In this document: positions 1 to 64,000 of the stretch, piece by piece
How positions within the stretch are numbered: the first letter of the stretch is position 1
Layout: each line of letters starts with the position of its first letter
NCBI GenBank assembly: GCA_039588275.1
Contig: JBDHAC010000002.1
Location: 54,412 to 118,411, forward strand
DNA from: Gemmatimonadota bacterium
GTDB lineage: Bacteria > Gemmatimonadota > Gemmatimonadetes > Palauibacterales > Palauibacteraceae
Reading direction: 5' to 3'
Length of the DNA stretch: 64,000 bases
Position numbers and translations under genes: made by a program
Notes under the pieces: model-generated
Database searches by the model: none
What the model saw: the letters and a program-made list of their open reading frames with translations, nothing else
Told to the model about the DNA's origin: nothing

Positions 1-2
1 TG

Positions 3-260
3 CTGGTCCAGTTCTCCGGCGCTCCCGCACGGATCGAGGGGCACACCGATTCGCGCGGGAACGCGGACGCCAACCGCGCGCTCAGCCAGCGGCGGGCGGT
101 GGCAATCCGGGAATACCTTCTCGAGAGTCTGCCGATCAGCGCGGACCGGCTGGAGGCCACCGGCTACGGCGAGGACCGCCCGATCGCGAGCAACGAGACC
201 GAGGAGGGTCGCACGCAAAACCGTCGCATCGAGATCGTGCTCGCGCTCGGCGTTCGCTGA
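3..260 (+). CDS. OmpA-like peptidoglycan-binding domain protein, 5'-truncated by window edge
   Basis: Manual translation gives IEGHTDSRGNADANRALSQRRA...GYGEDRPIASNETEEGRTQNRRIEI, then TGA at 258-260. Confidence 0.9.
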   Translation: MVQFSGAPARIEGHTDSRGNADANRALSQRRAVAIREYLLESLPISADRLEATGYGEDRPIASNETEEGRTQNRRIEIVLALGVR

Positions 261-272
261 TCCAACAGCCCG

Positions 273-1154
273 CTAACCCTCAATGCGCCGGCTGCCCGTT
301 CGCCTGGCGTCGGGCGTCGCGCGCGTGACAGCCCCGTAACGCTCCGGCTGCCGATCCTCGATGAGGTCGAGCTCCCACTCGCCCGGGCGCACGACTTCCC
401 GCGTGGCATCCGCCAGCGACAGATCGAGCTCGAGATGGTGTCGCCCGGGCTCGGCCTCCGCCTCGAGAAGCAGGCGCCCGTCCGGATCCGCCGCCAGGCT
501 TCCGCCCTCGAAGCGGACCCCGCGCTCGCTCCCCACCCGATTCACCGCGAAGTAGAACGCGTGGTTCTCGTAGGCCCGCACCTGCACCATCTCTCGCCTC
601 ATCCTGAGACGTGGCCAGTTCGTCGGGAGGAGTAGCAGCTGTGCGCCCTCGAGTCTCAGCGCACGGGCGCTCTCGGGGAAGCTGCCGTCATAGCAGATGT
701 GCATCCCGATCCGACCGAACGGAAGCTCGTGCGCGCGAAACCCCTCCGCCCCGGGCCGCGTGAAGCGGTCGACCCCGAGGCACAGCGTGTGGACCTTCCG
801 ATATCGCCCGATGAGTCCCTCCGGGCCTACGAGCAGGGCCGCATTGAAGAGGGCATTTCCGTCGCGCTCGATCGCGCCGCACACGACCCACGCACCGGAG
901 TCCGCCGCGGCGCCGGCGATGGCACGAACCTCGGGCCCCTCGGTGGTTACGGCGGCGCTGAGCCCCTCGTCGAGACTCTCGAACACGTAACCGGTCAACG
1001 CCGCCTCGGGGAATACGACGAGCTCCGCCCCTTCGGCGGCGGCCGCGGTGACCTCGCGCACGATACGCTCGGTGTTGCGGGAGGGAGAGCCGAACTCGGG
1101 GGCGAACTGGACGCCGCACACCCGTGCGAGGCGCGGCTCACCGGACGAAGGCAT
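273..1154 (-). CDS. Carbon-nitrogen hydrolase (nitrilase superfamily)
   Basis: VVFPE, YRKVH and ICYD motifs (Glu-Lys-Cys triad). Confidence 0.9.
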   Translation of the reverse strand: MPSSGEPRLARVCGVQFAPEFGSPSRNTERIVREVTAAAAEGAELVVFPEAALTGYVFESLDEGLSAAVTTEGPEVRAIAGAAADSGAWVVCGAIERDGNALFNAALLVGPEGLIGRYRKVHTLCLGVDRFTRPGAEGFRAHELPFGRIGMHICYDGSFPESARALRLEGAQLLLLPTNWPRLRMRREMVQVRAYENHAFYFAVNRVGSERGVRFEGGSLAADPDGRLLLEAEAEPGRHHLELDLSLADATREVVRPGEWELDLIEDRQPERYGAVTRATPDARRTGSRRIEG

Positions 1155-1192
1155 GGGCGTGCTCTACCGCCGGCAGGTCGTCGGGGAGCTCT

Positions 1193-1420
1193 TCAGCGAT
1201 CCGCCCAGGGCCGCTCTGTCCGGAGGGCGGCGGCGATACCGGCGACCACGGTCCCGACCGCGAGACCGACGCCGATCCAGCGGCCGACTTCCGCCGCTGG
1301 CCCTTTCGTGCCCTCGCGCCACGGACGGATCAGCTCGCGCTGCCATTGGCGAATCTCCTGCTCCGCCCGCACGCCGGCGACATGGAGGAGCGCTCCGCCT
1401 GCTCGACGAATGGCGCTCAT
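1193..1420 (-). CDS. Small hypothetical protein with C-terminal transmembrane helix
   Basis: 75 aa, ATG 4 nt after the SDR stop, hydrophobic WIGVGLAVGTVVAGIAAAL segment. Confidence 0.5.
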   Translation of the reverse strand: MSAIRRAGGALLHVAGVRAEQEIRQWQRELIRPWREGTKGPAAEVGRWIGVGLAVGTVVAGIAAALRTERPWADR

Positions 1421-1424
1421 CCCG

Positions 1425-2225
1425 TCAGCTCCCGGAAGGGTTGGAGCCTACGAAGTCTTCGCCTCCGTCGACCCGGATGGTGTTGCCGGTCATCCAGGCT
1501 GTCTCGGGAGCCGCCAGCGCTACCATGCAGCTCGCGACATCTTGGGGCGTGGTGAGCCGGCCGTGCGGGTTCTGGCTTGCCGCCTCCTCGATCATCTGCT
1601 CGGCCCCGGGGATCTTCCGCAACGCAGGCGTATCCGTCACACCGGCCCTGATCGCGTTGACCGTGATGCCGCGTGGGGCGAGCTCGAGCGCGAGCTGGCG
1701 GCAATGCGATTCCAGGGACGCCTTCGCGGCCGAGACCGCACCGTACGTGGGGATCACGCGATCTCCGCCCGACGAGGTCATGGCGTAGATCCGACCCCCC
1801 TCACCCATGAGACCGCGGTCGACGAGACCCTGGGTCCAATAGACCAGCGTATGCGCCATGACATCGAGGGTCATGTTCATCTGGTCGGGCGTGATCGAGC
1901 TGTTCTCGCCCAGGAACGGCCGCAACGTCCCGAACGCGAGCGAGTGGATCAGCACGCGGACGGAGCCGGGTGACGCGTTGGCGGCGACGTCCTCCAATAC
2001 TGCATCGCGTTTCTCCGGGGCCGCCGCGTTCACGTTGTAGAAGATCGCCCGACTGCCGGCCTCCTCGAGCGCCACCTTGATCTGCTCGACGCGCTCGAGA
2101 CCCGCGCGGCGGTCCAGGTGGACTCCGTAGATGTCGTATCCCGCCTGGGCAAACGCGCGCGCCGCGGCCTCACCGAAGCCGCTCGAGGCCCCCAGAATGA
2201 GGGCGGCGTGGCTGTTCTCGCTCAC
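1425..2225 (-). CDS. SDR family enoyl-ACP reductase (FabL-like)
   Basis: ILGASSGFG, HSLAFG, YGAVSAAK, VNAIRAGVTDTPAL motifs; GTG start at 2225 chosen over the longer track ORF. Confidence 0.8.
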   Translation of the reverse strand: MSENSHAALILGASSGFGEAAARAFAQAGYDIYGVHLDRRAGLERVEQIKVALEEAGSRAIFYNVNAAAPEKRDAVLEDVAANASPGSVRVLIHSLAFGTLRPFLGENSSITPDQMNMTLDVMAHTLVYWTQGLVDRGLMGEGGRIYAMTSSGGDRVIPTYGAVSAAKASLESHCRQLALELAPRGITVNAIRAGVTDTPALRKIPGAEQMIEEAASQNPHGRLTTPQDVASCMVALAAPETAWMTGNTIRVDGGEDFVGSNPSGS

Positions 2226-2468
2226 CAATTCGAGCCTTGCGTTTGGGTGTTCGAGCTCCTCGCCGCACCGTGTAGGCGCCGTGAGGGGCTTCGTGGTGTA
2301 CGCCGCGATCATGGGGGGGGCGCACGTCTGGCGCCAGCCCTCCCGGAAGACCAACGGACTCAGGGGAGCCAGACCCGCGGACTCCGGCCAGCGGGGGCGT
2401 GAGATTTGCTCCACTGACAACCAGTTCGGGCTGCGAGGCCCGCGGTCGGTGGAGGTGGAGAAAGGCAC

Positions 2469-4412
2469 GTGCGAAGCGGAATCGACGCGGGGGCGGGGCG
2501 CGGAGGTGGAGTAACCGGGTGGTCGGGGAGATTCCGGCGCGTCCTTCTATTGGCCGGGTTTTTTGCGCTGCTGACGGGCACCTGCGAGCTACTGTTCGTC
2601 ACCCTGCACCGCTACGTCCTCGGCCACATCACGTACGTCAGCCCCCACATCGTGTGGATGGCCCCCGCCGCGAATCTGGTCGTGTTCGCCCTGGCAGGTC
2701 TGCTTTTGCTGGGCTTCAGCGAGCGCTGGCCAGGGGTCGCCGGGGTGAGGGTCAGCGCGACTGTCTTCGGCATGCTGAGCGCGTTCTCCATCGCTTTGGC
2801 CCTGCCCTTCAAGCTGCACATTGCGGCGGCGCTCGTGCTGGCCGGCGGCGTCGGCGTGCAGGCGGGGCGCTGGTTGGGTGGCTCCGGTGCCATACCGCAC
2901 TGGATCAGGCGGGCGACGGCCATCCTCGCTCTCGGCCTCGCGGTGACGACGGCCGGCGTGGTGGGACGGCGGCCGTTCGTGGAGCGCGCCGCGCTCTCCG
3001 ATCTGCCGGCAGCCCCGGAGGGAGCACCGAACGTCCTGCTCCTCATCCTCGACACGGTGCGTGCGAAGAGCCTGGGTCTGTACGGGTACGAGCGAGCCAC
3101 GACCCCGCATCTCTCGGCATTCGCTCGGAACGGCCTCGTGTTCGAGCGCGCTGTCGCTACGGCTCCGTGGACACTTCCGTCTCACGCTTCCGTCTTCACC
3201 GGCCGCTTCCCGCACCAGCTCTCCGCCGACTGGGAAGAGCCCCTGGACGATGCTCATGCTACGCTGGCCGAAGTGCTCGGATCGAGCGGGTATCAGACGG
3301 CGGGGTTCGTCGCGAACCTCCTGTACGGCTCGTACGTGCACGGTCTGTCGCGCGGATTCGTCCACTACGAGGACTACCCCGTCTCCGTGGGTCAGACCGT
3401 GCTCAGCTCATCGCTCGGTCGCGCGCTCGCCGGCACCACGACATTTCACCGATTGTTGGGGTACGAGGATCTGCTCAATCGGAAGCCGGCGGGGGTGATC
3501 GTCGACGCATTCCTGGATTGGATCGACGGCCGGGAGGAGCGTCCCTACTTCGCCTTCCTCAACCTGTTCGACGCGCACGAGCCGTACTTGCCCCCGCCGC
3601 CGTTCGATACGCTGTTCGGACCGACCGGGCCCCGACCTCTGTCGCGCGAAGTCAGCCTGAAGAGGGACACTCGCGCGCGTCGTCCGGCGAAGTGGATCAT
3701 GACCCCCGAGGAGTTCCAGATCGAGCTCAACGCGTACGACGGCGCGATCGCATATCTGGACTCGGAGCTGGGACGGTTGTTCGAAACGCTGGAGGCGAGA
3801 GGCGAGCTCGACAACACGCTCGTGGTCGTTACGTCCGACCATGGCGAGCAGCACGGCGAACACCGCCTTTTCGGACACCTGAACAGCCTGTACGCTCCGC
3901 TTCTTCACGTACCGCTGCTGATCGCGGGTCCGGGGGTCCCGGTGGGGCGACTCGAGGGCACCGTGAGTCTCCGCGACCTGCCGGCAACCATCCTGGACCT
4001 CGTGAGCGCCCCCGACGAGCGTCGACTCCCCGGACACTCGCTCGCACCTTTGTGGGCCACCGACTCCGCTCCGCTGGAGTCCGATCCGCCGATCGCGGGG
4101 CTGACGGGCGCCACGCCCCCGGGACCCATCCTGTCCACCCTCTACCGTGGAGTCGTGCTCCGCCCGTGGTATCCCGTGCTGCGGGGTGACGAAATGCACT
4201 CGTTGTGGGATGGGGACTACCACTACATCTGCAACGGCGACGGCTTCGAAGAGGTGTACGACACCTCGTTGGATCAGGAGGAGGAGGACAATCTCGCGGA
4301 CGGTCAGAACGGTCCCTCGTTGGCACCTCGGCGCGACGAGCTCACGGCCGCGCTCGGTCGACCACACGCCTGCTCACCCCCGCGCACGAGTTCAGCTTTT
4401 TCAAAAAAGTGA
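2469..4412 (+). CDS. Membrane-anchored sulfatase/alkaline-phosphatase superfamily hydrolase or transferase
   Basis: N-terminal TM helices, then PNVLLLILDTVRA, APWTLPSHASVFTG, DAHEPY, TSDHGE; start uncertain. Confidence 0.85.
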   Translation: MRSGIDAGAGRGGGVTGWSGRFRRVLLLAGFFALLTGTCELLFVTLHRYVLGHITYVSPHIVWMAPAANLVVFALAGLLLLGFSERWPGVAGVRVSATVFGMLSAFSIALALPFKLHIAAALVLAGGVGVQAGRWLGGSGAIPHWIRRATAILALGLAVTTAGVVGRRPFVERAALSDLPAAPEGAPNVLLLILDTVRAKSLGLYGYERATTPHLSAFARNGLVFERAVATAPWTLPSHASVFTGRFPHQLSADWEEPLDDAHATLAEVLGSSGYQTAGFVANLLYGSYVHGLSRGFVHYEDYPVSVGQTVLSSSLGRALAGTTTFHRLLGYEDLLNRKPAGVIVDAFLDWIDGREERPYFAFLNLFDAHEPYLPPPPFDTLFGPTGPRPLSREVSLKRDTRARRPAKWIMTPEEFQIELNAYDGAIAYLDSELGRLFETLEARGELDNTLVVVTSDHGEQHGEHRLFGHLNSLYAPLLHVPLLIAGPGVPVGRLEGTVSLRDLPATILDLVSAPDERRLPGHSLAPLWATDSAPLESDPPIAGLTGATPPGPILSTLYRGVVLRPWYPVLRGDEMHSLWDGDYHYICNGDGFEEVYDTSLDQEEEDNLADGQNGPSLAPRRDELTAALGRPHACSPPRTSSAFSKK

Positions 4413-4518
4413 CGTACCGTCGACGAACATAGCGGGGGGCGGATCATCGCTCGAATCCTGCGCCCGTGTTCGCGAATCGCTCGTGCTCCCCATGGGCTCT
4501 TCGAGGGGGCCACGAGCG

Positions 4519-4601
4519 TAATCCACACCAGAGCCGAGTTATCTACAAACCTTGAACAATTGCGTAACTGACGACCATGTGGACACTTACATTGTGGATA
4601 G
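4519..4601. promoter_or_regulatory. Cluster of four DnaA-box-like 9-mers
   Basis: TAATCCACA 4519-4527 and TTATCTACA 4539-4547 on +; GTGTCCACA 4578-4586 and CTATCCACA 4593-4601 on -; locally AT-richer. Confidence 0.5.
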
Positions 4602-4766
4602 GGCCCGGCCGCCCTGGGGGCGAACGGACGTCTACGGTTGCACGGTCGAATCGTCTCTTCGTATACTTCCGGCGACAACTGGAAGCGGGAATGCGGGCCA
4701 CGCTACCCACCCGTCCGTCGTCATGACCATCGACAATTGAACCTTTTTTTGGAGCGCCAGTCGCTG

Positions 4767-4949
4767 ATGATGTCGCTGTCGGATACCCGCCCGGTGGAGT
4801 TGGTCGTGGATCTGCCCGAAGAGCTCGCGGACGACGTCGAGGAAGTCCGCAAGAACGATCCGGAGTTCCTCGGACGCGCCATCCAGTATGCGTTGGCGCG
4901 CCGCATCGTGTTCCAGGAACTGAGCGCCCAACCACTCGAACCCCGCTGA
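4767..4949 (+). CDS. Small hypothetical protein, possibly ribbon-helix-helix-like
   Basis: GGAG at 4751; MMSLSDTRPVELVVDLPEELADDVEEVRKNDPEFLGRAIQYALARR shows a strand-helix-helix pattern. Confidence 0.6.
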   Translation: MMSLSDTRPVELVVDLPEELADDVEEVRKNDPEFLGRAIQYALARRIVFQELSAQPLEPR

Positions 4950-5033
4950 TTCTCACAGCTGGACTCCCTCTCCCCGCCCGACCCGGGTGGGACCGTATGA
5001 CCGTCGCTCGACCGTAACAACGCCGTCACCCGG

Positions 5034-5062
5034 TTGACGCTCCCCACCGGGATCACTAAATC
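5034..5062 (+). promoter_or_regulatory. Sigma70-like promoter candidate
   Basis: TTGACG-17 nt-TAAATC upstream of the 5130 ORF. Confidence 0.4.
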
Positions 5063-5129
5063 GCTCGCTGGGGCGGTTTGGCTCTTCGCCAACCCGCAAG
5101 CTGCGTATCTCGTAATCCAGTGACGCATT

Positions 5130-5507
5130 TTGTCCACCGACAACGGTCGCCCACTCGCCCCCGAACTCGCAGTGGAGGACCTGGACGCCGATCCGGTTCT
5201 CAAGGCGAAGTACATCGAGTTCTGTTCGGCGCAGCTTACGGAAGTCTTCCTCTCGCTCTCCGACGAGCGGATCTACGACCTCGTCGAAGAGGCTGCCAAG
5301 GACGAGGCTCTGGAGCCCGGGTCGCTCGGGTTCCGAGCCATGGTCCAGCTGGTGACGAGGCGGTTGCGGAACAGCGTGCCGTTGCCGGATTTCGGGACCT
5401 GGAGACAAGACTACGAGGCGGACCCCGAGCGCTACGATCGCTACTTGCTCGGGCTGTGGCGCGAGCTGGCGGCCCGCGAGCAGGTGCCGGCGGCCGAGGA
5501 CGAGTGA
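5130..5507 (+). CDS. Hypothetical protein
   Basis: 125 aa acidic, helical, natural-looking composition; TTG start; stop overlaps next ATG (TGATG). Confidence 0.7.
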   Translation: MSTDNGRPLAPELAVEDLDADPVLKAKYIEFCSAQLTEVFLSLSDERIYDLVEEAAKDEALEPGSLGFRAMVQLVTRRLRNSVPLPDFGTWRQDYEADPERYDRYLLGLWRELAAREQVPAAEDE

Positions 5508-5839
5508 TGACAGGTGAGGATGGGGGTGGTCCGATGAGCGGGTCCGGCAACGGCGCCGGGGAGGACGCATCGCGCCGACAGCTCCACATATGGGATGAAG
5601 AGGAGCGCGACACCTCCATCGGTACGCTCGAGGACGATGGCGATTACTGGCAGATGCACGTCATCGTCGAGCCCGTCTCCGGCGACCTCGTACGCGGCCG
5701 GCTTTCGTTCCGGAGCGGCTCGGAACGATACGACACGGCGCCCGTCCTTCTCGAGGAGACCGCGGCCCGCGTCGTTCAAAGGGCCGCCGAGCTGCCGCAG
5801 GCGATGCTCCGCCAGCTCTTCCTCTCGGCGCGAGGATAA
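5507..5839 (+). CDS. Hypothetical protein
   Basis: ATG overlapping upstream TGA; globular-looking C-terminal part (WQMHVIVEP...RGRLSFRSG). Confidence 0.65.
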   Translation: MTGEDGGGPMSGSGNGAGEDASRRQLHIWDEEERDTSIGTLEDDGDYWQMHVIVEPVSGDLVRGRLSFRSGSERYDTAPVLLEETAARVVQRAAELPQAMLRQLFLSARG

Positions 5840-5858
5840 TCCCGCTCGAGGCACCACC

Positions 5859-6683
5859 TCAGCCCGATTCAGTGAAGCGCCCTGCGCGCTCCGGAGGCGC
5901 GCGCAGGACTTCTGCCGCAAGCGTGCGCAGCATGACCCACCCTGCCGTTAACGACCCGCGCACGGACCCCGAGACCTTGGAACGGCCGAGCGATCTGCGC
6001 TCGAACGTCACCGGAATCCCGACGGTGCGCAGGTGAGCCCGGACCGCCCGGACCTGCATCTGCACGTACCAGCCGAAGTCCGGGTCGTCCAGACGGAGCC
6101 TCTCGAGATCGACCCATCGGATCGCGCGGAACGGCCCCATGTCGCGTGGCGCCGCACCGTACAACCCGCGCATGAAGGTGAGAATCAGCCGGTTGCCCAG
6201 CCGCGCGTGCCAGCGCACTCCACCGCCCGCGGACGACTGCCGTTCGCCGACGACCAGGTCGGCTTCTCCGGCGCGCAGCGGAGCGAGGAGACGCTCCACC
6301 TGAGCCGGAGCTTGAAAGTCGTCCGCGTCGAGAAACACCAGGACGTCGGGCGGCTCGGATCGCAGGGCGTGGATCCCGCTCTGGCAGGCGCGTCCGTACC
6401 CGGGACGTGGCTCGGAGACGACGCTGGCCCCCGCGCGTTGGGCGATCGCTGGCGTGTCGTCGGTGGACCCGTTGTCGACCACCACGACCCGAGCCAGGTC
6501 GCTCCCCGAAGTCACGCGCACCCGCTCGAGCAGAGCGGGGAGCGTCTCGGCCTCATCCAGCGCGGGGATCAGGAACGCGTACCGCAAGCGAGCTCCGGAG
6601 TCGGGGGCGCGACGCGGGCCGGAGGCCAGATCGGGAGCCGGTCTTGATGCGGTCTCCGGGACGACAGCCCCCCGGCGAGGCAC
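5859..6683 (-). CDS. Glycosyltransferase family 2 (DPM1-like)
   Basis: LIPALDEA, VVVDNGSTD, GYGRAC, FLDAD, DMGPFRAI motifs; start uncertain. Confidence 0.9.
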   Translation of the reverse strand: MPRRGAVVPETASRPAPDLASGPRRAPDSGARLRYAFLIPALDEAETLPALLERVRVTSGSDLARVVVVDNGSTDDTPAIAQRAGASVVSEPRPGYGRACQSGIHALRSEPPDVLVFLDADDFQAPAQVERLLAPLRAGEADLVVGERQSSAGGGVRWHARLGNRLILTFMRGLYGAAPRDMGPFRAIRWVDLERLRLDDPDFGWYVQMQVRAVRAHLRTVGIPVTFERRSLGRSKVSGSVRGSLTAGWVMLRTLAAEVLRAPPERAGRFTESG

Positions 6684-8089
6684 TCGCCCGGCGCACCCCG
6701 ATTCTCCTGTTCACCGCTCAGGCGGCCGCCCTGCTGGCGATGGGGTGGTGGCCGGGAGGCCGCGCCACTCCCTGGCCGGCACTCTGGCTGTGGGGGATCG
6801 CCTTCGCCGCGTACCTGGGCTCGTGGCGGTCCGCCGATGCGGTGCCTCGCCGCGCGATCTGGGCGGGTGGCGTCCTTCTCCGCACCGGGCTGCTTCCCCT
6901 CACGCCGTTTCTCTCGGACGACATCTACCGCTACGTGTGGGATGGTTGGATAGCGCGAAACGGGATCAACCCTTTCCTGTATGCGCCGGCCGATCCGCAG
7001 CTCGAAACGATCCGCACGGCCTGGTGGCCACTGATCAACCACCCCGAGATCCCCACGATCTATCCCCCGGGCGCCCAGATCGTGTTCGCCGTCCTCGCGC
7101 TGGTCGCGGCGGGCTGGCCGCTGTTCAAGCTCGCCTGGCTCGCGGCCGATCTGGGCGTGGCGTGGGTGATCGACCGCATGGTCCGGCGGCGATTCGGGTC
7201 GGCGCGGAACGGCCCGCTGCTCCTTTACCTCTGGTCGCCGCTCCTCATCGTCGAGGTGGGGTGGAGCGGACACATGGAGTCGCTGGGGATTCTTCCCATG
7301 ATGGCAGCGGTCGCGCTCCTGTGGGGTGGGCCCCGAGGGGCGGGCGCCGACCCACGCGGCGCGGGCGCAGACGGGCCCGTCGAGCCTGGCAAAGCACGTC
7401 TGGCCCTGGCGGGCGGAGCGCTCCTGGGTCTCGGGGCCGCGGTGAAGTTCGCGCCCCTCGCGGCATGCCCCGCTCTGTGGCGGAGGCACGGATCCCGGTC
7501 CGCCGCGCTCGCGTTTCTCGTGCCCGCGCTCCTCTACCTGCCCTACGCGGCGGCCGGGCCGCGGCTCTTCGAAGCGCTCGGCACGTACGCGGAGCGCTGG
7601 GAGTTCAACCCCGGGTTGTTTCAAGTGCTCGTTCGCTCGGTCGGCGCCGGAACGACGCCGCGTTGGCTCGTCGCGGGAGCTGTCGTTGGGCTCGCCCTGT
7701 GGGCGGCGTGGAAGCGCTGGCCGGTCGATCGAACGCTGTTCTGGACGATCGGCGCGGCCCTCCTGCTCTCACCCACGCTGCACCCGTGGTACGTCCTGTG
7801 GATCCTGCCGTTCGCGTGTCTGTTCGAGAGCGGTCCCTGGGTCCTGCTCACCGGCACGGTGTTCCTGGGGTATGCCGGGCGCGATGCGTTCCACGCCACC
7901 GGCGTGTGGCCGCAGCCGACGTGGCTCGCGCTCCTCGTGCACACGCCGGTGGTTGTCTGGCTAGTGGCCCAGGCCGCGTCTGGCCACCTCGCGCGTGGCG
8001 GCCAGGTACCCGGCGGCGAACAGACCCGTGAACGGGACGGCGGAGAACAAGCCCGAAGCAGCCAGGCTCGCCATCGAACCGAGGAGTGA
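6647..8089 (+). CDS. GT-C fold membrane glycosyltransferase (GT87/DUF2029-like)
   Basis: LSDDIYRYVWDG, NHPEIPTIYPP, LSPTLHPWY motifs; many TM helices; start 6647 or 6740. Confidence 0.85.
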   Translation: MRSPGRQPPGEALARRTPILLFTAQAAALLAMGWWPGGRATPWPALWLWGIAFAAYLGSWRSADAVPRRAIWAGGVLLRTGLLPLTPFLSDDIYRYVWDGWIARNGINPFLYAPADPQLETIRTAWWPLINHPEIPTIYPPGAQIVFAVLALVAAGWPLFKLAWLAADLGVAWVIDRMVRRRFGSARNGPLLLYLWSPLLIVEVGWSGHMESLGILPMMAAVALLWGGPRGAGADPRGAGADGPVEPGKARLALAGGALLGLGAAVKFAPLAACPALWRRHGSRSAALAFLVPALLYLPYAAAGPRLFEALGTYAERWEFNPGLFQVLVRSVGAGTTPRWLVAGAVVGLALWAAWKRWPVDRTLFWTIGAALLLSPTLHPWYVLWILPFACLFESGPWVLLTGTVFLGYAGRDAFHATGVWPQPTWLALLVHTPVVVWLVAQAASGHLARGGQVPGGEQTRERDGGEQARSSQARHRTEE

Positions 8090-9412
8090 CACCCCCAGAG
8101 CCGCTCGCACCCCCGCGGCGATCCCGTTCACACGGGCCCGATAGGCTCGAAGTGAAGCGCCCCCGCGCTTCGGCGTCCGGCGAAACGGAGTGCCCACCCG
8201 CAGGGCACCGCGGAAGACGGCTCCCGTGAGCGGTATTCCGAGCCCGAGACCCAGCAGGAGCGCTTCGAGCAGGCGTCGCGGAATCGAGCGCGCCGCGTAA
8301 CGGCGAACGCCGGCCGCGGCGCCATAGAAGACCAGAAACGGCACCGTCGCGAACCCCAACGCCGCCCCGTGGACCCAGGCGGGGATTCCCTCGTGCGCCA
8401 ATCCGAGGTATCCGAGTGCGCACAAGCACAATCCCAGCATCAGGGTAAGCGGGTGCACCGCATGACCCAGCAGGTGCGCGGTCGCCTCTAGCTTCACCGC
8501 GGGTCGCAGCGGGCTGCTCCATACGGCCGAGAGCAGCTTGTACGCCGTCTGAATCCCGCCCTGGGTCCACCTCTCCTGCTGCAGCTCGATGTCCTCCAGC
8601 TCCCGGGGGAGCTCGGCCGGGACCCGCACATCGTCCCGGTATACGAGGCGCCAGCCGCCGAGCTGTGCGCGGTAGCTCAGGTCCACGTCCTCGGTCAGCG
8701 TATCACTCTTCCAGCCGCCGCTCGCTTCGATGCACGCCCTCCGCCACATGCCGGCGGACCCGTTGAAGTTGAAGAACAGCCCGGCCCGGTAGCGAGCTGC
8801 GTGCTCGATCGCGAAGTGCGCATCCAGGAACAGGGCCTGCGCCCGCGTCAACCAGCTCTCCTCGGCGTTCAGATGGCTCCACGCTGCCTGGACCGCCCCC
8901 ACATCCGGAGCGTCGAACGAGTCCAGCAGCGAGCGAATCAGGTTCGTAGGCGGGATGAAGTCCGCGTCCAGCACGAGCAGGAAATCACCGCGCGCGATCC
9001 GCGTTCCGTGCGCGAGGGCTCCCGCCTTGAACCCGGCTCGTGTCCCTCGCCGAACGTGTCGGGTGGCGATGCCCCGCCGGCGCCAGGCCGCGGTTGCTCG
9101 CTGGGCGATCCCGACGGTCGCGTCGTCGGAGTCGTCCAACACCTGGACCTCGAGCAACTCGGCCGGATAGTCCTGGCGGCACGCGGCGTCGATCAACCGC
9201 TGCGCCACGTTTGCTTCATTGTAGATGGGAAGCTGGATCGTGACCGGTGGGAGGGATCCGACCCAACCCCGCGGCCCTCGAGGCTCGGGAGTCGTGAAGC
9301 GAAGCCACAGAAGCCGCAGGCGGTGGAGCCCGAACGGGACCAAAAGGCAGAGGATGAGCAAGTACAGGGCGCCGGCCCCGAACTGTGCACTCGCTTCGGA
9401 ACCCGGCATCAC
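7961..9412 (-). CDS. Processive GT2, cellulose-synthase-like family
   Basis: QLPIYNE, GFKAGAL, DADF, TLTED, QQERW (D,D,D,QxxRW); C-terminal TM helices. Confidence 0.9.
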   Translation of the reverse strand: MMPGSEASAQFGAGALYLLILCLLVPFGLHRLRLLWLRFTTPEPRGPRGWVGSLPPVTIQLPIYNEANVAQRLIDAACRQDYPAELLEVQVLDDSDDATVGIAQRATAAWRRRGIATRHVRRGTRAGFKAGALAHGTRIARGDFLLVLDADFIPPTNLIRSLLDSFDAPDVGAVQAAWSHLNAEESWLTRAQALFLDAHFAIEHAARYRAGLFFNFNGSAGMWRRACIEASGGWKSDTLTEDVDLSYRAQLGGWRLVYRDDVRVPAELPRELEDIELQQERWTQGGIQTAYKLLSAVWSSPLRPAVKLEATAHLLGHAVHPLTLMLGLCLCALGYLGLAHEGIPAWVHGAALGFATVPFLVFYGAAAGVRRYAARSIPRRLLEALLLGLGLGIPLTGAVFRGALRVGTPFRRTPKRGGASLRAYRARVNGIAAGVRAALGVSLLGSMASLAASGLFSAVPFTGLFAAGYLAATREVARRGLGH

Positions 9413-9430
9413 GCTTGCTTCATCACGAGA

Positions 9431-11434
<2,004 letters not shown>

Positions 11435-11446
11435 CCTATCCGAATG

Positions 11447-12733
11447 CTACGGGTGTAGCTGTGCGGGAGCAAACCCGAGCCGGTCGAGGGCGATGCGCCC
11501 GTCGCTCATGACGAACAGCACATCCTGGTAGGCGCCGATATCCTCGAGGGGGTTGCGATCCAGCACGAGGAGATCCGCCTCGTATCCGGTCGCCACGCGG
11601 CCAAGGCGATCGTCGGCGCCGAGCAGCTCCGCGGCGACGGTGGTGGCCGCCTGGATCGCGGCGAGGGGCCCGAGCCCCACGCCCACGAGCTCGATGAGCT
11701 CGTGGCTGAGACGCAGCACGCTCTCGGACCCGTACCCCGTGTCCGTGGCGGCCGCGATCTTGACCCCGAGCCGGTGGGCGGTCGTGGCAGTCTCGCGCAC
11801 TCGGGGCAACATGTGGCGGCCGCGGATCAGGAGCGCGGCGTTGTCGTAGTCGCCCCCCGGCAGCGTCAGGTCGGACACGACCGCGATCGTGGGGACCAGG
11901 AACGTGCCGCGCTCCAGCATGAGCTCCAGCGTCTGCTCGCTCAGGTAGGTGCCGTGCTCGATGCTGCGGACGCCCGCCAGCACGGCCGCCCGGCCTCCGC
12001 CGTCTCCATGCGCGTGCGCGGCCACGGGCACGCCGGCGTTCTCCGCCTCCTCGACGAGGGCGCGCAGCTCTCCTTCATTGAAGAAGGCGACACGCGGGTC
12101 GGTCTCGGGCAGCCCGGCTCGCTCCGTGGCGTTGACCTTGATGAAGTCGACGCCGTGCTCGAGCATCACGCGAGCCACCCGGCGCAGCGGCGCCGCCCCG
12201 CGCACATCGACACCCATCAGGTCGGCAAGCTGCGGCGCATCGAGAAACAGCCCATCCGCAGGCCGCGGACGCACGTGATACCCGGCGGCCAGGATCTCCG
12301 GCCCCAGCATCGCTCCCGCGCGGGCCAGCTCGCGCAGTCCGACATCGGCGAAAAAGCCCGCACCCATCGAGCGGGCGGTTGTCACGCCCGAGTGCAGGGC
12401 GCGGCGCGCAGCGGCCAGGCTCGAGATGTGGACGTGGGTATCGATGAGTCCCGGGGACAGGTAACGGCCGCCGAGGTCGATCACGACAGCGTCCTGCGGG
12501 ATGTCGCCGCCGGGCTGCACGCTCTCGATCCGCCCGTCGCGCACGACCACGGTCACATCGCTCATCGGCGCATCAGCGAGCGGGTCGATCACGTTCGCGT
12601 GCACGAAGACGACTGGGGCCGCCTCCTGCGGCTGGGCGACGATCCAGCCTGGCGCGGCCCCCGTCAGCGCTCCGGCCAGGACCAACCCGAGGATGCACTT
12701 GGACACCGACCGACGTGGCGAGAACGACCTCAT
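11447..12733 (-). CDS. Secreted metal-dependent amidohydrolase (Xaa-Pro dipeptidase-like)
   Basis: Signal peptide, PGLIDTHVH, AAHAHG, SIEHG, AATD; GGAGGT before ATG 12733. Confidence 0.88.
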   Translation of the reverse strand: MRSFSPRRSVSKCILGLVLAGALTGAAPGWIVAQPQEAAPVVFVHANVIDPLADAPMSDVTVVVRDGRIESVQPGGDIPQDAVVIDLGGRYLSPGLIDTHVHISSLAAARRALHSGVTTARSMGAGFFADVGLRELARAGAMLGPEILAAGYHVRPRPADGLFLDAPQLADLMGVDVRGAAPLRRVARVMLEHGVDFIKVNATERAGLPETDPRVAFFNEGELRALVEEAENAGVPVAAHAHGDGGGRAAVLAGVRSIEHGTYLSEQTLELMLERGTFLVPTIAVVSDLTLPGGDYDNAALLIRGRHMLPRVRETATTAHRLGVKIAAATDTGYGSESVLRLSHELIELVGVGLGPLAAIQAATTVAAELLGADDRLGRVATGYEADLLVLDRNPLEDIGAYQDVLFVMSDGRIALDRLGFAPAQLHP

Positions 12734-12934
12734 CCGTACCTCCAGGAATCGAGACGGGCAACTTGCGGCGCAGCATATCGTGCCGATGTGGAAGGGTCGA
12801 CGCCACCCTCGGCACGGAGCGGGCTCAGGATGGCTGGGCTCCTCGGCCGCGTACACGTATCTTGTGGGTCCCCTGCAACGGCTGGTCGCATCCACCTGCC
12901 AGGGTCGCAAGCGTGTTCCCCCGGAGGAGTTCCC

Positions 12935-13855
12935 ATGTTCCAGCTCGAGGCTCGCGAGACGCTTTCGGCCGGCCTCCGGCGTCTTCTCCTCCAGCAGATC
13001 GACCTGACTCGAGATCAGGCGAACGAGAGTCGCGAGCCGCTGAACGTCCGCGTCCACGAGGCGCGCAAGGCGTTCAAACGCAGCCGCGCGCTCCTTCGCT
13101 TCGTGCGGGAGGAGCTCGGGACGGAGGCCTACACCGGGTTCAATCGGACTTTCCGTGACGCGGGACGGCGTTTGGCGACGCGGCGGACCAACTGGGTCCT
13201 GCGGAAGCTCGCCTCGCGTTTCCTCAGCGAAGCCGAGGACTCCGTCGCCATCAAGGGGTTTGCCAAGCTCGGGGCGGCGTTGGAAGACGGCGTTGACGAG
13301 GACACCCGGGAGCTGGACGACGACGGTCAGCTCGCCGCCGATCTGAATGCCTCACGCGAGCGCGTCGCGGCGTGGCCGGTGGAGCGAGACGATTTCGACC
13401 TCGTCCGCCCCGGGCTGTTCCGGGTGTATCGAACCGGGCGCAGACGAATGCGGGCGGCACAGCTCGACCCGAGCAGCGAGCGGCTCCACGAGTGGAGGAA
13501 GGTCGTCAAATACCTGTGGCATCAAGTCGAGGTGCTCGTGCCCACCAACCCGGTGATCCTCGGGCCCTTCGCGGAGACCGTGCACTCGTTGGCCGACCTG
13601 TTGGGGGATGAGCACGATCTCTGCGATCTCCTCCAAACCGCGCGTAGCGGGGGCGCGCTCGCGAGTGATGACGAGCTCCGGGCCGTGGAACGGCGGTTGG
13701 AGCAGGAGCGTTCTCGAATCCGGCGCGCCATATGGCCGATCGCGGAGGATGTGTATCGGGAGAAGCCCGGCGAGTTCTCGCGCCGGTTGGCCGAGTACTG
13801 GGGCGAATGGCGCGTCGAGGCAACGCCACAAGGCGTCGCGGGGTATGGGGTCTGA
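12935..13855 (+). CDS. CHAD domain protein (polyphosphate-binding)
   Basis: VHEARKAFKRSRALLR, LHEWRKVVKYL, LGDEHD; GGAGGAG SD; adjacent to ppk1. Confidence 0.88.
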   Translation: MFQLEARETLSAGLRRLLLQQIDLTRDQANESREPLNVRVHEARKAFKRSRALLRFVREELGTEAYTGFNRTFRDAGRRLATRRTNWVLRKLASRFLSEAEDSVAIKGFAKLGAALEDGVDEDTRELDDDGQLAADLNASRERVAAWPVERDDFDLVRPGLFRVYRTGRRRMRAAQLDPSSERLHEWRKVVKYLWHQVEVLVPTNPVILGPFAETVHSLADLLGDEHDLCDLLQTARSGGALASDDELRAVERRLEQERSRIRRAIWPIAEDVYREKPGEFSRRLAEYWGEWRVEATPQGVAGYGV

Positions 13856-13945
13856 TCGCGACAGGACCCCGACGGCACGACGTCCGGGGTGGACGGCGTC
13901 CGCAGTTGGCAGCGGTGGTCCGTTGATTACGGGTCGGGGGTCCGT

Positions 13946-16270
13946 ATGAGTCAGAAGCCGACCGAAAGCGAGCGGGGCGTAGTCCGCGACCCGCGCGGGA
14001 ACGGGCAGCCGAAACCGCCCGCCGAGCCGGTGGCGCGCACGATCCCGATCTCCGGGTCCACCCCCGAGACCGGCGTCCCGGCTCCGGCCGACACAGGCAC
14101 CGATGAGGGCGGGGGGTTCGCGATCCCGTGGGCTGTCGCCCCCCGTGGTGTTCCCTCGGATGTAGAGTCCTCCGACCCGTCTCTCTTCTTCAACCGGGAG
14201 TTGAGCTGGCTCGACTTCAATTGGCGGGTGCTCGACAAGGCACTCGACGCGCGCACGCCCCTCATCGAGCGCGTCCGATTCCTCGCCATCACCGCCAGCA
14301 ACCTGGACGAGTTCTTCATGAAGCGGGTCGGGGGGTTGAAGCGTCAGCTGGCGGCGGGCCTCATGAGGCTTTCCGTCGACGGTCGGACGCCCGCGGAGCA
14401 GCTCGCGCTCATCCGTGAAGCGGTCTCGCAAATGAGCGAGAAGATGCTGGAGACCTGGCGTGAGCTACGCGGACCGCTGGCTGACAAGGCCGAGATCAAG
14501 GTCGACCGATACGAAGCGCTCGAAGAGGACGAGCGAGAGCGACTGCACGAGCTCTTCCGTCGAGAGATCTACCCGATGCTCACGCCGCTCGCCGTCGACC
14601 CGGGACATCCGTTTCCGTTCCTCTCCAACCTGAGCGTCTCGCTAGCCGTGGTGCTTCGCCACCCCGAACGCCGGACAATGCACTTCGCGCGAGTGAAGAT
14701 CCCCACGAGCCGCTCACGTTGGATCCAGCTCGAGAAAGACGGCGGGTTCCTACCCGTCGAGGAGCTCGTGCGCGCGCACGTGGACGAGCTGTTCCGGGGG
14801 ATGGAGATCCGGTCCGCGCACCTGTTCCGGGTGACTCGGAACGCGGATGTTCGCCGGGCCGAGGAAGAGGCGGACGATCTGATTCGGATGATCTCGGAGG
14901 AGCTGCGTGAGCGCCGCTTCGCCCCCGTGGTCCGTCTCGAAGTCGAGCCGCAGATGCCGGAATCCGTCCGGGCGCTCCTGCTCCGCGAGCTCGAGCTGGA
15001 GACCGATGACCTGTACGAGGTCGACGGGCTGTTGGATCTGGCGGGTTTGACGGAGCTCACGGAGGCCGTGGGGCCAAAGCACCAGTTCGAGCCGTGGGAG
15101 CCGCTCATCCCACCGCAGCTCCTGCTCGAGCGTGCGACCGAGGACGCGCCCGACATCTTCGCGGTTCTTCGGGCGCAGGATCTGCTCGTTCATCACCCGT
15201 ACGATTCGTTCGCCGCGTCGGTGCAGAGGTTCGTGGAGGAGGCGGCGGACGATCCCTCGGTTCTGGCCATCAAGCAGACGCTATACCGTACCTCGGACGA
15301 ATCGCCCGTCGTACGGGCGCTCGTGCGTGCCGCCGAATCGGGGAAGCAGGTAGCCGTCCTGGTCGAGGTGAAGGCGCGGTTCGACGAAGCGGACAACATC
15401 GGCTGGGGTCGGGTCCTGGCAGACGCGGGCGCGCACGTCACGTACGGCGTCACGGGTCTGAAGACGCATGCCAAAGTGGCGCTCGTGCTGCGCGACGAGC
15501 CCGAGGGCATCCGCGCGTATACGCACGTGGGCACCGGCAACTACCACTCGGGCACCGCTCGGTTGTACACGGACATCGGGCTGCTTACGGGCCGACCGGG
15601 TATCGGCCGCGATGCGGTGAACCTCTTCCACTATCTGACCGGTTACGCGCCCGAGCAGGAGTACGGGAACCTGCTGATCGCCCCCCGGGACCTGCGCCCG
15701 GCTTTCATGGAGCTCATCGAGCGCGAGATCGAGTCTCAGCGCGAGTCCGGGTCAGGCCGAATCATCGCGAAGATGAACGGGTTGGACGACGGAGATACGA
15801 TCGAGGCCCTATACCGCGCTTCGGTCGAGGGAGTGTGCATCGACCTGATCGTTCGGGGGCTGTGCCGGTTGCGTCCCGGTCTCCCCGGAATCAGCGAGAA
15901 CATCCGGGTTCGGAGCATCATCGGACGGTTTCTCGAGCACGACCGGCTCTACTGGTTCGAGAACGGGGGCAAGCCGAGGGTCTTCCTGGGCAGCGCGGAC
16001 TGGCGTCGCCGCAACCTCGACGACCGTGTCGAGGCGCTCGTGGAAGTCGAGACCAAGAAGCTGAGGAAGCAGCTTCGCCGGGTTCTGAGGGAGGCACTCA
16101 GGGACAACGAGCTTTCCTGGGAGCTGTCGCCGGATGGGTCCTGGGTGCGCTGCCGGCCCGCCGACGGGCAGAAACGGCGCAACTTTCACCGCGGGATGAT
16201 GCGTCGGGCGCGCAAGCGCCGCATGAGGTTCGGGGCGTGGGATCTCCCGCCCCGTCCAGCCGCGGGTTGA
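13946..16270 (+). CDS. ppk1: Polyphosphate kinase 1
   Basis: FNRELSWLDFN, HHPYDSF, KARFDE, KTHAK, GTGNY, GRFLEH motifs. Confidence 0.97.
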   Translation: MSQKPTESERGVVRDPRGNGQPKPPAEPVARTIPISGSTPETGVPAPADTGTDEGGGFAIPWAVAPRGVPSDVESSDPSLFFNRELSWLDFNWRVLDKALDARTPLIERVRFLAITASNLDEFFMKRVGGLKRQLAAGLMRLSVDGRTPAEQLALIREAVSQMSEKMLETWRELRGPLADKAEIKVDRYEALEEDERERLHELFRREIYPMLTPLAVDPGHPFPFLSNLSVSLAVVLRHPERRTMHFARVKIPTSRSRWIQLEKDGGFLPVEELVRAHVDELFRGMEIRSAHLFRVTRNADVRRAEEEADDLIRMISEELRERRFAPVVRLEVEPQMPESVRALLLRELELETDDLYEVDGLLDLAGLTELTEAVGPKHQFEPWEPLIPPQLLLERATEDAPDIFAVLRAQDLLVHHPYDSFAASVQRFVEEAADDPSVLAIKQTLYRTSDESPVVRALVRAAESGKQVAVLVEVKARFDEADNIGWGRVLADAGAHVTYGVTGLKTHAKVALVLRDEPEGIRAYTHVGTGNYHSGTARLYTDIGLLTGRPGIGRDAVNLFHYLTGYAPEQEYGNLLIAPRDLRPAFMELIEREIESQRESGSGRIIAKMNGLDDGDTIEALYRASVEGVCIDLIVRGLCRLRPGLPGISENIRVRSIIGRFLEHDRLYWFENGGKPRVFLGSADWRRRNLDDRVEALVEVETKKLRKQLRRVLREALRDNELSWELSPDGSWVRCRPADGQKRRNFHRGMMRRARKRRMRFGAWDLPPRPAAG

Positions 16271-16353
16271 TCCAGCGGCCTGGCCCGGGCCGGGACACCC
16301 CCATGGCCAGCTAGGACCGCGTGTTCTTCACCAGGTGCCTGCCTGTTTCGAGT

Positions 16354-17538
16354 TTAGAAATGGAACTGGTACTGCGCCTTGAACGAGTTCTCGCCATCCA
16401 GCGAATCGTCCGAGAACGCGACGATGTCCCAGTTCAGCGCTAACTTGTTCCGCCCCCCGAAAAAGATCTGGAGGCCGGGAGTAAAGCCCCACACTCCGTC
16501 GTTCTCCAGATCCGCGTTCGGATCGGCCATCGTCACGCGGAAGAGCGGTTCGATGGCCTCGAAGAAGTAGGTGCCCTCCAGCGGGATCTTGTAGCTCCCG
16601 ATCACCTGCCAGGTGTACATGTCCGCGAGCGACTCGTCCGCCACGAGGTCGGGAGTTCCCCCGGATTCGCTCTGCAACGCGTTCTCGCCGAACACGAACC
16701 CGGCCTGTACGTGCGGCCCCTCGCTGAAATCACCCAGCTCGCCCCACACCTCGACATTGCCGAAACGACGGGCACCCAACGATTCGTTCGGGCGCGTGAA
16801 CGGGATGTCGGTGAGCGCACCGGCCACCGCGATCTGCAACGGCAGACTGCCGACGTCGAGGTTGACCGCCGCCCGCCCGATGAACTGCTTGTCGGTATCC
16901 ACGTCCTCGTTGGCGGAGGGGCTGTTTCCGTTGAAGGCACCCAGCCAGTACTGAAAGCGTCCATCCGCGGTGCTGCCGTCGATCATGACCCCGATATCGC
17001 GGTCAGACAGCCGGTTCCGGGTCGTCAGCTCGTCGAGCGACAGCGCCGTGCTCCCCGAGACGCCCGGGATGTCCACATCCCGCTCGATCGTGAGGATCTG
17101 GGTCGAGCTGGTCATCAGGAAGCCATCGAAGGGCTTCTTGTACTGGCCGATCGTGATCCTCGCGTGGGAGTGCTCCGCATCGGGATTGAGATTCAACCGT
17201 CCGAAGGCGTCCTTGAGGACAACGCCGTCGACCTGGTCGAAATCCGGCTGGATGCGGCCCTCGATCCAGTCGTTGAACTTGGCGTGCAGGGTGAACCTCG
17301 CCCGCCGAATGAACATGTCGATTCCGGGTACGTCCTGACCGCATGTGGAGGATGGCGCCGCGTTGTCGGTGCTGTAGTCCGAGCACGTGCTCGTCGTCGC
17401 CTGGAGCTGAAAACGCCCCGAGAGCGAAACCTCCGCGGCTTTCGAAGTGAACGTCACCTGCGCCGCGGCCGGTCGGGCCAATGCTGCGACACAACCCGAG
17501 GCCAGGCAGACCTGTAGCGCAAACCTTCCGATCCTCAA
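16354..17538 (-). CDS. Outer-membrane porin (OprO/OprP-like)
   Basis: Signal peptide ending AAAQ, IRRAR, GQYKKPF, RDIG, C-terminal YQFHF; TTG start after AGGAGG. Confidence 0.75.
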   Translation of the reverse strand: MRIGRFALQVCLASGCVAALARPAAAQVTFTSKAAEVSLSGRFQLQATTSTCSDYSTDNAAPSSTCGQDVPGIDMFIRRARFTLHAKFNDWIEGRIQPDFDQVDGVVLKDAFGRLNLNPDAEHSHARITIGQYKKPFDGFLMTSSTQILTIERDVDIPGVSGSTALSLDELTTRNRLSDRDIGVMIDGSTADGRFQYWLGAFNGNSPSANEDVDTDKQFIGRAAVNLDVGSLPLQIAVAGALTDIPFTRPNESLGARRFGNVEVWGELGDFSEGPHVQAGFVFGENALQSESGGTPDLVADESLADMYTWQVIGSYKIPLEGTYFFEAIEPLFRVTMADPNADLENDGVWGFTPGLQIFFGGRNKLALNWDIVAFSDDSLDGENSFKAQYQFHF

Positions 17539-17690
17539 TCGGACCTCCTGTCGTGTGCTCGGGGGTTCGGCCGCCACACCCCGAGGTCGATGGTGGGGAA
17601 CGGCGACGTGGAGCAACGGGCGGGCGATCGTACGGCTCGCCCTGGTGGAGGAGCCGCCTTCGCCAGCGAGCGCGGCCGCGACTCCGGCCG

Positions 17691-18779
17691 CTAGAAATCC
17701 ACCTGCGCGACCAGCAGGAACTGCCCGCCGTCCAGGAACGGGCTCGGCGGTGAATCGTGCAGCTCGATCGCGTACTGTAGACCGAATTTCGCGTACTGCC
17801 CGGGAAAGATGTTGATGCCGAGGAGCACGAAATCGCGGTTCTCGCCTACGGCCGGGCTGAAGCCGTCGTAGCGCGCGACCGCCTCGATCGCGCCACCCCA
17901 GAACAGATAGCCGGCCTCTACGTAGCCGCCGTAGGCATCGAGGGCTACCTCCGACTCATCCGGCTCATCCGGTGACAGCTCGGCGTCGTAGTCGCCCCGC
18001 AGGTATTCGCCGGTGATGGACCAACCCCTATAGCTGGCGTGCACGTCGACCGACCACAGGAACCGATCGCCGGCAAACGCGTCCTCGAACCCGATCGAGC
18101 CCTCGCCGGGTGCCGTCCCTTCGAACCCCGGACCGAGCTCGGCCGCGGTGTCCTCCGAATAGGCCACGCTCGCGCCGGCCTGGAGGACGAAGTCCTCGTA
18201 GAACGGGACCGGGCCGATCGTATTGTACTGGACCCGGCCGGCGAACATGTAGTCGCTGCCGTCGTTCTCGAGCCGACGTCCGTTGCCGTTGAAGACGCCG
18301 GCCCCGTAGGTGAGCCTCGCGTCCACCGCCTCGCCCCGGAGCTCGACGCCTACCTGACGTCCCGGTGCGATGGCTTCCGCAGCCTGAGAGCGCTCGAGGA
18401 ACGTGAGTTGGCCTTTGTCCGTCAGCGCCTCCAAGCCGAACGCGGGGCGGAACAGCCCGAGCCCGATCTCGGCCTCGGGACGGATCGGCAGCCCGGCGCG
18501 AGCGTCCAGGAGCTTGAACTCGTCATCGGCCTCGTCGTATTCGACCTGAACGAAGTAATCGAAGATGATCCCGATCTTCCCGGACAAACCGAGCCTCGCG
18601 TCGAACACGTCGAATCCGTCGCTACGCTCGGATGACGCCGGCTCCACGCGAACCCCGGTCCTCAGCAAGCCACGCACCTCGAGGTCGGATTGCGCGGCTG
18701 CGTCCCGCGGTAGCGCGAACATCGGAATGGCTGCCGAGGCCACCAGCACCGGAGTCCACAAGCTCGATGCTCGGAGCAT
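17691..18779 (-). CDS. Outer-membrane porin (OprO/OprP-like)
   Basis: Signal peptide, DARLGLSG, FLERS, GRQVG, GVFNG, C-terminal aromatic residue (QVDF). Confidence 0.75.
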   Translation of the reverse strand: MLRASSLWTPVLVASAAIPMFALPRDAAAQSDLEVRGLLRTGVRVEPASSERSDGFDVFDARLGLSGKIGIIFDYFVQVEYDEADDEFKLLDARAGLPIRPEAEIGLGLFRPAFGLEALTDKGQLTFLERSQAAEAIAPGRQVGVELRGEAVDARLTYGAGVFNGNGRRLENDGSDYMFAGRVQYNTIGPVPFYEDFVLQAGASVAYSEDTAAELGPGFEGTAPGEGSIGFEDAFAGDRFLWSVDVHASYRGWSITGEYLRGDYDAELSPDEPDESEVALDAYGGYVEAGYLFWGGAIEAVARYDGFSPAVGENRDFVLLGINIFPGQYAKFGLQYAIELHDSPPSPFLDGGQFLLVAQVDF

Positions 18780-18805
18780 CGCCCTACCTCGCTTCTTCCC
18801 CATCC

Positions 18806-19600
18806 TCATCCCTTGGTTTCTCCGTTCAGATCATCTTCCGTATCGATCCGGGTCTCTACGTCCCCCTCGGGACCGCCGTTCCCGACCGACTGCACGTTCT
18901 CCGCTGCGCCCTCGATCAACTCGTCGGGAAACAGCCACCGCCACCCACCGAGCCCGATCGCGGCATTGATCCAGAAATGGGCCACGATCGCGGGAAACAG
19001 GCTTCCCGTCAGGATCACCGGAAGAGCGAGCGTAAACCCCAACGTACCCGCACGAATGACGCCAGCGAGCCGTTGATACCCATGCGAGAGCCCGAACGAA
19101 AGTGACACCACCGCGGCTCCCAGCCATGGCGAGTCCAGCCAGGCCGTCGACACCGCCAGCAGGAATCCCCGGAACACGTACTCCTCGCACACCGCAGCCA
19201 CACCAGACAGCACGAGGAACGCTCGTTTCTCGGGCGCGGTTCGCGGCATCAACAGGCGCGCGAGCGCTCCTTCGGTGAGACCGACCGCGCGTGCGCCGTG
19301 CGTCACGAGCCACGCGACCGCGAGCCCCGCGACGGTGAACCCGACTCCCCACGTGAACCCCTGCGTGGCGTCCGAGACCCGCCAGCCGAGAAGAGCCGCC
19401 TCCACATCCTGCCAGGCCGTCACCGCGAGCGTGATGCCGGCGATCAGTAGGAGCGAGAACGCCACCGAGCCGTAGATGGCCCGGCGGAATTCGAGCTGTT
19501 GCTCGTCGAGAACGCCACGCCGGGCGTCGTTCCACGCGACCAGAGGCAGCCCCGCGAGCACGAGGCCGGCGTAGATGCTGAGGATCGCGTTGGGCTCCAT
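18806..19600 (-). CDS. CPBP (CAAX/Abi) intramembrane metalloprotease
   Basis: CEEYVFRG, FGLSH, AIVAHFWIN motifs. Confidence 0.88.
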   Translation of the reverse strand: MEPNAILSIYAGLVLAGLPLVAWNDARRGVLDEQQLEFRRAIYGSVAFSLLLIAGITLAVTAWQDVEAALLGWRVSDATQGFTWGVGFTVAGLAVAWLVTHGARAVGLTEGALARLLMPRTAPEKRAFLVLSGVAAVCEEYVFRGFLLAVSTAWLDSPWLGAAVVSLSFGLSHGYQRLAGVIRAGTLGFTLALPVILTGSLFPAIVAHFWINAAIGLGGWRWLFPDELIEGAAENVQSVGNGGPEGDVETRIDTEDDLNGETKG

Positions 19601-19862
19601 CTCGATCGCGGTGGCCTCGTTTGACGGGCGGAGGGGTACTGAATCCGACCGGCGGTCGAACGGCTGGCGGCGTATGAACCTCGATCGATACGGGATGTCG
19701 GTCGCTGGTGCAACACGGACCTATGGCTTTTGGCGTTGCGAGGCCATCTTTCGGAGGGCGGCCGAGCCCCTTTGCCGTAGCTCGGCGCCGTGCAGCGCGA
19801 GAATCCGGGGCCGGAGCGACGGCCGGAACCCGGCCCTCGCCCAACCGGTGGATCGCGATCGT

Positions 19863-20792
19863 ATGAGAATCGACCTGGCCATCGCGCAGTTTCGGCCCAC
19901 GAAGGGGGACACCGAGGCCACACTGGCCGATATACAGGCGGTCCTCGGCCGCGTGGCCGCGATCGAGCCCCACCCCCAGCTGGTCGTGTTTCCCGAGACC
20001 GCGCTCACCGGATACTTCCTCGAGGGCGGTGTGCGCGAGGAGGCCATGTCGGCCGACACCCTGTTCGAGCGACTGTGCGAGCGCTACGCCAACGTCAGCG
20101 ATGATCCGATCGATGTCGCGATCGGGTTCTACGAGCTCCGCGATCGCAAGATTTACAACTCGGCTCTATACGCCCAGCTCGGCGCGTACGAGCCACGCAT
20201 CGTGCACGTCCACAGAAAGACGTTCCTCCCGACCTACGGCGTCTTCCAGGAGGAGCGCTTCGTGGAAGCCGGGGCCGGGATCGCGGCCTTCGATACCCGC
20301 CTGGGGCGTGTGGCCGTGCTGATCTGCGAGGAGGCGTTTCACTCGATCTCGGGAACGGTAGCCGCCCTCGACGGGGCTGAGCTGATCCTGGTGCTGAGCG
20401 CGTCCCCCGCTCGAGGGGCCGAGCCCGGCGCAGGGGTGCCGGGGAACGTGGCACGGTGGGACTTGCTCGGAAGCGCGCTCGCCGGCGAGCACGGCGTGTA
20501 CGTGGCCGTCTCCCAGCTCGCCGGATTCGAGGGTGGAAAGGGATTCGCTGGGGGCTCGGCCGCCTACTCGCCGCGGGGGGATCGCATCGCCCGTGGTCCG
20601 CTGTGGAGCGACGATCTCCTCGCCCTACAGGTCGACCTCGAGGACGTGATCTCGGCGCGTGCGGAGGAACCGTTGCTGGCGGACCTCGAGCGCATGTGGA
20701 TGAGATTGCTCATCAACAGTCCGGGCGCGCGCATCTCGGCCCCTGACCCCCGCTCCGGCGTGCCGGGTGCCGGGGAGGAGGCGGACGCGTGA
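19863..20792 (+). CDS. C-N hydrolase, probable glutaminase subunit of a split NAD+ synthetase
   Basis: VFPET, HRKTFLPTYGVFQEERF, LICEE; 4-nt overlap with nadE. Confidence 0.85.
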   Translation: MRIDLAIAQFRPTKGDTEATLADIQAVLGRVAAIEPHPQLVVFPETALTGYFLEGGVREEAMSADTLFERLCERYANVSDDPIDVAIGFYELRDRKIYNSALYAQLGAYEPRIVHVHRKTFLPTYGVFQEERFVEAGAGIAAFDTRLGRVAVLICEEAFHSISGTVAALDGAELILVLSASPARGAEPGAGVPGNVARWDLLGSALAGEHGVYVAVSQLAGFEGGKGFAGGSAAYSPRGDRIARGPLWSDDLLALQVDLEDVISARAEEPLLADLERMWMRLLINSPGARISAPDPRSGVPGAGEEADA

Positions 20793-21688
20793 ACGACGCC
20801 GTCCCCCCGCCGACGCTCGATTGGGGACACCCCTCGATCCGGAGCGCCTCGCCGCCCGCGCCCGGCGATCTCCGTCCGCTCGAGGTGGACGCGGAACTCC
20901 TGGAGGCTTGGCTGGTCGAGTTTCTGCGCGACGAGATCGTGCGGCGACGCGGCTTCCGACGCGTCGTGGTCGGTCTCTCGGGGGGGGTGGATTCGTCGCT
21001 TACGGCGGCGCTCTGCGCCCGTGCCCTGGGCCCGGACTCGGTGTACGGATTCCTCCTGCCGTACCGCACGAGCAGCCCTGCGAGCGCCGAGCACGCCGAG
21101 GCTCTCGCCCGCGAGCTGGGAATCTCGACTCGCACGATCGAGATCACGGATGCGGTCGACGGCTATCTGGAGCGGCACGAGCCGGGCGCCGGCGACCATC
21201 GACGCGGCAACGTCGCGGCGCGACAGCGGATGATCATCCTGTTCGATCAGGCCTACAAGCTGGGGGCGTTGCCCGTGGGCACCGGGAACAAGTCCGAGCG
21301 CTTGCTCGGCTACTTCACGTGGCACGCCGACGACTCGCCCCCCATCAACCCGCTCGGGGATCTCTTCAAGACCCAGGTGTGGGCGCTGGCACGTGCCGTG
21401 GGCCTGCCGTCCGAGATCGTGGACAAGCCGGCGACCGCCGACCTGATTCGTGGCCAAACCGATGAGGGCGATCTGGGGATCTCGTATCCCGAGGCGGACC
21501 TGATCCTGCACCATCTCGTGAGCGGGTACACGTCGCACCGACTCATCGAGTGCGGGTTCAGCGAGGCGCAGATCGAGATCGTATGCCGGCGGCTCGACGG
21601 CACACACTGGAAGCGCCACTTGCCGACCGTCGCCATGCTCTCATCGACCGCGATCGGCGAGTGGTACCTGCGACCGGTGGATTATTGA
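20789..21688 (+). CDS. nadE: NAD+ synthetase
   Basis: GLSGGVDS, GNVAARQRM, GTGNKSE, KPATADL, QTDEGDLG motifs. Confidence 0.95.
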   Translation: MNDAVPPPTLDWGHPSIRSASPPAPGDLRPLEVDAELLEAWLVEFLRDEIVRRRGFRRVVVGLSGGVDSSLTAALCARALGPDSVYGFLLPYRTSSPASAEHAEALARELGISTRTIEITDAVDGYLERHEPGAGDHRRGNVAARQRMIILFDQAYKLGALPVGTGNKSERLLGYFTWHADDSPPINPLGDLFKTQVWALARAVGLPSEIVDKPATADLIRGQTDEGDLGISYPEADLILHHLVSGYTSHRLIECGFSEAQIEIVCRRLDGTHWKRHLPTVAMLSSTAIGEWYLRPVDY

Positions 21689-21759
21689 GCACCACGAAAA
21701 AGCCGCCGGCGATCAGCCGACGGCCTGGCAGGTCGCTCAGCGCCTGCGTCGTCCCGCGA

Positions 21760-21832
21760 TACCCCCTAGGGGAATCGAACCCCTGTCTCCTGGCTGAGAA
21801 CCAGGTATCCTTGGCCACTAGACGAAGGGGGC
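21760..21832 (-). tRNA. tRNA-Glu (anticodon CTC); CCA not encoded
   Basis: GCCCCCT acceptor stem, CCTGG-TTCTCAG-CCAGG anticodon arm, AGGGG-TTCGATT-CCCCT T arm. Confidence 0.95.
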
Positions 21833-21853
21833 ACGTCTGTGTTGGGGGACGGT

Positions 21854-21881
21854 ATTCTAGGGCGCCGCATGCCCCTGTCAA
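21854..21881 (-). promoter_or_regulatory. Sigma70 promoter for tRNA-Glu
   Basis: Minus strand TTGACA-16 nt-TAGAAT about 20 nt upstream of the tRNA. Confidence 0.7.
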
Positions 21882-21920
21882 GCCGGCGGCCCGCTGGATC
21901 TCGAGAGCTGATTCGAACCG

Positions 21921-22457
21921 ATGACGTGGGAATACCTCCACCTCATAGCCCACTCCTTCCCCATCGTCCTGTCGGTGACGGGCGTGCTGGTCGGGGTCAT
22001 GGGCTGGATTCGGGACAAGCCCGAGCTGGAGCGCTGGGCGTTGGTCGCCCTGCTGGTGGGAGGCGCGTTCGTGATTCCCGCGTACGTGACTGGCCTGGTC
22101 GCCGCGGACGTCGTGGGAAACCGGATATTCGTCGAGCCCTCGATCATACAGACTCACCGGTTCGCGGCGACCTGGGCGGCGATTCCGATCGTCACGGCGG
22201 GGGTGCTGGCGGGCTTCGCACTGTACGAGAGCGAGGATCGAAGGCTGCGCCGATTCGTCATCCTGGTGGGGGTTGTAGCGGCGGGCGCCATCGGCTACGC
22301 GGCCTATCTGGGGTCGCAGATCGTGCACCCGAACGAGCCCGTGGACCCGGCCGAGACGGCCCTGGAACTCTCACGGAGAGATGCATGCACGAGCATATAC
22401 GCCGCCGCAGCGTCACCACCAGGTTCGGTCTTCTTCTCGCCCTCGCGTGCGTCGTGA
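21921..22457 (+). CDS. Membrane protein (DUF2231-like)
   Basis: HLIAHSFPIVL start, four TM helices, His in helix 3; overlaps next gene by 73 nt. Confidence 0.65.
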   Translation: MTWEYLHLIAHSFPIVLSVTGVLVGVMGWIRDKPELERWALVALLVGGAFVIPAYVTGLVAADVVGNRIFVEPSIIQTHRFAATWAAIPIVTAGVLAGFALYESEDRRLRRFVILVGVVAAGAIGYAAYLGSQIVHPNEPVDPAETALELSRRDACTSIYAAAASPPGSVFFSPSRAS

Positions 22458-23743
22458 CGCCTGCGGACGCTCAGGAGGGCGCCGCCGCGGAAGCGCACGC
22501 CCTCACCCTTCACCACACGGCGATCCTCGTCGACGGTCACAACGACCTGCCGTGGCGCATCCGCGGAACCTGGGGACTCGATTTCGGCTCGGTCGATTTC
22601 TCGCAGCGACGCACCGACGGGCACACCGACCTCGTACGACTGCGGGAGGGTGGGGTCGATGTCCAGTTCTGGGCCGCGTATGTCCCCGCTCGTTTCATCG
22701 GGCCAGGCGCCAGGGTCATGGCGCTCGAGCAGATCGACCTCATCAAGCGATTCACCGGGAGCTATCCGGAGCACCTGGAGATGGCGTACTCGCTCGCCGA
22801 CGTTCGGCGGATCACGGATGAGGGACGGATCGCCTCGATGATCGGCATCGAGGGGGGACACGCGATTACGAATTCGCTGCCTGTCCTCCAGGAGATGTAC
22901 GCGCGCGGCGCCCGGTACATCACCCTCACCCATTCGGCCACGCTGGCATGGGTCGACGCGGCCGGCGACGAGCCGCGACACGGTGGTCTGACCGACTTCG
23001 GGCGTGAGGTCGTGCGGGAGATGAACAGGCTGGGGATGCTGGTCGACCTCTCACACGTCACGGCGCAGGCGGCGCGCGAAGCGCTCGAGGTCACCCGCGC
23101 GCCGGTGATCTTCTCGCATTCTTCGGCTCGGGCGATCGCCGACCACCCACGCAACGTCCCCGATGACGTCCTGCGCTTGGTACGCGAGAACGGGGGCGCC
23201 GTGTTGGTGAACTTCTACTCGGGCTTTCTGGACCCGGAGGGCGCCCGCAACGTGCAGGACCTCTTCCGCGAGGAGGCTCGCATCCGGCGTGAGAACCCGG
23301 ACCCGGAGGCATTTCAGCGCGCGATGGACGCCTGGTACGCGGACCACCCGACACCCCCCGGTGATGTCGGGTCGATCGCTGACCACATCGACCACATCGT
23401 ACGCGTCGCCGGAATCGATCACGTAGGCCTCGGCTCCGACTTCGATGGCGTCCCGATGCTCCCCGAAGGCATGGAGGACGTGTCTCGCTTCCCGGCTATC
23501 ACCGTCGAGCTGGTGAGGCGCGGGTATTCGGACGAGGACGTGCGAAAGGTCCTCGGCGGTAACCTGCTGCGGGTGTTCGGCGAGGTGGAGGCGGTGGCGC
23601 AGACGCTTTCCGGTGAGCCCCCCCGGTCCGACCGGCTCCCGTTCGAGGGTCTGGAGCCCGGCGGCTGGGGGCCGGGCGGGTCCGAAGCAGCCGGCACCGA
23701 GGGCGCGACGTCGGAGACGGTTCGAGGGCGGGGCCGATCATGA
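22385..23743 (+). CDS. Membrane dipeptidase (peptidase M19)
   Basis: Signal peptide, VDGHNDLP, IEGGH, VDLSH, FSHS, GLGSDFDG. Confidence 0.93.
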   Translation: MHEHIRRRSVTTRFGLLLALACVVTPADAQEGAAAEAHALTLHHTAILVDGHNDLPWRIRGTWGLDFGSVDFSQRRTDGHTDLVRLREGGVDVQFWAAYVPARFIGPGARVMALEQIDLIKRFTGSYPEHLEMAYSLADVRRITDEGRIASMIGIEGGHAITNSLPVLQEMYARGARYITLTHSATLAWVDAAGDEPRHGGLTDFGREVVREMNRLGMLVDLSHVTAQAAREALEVTRAPVIFSHSSARAIADHPRNVPDDVLRLVRENGGAVLVNFYSGFLDPEGARNVQDLFREEARIRRENPDPEAFQRAMDAWYADHPTPPGDVGSIADHIDHIVRVAGIDHVGLGSDFDGVPMLPEGMEDVSRFPAITVELVRRGYSDEDVRKVLGGNLLRVFGEVEAVAQTLSGEPPRSDRLPFEGLEPGGWGPGGSEAAGTEGATSETVRGRGRS

Positions 23744-24300
23744 GCGCGAACCGAGAGTCCGACCCCGGCGAGGATGCTCCCGCTCTCCCGGTAGTCGTCG
23801 GCCGCGGCGAGCTGGATGAGGTTCGCCCGGTCGCGCATTCCCGGGTGACGATGACGCAGCTCATGTCGCCTCAGGACACGAATCTGTTCGGTAGCGTCTT
23901 CGGCGGCGTGATCCTGGCGCTGGTGGACAAGATCGCGTATGTGAGCGCCACCCGTCACGCTGGATGTCCCTGCGTGACCGTCAGCTTCGATCAGGTCGAC
24001 TTCAACTCACCCATCCAGATCGGCGAAATCGTGACGCTGGAAGCGGCCGTAGCGACCGTCGGCCGCACGTCGCTCGGCGTCGGCGTGAGGGTGTTCGCCG
24101 AGAACGTGCACGGGGGCTCGCGGCGCGAGACGAACGTGTGCCACGTGACCATGGTGGCAACCGACGAGGAGCGGCACCCCGTTCCCGTCCCCAAGCTCCG
24201 GATCGAGACCGAGGATGAGTACGCGCTCTATCTGGAGGGCGAGTTCCGGCGCGAATCCCGATTGGAGCTCGAGCGTCGACGGGACTCGCGACGAGACTGA
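23740..24300 (+). CDS. Acyl-CoA thioesterase (hotdog fold)
   Basis: PQDTNLFGSVFGGVILALVD, VGRTSL motifs. Confidence 0.9.
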   Translation: MSANRESDPGEDAPALPVVVGRGELDEVRPVAHSRVTMTQLMSPQDTNLFGSVFGGVILALVDKIAYVSATRHAGCPCVTVSFDQVDFNSPIQIGEIVTLEAAVATVGRTSLGVGVRVFAENVHGGSRRETNVCHVTMVATDEERHPVPVPKLRIETEDEYALYLEGEFRRESRLELERRRDSRRD

Positions 24301-24370
24301 GGCTGCAGCTGCCCGGGGCATTGATGGAGGAACTCTGCCGCGAGGGCGAAGCGGCTGGCCCGGGCGGGTG

Positions 24371-24523
24371 TCAGAGCAGCGCTACGAGCCCGTAGAAGAT
24401 CAGCGCCGCCGAGAACATGGCGGCGCTCTGGAGCGCGATCTCGCGCCCCGGCATCTTCGCGATGACTCCCAGCATGACGGACACGACCAGCGCCGTTCCC
24501 AGCAACCCGATCAGCTGCAGCAT
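24371..24523 (-). CDS. 50-aa two-TM small membrane protein (absent from ORF track)
   Basis: MLQLIGLLGTALVVSVMLGVIAKMPGREIALQSAAMFSAALIFYGLVALL; GGGAGAG before ATG; GC3-rich codons. Confidence 0.65.
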   Translation of the reverse strand: MLQLIGLLGTALVVSVMLGVIAKMPGREIALQSAAMFSAALIFYGLVALL

Positions 24524-24845
24524 CTCTCCCTCGGAACTTTCGTCTTCACTCGGTCAGCGCCCATGCTGAGGGCGGGTGCTCACGGCTTCGAGCTCAGCTC
24601 GGACCGAGGCGCGCGGACTGCTCGCCCCGGGTCCGCCCCCGTCTTTGCAGTTCGACAAGCTCGGGCATGCCAGCCGCCTCGGCAATCCGCTGCCCGGTGG
24701 GCGTAGCCGCCAGGCCGCCGAGCGCCGTCTCACGATAGCGCACGTCCATCTTTCGTCCCACGAAGAACGCCAGCGAGACGCGAGAAGCTCGAAGCCTGGA
24801 ATCGGTCAGCTCCGGCGGACCGGCCGTCCGCTCGCCGGAAGCGAG

Positions 24846-24995
24846 CTAGAAGATGGTATAGATGAACGGCGCCAGTGCCGAGCCCTGCGCGAAGACCAGT
24901 AGCGAGCCGACGATGAATAGTACCAGCAGCACCGGCAGCAACCACCACTTCTTCCGAATTCGCAGGAAGGCCCACAGCTCACGGACCAAGCTCAT
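24846..24995 (-). CDS. DUF5989/SxtK-like 49-aa protein (absent from ORF track)
   Basis: MSLVRELWAFLRIRKKWWLLPVLLVLFIVGSLLVFAQGSALAPFIYTIF with RKKWWL and APFIYT signature; GGAGG SD. Confidence 0.9.
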   Translation of the reverse strand: MSLVRELWAFLRIRKKWWLLPVLLVLFIVGSLLVFAQGSALAPFIYTIF

Positions 24996-25010
24996 CCTTT
25001 TTCCTCCCGA

Positions 25011-25412
25011 TCAGAACTGCCTCTCGAGGCTGCTTTCTTGCTCCGAAGTGCGCGCCACCCAATAACTTCCGTCTCGCGGTGCGTGCTTGAGCGGGTTGCG
25101 CCCGAAGGTCCTCCGCAAGAATCCCACCGGAGAGATCACCACGAAGTAGACCAGGCTCATGAAGATGGGCGTCGTGACCTTGGAGAGCGCGTGCGCGAGG
25201 CCCATCCAGGCCCGCTGCACGGGCTCCAAACGGTCCGGGATCATAGCGCCCGAGAGGACCAAAAGGACCCCCAGGCCGCCGAGGCTCTGCCCGACGGGCG
25301 CGTGGCCTCGCCACCACACCAGCGACCCCAGCGCGCAGAACGCGAGTCCGACCGAGAGGCCGAACTTGCGCCCTTCGGCCTTCGTCAATCGAGCTCGATC
25401 ACTTCTCTCCAA
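25011..25412 (-). CDS. SxtJ family membrane protein
   Basis: RKFG, WMGLAHAL, SYW and C-terminal ERQF; TTG start overlapping the carbamoyltransferase end. Confidence 0.85.
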   Translation of the reverse strand: MERSDRARLTKAEGRKFGLSVGLAFCALGSLVWWRGHAPVGQSLGGLGVLLVLSGAMIPDRLEPVQRAWMGLAHALSKVTTPIFMSLVYFVVISPVGFLRRTFGRNPLKHAPRDGSYWVARTSEQESSLERQF

Positions 25413-27259
25413 TCCACCTCCTCCTTCCACTCGGGCTGATCCTCCTTGTCCAGCAGGTACGGCCCCATGACCAGGTAGTCCATGTTGGTTCGCATGAAGC
25501 ACGTGTAGGCGTGTTCCGGCGTGCAGACGATCGGCTCGCCGCGGACATTGAACGAGGTGTTCACCACCACGCCACACCCCGTTCGTTTCTCGAATTCCTC
25601 GATCAGCTCGTAATAGTCCGGATTGTCCACGCGGTTGACCGTCTGTACGCGGGCCGTGTAGTTGACGTGAGTCACGGCCGGGATGTCGGAGCGGGGCACG
25701 TTCAACTTCTCGATCCCGAACAGGCCCTGCTGCTCCTCCGTGAGCGCGATCCGCCGGTCCTCCCTTACAGGAGCCACCAGGAGCATGTAGGGGGACTCAC
25801 GGTCCAACTCAAAGTAATCGCTCACCCGCTCGGCCAGCACGGTCGGAGCGAACGGCCGGAAGCTCTCGCGGAACTTGATCTTGAGGTTCATCTGTTCCTG
25901 CATCTTCGGGCTGCGGGGATCACCCAGGATGCTGCGCGAACCGAGCGCGCGCGGGCCGAATTCCATGCGGCCGTTGAACCAACCCAGGACCTTTTCGCTG
26001 GCCAACAGGCGAGCGGCCTCCTCGAGTAACGGGCGGCGCTCCATGCGCGCATAGCCGGCGCCGACTGAATCCAGGTATTCCTTGATCTCCTCAGGCGTGA
26101 AGTCGGGCCCCAGGTAGGCGCCCCCCATACCGTCACGCCCGGGGGTGACCTTCCGGGGATGATCCAGGTGCCGGTGCCAGATCAGCTGAGCGACGCCCAG
26201 CGCCCCACCGGCATCGCCCGCGGCCGGTTGTATCCACACCTGCTCGAAGGGTCCTTCCCGCAGTATGCGACCGTTTCCGACGCAATTCAGCGCCACGCCC
26301 CCCGCGAGACAGAGCTGCCTCATGCCGGTCTCGCGGTGCGCGGTGCGCGCCATGCGCAGCATGATCTCCTCGCACACGTCCTGGACGGAGCGCGCGAGGT
26401 CCATCTCGCGCTGCGTGACCGGAGACTCGGGCCTTCGCGGCGGACCGCCGAACAGCTCGTCGAACGCCCCGCCCGTCATCGTCAGGCCCGTGAGGTAGTT
26501 GAAGTATTTCTGGTTGAGCCGGAAGGATCCGTCTTCCTGCAGATCGACGAGCTCTTCGAGTATCGGCCCCACGTACTTGGGCTCTCCGTACGGTGCCAGC
26601 CCCATCACCTTGTACTCGCCCGAGTTCACCTTGAATCCGGTGTAGTAGGTGAACGCCGAGTAGAGCAGTCCCAGCGAATCGGGCCAGTGGAGCTCCCTGA
26701 GGAGCTCGACGTCGTTGTCGCGCCCCACGCCGATCGACGCGGTGGCCCACTCCCCGACGCCATCCATCGTGAGGATCGCCGCCTCCTCGAAGGGCGAGGG
26801 CAAGAAAGCACTCGCGGCATGCGACTCGTGGTGCTCGGCGTACAGGATCTGCCCGTCGTAGCCGAGCGACCGGCGAAGATGTCGCTCCATATACAGCTTG
26901 TCCTTGATCCACAGCGGCCCGGCCATCAGGAAGGAGCGAATGCCGCGCGGCACGACGCCCAGATAGGTCTCGAGGATGCGCTCGAACTTGAGAAGCGGCT
27001 TGTCGTAGAAGCCGACGTAATCCAGCTCGTGTGCCTCGATCCCGGCCCGGGCCAGGCAATACTCCACGGCGTGAGTCGGGAAGTCGGCATCGCCCTTCTT
27101 GCGGGTGAACCGCTCTTCCTGAGCCGCGGCCACGATCTCGCCATCGCGCATTAGACACGCCGCGCTGTCGTGATAGAACGCCGAAATGCCCAGGATGTTG
27201 GTCGAACTCACGCGTGTCTCTCGCACTCCGCTCTCATGGGTTCGGTCCTCATCGCTCAC
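25385..27259 (-). CDS. O-carbamoyltransferase (NodU/CmcH/SxtI family)
   Basis: YHDSAA, QEERFTRKK, EHHESHA, GEYKVMGLA, EFGPRALG, NTSFN; start 27259 or 27211. Confidence 0.95.
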   Translation of the reverse strand: MSDEDRTHESGVRETRVSSTNILGISAFYHDSAACLMRDGEIVAAAQEERFTRKKGDADFPTHAVEYCLARAGIEAHELDYVGFYDKPLLKFERILETYLGVVPRGIRSFLMAGPLWIKDKLYMERHLRRSLGYDGQILYAEHHESHAASAFLPSPFEEAAILTMDGVGEWATASIGVGRDNDVELLRELHWPDSLGLLYSAFTYYTGFKVNSGEYKVMGLAPYGEPKYVGPILEELVDLQEDGSFRLNQKYFNYLTGLTMTGGAFDELFGGPPRRPESPVTQREMDLARSVQDVCEEIMLRMARTAHRETGMRQLCLAGGVALNCVGNGRILREGPFEQVWIQPAAGDAGGALGVAQLIWHRHLDHPRKVTPGRDGMGGAYLGPDFTPEEIKEYLDSVGAGYARMERRPLLEEAARLLASEKVLGWFNGRMEFGPRALGSRSILGDPRSPKMQEQMNLKIKFRESFRPFAPTVLAERVSDYFELDRESPYMLLVAPVREDRRIALTEEQQGLFGIEKLNVPRSDIPAVTHVNYTARVQTVNRVDNPDYYELIEEFEKRTGCGVVVNTSFNVRGEPIVCTPEHAYTCFMRTNMDYLVMGPYLLDKEDQPEWKEEVDWREVIELD

Positions 27260-27502
27260 GACACCCGGCTCCTCGAATCCCAGTTCGATCTCCCCTAACC
27301 AGCCAGCGGGTGCACTCGAGCGGTCCTCCGCATCGCCGGTTCGAGCAAGACCCGGGCCGAACTTCCGGCGCGGATTTGCTGGGCTGCGGTGATCGGGGCG
27401 GGTCCCGCGGCCGGCCCCGGGTCACGGGTGTTGCGAAACCGCTTCACAAACTGGCGCCGCACCTTCCGGGTCAACAACTCGGGAGAAGGCTCTCCTTCAC
27501 GG

Positions 27503-28333
27503 TCATGCCCTCGCGTCGCCCGCCATGGGCGGCACGGCGGGGACCCTGTCACGCCAATCCAGCCGGACCCCGAGGGCGGCCGCGAAGCCGTTTGACAGCG
27601 CGCGTACCACCTCGCTTCGTTCCACGAGCACTCCCTCCGCGTGGAGGCTCGTCATGTGCGCGCCGTGGATCCCACAGGGCACGATCCACTCGAACGGCGA
27701 GAGCGGCTCCTCGGTCACGTTGAGCGCGACTCCGTGCCAGGTGATCCAGCGGCTCGCATGCACTCCGATGGAAGCGATCTTCCTCGCCTCGCCGCGGATG
27801 ATTCGAGATGGAGCGGTGGTTGGATCGAGCTCCGGCACGTCCTCCCCGGAGGACATCGACGCCGGTGCGGCCTCACCCACCCAGAGACCGGTGTACCCCT
27901 CGATCCGGAACCCCCGCAGACCGAGGTCGGCCAGCGCCGTCGCCAGGGCCCGCTCGAGAGTTCGCAGATACCAATGCAGGTCGCGCCGGTAATGGTGCAG
28001 ATCGAGGATCGGGTACGCGACCAGCTGGCCGGGCCCGTGATAGGTCACGTCGCCCCCACGCTCGATCTCGACGATCGGCACGCCCCGAGCCTCCAGCGCT
28101 TCGGGGGCGAGGATGACGTCCTCGGCCCCGGTGCCGCGACCCAACGTGATCACGGGCGGATGCTCGAGGATGAGTAGTATGTCCTCTTCGAGGCCACCGC
28201 GTTTCTTGGCCTCAGCCAACCGGCGCTGGATCGTGAGGGCCTCCGTGTACGGCACGAGGCCGGCGTCGACCACCTGAAGGCAGGCCTTCGAGCGCACGGC
28301 CTCGGCCGTGCGGCCGCTACGGGTCATGGGCAT
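27503..28333 (-). CDS. lipB: Lipoyl(octanoyl) transferase
   Basis: LEHPPVITLG, RGGDVTYHGPGQ, KIASIG, HGVALN, PCGI motifs. Confidence 0.95.
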   Translation of the reverse strand: MPMTRSGRTAEAVRSKACLQVVDAGLVPYTEALTIQRRLAEAKKRGGLEEDILLILEHPPVITLGRGTGAEDVILAPEALEARGVPIVEIERGGDVTYHGPGQLVAYPILDLHHYRRDLHWYLRTLERALATALADLGLRGFRIEGYTGLWVGEAAPASMSSGEDVPELDPTTAPSRIIRGEARKIASIGVHASRWITWHGVALNVTEEPLSPFEWIVPCGIHGAHMTSLHAEGVLVERSEVVRALSNGFAAALGVRLDWRDRVPAVPPMAGDARA

Positions 28334-28349
28334 CGGATCGGGCGTGTGG

Positions 28350-29759
28350 TCAAATGTCGATCGGCCGTCCCAACGCTACCAGCGCGGCTTGCATGAGGGC
28401 CTCCGCCATGCTGGGGTGAGCGTGTGGATGGGCAGCGATCTCGTCGAGCGTGGTCTCGAGCTCGCGACCCAGGCCGGCCTCGGCGATGAGCTCGCTCACG
28501 TTGTGACCGATCATTTGCACACCCAGCAGTTCCCCATACTCGGCATCCGCGACGACCTTGACGAACCCCTCGTTGGCGCCCGCCGTCAACGCGCGACCGT
28601 GCGAGGTGAGCGGGTACTTGCCCGTCTTGACCTCGTATCCCGCCTCAACGGCCTTGGCTTCGGTGAGCCCGATCGACGCGATCTCGGGGTGGCAGTACCC
28701 GACGCTCGGGATGTTGTCGTACCGCATGGGGTGACGCGCCTGACCGGCAATGTGCTCGGCCGCTACGATCCCTTCGTGTGAGCCGACGTGGGCGAGCATC
28801 GGCTCTCCGGCCACGTCACCGATCGCGTACACGCCTTCCGCCGTGGTTTGGCACCATTCGTCGATGCGGACGAAGCCGTTCTCGAGCTCGACTCCGTTCT
28901 CCTCGAGCCCCAGATCCTCCGTGACCGGGCGTCGACCAACGGCCATCAGCACGAGATCGGTCTTTTCGATCCCCTCCGTTCCATCCGGGTTCTCGACCGT
29001 GAGGATCATCGGGCTCACGCTTCGGTCGAGCTCTTTCACCTTGCATCGGATGCGGGTGCGGATGTGGCGCTTCTTGAACGCCCGTGCGAGAGCCTTTCCG
29101 ATCTCCGGATCCTCGAGCGGTACGAGGGTGTCGAGCGCCTCGATGAGCGTCACCTCGACGCCGAACGCGTTGAACACATCCGCGAACTCGACGCCCACGA
29201 ACCCGGCGCCGACGATGACGAGCCGCTCCGGGAGCTCGGTCAGTGCCAGCGCTTCGCGGCTCCCGATCACTTTCTCCCGGTCGAACTCGAGTCCCGGAAA
29301 GGTCTTCATCACCGAGCCGGTCGCGATGACCACGTGAGAGGCGTCGAGCTCCTGCGAACCCTCCTCCGTCTGGATCGCGACCCGACCCTTTCCAGCCAGC
29401 CGGCCCCGGCCCTGGACGATCTCCACCTCGTTCTTCTTGAGGAGGTACTGGACGCCGCCGGTCAGCCTGTCGGCGATGCCGCGGCTGCGCTCCACGGCGG
29501 CGGCCATGTCGTATTCCACCTCGACCGGGCGGACACCCATATCGGCGCCGTGGCTCTTCACTTGGTGGGCGAGCGCGGCGCTCTCGAGCAGCGCCTTCGC
29601 CGGGATGCAGCCCCAGTTCAGGCACGTGCCCCCGAAGCCGCCTTCGTACGAGTCGCTCTCGATGCAGGCGACCCGGAGCCCGAGCTGCGCCGCCCGGATC
29701 GCGCAAACATATCCGGCCGGCCCGGCCCCGATCACGACGACGTCATAGCGTTCCGCCAT
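28350..29759 (-). CDS. lpdA: Dihydrolipoyl dehydrogenase (E3)
   Basis: GAGPAG, GGTCLNWGCIP, HAHPSMAE motifs. Confidence 0.97.
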   Translation of the reverse strand: MAERYDVVVIGAGPAGYVCAIRAAQLGLRVACIESDSYEGGFGGTCLNWGCIPAKALLESAALAHQVKSHGADMGVRPVEVEYDMAAAVERSRGIADRLTGGVQYLLKKNEVEIVQGRGRLAGKGRVAIQTEEGSQELDASHVVIATGSVMKTFPGLEFDREKVIGSREALALTELPERLVIVGAGFVGVEFADVFNAFGVEVTLIEALDTLVPLEDPEIGKALARAFKKRHIRTRIRCKVKELDRSVSPMILTVENPDGTEGIEKTDLVLMAVGRRPVTEDLGLEENGVELENGFVRIDEWCQTTAEGVYAIGDVAGEPMLAHVGSHEGIVAAEHIAGQARHPMRYDNIPSVGYCHPEIASIGLTEAKAVEAGYEVKTGKYPLTSHGRALTAGANEGFVKVVADAEYGELLGVQMIGHNVSELIAEAGLGRELETTLDEIAAHPHAHPSMAEALMQAALVALGRPIDI

Positions 29760-29859
29760 ACAGCGACCTCGCTTTACCTTTATGTAAAGTTGTTTCTGTG
29801 TAAGGGTTTTGTCGTCCTCGCCAAACGCATAGCAGGACCCGGCTCACGGCCGCCGCCGG

Positions 29860-31188
29860 TCAGAGGATCATCTCGAGCGGGTTCTCCAACATCGCTTTGA
29901 ACGTCCCCAGGAACGATGCCCCGGTCGCGCCGTCGACGACGCGGTGGTCACAGGACATCGTCACGCGCATCCGCTTTCGCACCACCACTTCGCCATCGAC
30001 CACGACCGGCTTCTCGATGGTCGCCCCGACAGCCAGAATTCCAGACTCCGGCGGGTTGATGATCGCCGTGAACTGGTCAATCTCGTACATGCCTAGGTTG
30101 CTAACCGAGAACGTCGATCCCTGATACTCCTCCGGAGCGAGATCTCGGGCACGGGCTCGCTCGATCAGCGCCCGAGCCTCGAGCGAAATCTGACGCAAGC
30201 CCTTCCGACTCGCATCGCGGAGCACGGGCGTGATCAGGCCCCCGTCGATCGCCACCGCGATCCCCAGGTCGACGCTCCCGTGGTACACGATCGAGTCGCC
30301 GCCCCACGACGCATTGACCTCCGGGTGACGGGACAGCGCCTCGGCGGTCGCTTTCAGCAGGAGGTCGTTCACCCCGATCTTCCCGTCCGGCCACCGCTGG
30401 TTGAGCTCGCCGCGCAGGGCGAGCGCGCGCCCCATGTCGATCTCGGTCGTGAGGAAGAAGTGCGGCACGGGACCGATCGACTCCGCCAGCCGGCGGGCGA
30501 TCGCCTTCCGCATTTGGCTCGCTTCCTCGACGCGCGCGGTGAGCGCCGCGGGGGGGGCGGGGGGGGGCGCCGCCGACGGGATCGTGGCCGGAGCCGCCGC
30601 CGGTGCGATCGGGGTCGCCGGCTCGGGCGTGGCCGGAGCGCCGGCTGCCGGGGTAGGGGCAGGGGCCGGGGCACTGCCAGCCAGCGCGGCCTCGACGTCC
30701 GCCTTCACGACCCGCCCCCCTGGGCCGGAGCCGGTGATCGCTCCGAGATCGATACCGCTCTCGGCCGCGATTCGGCGGGCCACCGGGGATGCCTTCACGC
30801 GTCCGTCCGCAGGTGGCTGAGCGACCTCGGTGGCGGCTCCACCCGCCGGCGAGGGGGTCTCCGTTCCGACAGCCACCTCTGCGGGCGCCGCGGGGGGCGC
30901 GCCGTCAGTCGCCGGCGTGGCACTCGCGAGCAGGTCGTCGATGGACTCGTCCGGTGCCGCGATGATCCCGATCAGCGCTCCGACCGGCACGGTCTCGCCG
31001 GCCTGCACGAGGATCTTCCGCAGCACTCCCTCACCCATCGCCTCCACGTCCATGTTGGCCTTGTCCGTCTCGATCTCGGCTACGACATCGCCCTGGGAGA
31101 CCGAATCGCCCTCCTGGACCTTCCACTCGAGGAGCTTGCCCTCCTCCATCGTCGGGCTGAGCTGCGCCATCACGACCTTCGTTGCCAT
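29860..31188 (-). CDS. pdhC: Pyruvate dehydrogenase E2 acetyltransferase
   Basis: ETDKA lipoyl domain, ASPVARR E3-binding domain, DHRVVDG. Confidence 0.95.
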   Translation of the reverse strand: MATKVVMAQLSPTMEEGKLLEWKVQEGDSVSQGDVVAEIETDKANMDVEAMGEGVLRKILVQAGETVPVGALIGIIAAPDESIDDLLASATPATDGAPPAAPAEVAVGTETPSPAGGAATEVAQPPADGRVKASPVARRIAAESGIDLGAITGSGPGGRVVKADVEAALAGSAPAPAPTPAAGAPATPEPATPIAPAAAPATIPSAAPPPAPPAALTARVEEASQMRKAIARRLAESIGPVPHFFLTTEIDMGRALALRGELNQRWPDGKIGVNDLLLKATAEALSRHPEVNASWGGDSIVYHGSVDLGIAVAIDGGLITPVLRDASRKGLRQISLEARALIERARARDLAPEEYQGSTFSVSNLGMYEIDQFTAIINPPESGILAVGATIEKPVVVDGEVVVRKRMRVTMSCDHRVVDGATGASFLGTFKAMLENPLEMIL

Positions 31189-31195
31189 CGACTCC

Positions 31196-32179
31196 TCAGT
31201 CCCTGTAACAGGCGTGCCGGACGGCTTTTACGATGTGGTCGGCGTTCGGGAACACGACCTTCTCCAGGTTGCGCGCGTACGGCATCGGAACATCCAGGCC
31301 CGAGACGCGTGCGATCGGTGCATCGAGGTCATCGAACGCATCCCGCTGGATATCATCCACCACCTGTGCGCCGACGTTGCACATCGGCCAGCCTTCCTCG
31401 ACCACGACGGCGCGATTCGTCCGGCGCACGGAAGCGACCACGGTATCGACGTCCAGCGGACGCAGGGTGCGCAGGTCGACCACTTCCGCCTCGATACCGT
31501 CCTCCCTCGCGAGCTTCTCCGCGGCGGTCAACGATTGGTGGACCATCTTCGAGTGGGCGATGATGCTGACGTCCGAGCCGGGGCGCTTGATCTCCGCCAC
31601 CCCGATCGGCGTCACGTGGTCGCCCTCCGGGACCTCGTCCTTGAGGTTGTACAGGAGCTCGCCCTCGACGAACACGATCGGATCGTTGTCCCGAATCGCG
31701 CTCTTCAGAAGCCCCTTCGCGTCCGCGGGCGTGGCGGGCGCGCACACCTTGAGTCCCGGAGCGTAGGCGTACCACGGGTCCGGCACCTGGGAATGCTGAG
31801 CCGCCAGCTGCAGCGCGGCGCCGCCCGGGCCTCGGAAGACGATCGGGACGTTGTACGCTCCACCCGACATCTGGTGCATCTTGGCGGCCGAGTTGATGAC
31901 CTGATCGATCGCGAGCAGCGCGAAGTTCCACGTCATGAACTCGACGACGGGACGAAGCCCGACCATCGCCGCGCCCACGCCGAGCCCCGCGAAGCCCAGC
32001 TCGGCGATCGGCGCGTCCCGCACCCGCCATTCCCCGAAATCGTCCAACAGGCCCTTCGTGACCTTGTACGCCCCGTCGTACTCGCCGACCTCCTCGCCGA
32101 TGATGAAGACGCGATCGTCGCGTACCATCTCTTCGCGCAAGGCCTGATTCAGGGCCTCCCGGTACGTGATCACCGCCAT
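31196..32179 (-). CDS. pdhB: Pyruvate dehydrogenase E1 beta
   Basis: GAYKVTKGL, EFMTWNF, AAQHSQ motifs. Confidence 0.96.
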   Translation of the reverse strand: MAVITYREALNQALREEMVRDDRVFIIGEEVGEYDGAYKVTKGLLDDFGEWRVRDAPIAELGFAGLGVGAAMVGLRPVVEFMTWNFALLAIDQVINSAAKMHQMSGGAYNVPIVFRGPGGAALQLAAQHSQVPDPWYAYAPGLKVCAPATPADAKGLLKSAIRDNDPIVFVEGELLYNLKDEVPEGDHVTPIGVAEIKRPGSDVSIIAHSKMVHQSLTAAEKLAREDGIEAEVVDLRTLRPLDVDTVVASVRRTNRAVVVEEGWPMCNVGAQVVDDIQRDAFDDLDAPIARVSGLDVPMPYARNLEKVVFPNADHIVKAVRHACYRD

Positions 32180-33306
32180 CGGTCTCTCCTGGCGATGTCG
32201 TCCGGATACTCATCCGAATAGACGTGCTCGTAGATCGCCGCGGGGTCGGGGAACGGACTCTGCTCCGCGAACTCCGCCGATGCCTCCACGATCTCGATGA
32301 TCTCGCGGTCCATGGCCGTCACCTCTTCGGCGGTGATGCGGCCGGCGTCGATCATCTTGCGGCGGAAGTCGAGGATCGGGTCATCCGCCTGCCACAGCTC
32401 CAGCTCCTCCTTCGTCCGATACGTGCCGTGCGAGGGATCCGCCATCGAATGACCCATGTACCGGTAGCAGCGGGCCTCGATGTAGGTGGGCAGCTTCTCG
32501 CTCCGGGCTCGTCCGATCGCCTCTTCGGTGGCCTGGCGAACGGCGAGGACATCCATGCCGTCCACCGTGATGGCCTCCATCCCGACGTACGAGCAGGCTC
32601 GCTCGATCAGCTCGCCCGCCGCGGCGACGCGGCGGATGTCGGTGCCCATCCCGTACGCGTTGTTCTCCAGCAGGAAGACGACCGGGAGCTGCCAGCGGGC
32701 CGCCATGTTCATCGCCTCGTGGAACGAGCCGATGTTCACGACCGAGTCACCGAAGAAGCACAGACACACCTGGTCTCCTTCGCGATACCGGATCGCGTAG
32801 CCGACCCCGACCGCGAGCGGGAGGTGGCTCCCGACGATTCCATGCCCGCCGAGGAAGTTGTTGGCCTTGTCGAACAGGTGCATCGAGCCGCCCAGCCCCC
32901 CGGACGTCCCGTCCACCCGCCCGTACAGCTCCGCCATCACGGCGTTCGGAGTCGCACCCCGTACGAGGATCTGCGCGTGGTCCCGGTACGCGGTGATCAC
33001 GTAGTCGTCGTCCCGCAGAGGCGAGATCGCGCCGACGGCTACCGCCTCCTGTCCGATATACAGGTGACAGAAGCCGCCGATCTTCCCCATCTGATAGGCT
33101 TCGGCGGTCTTCTCTTCGAACCGGCGGGACAGGATCAGTAGCCGCAGCAGCTCGCGGCTTTCCTTCACGGACAGGCCGAGGAAGTCGGTCCCGACCTCCA
33201 CGGTCTCGAGGACGGGGCGGCCGTTGCCCGTCCCCCGGCCCGGGCGCGGGTGGTCGCCCGGCTCGTCGCCGTGCATCTTGGGCTCCGCATCGCCTTCGTG
33301 GCTCAT
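32170..33306 (-). CDS. pdhA: Pyruvate dehydrogenase E1 alpha
   Basis: GFCHLYIGQEA, GGSMH, FFGD...N TPP motif, RYMGHSMAD. Confidence 0.96.
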   Translation of the reverse strand: MSHEGDAEPKMHGDEPGDHPRPGRGTGNGRPVLETVEVGTDFLGLSVKESRELLRLLILSRRFEEKTAEAYQMGKIGGFCHLYIGQEAVAVGAISPLRDDDYVITAYRDHAQILVRGATPNAVMAELYGRVDGTSGGLGGSMHLFDKANNFLGGHGIVGSHLPLAVGVGYAIRYREGDQVCLCFFGDSVVNIGSFHEAMNMAARWQLPVVFLLENNAYGMGTDIRRVAAAGELIERACSYVGMEAITVDGMDVLAVRQATEEAIGRARSEKLPTYIEARCYRYMGHSMADPSHGTYRTKEELELWQADDPILDFRRKMIDAGRITAEEVTAMDREIIEIVEASAEFAEQSPFPDPAAIYEHVYSDEYPDDIARRDRWR

Positions 33307-33337
33307 CGTTCGCCTCCGGAGCTGTCTCGCGGGAGCG

Positions 33338-34273
33338 TCACTGGGCTGCCGCCGCCGCTTTGGCCCGGAGGTCGACCACCTGCTCGCGGGCGTGGTAGGA
33401 GCTTCTCACCAGGGGTCCGCTCTCGACGTGCAGCAGACCCTGTGCTTCACCGAGGCGCTTCCATTCCGCGAACTCCTCGGGCGACACGTAGCGCGCGATC
33501 GGTCTGTGGTCGGTAGAGGGCCGCAGGTACTGTCCCAGCGTCAAGATCTGGACGCCCGCGGCGACTGCATCGCTCATGAACTCGTCGATGTCCTCTTTCA
33601 TCTCGCCGAGACCCAGCATGATGCCCGTCTTGACCAGCAGGCCATCGTCCAGCTCGCGGGCCAGCCGGAGCACGGCAAGCGAACGATCGTAGCGGCCCCC
33701 GGGTCGTGCGGTGCGGTGGAGGCGACGGACCGTCTCCATGTTATGGTTGAAGATCTCCGGGCGGGCCTCGATCACGGCCCGAACCGCGTCTGGATCGCCC
33801 TGAAAATCGGGCGTGAGGACCTCGATCGAGCATTGGGGGGCGCGCTGGCGAATCTCGCGGATCGTCTCGGCGAAGATCCACGCGCCTCCATCGGGCAGGT
33901 CATCGCGGTCCACCGACGTGATCACGCAATGCCGTAGCCTCAGACGCTGGACGGCTTCGGCCACGCGCCGCGGCTCGTCCTCGTCCAGCTCCGCCGGCCG
34001 ACCGTGGGCGATCGCGCAATAGGGACAGTTGCGCGTGCATATTTCGCCCATGATGAGGAACGTGGCCGTCCCGGCTTCCCAGCACTCGCCGATGTTCGGA
34101 CAGTGCGCTTCCTCGCAGACGGAGTTCAGCTCCAGCCCGCGCATGAGGTGCTTCAGGCGCAGGTACTGAGGCCCTCCCGGAGCACGCACCTTCAGCCACC
34201 GCGGCTTGCGCTGCGGCCAGGCGACCCCGGCATCGTCGCGGTCCTCCCGAGGCAGTATTGTGAGATCTCTCAT
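33338..34273 (-). CDS. lipA: Lipoyl synthase
   Basis: CEEAHCPNIGEC, CTRNCPYC, VRSSY motifs. Confidence 0.97.
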   Translation of the reverse strand: MRDLTILPREDRDDAGVAWPQRKPRWLKVRAPGGPQYLRLKHLMRGLELNSVCEEAHCPNIGECWEAGTATFLIMGEICTRNCPYCAIAHGRPAELDEDEPRRVAEAVQRLRLRHCVITSVDRDDLPDGGAWIFAETIREIRQRAPQCSIEVLTPDFQGDPDAVRAVIEARPEIFNHNMETVRRLHRTARPGGRYDRSLAVLRLARELDDGLLVKTGIMLGLGEMKEDIDEFMSDAVAAGVQILTLGQYLRPSTDHRPIARYVSPEEFAEWKRLGEAQGLLHVESGPLVRSSYHAREQVVDLRAKAAAAAQ

Positions 34274-34486
34274 GGCGTCGAGGTCGACTCCATCATGTCT
34301 TCAGCGAGTTGATCGTCCGCGCCCGGGGTGGATTTCGTCCATCTCGCCCCTGCCGACGGCCCTGGCGGGATTGATACACCCCTGCCAGAACCCGCTGAAG
34401 ATATCCGAGCCTCCATGGGGTGTCCACTTTCCTCAGCGCCCTCCGTTCGCCCGTCGCACCCGCCAAAACGCCCTCCCGAGTGGAGT

Positions 34487-34515
34487 TTGCACCCCCTGAA
34501 ACGCCCGCCTATCTT
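34487..34515 (+). promoter_or_regulatory. Sigma70-like promoter giving a probable leaderless ferredoxin mRNA
   Basis: TTGCAC-17 nt-TATCTT, 7 nt before ATG 34523; no SD. Confidence 0.55.
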
Positions 34516-34522
34516 CCGGCGC

Positions 34523-34768
34523 ATGACGTATATCATCACGCAACCGTGCATCGACGAGAAGGACGCATCGTGCGTCGACGTCTGCCCCGTTGACTGCATA
34601 TACGAGGGCGAGGATCAGTTCTACATCCACCCCGAAGAGTGCATCGACTGCGGCGCCTGTGTACCGGAGTGTCCCGTGGAGGCGATCTTCCCGGATGACG
34701 AGGTGCCGGAGCAGTGGCAGGAGTATACCGCGAAGAACTACGTGTACTTCGACGTCCCACCACCCTAG
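34523..34768 (+). CDS. 7Fe-type ferredoxin
   Basis: [18 protein letters not shown] and [12 protein letters not shown] motifs. Confidence 0.95.
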
Positions 34769-34864
34769 CTGGCGGCGTGCGCCGGCGCCGGGTCGGATCC
34801 GGCCTGGGTCCAGACCCTCCTCTCATCCGACATTGACGGCGCGGCGGCGATCGACGGTAGGATC

Positions 34865-35128
34865 GTGACCAATCGTGTGCTCGAGATCGACGGCCTCAAG
34901 TGGACCGTGGTCGCTTTGCCTCAGGAGGCGAAGCACAGCGGGGCAGATCGATGGCATCTGTCGCGTGTTCGGTTCGAACCGCTCGGCCATTTGGAGTTCG
35001 CCCCCCGCGAGGCGTGGCTGCGCCACGAGGAGGACGTGCCGGCGCGAGACGTACTCGACCAGTACGGCGACGAGCAGCTGAGGGAGGCGTTTCTCGTCGC
35101 CGAGGAGATAAACGGAGAACCGCAGTGA
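34865..35128 (+). CDS. Hypothetical protein
   Basis: 87 aa; stop overlaps next GTG (GTGA). Confidence 0.6.
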   Translation: MTNRVLEIDGLKWTVVALPQEAKHSGADRWHLSRVRFEPLGHLEFAPREAWLRHEEDVPARDVLDQYGDEQLREAFLVAEEINGEPQ

Positions 35129-36186
35129 GACACAAGCTCGCTCGTTACACGGTCGCGCTGGCCGCAGCGGCCACCGTCGCGGCCCCGGAGTCGCTCACGG
35201 CACAGGTGACTCCACCCGATCTGCCTCACCAGAGCGATCTCGTGCGGGTGGAGGACCACCCCGACGAGGGCTACCTGGAGCTGGTCGTCGGACCGGCCGC
35301 CCTCCCGGCGCACGGCCCGCATCTGAGACTACCGATCCAGCTGGCCACGCTACCCATCGAGGGGTGGGTGCACGGCTTCGAGTGGGAGATGCGGGATGCG
35401 GCCGGGAATCCTCTTCCGGATCGGCTGCTGCACCACTGGAACATGGTCAGCCCCGACGAGCGCGAGCTGTTCTCTCCCGTCCCTCTCCGAGTCCTGGCGG
35501 CGGGTCGCGAGACGGAACGATTCGCGCTCCCCAAGTTCCTGGGAGTGCCCATCGAGGAGGGGACCCGCTGGCTGGTCGTCTCGATGTTCGCCAACCCCAC
35601 GGACACCCCGTACGACAAGGCGTACCTCCATGTGCGGGTCGACTACACGCGTGCCGAGACCGCACGACTCGCCCCGAGCGATGTTTACCCGTTCTACGTC
35701 GACGTCATGGGGCCGGTGGGAGAAAAGGAATTCCCGCTCCCGCCGGGACGGCATACCCGATCCTTCGAGGCGAGCCCGGCCGCGGATGGACGCATCCTGG
35801 TCCTGGGGGCACACCTGCATGACTACGGGGAGTGGATCCGCTTCGAGGACGTCACGGCCGGAAAGGTGCTGTGGGAGACAGCCCCCGACGTGGATGAAAC
35901 GGGTGAGGTGACCGGCGTCCCGCGCGGGAATTTCTTCTGGCGGGGCGGACTCCGCGTGTACAAGGATCACGTGTACCGCCTGTCGGTACGGTACATGAAC
36001 CCGCTAGATGTGCCGGCTGCGGATGGCGCGATGGGGGCTCTTGCCGGCATCGTCGTGACCGACCCTTCGGAGTGGCCCGAGTTGGACCGTTTTCATGAAG
36101 CGTACGCGCAGGACCTGCGCAACATGCTCGAGAAGCCGAACGAGGCGCACGGGCACGGTCAGATGGAGCACGGGTCCAGCCCGTAG
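35125..36186 (+). CDS. Secreted protein with PHM/DBH-like copper-ligand motifs
   Basis: Signal peptide; LLHHWN, GAHLHDYG, GAMG motifs; His-rich tail. Confidence 0.6.
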   Translation: MRHKLARYTVALAAAATVAAPESLTAQVTPPDLPHQSDLVRVEDHPDEGYLELVVGPAALPAHGPHLRLPIQLATLPIEGWVHGFEWEMRDAAGNPLPDRLLHHWNMVSPDERELFSPVPLRVLAAGRETERFALPKFLGVPIEEGTRWLVVSMFANPTDTPYDKAYLHVRVDYTRAETARLAPSDVYPFYVDVMGPVGEKEFPLPPGRHTRSFEASPAADGRILVLGAHLHDYGEWIRFEDVTAGKVLWETAPDVDETGEVTGVPRGNFFWRGGLRVYKDHVYRLSVRYMNPLDVPAADGAMGALAGIVVTDPSEWPELDRFHEAYAQDLRNMLEKPNEAHGHGQMEHGSSP

Positions 36187-36301
36187 TCCGCGTGTTCCAG
36201 CCGCGGATTCGGGCACCCCGACGGTTCATCCTGGCGCCCCGGCGCCCCGAGCGGCTGTCCGCGCCACAGCCCCGCCGCAGATCGGCTGAGGTCGCCGCGC
36301 G

Positions 36302-37201
36302 ATGCCCGAGCTCCCCGACATCACCGTGTATCTCGAGGCGCTGGAGAGGCGTATCCTGGGCCACGAGCTGCTACGCATCCGCCTCGCCAACCCGTTTCTC
36401 CTTCGGTCCGTCGAGCCCCCCGTATCGGACGCCGAAGGGCGGCGCGCGCTTCAGCTCCGACGACTCGGGAAGCGCATCGCGATCCAATTGGAGGGGGATG
36501 TGTGGCTGGTCCTGCACCTCATGGTCGCGGGGCGCCTGCGCTGGAGAGAGCCGGAAGCCAACATCCCGAAGCGCCGAGGGCTGGCGGCGTTCGATTTCGA
36601 GAACGGTTGCCTGATTCTGACCGAGGCCGGCACGAAGAAGCGCGCGTCGCTCCACATCGTGTCCGGCGAGGAGGCCCTGTCGGATCATGACCCGGGGGGT
36701 ATCGAGCCGCTCGAGGTCGATCTGCGCGAGTTCGCTGAAGCGATCACCGGCCGGAACCACACGTTGAAACGGGCGCTGACGGACCCACGTATCCTGAGCG
36801 GGATCGGGAACGCGTACTCGGACGAGATCCCTCACCGCGCGAAGCTGTCGCCCGTGAGGTGGACACAGTGCCTGACGGCCGACGAGATCACGCGACTGTT
36901 CGAGGCGACGCGCGCCACGCTCGGTGAGTGGATCGATACGCTGCGCCAGGAGAGCGGCGATGGCTTTCCCGACAGGGTGACCGCGTTTCGCGACGACATG
37001 GCGGTTCATGAGCGATTCGGGCAGCCCTGTCCAGAATGCGGATCCCCGGTGCAGAGGATTCGGTATGCGGATAACGAGACGAACTATTGCGCCACCTGCC
37101 AGACGGCCGGACGGTTGCTCGCGGATCGGGCCCTGTCCCGGCTGCTGGGGAAGGATTGGCCTCAATCATTAGAGGAGCTGGAGCGAGTGCGCGCCGGTTG
37201 A
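36302..37201 (+). CDS. Fpg/Nei family DNA glycosylase/AP lyase
   Basis: MPELP, LGKR, HLMVAG, GIGNAYSDE, C-terminal CPEC...CATCQ zinc finger. Confidence 0.93.
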   Translation: MPELPDITVYLEALERRILGHELLRIRLANPFLLRSVEPPVSDAEGRRALQLRRLGKRIAIQLEGDVWLVLHLMVAGRLRWREPEANIPKRRGLAAFDFENGCLILTEAGTKKRASLHIVSGEEALSDHDPGGIEPLEVDLREFAEAITGRNHTLKRALTDPRILSGIGNAYSDEIPHRAKLSPVRWTQCLTADEITRLFEATRATLGEWIDTLRQESGDGFPDRVTAFRDDMAVHERFGQPCPECGSPVQRIRYADNETNYCATCQTAGRLLADRALSRLLGKDWPQSLEELERVRAG

Positions 37202-37207
37202 GAGAGC

Positions 37208-37999
37208 ATGCCTCGACTCGCCATCAACATCCTGGAGGAGGAGCTCGACGAAGCGGCCGCGTTCTGTGAGCGGTCCGGCGTCGGCGCGGAGGTCACCGCA
37301 TTCGCCTGGCCGGCGAATCTCGAAGACGGGTTCATGCCGCGCGTCCGCAGGCACAGCGTCGCGCTGGCCGACGTGCCCGTGGCCTCGTGTCACGGTCCGT
37401 TCCTCGATCTGTATCCCGCCAGCCGCGATCCGCTGATCGTCGAGGTGTGTCGCCAACGACATCGGCGCGCGCTGCTCGCCGCACGCGAGCTCTCGGCGAC
37501 CTGCTACGTCGCGCACGTCAACTCGATCCCGCTGATTCGGTCGAAGGCCTACCTGGACGACTTCGTCGGGCGGACGGTGGATTTCTGGTTGCCGTTGGCC
37601 GAGGAGTCGGGGCGCCACGACATGACGATCGTGCTCGAGAACCTGTGGGAGCGGGGGCCCGAGGTGCAGCGTGCCATCGTGGAGGCCGCGGACCACCCGC
37701 GGCTCAAGGCATCCTTCGACAACGGGCACGCGCTGCTCCACTCCCGCATGCCTTCGAGCGAGTGGGTCGAGACCCTCGGAGACGACCTGAAGCACTGTCA
37801 TCTCCACGACAACGACGGGTCCTATGATTCGCACCGACCGGTGGGAGAGGGAATCGAGTCCTGGGAGCCGCTCCTGAGGGGGTTGGCGCGTGACGCCCCG
37901 GATGCCCTGCTGGTGCTGGAGAGCGACCGGCTGGCTGAGAATCAGACCGCGTTGAACGTGCTGCGGGGTTGGTACGAGAACCTGAAAGATCACCGATGA
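37208..37999 (+). CDS. Sugar phosphate isomerase/epimerase (AP endonuclease 2 TIM barrel)
   Basis: HGPFLDL, LEN, FDNGH, HLHDNDG..DSH, LE motifs. Confidence 0.85.
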   Translation: MPRLAINILEEELDEAAAFCERSGVGAEVTAFAWPANLEDGFMPRVRRHSVALADVPVASCHGPFLDLYPASRDPLIVEVCRQRHRRALLAARELSATCYVAHVNSIPLIRSKAYLDDFVGRTVDFWLPLAEESGRHDMTIVLENLWERGPEVQRAIVEAADHPRLKASFDNGHALLHSRMPSSEWVETLGDDLKHCHLHDNDGSYDSHRPVGEGIESWEPLLRGLARDAPDALLVLESDRLAENQTALNVLRGWYENLKDHR

Positions 38000-38018
38000 G
38001 CTCCAAACGGCCGCTCGA

Positions 38019-38324
38019 GTGATCAAGTTCCACTACCACACCGCTCGCCGGGACATCCCGAGGTTGGGAATCCGGCGCGGGGCCCGCCTGTGCCACGTGT
38101 ACAGCGACACGTCGCTCGAGGAGCTCCAGGACTGGGGGCGCCGGCACGGTCTTCGTGTGGAGTGGATCGACGGCGGAGCGGTACCGCACTTCGACGCGTT
38201 CGGCGAGCATATCGATTTGTGCGGCCCCGGTGTGGGATTCCGCGAGTTGGCCGCGGACATCCGCCGCTGGCGGGCCGTGCACGGGAGGCCGCGAGCTACG
38301 GAGGCCCGCCCGGGTCCTCAGTAG
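38019..38324 (+). CDS. DUF4031-like small protein
   Basis: [12 protein letters not shown]...G...PHFD pattern. Confidence 0.6.
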
Positions 38325-40459
38325 GCGGCCAGCTCCACGATCGCGTCGGCCAGGTCATCCACCTGCGGGAGGATCGCGTTCTCGAGCTGGGGCGCGTATC
38401 CGACGAACGTGTCCGTCGACGTCACCCTTCGAACCGGACCATCGAGCCATTCGAAAAGCTCATCGGCCAGGCGCGCCGAGATCTCCGCCCCGAAGCCCCA
38501 GGATCGGGCATCTTCGTACGCCACGAGTACCTTGTTCGTCCTCCTGACGGATTCCCCGATCGTCTCCATGTCGAGGGGTGATAGCGTCCGCAGGTCGATG
38601 ATCTCCACGTCGACCGGACGCTCTTCCTTCTCCAGCTTCCGCACCGCCTTCGCGGCCCGCTCGACGAGCGCGCCATACGTGATGAGGGTCAGCGCGTTCC
38701 CGGGCCGCACGACCGAGGCCTTCCCCAACGGGATCATGTAATCGGGGCCCGGATACCGCCCCTTGTTGTACGTCTGCCGGTACAGGTGCTTGTGTTCGAG
38801 AAAGAGGACCGGATCATCACAGCGGATCGCCGTGCGGAGGAGTCCGTTGGCGTCGAGCGCGGTTGACGGGCACACGACGCGCATCCCGGGGGTGTGCGTG
38901 AACAGCGACGCGCCGGTCTGCGAGTGGTACATCGCGCCACCCTGCAGGTAGCCACCGTAGGTCGTACGGATCACGAGCGGGCACCTGAAGGCTCCGTTCG
39001 AGCGCCAGCGGAATGTGGTGACCTCGTTACGTATCTGGTGGAAGGCCGGCCAGATGTAGTCGAAGAACTGGATCTCGACCACGGGCTTCAGGCCGCGGAC
39101 CGCCATTCCAAGGGCCCGGCCGACGATGTTCGCCTCGGCGAGCGGCGAGTTGAACACGCGATCCGAGCCGAATCGGCGCTGCAGGTTGGCGGTGACCTTG
39201 AACACACCCCCCTTCCCCTTCACTTCCTCCAGGTGTTGCTCGCGACTCACGTCCGCGACGTCCTCTCCGAACAGCACGATCCTGGGATCGCGCGCCATCT
39301 CGTCGCGCAGACACGCGTTCAGGAGGTCCACCATCGTCGTCGGATTGCCCTCGAGCCGTGGCTCCGTAGAGAACGCGGCCGACGTCGGGTCCACGTCGTG
39401 CGAGTACACGTGATGATAGACCGTCGCCGGGTCCGGCTGCGGGCGCTCCATCGCGCGATCCGCGGCCTCCGAGACCTCGGTATCGACCGCTGCCTGGAGT
39501 CCTTCGATGTCTTCCGCGGACAGGAGGCGCTCTCCAACCAGGTAGTCGGCGAACGTGACCAGCGGGTCGCGGCGCGCTTCCGCTTCCCGCTCGGATTCGG
39601 GCTTGTAGGCTCGCTCATCGTCCGACATCGAGTGGCTGTAAGGTCGGATCACCTTCGCGTGGACGAGCGCCGGCCCTCGCCTCTCGCGGCAGTGTGCGAC
39701 GGCCTCGCGCATCACCCGATAGCTGGCCAGGGGGTCGGTGCCATCGACCTGACGAATGAGGAGGTCGGGAAACCCCCGCACGGCGTTCGATATGCTCCCG
39801 CCGGCCGTGTTTACCTCCACCGGGACCGAGATAGCGTAGCCGTTGTCTTCCACCAGGTAGACGACGGGCAGCTTCAGGTTGCTCGCGGTGTTCAAGGACT
39901 CCCAGAACTCGCCCTCGGACGTCGTACCGTCGCCCGTGCAGACCAGCACGACTTCATCGTTCTTGAAGGTGACGCCGCCCGAGCCGTCGGGCGCGAGACC
40001 CAGGCGAGCGGCGCGCACGCCGGCCTCCGCGCACCCCACGCCGGGCAGAAACTGTGTCCCGGTCGGGCTCGAGGCCGTGACGATGTTCAGGTCCGCGTGC
40101 CCGAAGTGGGAGGGCATCTGCCGGCCGCCGCTGGAAGGATCATCGGCCGCGCCGACCCCCTGGAGGAACATCTCGTAGGGCGTCATGCCGAGCTGGAGAC
40201 AGAGCGCGCGATCGCGGTAATAGGTGAAGAACCAGTCGTATGCGGGTCGGGTCGCCAGTCCGGCCGCCACCAGCACCGCCTCGTGCCCGGCCCCGCTGAT
40301 CTGGAAGAAGATCTTGTTCTGGCGCTTCATGGCCATCTCGCGGTCATCGATCGCCCGCGAGGTGTACATGGTCCGGTAGATCCCGATCAGTTCCTCGCTC
40401 GACAGGCCGTGCCATTCCGGCCGTGTGAGGTGCGGGATTTGCTCCGTCGGTGTCGCCAT
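38318..40459 (-). CDS. Fused 2-oxoacid dehydrogenase E1 alpha/beta (branched-chain type)
   Basis: [14 protein letters not shown]...N, HSMSDD, LAEANI, EIQFFDY, YHSQ motifs. Confidence 0.93.
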
Positions 40460-40617
40460 CAGCTATCCGAGGTGGCTGCCGCCGGTTCGAGTGCAGCGCG
40501 TCGAGGCAAGGGGCCGCGGCGCGCTACGAAGTTCGCTCAGGAAGCCTGCAGGTCGCTGAAAAAGCTCCAGCGGGCCTGCCAGAGAATAGTCGTTCAGCAA
40601 GGTGTAGACCACTTTTT

Positions 40618-41325
40618 TCAGCTTCCCAGCCTGGCAGGGAAGGAACCCCTGAGGCGCGGCCCCAGCGACCTCTGGTACCTCCGGATCCGGTCCCCCTCCC
40701 CCGTGGGCGGCATCAGCAGCATGAGGGCATGCAATTGAGCGACCACGTAGTCCGACAACTCGTCGTAGCCGGGTGAGCGATGGAAGCCCCACAGCTGCAG
40801 CGGAAGCAGCAGGATCCAGCGGAGATCACCGGCCAGATCGAGGAGGTGGGCTTCATCCAGCTCCATCCTCGGTTCGCCCATCGCGTACCGCGTGAGCGCC
40901 CCCATGAACAGCGCCGAAGCCTCCGGGGCCAGGAGCTCCAGGTCTGGGTATCGGCCCAGGATACGTGCGGCAAAGCTCGACGGAGCGCCCCCCTCACGGT
41001 CCTCGCCCGTCTCATCCGTTACCCCCTCGAGGCCGCCGGGCGCAGCCAGCCGCTGGGCGAGCTCCGTCGGCTCCCCCGCGCCACACACGAGCCAATCCAG
41101 CCTCAGTTCGGGAAAAGCCTTCTTCAGCGCCAGGATGAAGTCCGATCGCGGGCCTCCGCGGGCGGCCACGCCCTGCGCCGGCACCCGCTCGTAATTGTTG
41201 ATCGTCCCGAGGCTGACCCGCGCGGGCTCGGGAAGGCGCGCGTTCACGGTATCCCGAAACTCACGCAATGACATACGCTTGACGGACACTCGCCAGTGGC
41301 GGAGTCGTTCTTGGACAGTGTTCAT
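40618..41325 (-). CDS. Xre/CI-like HTH protein with unknown C-terminal domain
   Basis: RLRHWR..MSLREF..VSLGTINNYER..P..LDWLVCGAG pattern. Confidence 0.6.
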   Translation of the reverse strand: MNTVQERLRHWRVSVKRMSLREFRDTVNARLPEPARVSLGTINNYERVPAQGVAARGGPRSDFILALKKAFPELRLDWLVCGAGEPTELAQRLAAPGGLEGVTDETGEDREGGAPSSFAARILGRYPDLELLAPEASALFMGALTRYAMGEPRMELDEAHLLDLAGDLRWILLLPLQLWGFHRSPGYDELSDYVVAQLHALMLLMPPTGEGDRIRRYQRSLGPRLRGSFPARLGS

Positions 41326-41397
41326 TATTCTGCCGTCTCCCCTGGCGGGACGGGTGGATCGACCGACCGTTCAATCGACCGTATATCGTCCAGTAAT

Positions 41398-41424
41398 TTG
41401 AACCGGTCGAGGGCCCCGGTTCAA
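41398..41424. promoter_or_regulatory. Perfect 9-bp inverted repeat, operator candidate
   Basis: TTGAACCGG-N9-CCGGTTCAA in the divergent intergenic region; related half-site ACCGTTCAA at 41366-41374. Confidence 0.5.
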
Positions 41425-41606
41425 CCCCTCCTCCCGGACACGGCCGGTCTTGGCGGATCTCGAGCGCCGTCGCGGGCTGTCCCCGACTGCGAACCGGCGC
41501 TGGGTGAGTAGCCAAGGCGGGCCCGCCTGCATTTATTAGATGGACGGCGGAACGAGAGGCGGCCGGGCCGAAGCCGCTTTTTCACGTCCTGACGCGAGGC
41601 GACCCA

Positions 41607-43430
41607 TTGGGCGTACAGCCTGACCGCGGTTCTCGAGGCACCGGACTGCAGACCGAGCTGGCCAACGCGCTGGAGGAGCGGCTCCGCCACGAGCTCGCTC
41701 CCACCCTCGAGCTCGTTCGTCTGCTCGGACGCGGTAGCGCGGCGGTCGTGTATCTCGCCCGGGAACCCGCATTGCGGCGCCTCGTCGCGGTCAAAGTCCT
41801 CGCCCCGTGGCTCGCGCACGACCGCAAGGCTCGCCTCCGGTTCGAGCGCGAAGCACAGGCCGCGGCTCGTATCTCGCACCCGAACGTCGTCACCGTGCAC
41901 TGGGTGGGAGCGCTCTCGGACGATCTTCCGTACATCGTCATGCAGTACGTGAAGGGGCGCAGCATGCAGGAGCGGATGCGAGCCGAGGGCCCGCTCGAGA
42001 TCGAGGAAGTGCGCCGTATCCTCGCAGACCTCGCTTCGGGGCTGGCCGCCGCCCACCGCCAGCGAATCGTGCACCGCGACGTAAAGCCCGCCAACATCCT
42101 CTTCGAGGAGGAGACTGGGCACATCTTCCTGACCGACTTCGGTATCGCGGGGGTCCTGGCCAGCGGGAGTGAAGAGGCCACCCTGCTCACCACGGCGGGA
42201 CACGTGCTCGGTGATCCCAAGTACGTGAGCCCCGAGCAGCTGGAGGGACGACACGTTACGGAGCTGGGCGATGTCTATAGCCTGGGGTTGGTCGGCTTTG
42301 AACTCGCGAGCGGCGAGAGCCCGTACCAGGCGGACGGGCACGCAGAGATGATCGCCGCGCATCTGACTGGCGAGGCTCGAAGCCTGTCCTCGCTCCGACC
42401 AGGCGTTGAGGCAGAGCTCGAACGGTTGCTGGCGAGATGTCTCGAGAGAACCCCGGAGCATCGCCCCAGCACGGCGGACATCGTGAGACATCTTCGCCGT
42501 GTCCGCGAACTCGCTGGTCGGGGGGAGAGGGCGTCCGGGGCCGCCGCCGTGCCCGACGCCTCTGGCGAGCCGCGTGCTGCGGATGAGCCTGACGCCGTGG
42601 TCTCCTCCGCCACGGCCGAGCGCACGGAGCTTACGGTACCCGCAGGCGAGGTCGGCGAGGAGGCCGACGAGCCTCGCCTCGAGCCGACGGTACAGGCCGA
42701 GCCGGGCGAGCGGCTCAGGCTTCGGACCCTGGGCTCGCTGGACCTTGCCACCTCGGACGGCCGTCGGTTGCTTTCCGTGCTCGCCCAGCCGAAGCGCATC
42801 GCACTTCTGGTGTACCTGGCGCTCGGCGCCCGCCGGGGCTTCAAGCGCCGCGACACGCTCCTGGGCATCTTCTGGCCCGAGACAGCGGAGGAGAGAGCGC
42901 GACACGCGCTCCGGCAGGCGTTGTATGTACTCCGACGCGCCATCGGGCCGAACGCGATGGTCTCGAGGGGTGATGAGGAGGTCGGGATCGAATCCGGCCG
43001 CATCTGGTGCGATGCCGTCGCGTTCGAGCAGGCCGTCGATGCCGGTCGTACGACCGAAGCGCTCGATGTGTACGAGGGCGATCTACTCCCGGGCTTCTAC
43101 GTGGCCGACGCGCCGGAGTTCGAGCGCTGGCTGGACAACGAGCGTCGTCGGCTGCGGCGGCGGGCGGCCGATGCCGCTTGGGTCGAGGCCGAGCGACAAG
43201 AGTCGGCAGGTGCCCCCGCCGAAGCCGTCAAATGGGCTCGTCGGGCCCAGGAGCTCACGCCGTTCGACGAGACTTCTCTGTGCCGTCTCGTGACGCTTCT
43301 CGACCAGCTCGGAGATCGGGCGGGTGCTATCAAGGCATACGACCAGTTCGCCCGCCTTCTCGAAAGCGCCTATGACGCGGAGCCCGCGCCGGAAACGCAG
43401 GAGTTGATGCGCCGCGTCCGGGACCGCTAG
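41607..43430 (+). CDS. Ser/Thr protein kinase fused to a SARP-like DNA-binding/BTAD module
   Basis: GRGSAAVVY, VAVK, HRDVKPANI, DFG, YVSPEQ; then TLGSL, RDTLLGIFWPE, ALRQAL, LLPGF, PAPET. Confidence 0.9.
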   Translation: MGVQPDRGSRGTGLQTELANALEERLRHELAPTLELVRLLGRGSAAVVYLAREPALRRLVAVKVLAPWLAHDRKARLRFEREAQAAARISHPNVVTVHWVGALSDDLPYIVMQYVKGRSMQERMRAEGPLEIEEVRRILADLASGLAAAHRQRIVHRDVKPANILFEEETGHIFLTDFGIAGVLASGSEEATLLTTAGHVLGDPKYVSPEQLEGRHVTELGDVYSLGLVGFELASGESPYQADGHAEMIAAHLTGEARSLSSLRPGVEAELERLLARCLERTPEHRPSTADIVRHLRRVRELAGRGERASGAAAVPDASGEPRAADEPDAVVSSATAERTELTVPAGEVGEEADEPRLEPTVQAEPGERLRLRTLGSLDLATSDGRRLLSVLAQPKRIALLVYLALGARRGFKRRDTLLGIFWPETAEERARHALRQALYVLRRAIGPNAMVSRGDEEVGIESGRIWCDAVAFEQAVDAGRTTEALDVYEGDLLPGFYVADAPEFERWLDNERRRLRRRAADAAWVEAERQESAGAPAEAVKWARRAQELTPFDETSLCRLVTLLDQLGDRAGAIKAYDQFARLLESAYDAEPAPETQELMRRVRDR

Positions 43431-43463
43431 ACCCGGCCCTTCACGAATCACATAAGCGGGTGT

Positions 43464-43559
43464 GTGACAGCTGGTTAGGGCTGTCACGTCCTTCGCGATC
43501 CCACCGACCTTGACCCGACCGGTTTTTCCGGGTGACGCCCGGGAGACCGTCACGTGACA
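43464..43559. promoter_or_regulatory. GTGAC/GTCAC palindromic motif cluster
   Basis: GTGACAGC-N8-GCTGTCAC 43464-43487; GTGACG-N10-CGTCAC 43532-43553; GTGACA 43554-43559. Confidence 0.5.
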
Positions 43560-43654
43560 CCCTCCGACCATCTTCGGGACGAATCGACGAGAGCACCTTC
43601 CCCGGCCGCAGTTCGGTCGGGTGGCTCGAGTCGAAAACGTCAGAGGAGGTCACG

Positions 43655-44371
43655 ATGTCACGGTCTCTATTCCGCCGTTCCAAGCTCGCGAGTCCGACAC
43701 TGCTCGCGGTCGTGCTCGGGACGGCGTGGCCGTTGAGTGGACAGACCATGCACGCGGGAATCGGCTACGTGGGCCGGGTGGCGGTCGGCGCCGGCCTGAG
43801 CGGCGCTCAACTCTCGCACTTCACCATCCCCGCTGACAGCCGGCTAGCGGGTTCCTTCCACGCCGTCGCGAGCCGGTTGCACGCGACGCGCGAGCGCTGG
43901 GACGACGCGGCGGTATTACACCTGTTCGCGGCTAGCCTGCGCGGCCCCGCTGACTCGAGGTCTCTCACGGACTTCCTGTTGGCTGCGGATCTGTTCTCGG
44001 GTGCCGGCGATTCCGGTGCCGCGTGTGCGGCGCTGGAGAGGGCCGCCGCGGTCGCGGTCAGGGTCGGACGGTTGGGCGATGCCCGGTATTGCCGTCAGCG
44101 CGTGAAGCTGACGGGATCCTCGGGGTGCTCGCAGGACTGGGGCACGCTCCTCACCGACCTGGTCGTGCCCGCGCCGGGCGCCATCTACGTCGAGGCCCCC
44201 GACCCGCGAACCAGGGCCCTGTTCCGGTCGGACCGGTCAGACCTGCCGGCCGCGCCGGGGCCGATCATCGTCGACCCGCCGGACCTCGTGAGGCCGATCT
44301 CGATCGATGCTGACGCCGCATGGGCCGCGCCCATCCTCGTCCCACCCCGGATTACGTGGCCCGAAGTCTAG
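43655..44371 (+). CDS. Hypothetical secreted protein
   Basis: GAGGAGG SD, signal-like N-terminus, helical middle, Pro-rich repeated C-terminus. Confidence 0.65.
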   Translation: MSRSLFRRSKLASPTLLAVVLGTAWPLSGQTMHAGIGYVGRVAVGAGLSGAQLSHFTIPADSRLAGSFHAVASRLHATRERWDDAAVLHLFAASLRGPADSRSLTDFLLAADLFSGAGDSGAACAALERAAAVAVRVGRLGDARYCRQRVKLTGSSGCSQDWGTLLTDLVVPAPGAIYVEAPDPRTRALFRSDRSDLPAAPGPIIVDPPDLVRPISIDADAAWAAPILVPPRITWPEV

Positions 44372-44485
44372 ATCTTCGGTGCCTGGGTCGCCGCCGCTGG
44401 TTCCTCACCCTCCTGCCGGCGGTGGCGGCCGCTTCCTGCGAGGGGCGACACGCTTGCTGACTTTGATGCCATGGAGTGACCCGAG

Positions 44486-44734
44486 ATGAACCCCACCGCC
44501 GTATTCTTGATGCTTGAAGGACCACAGGTCCTCCGTCGCGAGGCCGTCTATACCCTCTCCGGGAGCCCGAGCCAGACGGTCATGGGGACCGTGATACGTC
44601 GCGAAACCTCGAAACGGGAATCGCACGATAAGCGGCTTACGGCCCGTGCGAGCGGACTCACGCCCGACGCGATGTGGCTGTTGCTCGAAGGACCTCGGGT
44701 GTCGGTGGCACCGCCGTTCCACCGGGCAGCCTGA
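44486..44734 (+). CDS. Small hypothetical protein with internal repeat
   Basis: GGAG SD; PTAVFLMLEGPQV and PDAMWLLLEGPRV repeat. Confidence 0.5.
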   Translation: MNPTAVFLMLEGPQVLRREAVYTLSGSPSQTVMGTVIRRETSKRESHDKRLTARASGLTPDAMWLLLEGPRVSVAPPFHRAA

Positions 44735-44753
44735 GCCGTCCAGGGCCGCAGGG

Positions 44754-44791
44754 ACCGGCGCTCATTCGGTTTACCGGCGCTCATTCGGTTT
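44754..44791. repeat. 19-bp perfect tandem duplication
   Basis: ACCGGCGCTCATTCGGTTT twice; includes the stop codon of the DUF2911 gene. Confidence 0.9.
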
Positions 44792-45410
44792 CGGGTACCT
44801 CGACCGGTATTTGCAGCAAGGTTTCGCCCCAATGCAGGGCGAGGACGCCGTTTCGACCATCGACGCTGGGGAAGTAGAACGCCAGGGTCTCCATGTGCGT
44901 AGCGCTCCGCGGCCGGACTCTGAACCTGAGAGCGTCTTCCGACTCACCCGGGTACGGGATGTGGTACACGTCCCATGCAGTGCTCAGGATGAGCGTCCAT
45001 TCCTCCGGATCCGGTATGGCCCACACGCTGTAGTTCCCGGCGGAAACGGAATGTCCAGCGAGTCGGATGTCCCGGGTGATCTCGATCCGAGTGGCCTGGT
45101 CGGCCCCGGGGTTCCAGATCTGCCCCCACTCCACGAGGGACCCGAACAGCTCGCGTCCCCGCGCAACCGGCCGGTTGTAGACGACCCGTATTTGCGCGTC
45201 GGCGATCGTTTGAGCCACGCTCCCCGCCTGGCTCGCCTTGACCACGGTGAGACCCGCGGCAGCCAAGATGTCGGCGCTCTGCACCGCCCCTGCGCCGGCG
45301 GCGGCCGAGCCGGCGACCGCCGACCCCGACGACTCCGACTCCGACGCGCAGCCGGACGCGATCGTTAGAGCGCAAAAGACACCCGTCAGCACGACGATTC
45401 GAGGCTTCAC
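44781..45410 (-). CDS. DUF2911 domain lipoprotein
   Basis: Lipobox IASGC; YNRPVARGRELFG, WNPGADQAT, AGNYS..IP..EWT. Confidence 0.85.
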   Translation of the reverse strand: MKPRIVVLTGVFCALTIASGCASESESSGSAVAGSAAAGAGAVQSADILAAAGLTVVKASQAGSVAQTIADAQIRVVYNRPVARGRELFGSLVEWGQIWNPGADQATRIEITRDIRLAGHSVSAGNYSVWAIPDPEEWTLILSTAWDVYHIPYPGESEDALRFRVRPRSATHMETLAFYFPSVDGRNGVLALHWGETLLQIPVEVPETE

Positions 45411-45566
45411 GTACGCGCTCCTGTTGCCGGTTCGATCTTCCGGTCCTCTCGTGAGTATGCAAGCAGGTCGCTTCACCGTTGGTCGCAGCGACCGGCAAGG
45501 CCACCGAAGGGCCACCGATCAAGTAACGCCGCCCCCGACCTCGGGTTCCGAAAAGGAGAATGGACG

Positions 45567-46505
45567 ATGTTCGGATCGATCCGTCGCACGGGCAAGCAGT
45601 GGTCCGGCACGCTGATCCCGGCCGGCCTGCTCGGCCTCACGCTCGCACACGCCCCCGCTTTGCGGGCACAGGCCCCCGAGCACCCGAGCGTGATAGTCTC
45701 GACCGAGTGGCTCGCGGCGCAGCTCGACGACCCGGACCTGGTGCTGCTGCACGTCGGGATGAGCCACCAGGGTACCCCGCAGGAGCTCATCCCGGGAGCG
45801 CGATTCCTCGACTATCACGAGGTCGCGGTGGAGCGCGACGGACTGTCCATCGAGCTACCGCCGGTGGAGGACCTGGTCTCGGTGTTTCGCGCCGCGGGCG
45901 TCTCCAATCAAAGCCGCGTGGTCGTATATGGGGCGCCGGGCCACGTTCCCGCACGGATCTTCATGACCCTCGATTACCTCGGGCACGGCGAGCGGACCTC
46001 TGTCCTGGATGGGGGACTCGAGGCCTGGAAGGCCGAGGGACGCCCCCTGGATTCGGCGGCGGCATCGGCCGAGCCGGGTGATTTCGAGCCACACGTCCGG
46101 GAGGACCTCCTGGTCACCGCCGAGTGGATCCGCGAGCACCTCGATGATCCGGGGGTCAAGCTGATCGACGCGCGACCCGCGGACGAATACACCGGTGAGC
46201 GAGCGATCCGTGACCTCCGCCCGGGGCACATCCCGGGTGCCTACAATCTGTACTGGGAGGAGTTGATCGCCTCCAGCGAGCTCCCCCGGTTGAAGGACCT
46301 GGAGACCGTGGCCGCTCGGTTCGAGGAATCCGGAGCCTCGGAGGAAAGCCTGCTCGTGAGCTATTGCACCGTGGGCATGCGAGCGAGCTTCACGTACCTC
46401 ATCTCGCGACACCTCGGATACGAGGCTCGCTTCTACGACGGCTCCTGGAACGAGTGGGGCTCGCGCGATGAGCTCCCCGTCGCGACGGAGCCACCTGAGC
46501 GATGA
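45567..46505 (+). CDS. Two-domain sulfurtransferase (rhodanese) with signal peptide
   Basis: VSTEWL, LDGG, DAR, GHIPGA, YCTVGMRAS, YDGSWNEW. Confidence 0.92.
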   Translation: MFGSIRRTGKQWSGTLIPAGLLGLTLAHAPALRAQAPEHPSVIVSTEWLAAQLDDPDLVLLHVGMSHQGTPQELIPGARFLDYHEVAVERDGLSIELPPVEDLVSVFRAAGVSNQSRVVVYGAPGHVPARIFMTLDYLGHGERTSVLDGGLEAWKAEGRPLDSAAASAEPGDFEPHVREDLLVTAEWIREHLDDPGVKLIDARPADEYTGERAIRDLRPGHIPGAYNLYWEELIASSELPRLKDLETVAARFEESGASEESLLVSYCTVGMRASFTYLISRHLGYEARFYDGSWNEWGSRDELPVATEPPER

Positions 46506-46552
46506 TCATTCGGGCGGCCTTCGAATAGCCTGGCCCCGGGATGCTTGATCGC

Positions 46553-46960
46553 ATGAAGCCCCGGCTTCTCTTCGTCTGCGTGGAGAACTCCTGCCGTAGT
46601 CAGATGGCGGAGGCGTTCGCGCGCATGCACGGTGGAGACCGGGTCGAGGTTCACAGCGCCGGCTCGAAGCCCTCGGGCCGCGTCAACTCGACCGCCGTTC
46701 GGCTCATGCATGAGCTCGGGTACGATCTGTCGGCGCACGCTTCGACGTCCGTCGATGATCTGCCGGGGGGTGACTTCGACGCGATCATCTCCATGGGCTG
46801 CGGCGATGCGTGCCCCACGGTGCCCGCCGCTCGGCGTGACGACTGGGAGATCCCCGACCCCAAGGACATGCCGCTCCCCGAGTTCCGCGCGGTCCGCGAC
46901 CGGATCGAGCGGGAGGTGTCGGCGTTGTTGGACGAGGTGCTCGGCGGCTCCGGAGGATGA
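46553..46960 (+). CDS. arsC: Thioredoxin-type arsenate reductase / LMW phosphatase
   Basis: CVENSCRSQMAE, MGCGDACP, DP motifs. Confidence 0.85.
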   Translation: MKPRLLFVCVENSCRSQMAEAFARMHGGDRVEVHSAGSKPSGRVNSTAVRLMHELGYDLSAHASTSVDDLPGGDFDAIISMGCGDACPTVPAARRDDWEIPDPKDMPLPEFRAVRDRIEREVSALLDEVLGGSGG

Positions 46961-47655
46961 TCGAGGGCGAGACCGCGGGGTCAGCCGTGATCTTGGCGGG
47001 CGGAGAGAGCCGCCGGCTGGGAGGGCCCAAGGCGTTCCTCGAGGTGAGGGGACGTGAGATCCTCGAGCGCGAGCTCGAAGCCACGAGCGATTTCGACGAC
47101 ACCATCCTCGCCACCAACGACCCGCACCCGTGCGCCGCGGCGGTCCTGCGCTACGGCTGGGCGCCTGGCGACGACGATCCCTCTAGCGGGCGGGCGCTCT
47201 TGTTTCGGCGTGGAACTCGCAGCCTCCGGATCGTGACGGATCCCGTCCCGAGCCTGGGTCCGGTGGGCGGATTGGCCGCTGGTCTCGGCGCGGCCGCCGA
47301 GACGCTGTGCTGGGTCCTCTCGTGTGACCTGCCGTTCGTCACACCCGAGCTGGGGCGGCTCCTCCTGCGCGAGCTGCGTGAGGCCGAGCGGAAGACGGCG
47401 CCAAGGGCCGTGATCCCCGTCCTCGAGGGCCGCGATCAACCGCTGTGTGCCGCCTGGGACGCGGAGGCCGCCGTGATCGCCGAGCGCTGCCTGGCGGCGG
47501 GGCGTCGCAGCGTCCGAGAGCTACTCGACGAAATCGACGCGCGGCAGTTGCCCGAGGAGTGGTTGCGTCGGGTGGGGAACCCCGCGCGGCTGCTGCTGAA
47601 CGTCAACACGCCCGAGGATCTGGAGAGGGCCCGGAGGCTGCCGGTCACCGCTTGA
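46957..47655 (+). CDS. mobA: Molybdenum cofactor guanylyltransferase
   Basis: LAGGESRRLG..K, GPVGG, CDLP, NVNTPEDL. Confidence 0.85.
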   Translation: MIEGETAGSAVILAGGESRRLGGPKAFLEVRGREILERELEATSDFDDTILATNDPHPCAAAVLRYGWAPGDDDPSSGRALLFRRGTRSLRIVTDPVPSLGPVGGLAAGLGAAAETLCWVLSCDLPFVTPELGRLLLRELREAERKTAPRAVIPVLEGRDQPLCAAWDAEAAVIAERCLAAGRRSVRELLDEIDARQLPEEWLRRVGNPARLLLNVNTPEDLERARRLPVTA

Positions 47656-47710
47656 GGGCCGATCGACGGGCACCTATCGAAATCCGGTCGACGGCCAGTC
47701 GACGGCGGTC

Positions 47711-48925
47711 TCAGGTATCGAGCGGCGTCCGCTCGATGCAGGTGATCGTTTCCGCGAGCGCCGCGATGGCGTCGGCCAGCTGGGCGTCGCTCAGGTATGG
47801 TGCCGGGCCCAGACGCAGGATGTCGTCCCGGTAGTCGGTCAGGACCCCCCTCGCCTTGAGACCCGCATGCAGGGCCGCGGCGTGGGGTGATCCAAGGGCC
47901 AGGAACCCACCCAATCCCTCGATGGGCACCGATCGGTCGCGGGTGATGACCCGCGGATCGGCATCGATCCGATCGAACCCCTCCGCCAGCGCGGTGACCT
48001 GGTGCTGGCTCACCTCCCGCAACAACGCCGGAGTCAACTCCATCCGCTCGAAGAAGTCGAACACGGCGGAGGCGCGGTAGTGGCTGGTCGGATCGTAGGT
48101 GCTGCCGGTAAAGCGGTCGGGGCCCTCGCCGTACGCTACGACTCCCTCTCCGGCCGCCTCCCGGAGGAGGCTGAACTCGCTGAACCACCCGGTGATCACC
48201 GGGCGCAGGTCACAGCCGGAAGGAACGCGCAGGAAGCAGTTGCCCTCCCCGAGCTGGCAGTACTTGTAGCCGCCTCCGACGACGAACGCACTATCCAGAC
48301 GCTCGGCCGCGAGCGACACGGGGACCACGTTCAGGGCGTGGTACGCATCGACGAGCAGCGAGGCCCCGACACGGTCACAAGCGGCGAGCGCGCGGTCCAG
48401 CCCCGGTACGATGTGGGCGCTCCGAAACAGTACCGAGGAGACGAGCGCGGCGGCCGTCCGATCGTCGACGGCGGTGGCGATCCCCTCCGACAAGGCCTCC
48501 GGAGGGGAGCTCGGCACCTTGACGATCTCGATGTCTTCCTCCGCCAAGCGGTCGAGCTGGCGACGGATCGAATGAAACTCGCCGTCGGTCGTAACCAGGC
48601 GGGGGCGCTCCCGGAGGTGAAGCGCCGAGAGGAACCGGACGACCATCTCGTGCGTGTTGGATCCGAGCGTTACCTGGCCGGTCGTGTCGTCGAGGAGCCG
48701 AGCCCAGCCGGCACGCACCCGATCGGCCCTGGCGAACGCCCGATCCCACTTCTCGTCCACCGCTTCCGCGGCGTCCAACCACGCCTGGGCGTGAGCCTCG
48801 AACCCGCAGTCCGGCCACGCCTGGTGCGAGTGCCCCGTCAGCAGCAGGCGTTCCGCGACCCGGAACCGGGAGTAATGGGAGGAGAGCGCGTTCGGGGACT
48901 CGTACAGTGCGTTCGGGCTCAGCAT
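47711..48925 (-). CDS. kynU: Kynureninase
   Basis: TGHSH, DAYH, GGYKYCQLGEG (PLP lysine), GWF; next to TDO. Confidence 0.88.
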   Translation of the reverse strand: MLSPNALYESPNALSSHYSRFRVAERLLLTGHSHQAWPDCGFEAHAQAWLDAAEAVDEKWDRAFARADRVRAGWARLLDDTTGQVTLGSNTHEMVVRFLSALHLRERPRLVTTDGEFHSIRRQLDRLAEEDIEIVKVPSSPPEALSEGIATAVDDRTAAALVSSVLFRSAHIVPGLDRALAACDRVGASLLVDAYHALNVVPVSLAAERLDSAFVVGGGYKYCQLGEGNCFLRVPSGCDLRPVITGWFSEFSLLREAAGEGVVAYGEGPDRFTGSTYDPTSHYRASAVFDFFERMELTPALLREVSQHQVTALAEGFDRIDADPRVITRDRSVPIEGLGGFLALGSPHAAALHAGLKARGVLTDYRDDILRLGPAPYLSDAQLADAIAALAETITCIERTPLDT

Positions 48926-48971
48926 GCGGCGAACGCGCGGCGCGTCGGGGACGAGGCGGGCGGCAGAGGCA

Positions 48972-49781
48972 TCAGAGTTGGGTGCGGATCAACCACAGGT
49001 CCGGGAAGACCGGAGTTCCCAGCGAGCCCCGCAGGTAGGCGGCTCCCGTGGTGCCACCGGTTCCCGGTTTTCCGCCGATCGTGCGCTCGACCATCTTGAC
49101 GTGCCGGTAGCGCCACTCCTGCACGCCCTCGTCGAGGTCGACGAGCCGTTCGCACAGCGGCACGAGCCTCGAATCATCTCGATAGATCCGGACGAGCGCT
49201 GCCTGCACCGGCGCCGAAGGTTGGGGCGGCTCCCGCACGTCTCGCTCGAGGTCATCCGCCGGGATCTCGTATCCCTCGGCCGACAGGAAGCGCACGAACG
49301 CGTCCCACAGGGTCGGCTCTTCCATCCGCGCGTTCAATCGGTCCAGCGCGTCGCTGCCCCGCGGGTACCGGGAGAGCACCTCGGCCCGCTTGGCCCCCAG
49401 CACGAACTCGAGCTCGCGAAACTGGAACGATTGGAGCCCGCTGGCCTGCTCGAGACGCGTCCTGAAGGCGAGGAAGTCCACCGGTCGCATCGTCTCCAGG
49501 ATGTCGAGCTGCGCCACGAGCACCTTCAGGATCGTGAGCGTTCGTTTAAAGGTGTGGAGCACCCGCGGAAGATCGCGCTCGTTCAGCAGGCGGATGGCGA
49601 AGTCGAGCTCGTGGAGGAGCTGCTTGAACCACAGCTCGTACACCTGGTGGATGATGATGAACAGCATCTCGTCGTGCTCCGGCTCGCCCCCGGGTTCGGC
49701 GGAGCGTTCGCGTTGCAGCGACAGGAGCACATCCAGATTCAGGTAGCCGGAATACGTCAGGTATTTGTCGTGCGGGCTCAA
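48972..49781 (-). CDS. kynA: Tryptophan 2,3-dioxygenase
   Basis: HDEMLFIIIHQVYELWFK, ASGLQS, WRYRH, GTGGT; TTG start after GGAGGA. Confidence 0.95.
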   Translation of the reverse strand: MSPHDKYLTYSGYLNLDVLLSLQRERSAEPGGEPEHDEMLFIIIHQVYELWFKQLLHELDFAIRLLNERDLPRVLHTFKRTLTILKVLVAQLDILETMRPVDFLAFRTRLEQASGLQSFQFRELEFVLGAKRAEVLSRYPRGSDALDRLNARMEEPTLWDAFVRFLSAEGYEIPADDLERDVREPPQPSAPVQAALVRIYRDDSRLVPLCERLVDLDEGVQEWRYRHVKMVERTIGGKPGTGGTTGAAYLRGSLGTPVFPDLWLIRTQL

Positions 49782-49806
49782 GGCGTCGATTCCTCCCAGC
49801 AGGTTG

Positions 49807-52113
49807 CTAATAACCCCACTCGAAACGAGCGGTGTACCCATCCAGCGTCGAGTATGGATCGGGCCACGGCAGATCGTGGCCCAGGGAATACGCCGCGTGC
49901 CGGGTCCAGTAGGGCTCCCACAAGTGGGCGCGCGCCAAACAGCACAGATCCGCCCGGCCGGCGGCCAGAATCGTGTTCACGTCCATGAACGAGGAGATGT
50001 TGCCGACGGCCATCGTGGCGATCCCCACCTCATGCCGGACCCTGTCACTGAACGGCGTCTGGAACTGCCGTCCGTATTTCGGCTTCTGATGGGGCACGGT
50101 CTGCCCGGCCGAGACGTCGACGATGTCGCACCCACCTTCCTTCAGCAGCCCGGCCACCTCGACCGCGTCGTCCGCCTCCATCCCCCCCGGTGCCCAATCC
50201 ACCGCCGAGATCCGAATCGAGAGCGGCTTGTGCGCCGGCCATTCGCTCCGCACGGCCTCGAGAAGCTCGAGCGGGAAGCGCATTCGGTTCGCGAGCGGGC
50301 CGCCGTACTCATCCGGCCGTCGGTTGGTGAGCGGCGAAATGAAGCTCGCGAGCAGGTACCCATGCGCGAAGTGGATCTCGAGCATGTCGAACCCGGCCTC
50401 CTCCGCCATGCCGGTCGCACGCACGTAATCCCGTGTCACGCCCTCCATGTCGTCCCGAGCCATCTCTTGCGGCACGGGACTGTGCTCGAACCATGGAATC
50501 GGCGAGGCCGCCATGATCGGCCAGCCGCCTTCCTCGAGCGGCTCGTCGGCCCCCTCCCACGCCAGCTTCGTAGAGCCCTTACGGCCGGCGTGCCCGAGCT
50601 GGATCGCGATCTTGGCGTCGCTGTTCTCGTGCACGAAATCGACGATCCGTCGCCAGGCGGCCACGTGCTGCGGCTTGTACATGCCCGCGCAGCCCGGTGA
50701 GATCCGCCCCTCCCTGCTCACGTCCGTCATTTCCGTGAACACGAGACCCGCCCCGCCGATCGCGCGACTCCCGAGGTGGACCAGGTGCCAGTCGTTCGGC
50801 GTGCCGTCCTCGGCCAGATACTGACACATGGCCGAAACGACTACGCGGTTCGGAATCAGGAGCTCGCGCAGCTTGAAGGGCGTGAACAGGGGCGGGGGAG
50901 CAGGATCCAGCGGCACCGTAACCCCACTCTGCTCCGTCGCTCTCTCCGCATACCAGCGGTTCACCGAGCCGGTAAAGTCGGGGTCGCGCACCATCAGGTT
51001 GTCGTGGGTGATCCGCAGGCTGCGCGTCAGGAGGTTAAACGCGAACTGGATCGGCTCGGTCCGCATGAAGCGCTCGGTGCCCTCGAACCACTCGAGGCTG
51101 GCCTGCGCCGCGCGTTGGAGGCTCTCGACCTGTGGGCGCCGCGCCGCCTCGTATGCTGGCAGCGCCGCGCCGACATCGCCTCCCTGTTCGAGAAGCGCAT
51201 CCCGCAGGGCGATCGCGTCCAGCATCGCGATCCGGGTCCCCGACCCCACCGAGAAGTGCGCGGTATGCGCCGCGTCACCGATGAGCACCACGTTCTCGTG
51301 GTACCAGTGCGCCGTCCGGACGGTTGGGAAGCTCCTCCAGATGGAGCGATTTCGGATCAGACGGTGCCCCTCAAGCTCCTCCCCGAACATCCGCTCGCAG
51401 AACGCGACGGTGTCCTCTTCACCCGCACGTTCCAGCCCGGCCGCACGCCACGTGTCCTCACGCGCCTCGACGATGAAGGTCGAGATCGCATCGGCGCGGG
51501 CCTCGCCGGTTCCCCTGTCGCCGGTCGGGGCGGGCCGGTACTGGTACGCGTGCACCCGCCACAGGCCGGCGTCATCCTCGCGGAAATGGAAGGTGAAGGC
51601 CGGGAACGGCTTCGTGGTTCCGAGCCATACGAATCGGTTCGGCCGATAATCGATCGCGGGGCGAAAGGCCTCGGCGTACCGATCCCGCACGGAGCTGTTC
51701 ACCCCATCCGCGGCCAGCACGAGATCGGCGTCCAGGTATGGTTCGAGCGACTCCACCTCGACGCCGAATCGAACGTCGATGCGGAGCCCCTCGCAGCGGG
51801 CGCTGAGGATCTCCAAGAGGTCCGTACGCGCCATCCCGGCAAAACCGTGGCCCGTGGACGAAAGGATCTGGCCGCGATAGTGAATGTCGATGTCGTCCCA
51901 GTGGTAGAAGGAGCGCGTAATCGCCTCGTAGGAGGTGGGGTCGGCGTCGGCCAGCTCCCCCAGGGTGGCGTCGGAGAATACCACTCCGAACCCGAAGGTA
52001 TCGGCAGGACGGTTTCGTTCGAGAACGGTGATCTCGTTGGCGGGGTCCGCCCGCTTCATGAGGATCGCGAAGTAGAGTCCGGCGGGACCCCCGCCCACGC
52101 TGACGATCCTCAT
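49807..52113 (-). CDS. abmA: Bifunctional anthraniloyl-CoA monooxygenase/reductase (salicylyl-CoA 5-hydroxylase family)
   Basis: [33 protein letters not shown] domain plus OYE domain (MCQY, HFAHGYL). Confidence 0.9.
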
Positions 52114-52142
52114 GCGCTCATAGCCCTGATGCGCTCATAGCC
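52112..52142. repeat. 14-bp direct repeat at the abmA start
   Basis: ATGCGCTCATAGCC at 52112-52125 and 52129-52142. Confidence 0.85.
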
Positions 52143-52197
52143 GGCTTCAGATGGCCGGATCGACCCGGGCCGAGCTCGGGCCCGCACGAGGATCGCG

Positions 52198-53400
52198 TCA
52201 CTCGGCCAACCCGGGCTCGGATTCAGTCTTCCCGCGGGTTCGGCGGATCAGGTGATCCGCGACGATCAGCCTCTGGATCTCGGTCGTGCCCTCGTAGATC
52301 CGAAGAGCACGCACCGTGCGGTAGAGCCTGTCCACCGGGTGCTCGGCGAGCACGCCGCGCCCGCCGAGGATCTGAACCGCGTCGTCCACGACACGCTGGG
52401 CCGTCTCGGTCGCGAATGCCTTCGCCATCGCGGATTCGACGTCGGTGCGCTCGGCACCGCGGTCGCGCACCCACGCAGCGCGATACACGAGCAGGCGCGC
52501 CGCCGTCAGATCGGTGGCCATCCTACCGAGTTTCTCCTGCGTGATCCCGAAGTCCGCCAGCGCTCGGCCGAACTGCTGGCGCTCGACCGCGTGCCCGAGG
52601 GCTTCCGCCAGCGCCCGAGCGGCGATCCCGCACGCGGCCGCACCTACGGTGGGGCGTAGCCGATCGAGGGTGGCCAGACCCAGCCCGAACCCTCGGCCCT
52701 CCGCGCCGACGATGCTTCCGGCGCCGACGCGGCAATCCTCGAACCGGATCTCGCCCAGCGGGTGAGGCTCCGCCAGCACCTGAGCCTTCACGAACCGAAG
52801 CCCGGGCGCGTCGGCCGGGACCACGAGCGCGCTCACCCCGCGCGTTCCCGCCTCCGGATCGGTGATCGCGAAGGTCAGGTAGAAGTCGGCGATTCCCGCG
52901 TTCGAGATCAACGTCTTGTCGCCGTTGAGGATGTAGCCGTCGCCGTCCCTGACGGCTGTCGTGCGCAGCGAGGCCACATCCGAACCGGCCTCCGCCTCCG
53001 TCATCGCGAAGGCCGCGATCGCTTCGCCGCGCAACGCCGGCTCCAGCCAGCGCTCCCGCTGCTCACCGTCGCCCGCGAGCGCGAGCGGCGTGCACCCGAG
53101 TCCCTGGAGCGCGAACACGGCGTCGGCGAGTGGTGAGGCGTGTGCCAAAGTCTCGCGCACGAGGCAGCAGCCCCTGAAGTCCTGCGCCCCGATCGGGGCG
53201 AGCCAGCCGCCCTCGCCGAGCCGAGCGCAGATCCGCCGCGCGAGCGCTCGCGCCGATTCATCGTCGCCGGGTTCGGCCAGGGGTGCGATCTCTCCGTCCA
53301 CGAACGCGGCCACGCCCGCGGCGAGCTTGAGATGATGGGCTTCGAGGAAGGCCTCGATGGGTGCCGTGTCCGGTATCAATCGAGCATCGGTCGACGGCAT
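52198..53400 (-). CDS. Acyl-CoA dehydrogenase
   Basis: FAMTEAEAGSD, GDKTLISN, RQQFG, IYEGTTEIQ. Confidence 0.93.
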   Translation of the reverse strand: MPSTDARLIPDTAPIEAFLEAHHLKLAAGVAAFVDGEIAPLAEPGDDESARALARRICARLGEGGWLAPIGAQDFRGCCLVRETLAHASPLADAVFALQGLGCTPLALAGDGEQRERWLEPALRGEAIAAFAMTEAEAGSDVASLRTTAVRDGDGYILNGDKTLISNAGIADFYLTFAITDPEAGTRGVSALVVPADAPGLRFVKAQVLAEPHPLGEIRFEDCRVGAGSIVGAEGRGFGLGLATLDRLRPTVGAAACGIAARALAEALGHAVERQQFGRALADFGITQEKLGRMATDLTAARLLVYRAAWVRDRGAERTDVESAMAKAFATETAQRVVDDAVQILGGRGVLAEHPVDRLYRTVRALRIYEGTTEIQRLIVADHLIRRTRGKTESEPGLAE

Positions 53401-53438
53401 GGATCAAACGTGCCACACGAAGTCGACGATCAGACGCA

Positions 53439-54239
53439 TCAATCGAAGGCCGGCTTGCGTTTCTCGACGAACGCCTCGTACGCCTCGCGGAAGTTCGGGT
53501 ACTGCATACAAATCGCCTGCGCCTTGGCTTCCGCGTCGAGGGCGCTCGACAAATCCATATCGGCTTCGGCGTTGAGGGGCTCTTTCGTTACCGCGAGCGC
53601 GTATGAAGGACCTCGCGCCAGCTCCTCGGCGAGCGCCAGTGCCTGCGGGAGCGCCTCGCCATCCGGGACGACCCGGTTGTAGAGCCCGATGCGGTGGGCT
53701 TCCCGGGCATCGATGAAGTCTCCGGTCATCAAAAGCTCGGTCGCGCGCCCGAAGCCCACGATGCGCGGCAGGAGCCAAGAAGCGCCCATGTCCGCACCCG
53801 AAAGCCCGACTTTCGTGAACAGGTACGCGATCTTGGCCGACTCGTCGGCGATCCGTACGTCGCACGCCGTCGCGATCACGGCACCGGCGCCCGCCACCGT
53901 GCCGTTCAAGGCCCCGATGACCGGCCGCCGGCACTCCCGGATCGCGAGGATCAGGTCACACGTCATGAGGGTGAAGTCGAGGAGTCCCTCGGCATCGCGC
54001 TCGAACAGCGCGCCGATGATGTCCTCGACATCGCCCCCTGAGCAGAACGCCCGGCCCGCGCCTGTGATCACGACCGCCCGCACGCCGGGCTCCGCGTCCA
54101 AGGCGCGGAAGGTGTTTCGGAGCTCGTCGTAGACCTCGAACGTGAGGGCGTTCAGCCGATCAGGCCGATTGAGCGTGATCGTGGCGACCGAGGTCGCGTC
54201 GTCGTGCTCGTACAGGAAAGAAGTAGGGGATAGGGCCAC
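53439..54239 (-). CDS. Enoyl-CoA hydratase/isomerase
   Basis: LNRPDRLNAL, AFCSGGD, AGAG motifs; GTG start after GGAGGA. Confidence 0.92.
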   Translation of the reverse strand: MALSPTSFLYEHDDATSVATITLNRPDRLNALTFEVYDELRNTFRALDAEPGVRAVVITGAGRAFCSGGDVEDIIGALFERDAEGLLDFTLMTCDLILAIRECRRPVIGALNGTVAGAGAVIATACDVRIADESAKIAYLFTKVGLSGADMGASWLLPRIVGFGRATELLMTGDFIDAREAHRIGLYNRVVPDGEALPQALALAEELARGPSYALAVTKEPLNAEADMDLSSALDAEAKAQAICMQYPNFREAYEAFVEKRKPAFD

Positions 54240-54250
54240 AGCGTCCTCCG

Positions 54251-54676
54251 TCAGTCTACGTGGACATCCGCGCTCGCCGGGATCACCGCAGTGGCTTCGA
54301 TCTCGACCGATGTCTCCGGGTCCACGAGCGCGCTCACCTCGACGAGCGCCATGGCCGGATAGTGTCGCCCCATGCGCGCCCTGTAGACCTCGCCGAGCTC
54401 CTTCAGAGTGGCGCGATACGCGTCCATGTCGGTCACGAAGATCGTCAGGCGTCCGATATGGCGTGGCGCCCCACCCGCCTGCCGAAGGACCGACAGTACG
54501 GCGTCGAGCGCCGCGCCGAACTGGCCTGCGAAGTCGGTCGCGGCCAGGGCGCCGTCCGACCGCCGCGCCGTCTGTCCCGCGACGAACAGCACGCGGCCAC
54601 CTGGAGATGCCAGGAGCCCGTGGTTGAAGCCACGCGGCTCTTCGAGCGACTCGGGATTGACGATGTCGTAGCTCAC
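54251..54676 (-). CDS. RidA/YjgF family protein
   Basis: FVAGQ, YPAMALVEV, VEIEATA motifs. Confidence 0.9.
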   Translation of the reverse strand: MSYDIVNPESLEEPRGFNHGLLASPGGRVLFVAGQTARRSDGALAATDFAGQFGAALDAVLSVLRQAGGAPRHIGRLTIFVTDMDAYRATLKELGEVYRARMGRHYPAMALVEVSALVDPETSVEIEATAVIPASADVHVD

Positions 54677-55449
54677 CCGTGGAACCCTCCCCCGTCGATG
54701 ATGATCGCCTGGCCGTTGATGCTACCGGCAGCTTCACGACACAGGGACACGACCATGTACGCTACCTCGTCCGGGGTGATGAGTCGCTTCTGCGGGCTGG
54801 TGGCGAGGATGGCCTCGAGGGCCTCAGCCTCGGACATGCCGGTCTTCTCGACGATGTTGCCGATCGACGCCTCGGTCATCGGCGTGTCCACGTACCCGGG
54901 ACAAACGGCGTTTACGGTCACGCCGTAGGTCGCGACCTCCGCCGCGGCGGAGCGCGTGAATCCGACCGCCGCGTGCTTGGAGGCCGTGTAGGCCGAGACG
55001 TAGGCGGCTCCCATGACGCCGGCCACGGATGCGACGTTCACCACGCGTCCCCACCCGCGCTCGACCATCCCCGACAGGAACGCCTGGGTGCATAGAAACG
55101 TCCCCGTCGCGTTGACCGTGAGGAGCCGATTCCATTCCTCGAGGGTTTGCCTGTGAACGGGTGCGGCGGACGCGACGCCCGCGTTGTTGACGAGGATATC
55201 GACCTGCCCGAGGCGTTCCGTCGCTTCCACCGCGAGCGCCCGGATGCTCTCGGGGTCGCCGACGTCGCAACGGATGCCCCACGCGTCGGCGCCCGCGCTG
55301 CGCAAGGCCGTGGCGACCGCTTCGATCTCCGCCCCGCTGCGCGCCGCCACGATGACCGAGCAGCCCTCGTCAGCGAGCGCGCGCACCACGGTCGCCCCGA
55401 TCCCGCGGCCGCCACCGGTCACCACCGCCCCACGGCCCTCGAGGCTCAC
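54673..55449 (-). CDS. SDR oxidoreductase (3-hydroxyacyl-CoA dehydrogenase-like)
   Basis: TGGGRGIG, NNAG, YTASK, CPGYVDT motifs. Confidence 0.9.
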   Translation of the reverse strand: MSLEGRGAVVTGGGRGIGATVVRALADEGCSVIVAARSGAEIEAVATALRSAGADAWGIRCDVGDPESIRALAVEATERLGQVDILVNNAGVASAAPVHRQTLEEWNRLLTVNATGTFLCTQAFLSGMVERGWGRVVNVASVAGVMGAAYVSAYTASKHAAVGFTRSAAAEVATYGVTVNAVCPGYVDTPMTEASIGNIVEKTGMSEAEALEAILATSPQKRLITPDEVAYMVVSLCREAAGSINGQAIIIDGGGFHG

Positions 55450-56219
55450 GCTTCAGAGTCCTCGTTCCAACCGATCGCCTCGAGCACGGCTTCTTCCAGA
55501 ATCCCCCCGAGGATGGAGATCGTCTCCTCCCCTTCCGCCGCTGTCGCTCGTGCCGGGTAGCCGAAATACGCCCGTTCGCCACCGGCCTCCTGGAACGTGC
55601 GCTTCCCCTCCGCGATCGACGCGGAGAGCGATATCGGGATCGGTTCCAGCTCGCGTTGAACCTCCTCGCGCACCAACCGGGGGGCGCACGCCATCAGGAT
55701 CGACCCTTCGTACTGCCCCGCGTGAGCGGCGCCACTTCGGAACTCATCCGTCAACCGCCCGCCCCACGGCCGTTTCGTCAGGTCCGGGAAGGCGATCGTC
55801 ATCAAGCCCCGATCCCGGATGGCTTCGCACGCGGCGTGGAGCGCCGCCAGGTGATCGGGGTCGAGGTGCGCGTTGGCGAGCGCCAGCGTCGCGATGCCGT
55901 GTCGGTGGAGGCTGGTCGCGATATCCACCATCAGGGCCGCCACCGTCTCGGCGCGAGCCGAGATCGTGCCGGGGAAGCCCACCGCGAAGCCGGCGTGGGT
56001 GTACGCGAGCCCGGGTAGGATCAGCGCATCGAGACCGCGGGCCGCGAGTCGCTCGGCCCCCGCCTCGGCCATCGCTTCGGCGATCAGGACGTCGGTCGCC
56101 AACGGCAAGTGTGGACCATGCGCCTCCGTCGCACCGGAGGGGAGGATGGCCACGGTCCGCTCCCCGGTCAGGTCGCGGACCTCTTCCCACGTCGACTCGG
56201 CTAGACGAAGGACTGGCAT
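55446..56219 (-). CDS. Creatininase family amidohydrolase
   Basis: EAHGPHLPLATD, NAH, HAGQYE metal-binding motifs. Confidence 0.9.
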   Translation of the reverse strand: MPVLRLAESTWEEVRDLTGERTVAILPSGATEAHGPHLPLATDVLIAEAMAEAGAERLAARGLDALILPGLAYTHAGFAVGFPGTISARAETVAALMVDIATSLHRHGIATLALANAHLDPDHLAALHAACEAIRDRGLMTIAFPDLTKRPWGGRLTDEFRSGAAHAGQYEGSILMACAPRLVREEVQRELEPIPISLSASIAEGKRTFQEAGGERAYFGYPARATAAEGEETISILGGILEEAVLEAIGWNEDSEA

Positions 56220-56287
56220 GCAGGCGCGATTTCTCTCCCCTACCCTGGCGTGTGAAGACTCCGGCGGCCGGCAACGTCCGGCATCGG

Positions 56288-56325
56288 TTGCCCACCATTC
56301 TAGCCGGGGCGTAACATTCCGTCAC
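56288..56325. promoter_or_regulatory. Overlapping divergent sigma70-like promoters
   Basis: + strand TTGCCC-18-TAACAT; - strand GTGACG-17-TAGAAT. Confidence 0.45.
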
Positions 56326-56326
56326 C

Positions 56327-57916
56327 ATGCCCGATGTCACGCCCGATCCCATGTCTGACCCGCCGAGCTTCACACCCCCCGAGACGTTCAACATCGCGGA
56401 CTACTTCCTCGACGACCGCGTGCGCGAAGGGCGGGGCGATCGCCGAGCGATCCTGACCGAGGCGGGGTCGCTCACGTACGCGGACGTGCAGACGCTCGCC
56501 AACCTGTACGGCAACCTCCTGTTGGCTGCCGGCGTACAGCCCGAGCAGCGGGTGTTGATCGCCCTCCCGGACGGTCCGCAGTACGCCGCGGCCTTGTTCG
56601 GGATCCTCAAGCTCGGGGCGGTCGTGGTGATGGTGAATCCGCACGCCAAGCCGGACGAGATCGACTACTTCTACCGATACACCCGCGCCGTCGCGCTCTT
56701 CGTCGGGTCGTCGAGGGCGGAGGCCTTTCAACGGGCCGCGGCCGGGACCGCGGGAGCCTTCGCGCCCCGACACATCTTCGTCGCGGACACGCTCGAGTTC
56801 GAGGAATCCCTGGCGGACCTCTCCCCCGATCTGGACAACTTCCCGACGCATCGCGACGACGCCGCGATGTGGCTCTTCTCGGGCGGGACCACGGGTCGCC
56901 CCAAGGCGGTGGTGCAAACGCACACCGCCTTCGCCAACTCCACGGAGTGCTACGCGAAGGGTGTGATCGGTTATCGCGAGGACGATGTGACGCTCTCGGT
57001 CCCCAAGCTCTTCTTCGGGTATGCGACGGGCTCCAACCTCCTGTTTCCGTTCGCGGTGGGTGCGACCGCAGCGCTCTTCCCGGACCGGTGCACGCCCGAG
57101 GTCCTGTTCGACCGGATCGAGCGCTTTCGACCGACGATCCTCGTGAACGTCCCGACCATGATCAACCAGATGCTGGCGCACCCGGGGGCGGCCGATCGCG
57201 ACGTGACGAGCCTTCGTGTGGTGACCTCCGCGGGCGAGGCGCTGCCGGCCGAACTGCACCGCCGCTGGGATGAGGCGCTCGGGGTCGAGTTGCTCGACGG
57301 GCTCGGGACCGCCGAGATGTGGCACATCTTCCTCTCCAACCGCCCGGGCGACGTCATGCCCGGGACGCTCGGCAAAGTGGTCCCCGGGTTCGAGGTGCGC
57401 GTGTGCGACGAGGAGGGGCGCGAGCTACCCGACGGCGAGATCGGATGGCTGTGGGTGAGCGGCAATTCGCGCGCGATCGGTTACTGGCAGCAGATGGAGA
57501 AGAGTCGCGAGGCGTTTCGCGGCGAATGGTACGTCTCGGGCGACATGCTCGTACGCGACCCGGATGGGTACTTCACCTACTGCGGCCGTGGCGATGACAT
57601 GCTGAAGGTGAAAGGGAAGTGGCTCTCCCCCAAGGAAGTCGAGAACTGCCTCCTCCAACACCCGCTCGTGCGCGAGTGTGCGGTGGTCGGGGTCGCCGAC
57701 GCCGACGGCCTTACGAGCCCACACGCCTTCGTCGTGCCCTCGGAGTCGCGAGACGAGTCCCGCGAGAACATCGAGCAGGAGCTGACCGCCTTCGTGATGG
57801 ATCGGCTCGCCTCGTACAAGTGCCCGCGCGATATCACGCTCACGGACGCCCTCCCCCGCACTCACCTCGGGAAGGTGGATCGGGGTGCCCTACGGGCCCT
57901 CGCGGCACAGGCGTAG
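56327..57916 (+). CDS. Benzoate/2-aminobenzoate-CoA ligase family
   Basis: FSGGTTGRPK, KLFFGYA, SAGEAL, DGLGTAE, GR.DD, GKVDR. Confidence 0.9.
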   Translation: MPDVTPDPMSDPPSFTPPETFNIADYFLDDRVREGRGDRRAILTEAGSLTYADVQTLANLYGNLLLAAGVQPEQRVLIALPDGPQYAAALFGILKLGAVVVMVNPHAKPDEIDYFYRYTRAVALFVGSSRAEAFQRAAAGTAGAFAPRHIFVADTLEFEESLADLSPDLDNFPTHRDDAAMWLFSGGTTGRPKAVVQTHTAFANSTECYAKGVIGYREDDVTLSVPKLFFGYATGSNLLFPFAVGATAALFPDRCTPEVLFDRIERFRPTILVNVPTMINQMLAHPGAADRDVTSLRVVTSAGEALPAELHRRWDEALGVELLDGLGTAEMWHIFLSNRPGDVMPGTLGKVVPGFEVRVCDEEGRELPDGEIGWLWVSGNSRAIGYWQQMEKSREAFRGEWYVSGDMLVRDPDGYFTYCGRGDDMLKVKGKWLSPKEVENCLLQHPLVRECAVVGVADADGLTSPHAFVVPSESRDESRENIEQELTAFVMDRLASYKCPRDITLTDALPRTHLGKVDRGALRALAAQA

Positions 57917-58008
57917 TCAACCCGACCACACCCCACTAGCTTCACCGGATTCCCGACCCAGGCTCCGCGCACCGGCTGCGGCAGCGAACCCGAAGCGAGG
58001 GGATATCC

Positions 58009-59568
58009 ATGCGAAAGCTGCGAGTGGGAGTCATCGATCTCGTAGCCAAAGCACCGACGCAAAGGCTTTGGGGACGGACGATGAACGCGAACCTGGCCGG
58101 CATCATGGCGCAGGTGGCCGCGGTATGGTGCGAGGAAGAAGGGCACGAAGTCCACTTCGTCTGCTACACGGGGCGCGGGAACGTCATCGAGCAGCTGCCC
58201 GAGGACGTGGACCTCCTGATCATCAGCGCCTTCACGCAGGCGGCGCAGCTCGCCTACGCGATCAGCGCGCTGTGCCGAGAGCGTGGCGCCGTGACCTGCC
58301 TCGGCGGACCCCACGCCCGCTGCTACCCGCCGGACGCCCAGAAGTACTTCGACTACGTGCTGGGGTTCACCGACCAAGATGTCCTGCGCGGAGTCCTGGA
58401 CGATTGTCAGCCGCACCGGCCGCTCGGGCTCCACCGCGCCGCCGCCCAGCAGCCACGTTCGCTTCCGGGGGTCAGAAAGCGCTGGAAGTACATCGAGGCC
58501 GCTCTCGCGAAGAGCCCGGTGATCAAGATCGTGCCGATGATCGGCAGCCTCGGGTGCCCCTACACCTGCTCGTTCTGCATCGACTCGGAGGTTCCCTACC
58601 AACCGCTCGACTTCGAGGAGCTCAAAGCGGACCTCCGTTTCCTGTTGACCAAGCTGAAGCGCCCCATCGTCGGGTGGCACGATCCCAACTTCGGGATCCG
58701 CTTCGACGATTATCTGGGCGCTATCGAGGAGGCGGTGCCGCCAGGAAGCATCCGGTTCATCGCGGAGAGCACTCTCTCGCTACTCTCCGAGCCGCACCTG
58801 AAACGGCTGAAACGGAACGGCTTCAAAGCACTGCTCCCCGGAATCGAGTCGTGGTACGAAATGGGGAACAAGTCGAAGACCGGGGCGAAACGGGGGCTGG
58901 ACAAGGTGGAGCAGGTGTCGGAGCACGCGAACACGATTCTGCGGCACGTGCCGTACCTGCAAACGAATTTCGTGCTCGGGTTGGACGGAGACGAGGGACG
59001 CGAGACCTTCGAGCTGACGAAGCGATTCCTGGATCAGACGCCGGGGGCGCTCCCCGCCTACTCGCTCCTGACGGCGTTCGGACAGGCCGCGCCGCTAAAC
59101 CTGGAGTATCAAGCGACCGACCGCGTTCGGGCATTCCCGTTCCACTTCATGAACAACAATCACGTCATGAACGTGAAGCCCAAGAATTACGAGTGGCCGC
59201 AGTTCTACGACTACGTCGTCGACCTCACCGCGCACAGCTTCTCGAGGCGCGCGATCCGTCGTCGGTTTCAGGCAAACCGCGGTGGGATCCCGCGGTTCCT
59301 CAACGTCATGCGCGCGATATCCTCCGAAGGAAAGGGGAGAATCGAGTACTTCCATCGGGTGCGCGAGAAGCTGGAGAGCGACCGGCCGTTCCGCGACTTC
59401 TTCGAGGGAGAGACCGACCGGATCCCATCCTTCTACACCGATTGGGTCAGGCGTGACCTGGGTCCCCTGTGGGAGTATCTGCCGGAGGGGGCGTTGTATC
59501 ACGATCCGCACGCTTACTTGAAAGCGCACGAGGCGATCGAGACGAGCCCCCAAGCGGCCGAGGCCTGA
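58009..59568 (+). CDS. B12-binding-domain radical SAM protein
   Basis: LGGPHA N-terminal domain, GCPYTCSFC, GIES, FVLGLD. Confidence 0.85.
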   Translation: MRKLRVGVIDLVAKAPTQRLWGRTMNANLAGIMAQVAAVWCEEEGHEVHFVCYTGRGNVIEQLPEDVDLLIISAFTQAAQLAYAISALCRERGAVTCLGGPHARCYPPDAQKYFDYVLGFTDQDVLRGVLDDCQPHRPLGLHRAAAQQPRSLPGVRKRWKYIEAALAKSPVIKIVPMIGSLGCPYTCSFCIDSEVPYQPLDFEELKADLRFLLTKLKRPIVGWHDPNFGIRFDDYLGAIEEAVPPGSIRFIAESTLSLLSEPHLKRLKRNGFKALLPGIESWYEMGNKSKTGAKRGLDKVEQVSEHANTILRHVPYLQTNFVLGLDGDEGRETFELTKRFLDQTPGALPAYSLLTAFGQAAPLNLEYQATDRVRAFPFHFMNNNHVMNVKPKNYEWPQFYDYVVDLTAHSFSRRAIRRRFQANRGGIPRFLNVMRAISSEGKGRIEYFHRVREKLESDRPFRDFFEGETDRIPSFYTDWVRRDLGPLWEYLPEGALYHDPHAYLKAHEAIETSPQAAEA

Positions 59569-59614
59569 CACTGGGCGACCCACGCCTACACCCCGCGATC
59601 GAGGCCTGACGGAT

Positions 59615-60547
59615 TCAGTGGGTCATCGCGTAGATGATGAAGTTGACCGCCAGTTGATACGCGAAGGTGGAGCGCTCGATCGGGTAATACGGCACTTCGG
59701 ACCACTCCCACGCGTCACCCAGGTCGGTGTTCCAGTTGATCACCACCATGAGCTCGCCGTCATCGTCGAAGATGCCGAAGACCCGCGGCACGTATCCATC
59801 GCGCTCGTACGTGGGGCAGCCCTGGCAAACGTTATTGACCGCGGGCACCTGGAGGATCTCATCGATGTCGTAGAACTGGTGGAAGATCGGGTGATCGAGC
59901 GGAATCTCGACGATCCGCCGATCCGGAAGCACACGAGATATCTGGTACTCGAAGTTCCGCCATTCCCAGGTACCCCAGAAGTCATCGATGACCAGGAAGC
60001 CCCCCGCCTGTAGATAGCCCCGGAGCCCCTGTACCTCCGCCTCGGTCAGATCCATGTACCCGACCTCGAGCGCGTACAGGAACGGGTAGCGGCGTAGCTC
60101 GGGGTCATCCAGCCGCATGGGGTTCTCGAACTCGTACACGTGGAGGTGCTTCAGAAAACGCTGGATGATGAACAAGAACTGGCGGTCGGCCTTCGGGTAA
60201 TCGATCGACCAGGCCGCTCTGCCCCGAAACCCGCGCGGGCCGGTGTACACCGCGCGTGTGAAGTAGAATTCGCGCCCGCGTTCCGGATAGATCCATGCGC
60301 GCGTGGTCGGCTCCTGCGGGGCCGTCCGCTCCTGCGGGGCCGTTTGCTCCTGCGGGGCCGTCCGCTCCTGCCGGGCCGTTTGCTCCTGCAGGGCCGTTTG
60401 CTCGTGCGGGGCGGGCTGGGCGGAGGCTGCCTGGCCGTGGGCCAAGGCCATCCGCTCCGGGGTCGCGGATGTCTGTTCCGGGGCAGTGGCGGGTGCGAGC
60501 CCGATGCTGGCGCCCACCGCCGTTGCCGCGAGGAACGTACGCTTCAT
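59615..60547 (-). CDS. DUF4159 domain secreted protein
   Basis: WSIDYPKAD, GGFLVIDDFWG, HPIFH, NTDLGDAWE; signal peptide. Confidence 0.88.
   Translation of the reverse strand: MKRTFLAATAVGASIGLAPATAPEQTSATPERMALAHGQAASAQPAPHEQTALQEQTARQERTAPQEQTAPQERTAPQEPTTRAWIYPERGREFYFTRAVYTGPRGFRGRAAWSIDYPKADRQFLFIIQRFLKHLHVYEFENPMRLDDPELRRYPFLYALEVGYMDLTEAEVQGLRGYLQAGGFLVIDDFWGTWEWRNFEYQISRVLPDRRIVEIPLDHPIFHQFYDIDEILQVPAVNNVCQGCPTYERDGYVPRVFGIFDDDGELMVVINWNTDLGDAWEWSEVPYYPIERSTFAYQLAVNFIIYAMTH
60311..60418. repeat. 18-bp tandem repeat, about 6 units, encoding QE(Q/R)TAP
   Basis: CTCCTGCGGGGCCGT(CC/TT)G units, in frame in the DUF4159 gene. Confidence 0.9.
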
Positions 60548-60616
60548 GCGGTCTTCATCCCCTCCAGTCCACTCATCAGAGTATCGATGTACGCCCTTAG
60601 GCTCCCGATGTGCACC

Positions 60617-62317
60617 TCACCGGGCGCCAGGGCGTTCGAAGACGATCTCGCCGCCCACGATGGTCATCAGCGCTTCCGTCTCCAGGATCTCGGCCGCCGG
60701 GACGCTCATGATGTCCTTCGAGAGAACCGTCAGGTCCGCGAACTTGCCCGGCGTTATGGAGCCCAAAACGTCCTCCTCGAAGCTGGCGTACGCGGCATCC
60801 AGCGTGTAGGACTTGAGCGCTTCCAGACGGGTCAGCCGGTGCTCCGGATACCAGCCTGAGGGCGGATTGCCCTCGAAATCCTGCCGCGCGACGGCCGCGT
60901 GGATCCCCATGAACGGACTGAACGTGCGGGCGCCCTCGTCCGAGCTGCCCACGATGCGGATGCCCTCATCGAGGAACGTCCGCCACGCGTATCCGCCCTT
61001 GATTCGATCCGGGCCGACCCGCACCTCGGCCCACGGCATGTCGAGCGTCGCGTGGATCCATTGGAAGGACGCGATCAAGCCGAGCTCGGCGAAGCGGGGG
61101 ATGTCCTCGAGCGCGACGATCTGCGCGTGCTCGACCCGCATCCGGTGATCCTCGACCGGGTTCTCCGCCAACACGTCCTCCACGGCATCCAGCACGATAC
61201 GATTGCCGCCGTCGCCGATCGCGTGCATCGCGGCCGTGAAGCCGTGTGCGAGCGACTGCTGCAGGATCGCGCGCAGGTCCTCGGGTGTGACGCGGACGAC
61301 GCCGTGCGCGCCGGGCTCATCGCTGTACGGCTCCAGCATGACGGCGCCGCGCGCTCCGAGCGCGCCATCGATCGACATCTTCACGCTCCGCACGGTGAGG
61401 CGGTGGTCTCCCTCGGCGATGATCGGGCCCATCGCGGTGAGGCTGTCCAGGATCTCACCCGACCTCCAGATGCGGATCACACCGTTGACGCGGAACGGGA
61501 GCTCGCCTTCCTCAATCAGCTCCCTGTAGGCTGCGACGGCTTCGAGGCTCGTTCCGATGTCGTGCGTCCCCGTGAAGCCGTACGAATGCGCGAGCTGGAC
61601 AGACTTTCTGATCCGATCCTTCAGGCTCTCCGTCTGCTGTGGCGGGATCACGTCGCGCACGATCCACTGCGCGTTCTCGATCAGAATGCCCGTAGGCTCG
61701 CCCGTGTCCGGGTCGCGTTGGATCACTCCGTCCGACGGGTCCACCCGATCGGCTGTGATCCCGGCCGCTTCGAGCGCCCTGCTGTTGAGCCAGCTCGCGT
61801 GACTGTGCATGCCGACGAGCGCTACCGGGTTATCGGGGGCCACGCGATCCAGCGCCGCCGCCGTGGGCCACGCCTCGATCTCCCAGTTTCCGGTGTGCCA
61901 CCCGCTGCCCGTGAGCCACTCGCCCGGCTGAAGTCCGCCGACGCGGCGCTCGACGAGCGCGACCGCCTCCTCGATGCTGCGTGCGCCATCCAGCTCGACC
62001 AACCGGCTCCGATCGGCGCCGAGGTTCGGGAAGTGCAGATGGGCGTCCACCAGACCCGGAACGACCGTCTTGCCGTCGAGATCGATGACCTCGGTGTCGG
62101 GGCCCTCGAGCCGTCCGATCTGTTCGGCCGTCCCGACCGCCAGGATCCGGTCGCCCGCGACCGCGACCGCCTCCGCTTCCGGCCGCGACGGGTCAACCGT
62201 AACCACGTGCCCGTTTGTCAAAATCAGGTCGGCCGCGCTGTTCCCCTCGGTGGAGACACACGCCGATCCACCGATACAGAGGAGAAGGCCCGCTGAAAAC
62301 CGCGCTCGATTGATCAT
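60617..62317 (-). CDS. Amidohydrolase_3 (YtcJ-like) lipoprotein
   Basis: Lipobox GSAC, PGLVDAHLH, DGALG, HAIGD, RVEHAQ, GKFAD. Confidence 0.9.
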   Translation of the reverse strand: MINRARFSAGLLLCIGGSACVSTEGNSAADLILTNGHVVTVDPSRPEAEAVAVAGDRILAVGTAEQIGRLEGPDTEVIDLDGKTVVPGLVDAHLHFPNLGADRSRLVELDGARSIEEAVALVERRVGGLQPGEWLTGSGWHTGNWEIEAWPTAAALDRVAPDNPVALVGMHSHASWLNSRALEAAGITADRVDPSDGVIQRDPDTGEPTGILIENAQWIVRDVIPPQQTESLKDRIRKSVQLAHSYGFTGTHDIGTSLEAVAAYRELIEEGELPFRVNGVIRIWRSGEILDSLTAMGPIIAEGDHRLTVRSVKMSIDGALGARGAVMLEPYSDEPGAHGVVRVTPEDLRAILQQSLAHGFTAAMHAIGDGGNRIVLDAVEDVLAENPVEDHRMRVEHAQIVALEDIPRFAELGLIASFQWIHATLDMPWAEVRVGPDRIKGGYAWRTFLDEGIRIVGSSDEGARTFSPFMGIHAAVARQDFEGNPPSGWYPEHRLTRLEALKSYTLDAAYASFEEDVLGSITPGKFADLTVLSKDIMSVPAAEILETEALMTIVGGEIVFERPGAR

Positions 62318-62592
62318 GTCATGTCAACATCCGTGAGGGGCTATGAGGCCGGGATGGAAACGACCACTCCGCGTAGGCTGGACCGGCCGGCGGCGGCGCG
62401 CAACGGGCGAGCACGGCGCGCAACGGGCGGGAGCGAACCTTGCAGGGACGGTAAGGCCCACAGCGTCTGGAACGACTCGTGTGTTTTCGATCGGGACGCC
62501 GAGACCCTATTCTCCTCGGCCGCGGCCGTCAGCGGCGACGACCGCTTCGTATCGCGGATGGGGACGATGAGGAACGGGAGGTGACGCGGACG

Positions 62593-63729
62593 ATGCGACC
62601 GGTTCGACATGTGATTGCCCGCCGGACCTGGGCTCCGGCGCTCATCCTCACTCTCCCGACCCTCCTGGGCGCGATCGCACTCGAGGCGACCCCGGCGCAC
62701 GCACAGACCTCTTCGACACCCAGTCTGGCCGCTTGTCTGATCCCCGACTCGATCGGCAATCAACTCCGGCGAATTGCCCGTCGGGTGGGGGGCAACGCAG
62801 GCATCTCCGCCATCCACCTTGAGTCGGGCGCTCGTATCTCGTTGAACGGCGAACGCTCGTTTCCGATGGCGAGCGTCTCCAAGGTTCCGATGGCGCTCGA
62901 GTTCCTGCGTCGAGTCGACGCGGGCGAGATCGACGTGAGGGAGACGCTCGTGGTCCCGCCCACGGATTTCCGCCCCGGAAGCAGTCCCATCGCCCGCCGG
63001 TCCGGCGGACGCGCGGTGCGGGTGTCGGTCGATAGCCTGTTCCGGCTCATGATCGGGGTCTCCGACAACACCGCGACCGATGTAATCCTGCGCATGTCGG
63101 GCGGGCCGGAGGCCGCGACCCGGCGGGTGCGAGAGCTGGGTGTGCAGGGAGTGCGGGTCGATCGGTCCGAGGCGCGCACGTTCGCGGACCTCGTCGGGAT
63201 CTCAGAGTCGGTCCCCGAGAGCGACCTGCACCGGTATTCCTACTTCCGTTTGCGAAACGCTCTGTCCCGGGAGCGCCGCGACGCAGCCCGCGAGCGGTAC
63301 GGGGAGGATCCGCAGGACACGGCCACCCCGGATGGCATGGCCTCGCTCCTGGCGCACCTCTATTTCGGTGCCGGGCTTAGCGAGGAATCGCGGGCGCAAC
63401 TGCTCGATACCATGACCGGCACGCGGACGGGCGCAAGGCGGCTCAAGGGCCTACTACCTACCGACACGCCCGTCGCGCACAAGACGGGCACCATGGCCGG
63501 AGCGATCAACGACGTGGGGATCATCACGCTCCCGAACGGGGGCGGGCACCTGGTCGTGGCGGCGTTCGTGAACACGCTCGACGTTCGGACCCGGAGCCGC
63601 GAGCGGACGATCGCCGAGATGACGAGGCTGCTGTACGACTACTTCACGGAGGACGCGCCACCGACCATCACGGGGCGGATGGCGGCGGCGTGTTCCACGG
63701 GGGCAGGGGCCGCCGGGGCCGGTCCTTGA
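62593..63729 (+). CDS. Class A beta-lactamase-like serine hydrolase
   Basis: FPMASVSK, SDN, DRSE, HKTG motifs; signal peptide; start 62581 or 62593. Confidence 0.88.
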   Translation: MRPVRHVIARRTWAPALILTLPTLLGAIALEATPAHAQTSSTPSLAACLIPDSIGNQLRRIARRVGGNAGISAIHLESGARISLNGERSFPMASVSKVPMALEFLRRVDAGEIDVRETLVVPPTDFRPGSSPIARRSGGRAVRVSVDSLFRLMIGVSDNTATDVILRMSGGPEAATRRVRELGVQGVRVDRSEARTFADLVGISESVPESDLHRYSYFRLRNALSRERRDAARERYGEDPQDTATPDGMASLLAHLYFGAGLSEESRAQLLDTMTGTRTGARRLKGLLPTDTPVAHKTGTMAGAINDVGIITLPNGGGHLVVAAFVNTLDVRTRSRERTIAEMTRLLYDYFTEDAPPTITGRMAAACSTGAGAAGAGP

Positions 63730-63782
63730 GCCGGTATGCCGCGGCAGGCAAGACCGCTGCCCGTTGAGAGCTTGTTGATCGA

Positions 63783-64000
63783 GGGCTGACGTTTCAGCTG
63801 AGGGCATTTGACACTTGGTGGACCAAGGTCAAGTGTCAGGATGCCCATGCAACGCGTCTTCACGTCGAGTCTCAGCGACACACAGGTCCAGTCGATCTTC
63901 CGTGCAGCTCGATTCGGAGATCGGACCCGGTGTCCACGGTGCGGCTACGCCCGTAGGCTGTGGCAGCTAGAGGACGAGCGCTGGCGCTGCAAACGGTGCC
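63783..64000 (+). mobile_element. Probable left end and transposase N-terminus of an IS1595-family element (truncated)
   Basis: ORF from 63841 reads MPMQRVFTSSLSDTQVQSIFRAARFGDRTRCPRCGYARRLWQLEDERWRCKRC (Zn ribbon); GGGCTG-like end at 63783; TGACACTTG/CAAGTGTCA inverted repeat 63809-63838. Confidence 0.65.

Follow-up and report, generated by a model that had tools for sequence, protein, structure and literature searches.

A creatininase-family protein in a tryptophan-degradation gene cluster of Gemmatimonadota is a candidate N-formylanthranilate(-CoA) deformylase

Results and Discussion

A gene of the creatininase family (CRN) is a conserved part of a tryptophan-degradation gene cluster in the window (the whole stretch of 64,000 nucleotides of a Gemmatimonadota contig that was analysed), and the kynureninase of this cluster represents a distinct, atypical clade (KynU1). 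The distribution of these genes among genomes suggests that CRN is a candidate N-formylanthranilate(-CoA) deformylase, and we regard it as somewhat probable that the cluster encodes a formyl-retaining route, independent of KynB, by which tryptophan enters the CoA-dependent aerobic anthranilate (abm) pathway. Clusters of this kind, lacking KynB, are conserved in many uncultured Gemmatimonadota. The data suggest a variant of a known pathway with its steps reordered, in which deformylation comes after kynureninase. A literature search (mainly outside subscription journals, main texts) retrieved no paper on the CRN clade or on a formyl-retaining route.

Gene Content and Organization of the Locus

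A tightly packed minus-strand run with a divergent aryl-CoA ligase had been described in the first-pass annotation, and all nine genes were confirmed at their positions and strands by profile searches and an ORF check:

47711-48925, minus strand: atypical kynureninase KynU1 (KYNU_C only), candidate N-formylkynurenine-cleaving enzyme
48972-49841, minus strand: tryptophan 2,3-dioxygenase (TDO, kynA; PF03301, 217 bits)
49807-52113, minus strand: AbmA-type 2-aminobenzoyl-CoA monooxygenase/reductase of the "type 1" clade (PRK08255; FAD_binding_3 + Oxidored_FMN)
52198-53400, minus strand: acyl-CoA dehydrogenase (ACAD; PF00441, PF02770, PF02771)
53439-54254, minus strand: enoyl-CoA hydratase (ECH) PRK08258 (NF006107, 378.6 bits, cut-off 330)
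54251-54676, minus strand: RidA/Rid-family enamine/imine hydrolase (PF01042)
54673-55449, minus strand: short-chain dehydrogenase (SDR), abm-cluster type (PF00106/PF13561)
55446-56219, minus strand: creatininase-family metallo-amidohydrolase (CRN), 257 aa (PF02633), first gene of the minus-strand run
56220-56326, no strand: divergent intergenic region of 107 bp; a single weak sigma-70-like site at 56325-56297 (minus strand)
56327-57916, plus strand: divergent aryl-CoA ligase LIG1 (benzoate-CoA-ligase family; TIGR02262, 488.7 bits)

CRN/SDR, SDR/RidA and RidA/ECH overlap by 4 nt each (the ECH start is a GTG overlapping the RidA stop), the long ORFs of abmA and kynA overlap by 35 nt (an alternative TTG start for TDO lies at 49781), and the remaining gaps in the run are 38-84 nt. 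The single sigma-70-like site in the intergenic region is at chance level, since shuffled sequences gave 0.5 +/- 0.8 sites, and promoter and terminator scans of the locus yielded nothing beyond chance. The gene order around CRN recurs more often than by chance. Where a locus extends 700 bp or more upstream, CRN has the divergent ligase as its neighbour in 44 of 51 cases from genomes and 48 of 54 from metagenomes; where it extends 700 bp or more downstream, SDR comes next in 42 of 51 and 57 of 62 cases, respectively.

The Creatininase-Family Protein CRN

In a profile search CRN scored 180.9 bits on PF02633 (gathering cut-off 31.3), and the top Foldseek matches of its predicted model (pLDDT 94.9) were all creatininases (TM 0.70-0.75, about 0.74); identity to solved members of the family is 24-26%. 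It is not a creatininase proper (TIGR04448, 83.8 bits vs an equivalog cut-off of 235; Asp120 occupies the Glu122 column, with NAHLDP where creatininase has NGHYEN), and it also falls below the cut-offs for MftE (TIGR03964, 102.1 vs 172 bits) and IolN (NF041098, 38.4 vs 245 bits). No ArfB/BrbF-type model matched CRN among NCBIfam at E 0.001, and its context is aromatic catabolism. Aligned to creatininase, CRN keeps all five metal-site residues (E32, H34, D43, H118 and E171), presumably the E-x-H, D, H and E ligands of the binuclear metal site, the roles of which are known from P. putida creatininase. These residues and H166 are invariant in an alignment of 28 rows, D120 is present in at least 90%, and a segment PDxTRKPW...EFxSGACHAG is specific to the clade. 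The ESM Atlas yielded generic names only, and a search of plasmids at E 1e-20 found no CRN.

ArfB belongs to the creatininase family. In fold and metal-site residues CRN resembles P. putida creatininase, BrbF, ArfB, MftE and IolN. That the family includes a formamidase precedent, as had been proposed, is borne out by creatininase-annotated BrbF, which PMC9478397 presents as a proven formamidase releasing formate from a formamido-pyrimidine and as having no sequence similarity to ArfB.

Natural fusions of CRN were found with SDR (13 database proteins), RidA (two proteins, P0126 and P0281), AbmA (one protein) and KynU1 (one single-contig protein, P0217; CRN 35%, KynU1 61%). In the hydantoinase A/B cluster of locus L222, which has no kyn genes, a 41%-identical CRN is found together with an adjoining abmA and Gly-type ligase.

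KynU1, TDO, AbmA and LIG1

The kynU call of the first-pass annotation holds at the level of fold and profile: the KynU1 profile ranks P. fluorescens KynU (1qz9) first (E 1e-18), and the best fold match of the predicted model (pLDDT 88.9) is again 1qz9, at 23% identity. The protein is atypical, however, with no match to the kynureninase equivalog TIGR01814 at E 0.001 and none in a single-sequence search of the PDB. It combines the features expected of a working kynureninase (a predicted PLP fold, the PLP lysine in an invariant YKY motif, and invariant W60, W247, T276 and R371) with GHSHQ instead of GNSLG. Kynureninases of Neurospora and Xanthomonas act on N-formylkynurenine according to older reports. 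The TDO scores 277.6 bits on TIGR03036, under the cut-off of 390.7, and the AbmA-type protein scores 1106.7 bits on NF006101 (cut-off 1078), the model of PRK08255, which we take to be AbmA. Outside the locus, TDO and KynU1 form a two-gene run in Vibrio aquimaris, a cluster of Streptomyces goshikiensis has them next to a Gly-type ligase, and in G077 and G070 kynA, KynU1 and LIG1 form one run separate from CRN.

The best PDB matches of LIG1 are benzoate-CoA ligase and the anthranilate-CoA ligase 4wv3 (E 1e-108 to 1e-119). Its FFGY aligns with FFAY of the benzoate ligase 2v7b and FFTF of 4wv3, so that LIG1 has a natural Gly at the ortho-pocket position of BadA Ala227; Gly occupies this site in all 105 motif-covered ligase matches that CRN loci contain at 50% identity or more. 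Type-2 ligases, to which LIG1 is 33-38% identical, have Thr there, as does 4wv3. In BadA the Gly was engineered, and Ala227Gly increased activity on ortho-substituted benzoates (PMC10803450). The antimycin ligase AntF activates anthranilate and not N-formylanthranilate (PMC3869250).

Search for KynB and Other Formamidases

The window had been said to contain neither a KynB cyclase nor an alpha/beta-hydrolase formamidase, and this extends to its whole contig, where PF04199, PF07859, PF20434 and PF12697 all lacked matches. The full-genome search for KynB recommended at that stage gave the same picture: in the source genome (G000, 85.8% complete) no gene reached the TIGR03035 cut-off of 223 bits, the best score being 65 bits. 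The two cyclases of G000, C57 and C9, were rejected as KynB: they score 42 and 65 bits, and a tree places neither within the KynB clades. Other contigs of G000 carry 7 PF07859, 18 PF20434 and 21 PF12697 matches, so that an unlinked alpha/beta-hydrolase formamidase is conceivable. Beside kynA/KynU1 in CRN-free genomes, no shared replacement formamidase recurred among the 91 neighbouring ORFs scanned (the scan took in 91 of the 101 ORFs that a GC3 heuristic had selected at 26 loci).

KynB-like genes in CRN genomes were mostly rejected as true KynB. A gluconate permease lies upstream in 8 of 15 loci checked, 7 of them in CRN genomes and one, L225, in a genome without CRN; in the two loci scanned it is fused. 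Among the 11 genomes with CRN and a KynB-like gene, the cyclases of 9 belong to a different clade, in most cases linked to a gluconate permease, and only in G332 does the cyclase stand beside kynA. G445 has a bona fide KynB (235 bits) alongside CRN, and G077 and G070 have KynB proteins close to the cut-off; in these three genomes and in G332 the coexistence of CRN and KynB is real.

Distribution across Genomes

The phylum sample comprised 301 Gemmatimonadota genomes, 92 of them with CRN (87 from scoring 8 candidates per genome and 5 added when 80 selected genomes were searched with a profile). The predicted co-occurrence of CRN with kynA is evident (TDO in 90 of 92 CRN genomes vs 187 of 301 overall). 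The anti-correlation with kynB, predicted as well, holds in the phylum, where a KynB-like gene was found in 11 of 92 CRN genomes, but was not replicated in an Acidobacteriota class, where KynB is present in 2 of 5 CRN genomes vs 40 of 86 overall. Neither distribution named beforehand as refuting, mostly with kynB or mostly without kynA, was seen for CRN in the phylum. Among the 187 TDO genomes, 10 have CRN and a KynB-like gene, 80 CRN only, 53 KynB only and 44 neither; for the 81 TDO genera the corresponding numbers are 6, 31, 25 and 19 (tallied from the 87-CRN set; the later additions touched one genus, already CRN-positive).

KynU1 was detected in 118 of the 301 genomes, 116 of which have TDO and 10 a KynB-like gene, i.e., 108 lack KynB; in TDO genomes without KynU1, KynB is present in 53 of 71. 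In 28 KynU1 genomes both KynB and CRN are missing (27 of these also lack abmA), which argues that KynU1 itself goes with the absence of KynB. CRN genomes carry KynU1 in 89 and type-1 abmA in 87 of 92 cases, and in the Acidobacteriota class KynU1 is present in 5 of 5 CRN genomes vs 6 of 86 overall. Conversely, CRN is found in 87 of 89 genomes with type-1 abmA, both exceptions lying near contig ends, and all 10 genomes whose CRN locus has no complete abmA encode a close abmA elsewhere. The 40 genomes with the other (type-2) abmA clade have no CRN and no KynU1, and 29 have KynB. CRN tracks the abm module and the Gly-type aryl-CoA ligase rather than the kynA-kynU pair, and in split clusters it remains with SDR/abm or the ligase. 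Three genomes from outside the phylum (G056, G067 and G078) have CRN and TDO, a different kynureninase-like gene, no KynU1 and no KynB-grade match.

Proposed Pathway and Alternative Explanations

In the formyl-retaining route, TDO (assigned by family, its reaction being known) would form N-formylkynurenine, which KynU1 may cleave directly to N-formylanthranilate and alanine. LIG1, a benzoate-CoA-ligase-family enzyme with an enlarged ortho pocket, would then form a CoA ester. CRN, as a putative binuclear-metal amidohydrolase, would free formate from N-formylanthranilate or N-formylanthraniloyl-CoA, two substrates of about equal likelihood, and so produce anthranilate or anthraniloyl-CoA. By analogy with the Azoarcus abm pathway, on which ring hydroxylation and reduction and the later steps are modelled, AbmA would hydroxylate and reduce the ring, and RidA, SDR, ECH and ACAD would continue.

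The first-pass annotation had CRN act on N-formylkynurenine or N-formylanthranilate. The former is now less favoured and the latter, or its CoA ester, is favoured, because CRN follows the ligase/abm module and not kynA-kynU, and because 28 genomes with KynU1 have neither KynB nor CRN. The CoA ester is a substrate option that the annotation did not contain. The KynU1 fusion P0217, the Gly at the ligase ortho site and the BrbF precedent also speak for this route. Against it, related genomes are not independent in the counts, an alpha/beta-hydrolase formamidase encoded away from the cluster could act in the 28 KynU1-only genomes, G056, G067 and G078 have CRN without KynU1, CRN fusions are commoner with SDR and RidA than with KynU1, and KynB accompanies CRN in G445 and, near the cut-off, in G077 and G070. 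The CoA-ester version of the route is weakened in that AntF does not activate N-formylanthranilate and activated N-acyl-anthranilates can cyclise to benzoxazinones.

It is possible, though doubtful, that the locus encodes a widespread three-enzyme module (a dedicated N-formylkynureninase clade, a ligase evolved for N-formylanthranilate and a creatininase-fold N-formylanthraniloyl-CoA deformylase) with no free kynurenine or anthranilate. The KynU1 clade occurs in Actinomycetota and Vibrio as well.

CRN is unlikely to be a non-orthologous KynB, removing the formyl group of N-formylkynurenine ahead of a normal kynureninase reaction. Such a role would fit the exclusion of KynB-like genes observed in the phylum, the P0217 fusion, the formamidase precedent and the three genomes in which CRN and TDO accompany another kynureninase-like gene, but CRN follows LIG1/abmA and stays with SDR/abm or the ligase in split clusters, KynU1 does without both CRN and KynB in 28 genomes, and the Acidobacteriota class shows no KynB exclusion.

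We also consider it improbable that the step of CRN comes after that of AbmA. In this reading CRN would hydrolyse or open either the reduced ring product or a subsequent CoA intermediate, in the manner of the ring-opening creatininase-family enzyme IolN; KynU1 alone would explain the absence of KynB, and deformylation would occur elsewhere. Such a function is consistent with the position of CRN at the head of the SDR-RidA-ECH-ACAD-abmA run with overlapping codons, its near one-to-one occurrence with type-1 abmA, the predominance of SDR, RidA and AbmA among its fusions, the weak IolN match and the kyn-free L222 locus. However, the 40 type-2 abmA genomes lack CRN, four type-2 loci lack it beside the same set of SDR, ECH, ACAD, ligase and RidA genes, the thioesterase that it might replace is present in one of three type-2 loci scanned, and the formyl group would be left unexplained in the 80 genomes where KynU1 feeds AbmA.

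A role of CRN as a broad amidase acting on N-acyl-anthranilates from outside sources (heterocycle or lactam breakdown), with a secondary link to tryptophan, is very improbable given TDO in 90 and KynU1 in 89 of 92 CRN genomes, even though L222 groups a CRN relative with hydantoinase A/B, ligase and abmA and N-formylanthranilate has been proposed as an indole-degradation intermediate (PMC6221969).

If true, the formyl-retaining route would supply a missing pathway step for about one third of the sampled Gemmatimonadota genomes (92/301), as well as for some members of Acidobacteriota, Myxococcota and Planctomycetota. An unannotated clade of creatininases would gain a function, arylformamidase activity would be known from a third protein fold, and the kynureninase clade would explain why kynB is absent from many TDO genomes. 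The enzymes could serve biosynthesis of formylanthranilate or anthraniloyl-CoA, and the substrate predictions for KynU1, LIG1 and CRN are within reach of simple assays.

Comparison with Known Systems

Like the kynBAU pathway (KynB, TIGR03035; kynureninase, TIGR01814), the locus combines TDO with a PLP kynureninase fold, the conserved residues of which align with P. fluorescens KynU. Unlike it, the genome has no KynB-grade gene, the kynureninase lacks a TIGR01814 match and has GHSHQ for GNSLG, and the steps are proposed to run in the opposite order. The abm clusters of Azoarcus evansii direct aerobic 2-aminobenzoate degradation via 2-aminobenzoyl-CoA, and clusters of the Azoarcus type feature a thioesterase and an AbmG-type ligase. 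The locus resembles them in bringing together an AbmA-type protein over the PRK08255 cut-off, SDR, ECH, ACAD, RidA and an aryl-CoA ligase. It differs in that its ligase is divergent, belongs to another clade and has Gly, not Thr, at the ortho site, in that its run is without a MarR or thioesterase gene (no Pfam match, and no room for a thioesterase), and in the addition of CRN, TDO and KynU1; the Azoarcus evansii cluster, including the abmG ligase, is described in PMC8388817.

Gene cluster around the creatininase-family gene

The window is part of contig C2 of a genome that is 85.8% complete, and ORF listing together with family scans bore out the nine cluster genes, coordinates included, of the first-pass annotation. 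The genes and regions discussed below are:

45567-47655, plus strand: rhodanese, low-molecular-weight phosphatase/ArsC-like and MobA-like genes
47711-48925, minus strand: kynU, an atypical kynureninase (its clade is called KynU1)
48972-49841, minus strand: kynA, encoding TDO
55446-56219, minus strand: creatininase-family gene (CRN)
56327-57916, plus strand: divergent aryl-CoA ligase (LIG1)
58009-59568, plus strand: radical SAM gene

CRN, SDR, RidA and ECH are linked in series by 4-nt overlaps and the other intergenic gaps are small, which makes it very likely that the minus-strand run is a single operon. The radical SAM gene, on the same strand as LIG1 and starting 92 bp past it, adjoins the cluster in only 1 of 54 genome loci, that of the closest relative (L009). 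The rhodanese, phosphatase and MobA-like genes are convergent to kynU; 10/54 genome loci have a MobA-like gene next after kynU.

The cluster is real and conserved. Across 54 genome and 80 metagenome loci (rates computed on loci with enough flanking DNA), the divergent ligase flanks CRN in 44/51 genome loci and in 48/54 metagenome loci with enough upstream DNA, and SDR comes next after CRN in 42/51 and 57/62, respectively; kynA is present in 23/54 genome loci, a count held down by contig ends and by flanks of 10 kb. The hosts include Gemmatimonadota, Acidobacteriota, Myxococcota, Planctomycetota and Eisenbacteria. Among database proteins, CRN is fused to SDR in 13 (one of these also with RidA), to RidA alone in two, to the N-terminal part of AbmA in one and to KynU1 in one (P0217, from one contig); the fusions link CRN with both pathway halves and favour none of the explanations weighed below.

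P0312 and P0317 carry a CRN-like domain preceded by ~400 aa of unrecognised N-terminal sequence that matches none of the cluster proteins. A Polyangiaceae locus has an alpha/beta hydrolase, possibly an extra deacylase, between ligase and CRN (L038:9183-9992), and an extra Oxidored_FMN flavin oxidoreductase ORF, ~30% identical to the C-terminal half of AbmA, lies between ACAD and abmA in L019, L026, L034, L041, L049, L057, L136 and L165.

Distribution in Gemmatimonadota

CRN, KynB, TDO, abmA and the window's kynureninase were searched in 301 genomes of the phylum, the window's own genome included (the others at least 90% complete). A TIGR03035 match with E of 1e-30 or better was called KynB-like; the initial CRN search scored 8 candidates per genome, and a profile re-search of 80 chosen genomes added 5. 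The unpublished genomes G179, G238 and G263 are each counted as single genomes.

CRN was found in 92 of the 301 genomes, TDO in 187, KynB-like genes in 99 and abmA in 129. The distribution that, by the first-pass annotation, would refute its proposal (homologues mostly with kynB or without kynA) is not seen in this phylum: TDO is present in 90/92 CRN genomes, a KynB-like gene in 11/92. The 187 TDO genomes comprise 80 with CRN only, 53 with KynB only, 10 with both and 44 with neither. Because related genomes are not independent, we did not rely on Fisher p-values and counted the split at genus level (81 TDO genera: CRN only 31, KynB only 25, both 6, neither 19). The KynB-like genes of 9 of the 11 genomes that also have CRN form a separate clade in the tree, mostly tied to gluconate permease; that of G303 sits among fatty-acid genes, and only in G332 does it adjoin kynA.

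Several Gemmatimonadota have such GntP-linked cyclases, which make up a clade of their own. In L214:4418-6448 and L215:4120-6207, the GntP gluconate permease is fused to a KynB-like cyclase domain, next to gluconate kinase-like and 6-phosphogluconate dehydrogenase genes.

The abmA genes were split by identity to the window's gene (type 2, 54% or less; type 1, the window's clade). Type-1 abmA is present in 87/92 CRN genomes and CRN in 87/89 type-1 genomes, and in all 10 genomes whose CRN locus holds no complete abmA, a close one was found elsewhere. The 40 type-2 genomes contain no CRN and no KynU1; 29 have KynB.

The window's kynureninase gave no TIGR01814 match and no single-sequence PDB match; its best profile and fold match is P. 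fluorescens KynU. It keeps the YKY lysine motif and the conserved Trp, Thr and Arg, with GHSHQ replacing GNSLG near the N-terminus. KynU1 (E under 1e-50) occurs in 118 of the 301 genomes; TDO accompanies it in 116 of them and a KynB-like gene in 10. KynB is present in 53/71 TDO genomes without KynU1. Of the 118, 28 have neither KynB nor CRN, and 27 of these are also without abmA. These counts, and the near one-to-one association of CRN with type-1 abmA, suggest that KynU1 goes with the absence of KynB and that genomes retain CRN where the aromatic product undergoes further degradation.

In Vibrio aquimaris, TDO and KynU1 stand together as a bare pair. On a Streptomyces goshikiensis plasmid (NZ_CP140776.1; L231:12479-16179), an enediyne-type biosynthetic cluster includes TDO, a kynureninase of the KynU1 type and a Gly-type aryl-CoA ligase, without an adjacent kynB; these genes may provide it with an anthraniloyl or N-formylanthraniloyl unit.

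The CRN protein and other formamidase candidates

CRN is a clear PF02633 member that scores under the cut-offs of the creatininase, MftE and IolN models; its nearest relatives are Gemmatimonadota records. The predicted structure (pLDDT 94.9) matches creatininases at a TM of about 0.74 with 24-26% identity. E32, H34, D43, H118, H166 and E171, invariant in 28 aligned clade members, line up with the metal and substrate residues of creatininase, and Asp120 stands at creatininase Glu122. Judging by fold, kept residues and this replacement, CRN is most probably an active metallo-amidohydrolase that has a pocket of its own. BrbF, at first annotated as a creatininase, is a proven formamidase (PMC9478397).

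The window holds no cyclase-family KynB, as claimed earlier; the genome's two cyclase-family genes sit on other contigs, score 42 and 65 bits against a KynB model cut-off of 223, and fall outside the KynB clades in the tree. Three alpha/beta-hydrolase families gave no match on contig C2 and 7, 18 and 21 matches on other contigs. The genome contains a single TDO and four creatininase-family genes, plus a second kynureninase-like gene (C52:4815-5912), unlinked to TDO, with 94 bits for TIGR01814 (cut-off 246). No recurrent replacement hydrolase was found beside kynA or KynU1 in the scanned loci.

Proposed position of CRN in the pathway

CRN is well placed as a candidate to carry out the missing deformylation. 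The simplest reading of KynU1 without KynB, and of CRN kept with type-1 abmA, is that KynU1 would accept N-formylkynurenine directly and CRN would remove the formyl group afterwards, from N-formylanthranilate or its CoA ester, and we lean towards it. The formamidase role proposed in the first-pass annotation thus stands as a candidate one, with N-formylkynurenine, one of its two suggested substrates, less favoured by the distribution of KynU1 and abmA. Direct replacement of KynB by CRN, which we consider unlikely, would suit G056, G067 and G078, genomes with CRN but without KynU1 or a KynB-grade gene. Equally doubtful is a downstream ring hydrolase: CRN heads beta-oxidation-like genes and its family includes the ring-opening IolN, but type-2 clusters have the same downstream gene set without CRN.

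In the Acidobacteriota class surveyed (the unpublished G385 being one count), KynU1 is present in 5/5 CRN genomes versus 6/86 overall, and CRN is not exclusive of KynB (2/5 versus 40/86), with KynB above the cut-off in the CRN genome G445. KynB-like scores of 165-221 bits were obtained in 4 of 50 CRN-locus genomes (the unpublished G066 being one count). The literature searched, with few subscription journals, yielded no description of the CRN clade or of a KynB-free formyl-retaining route.

The ligase and the order of steps

The aligned motif reads FFGY in LIG1, FFAY in benzoate ligase and FFTF in anthranilate ligase 4wv3. Gly was found in 105/105 ligase matches (at least 50% identity, CRN loci) that cover the motif, some loci repeating a genome, and type-2 ligases have Thr (four rows from three genomes). 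The Ala227Gly variant of BadA is more active on ortho-substituted benzoates (PMC10803450). In G077 and G070, kynA, KynU1 and LIG1 form one run apart from CRN. Motif and linkage of LIG1 with KynU1 would fit activation of N-formylanthranilate before deformylation. Activated N-acyl-anthranilates can cyclise, and this could favour CRN acting before the ligase. The antimycin ligase AntF is reported to accept anthranilate but not its N-formyl derivative (PMC3869250), which speaks against activation of N-formylanthranilate. We regard the two orders as about equally probable.

In G332, a CRN with 41% identity shares one run (L222:6490-14746) with a luciferase-like monooxygenase/AbmA ORF, hydantoinases B and A and a Gly-type aryl-CoA ligase; this run may break down lactams or N-heterocycles and feed the products into the abm route.
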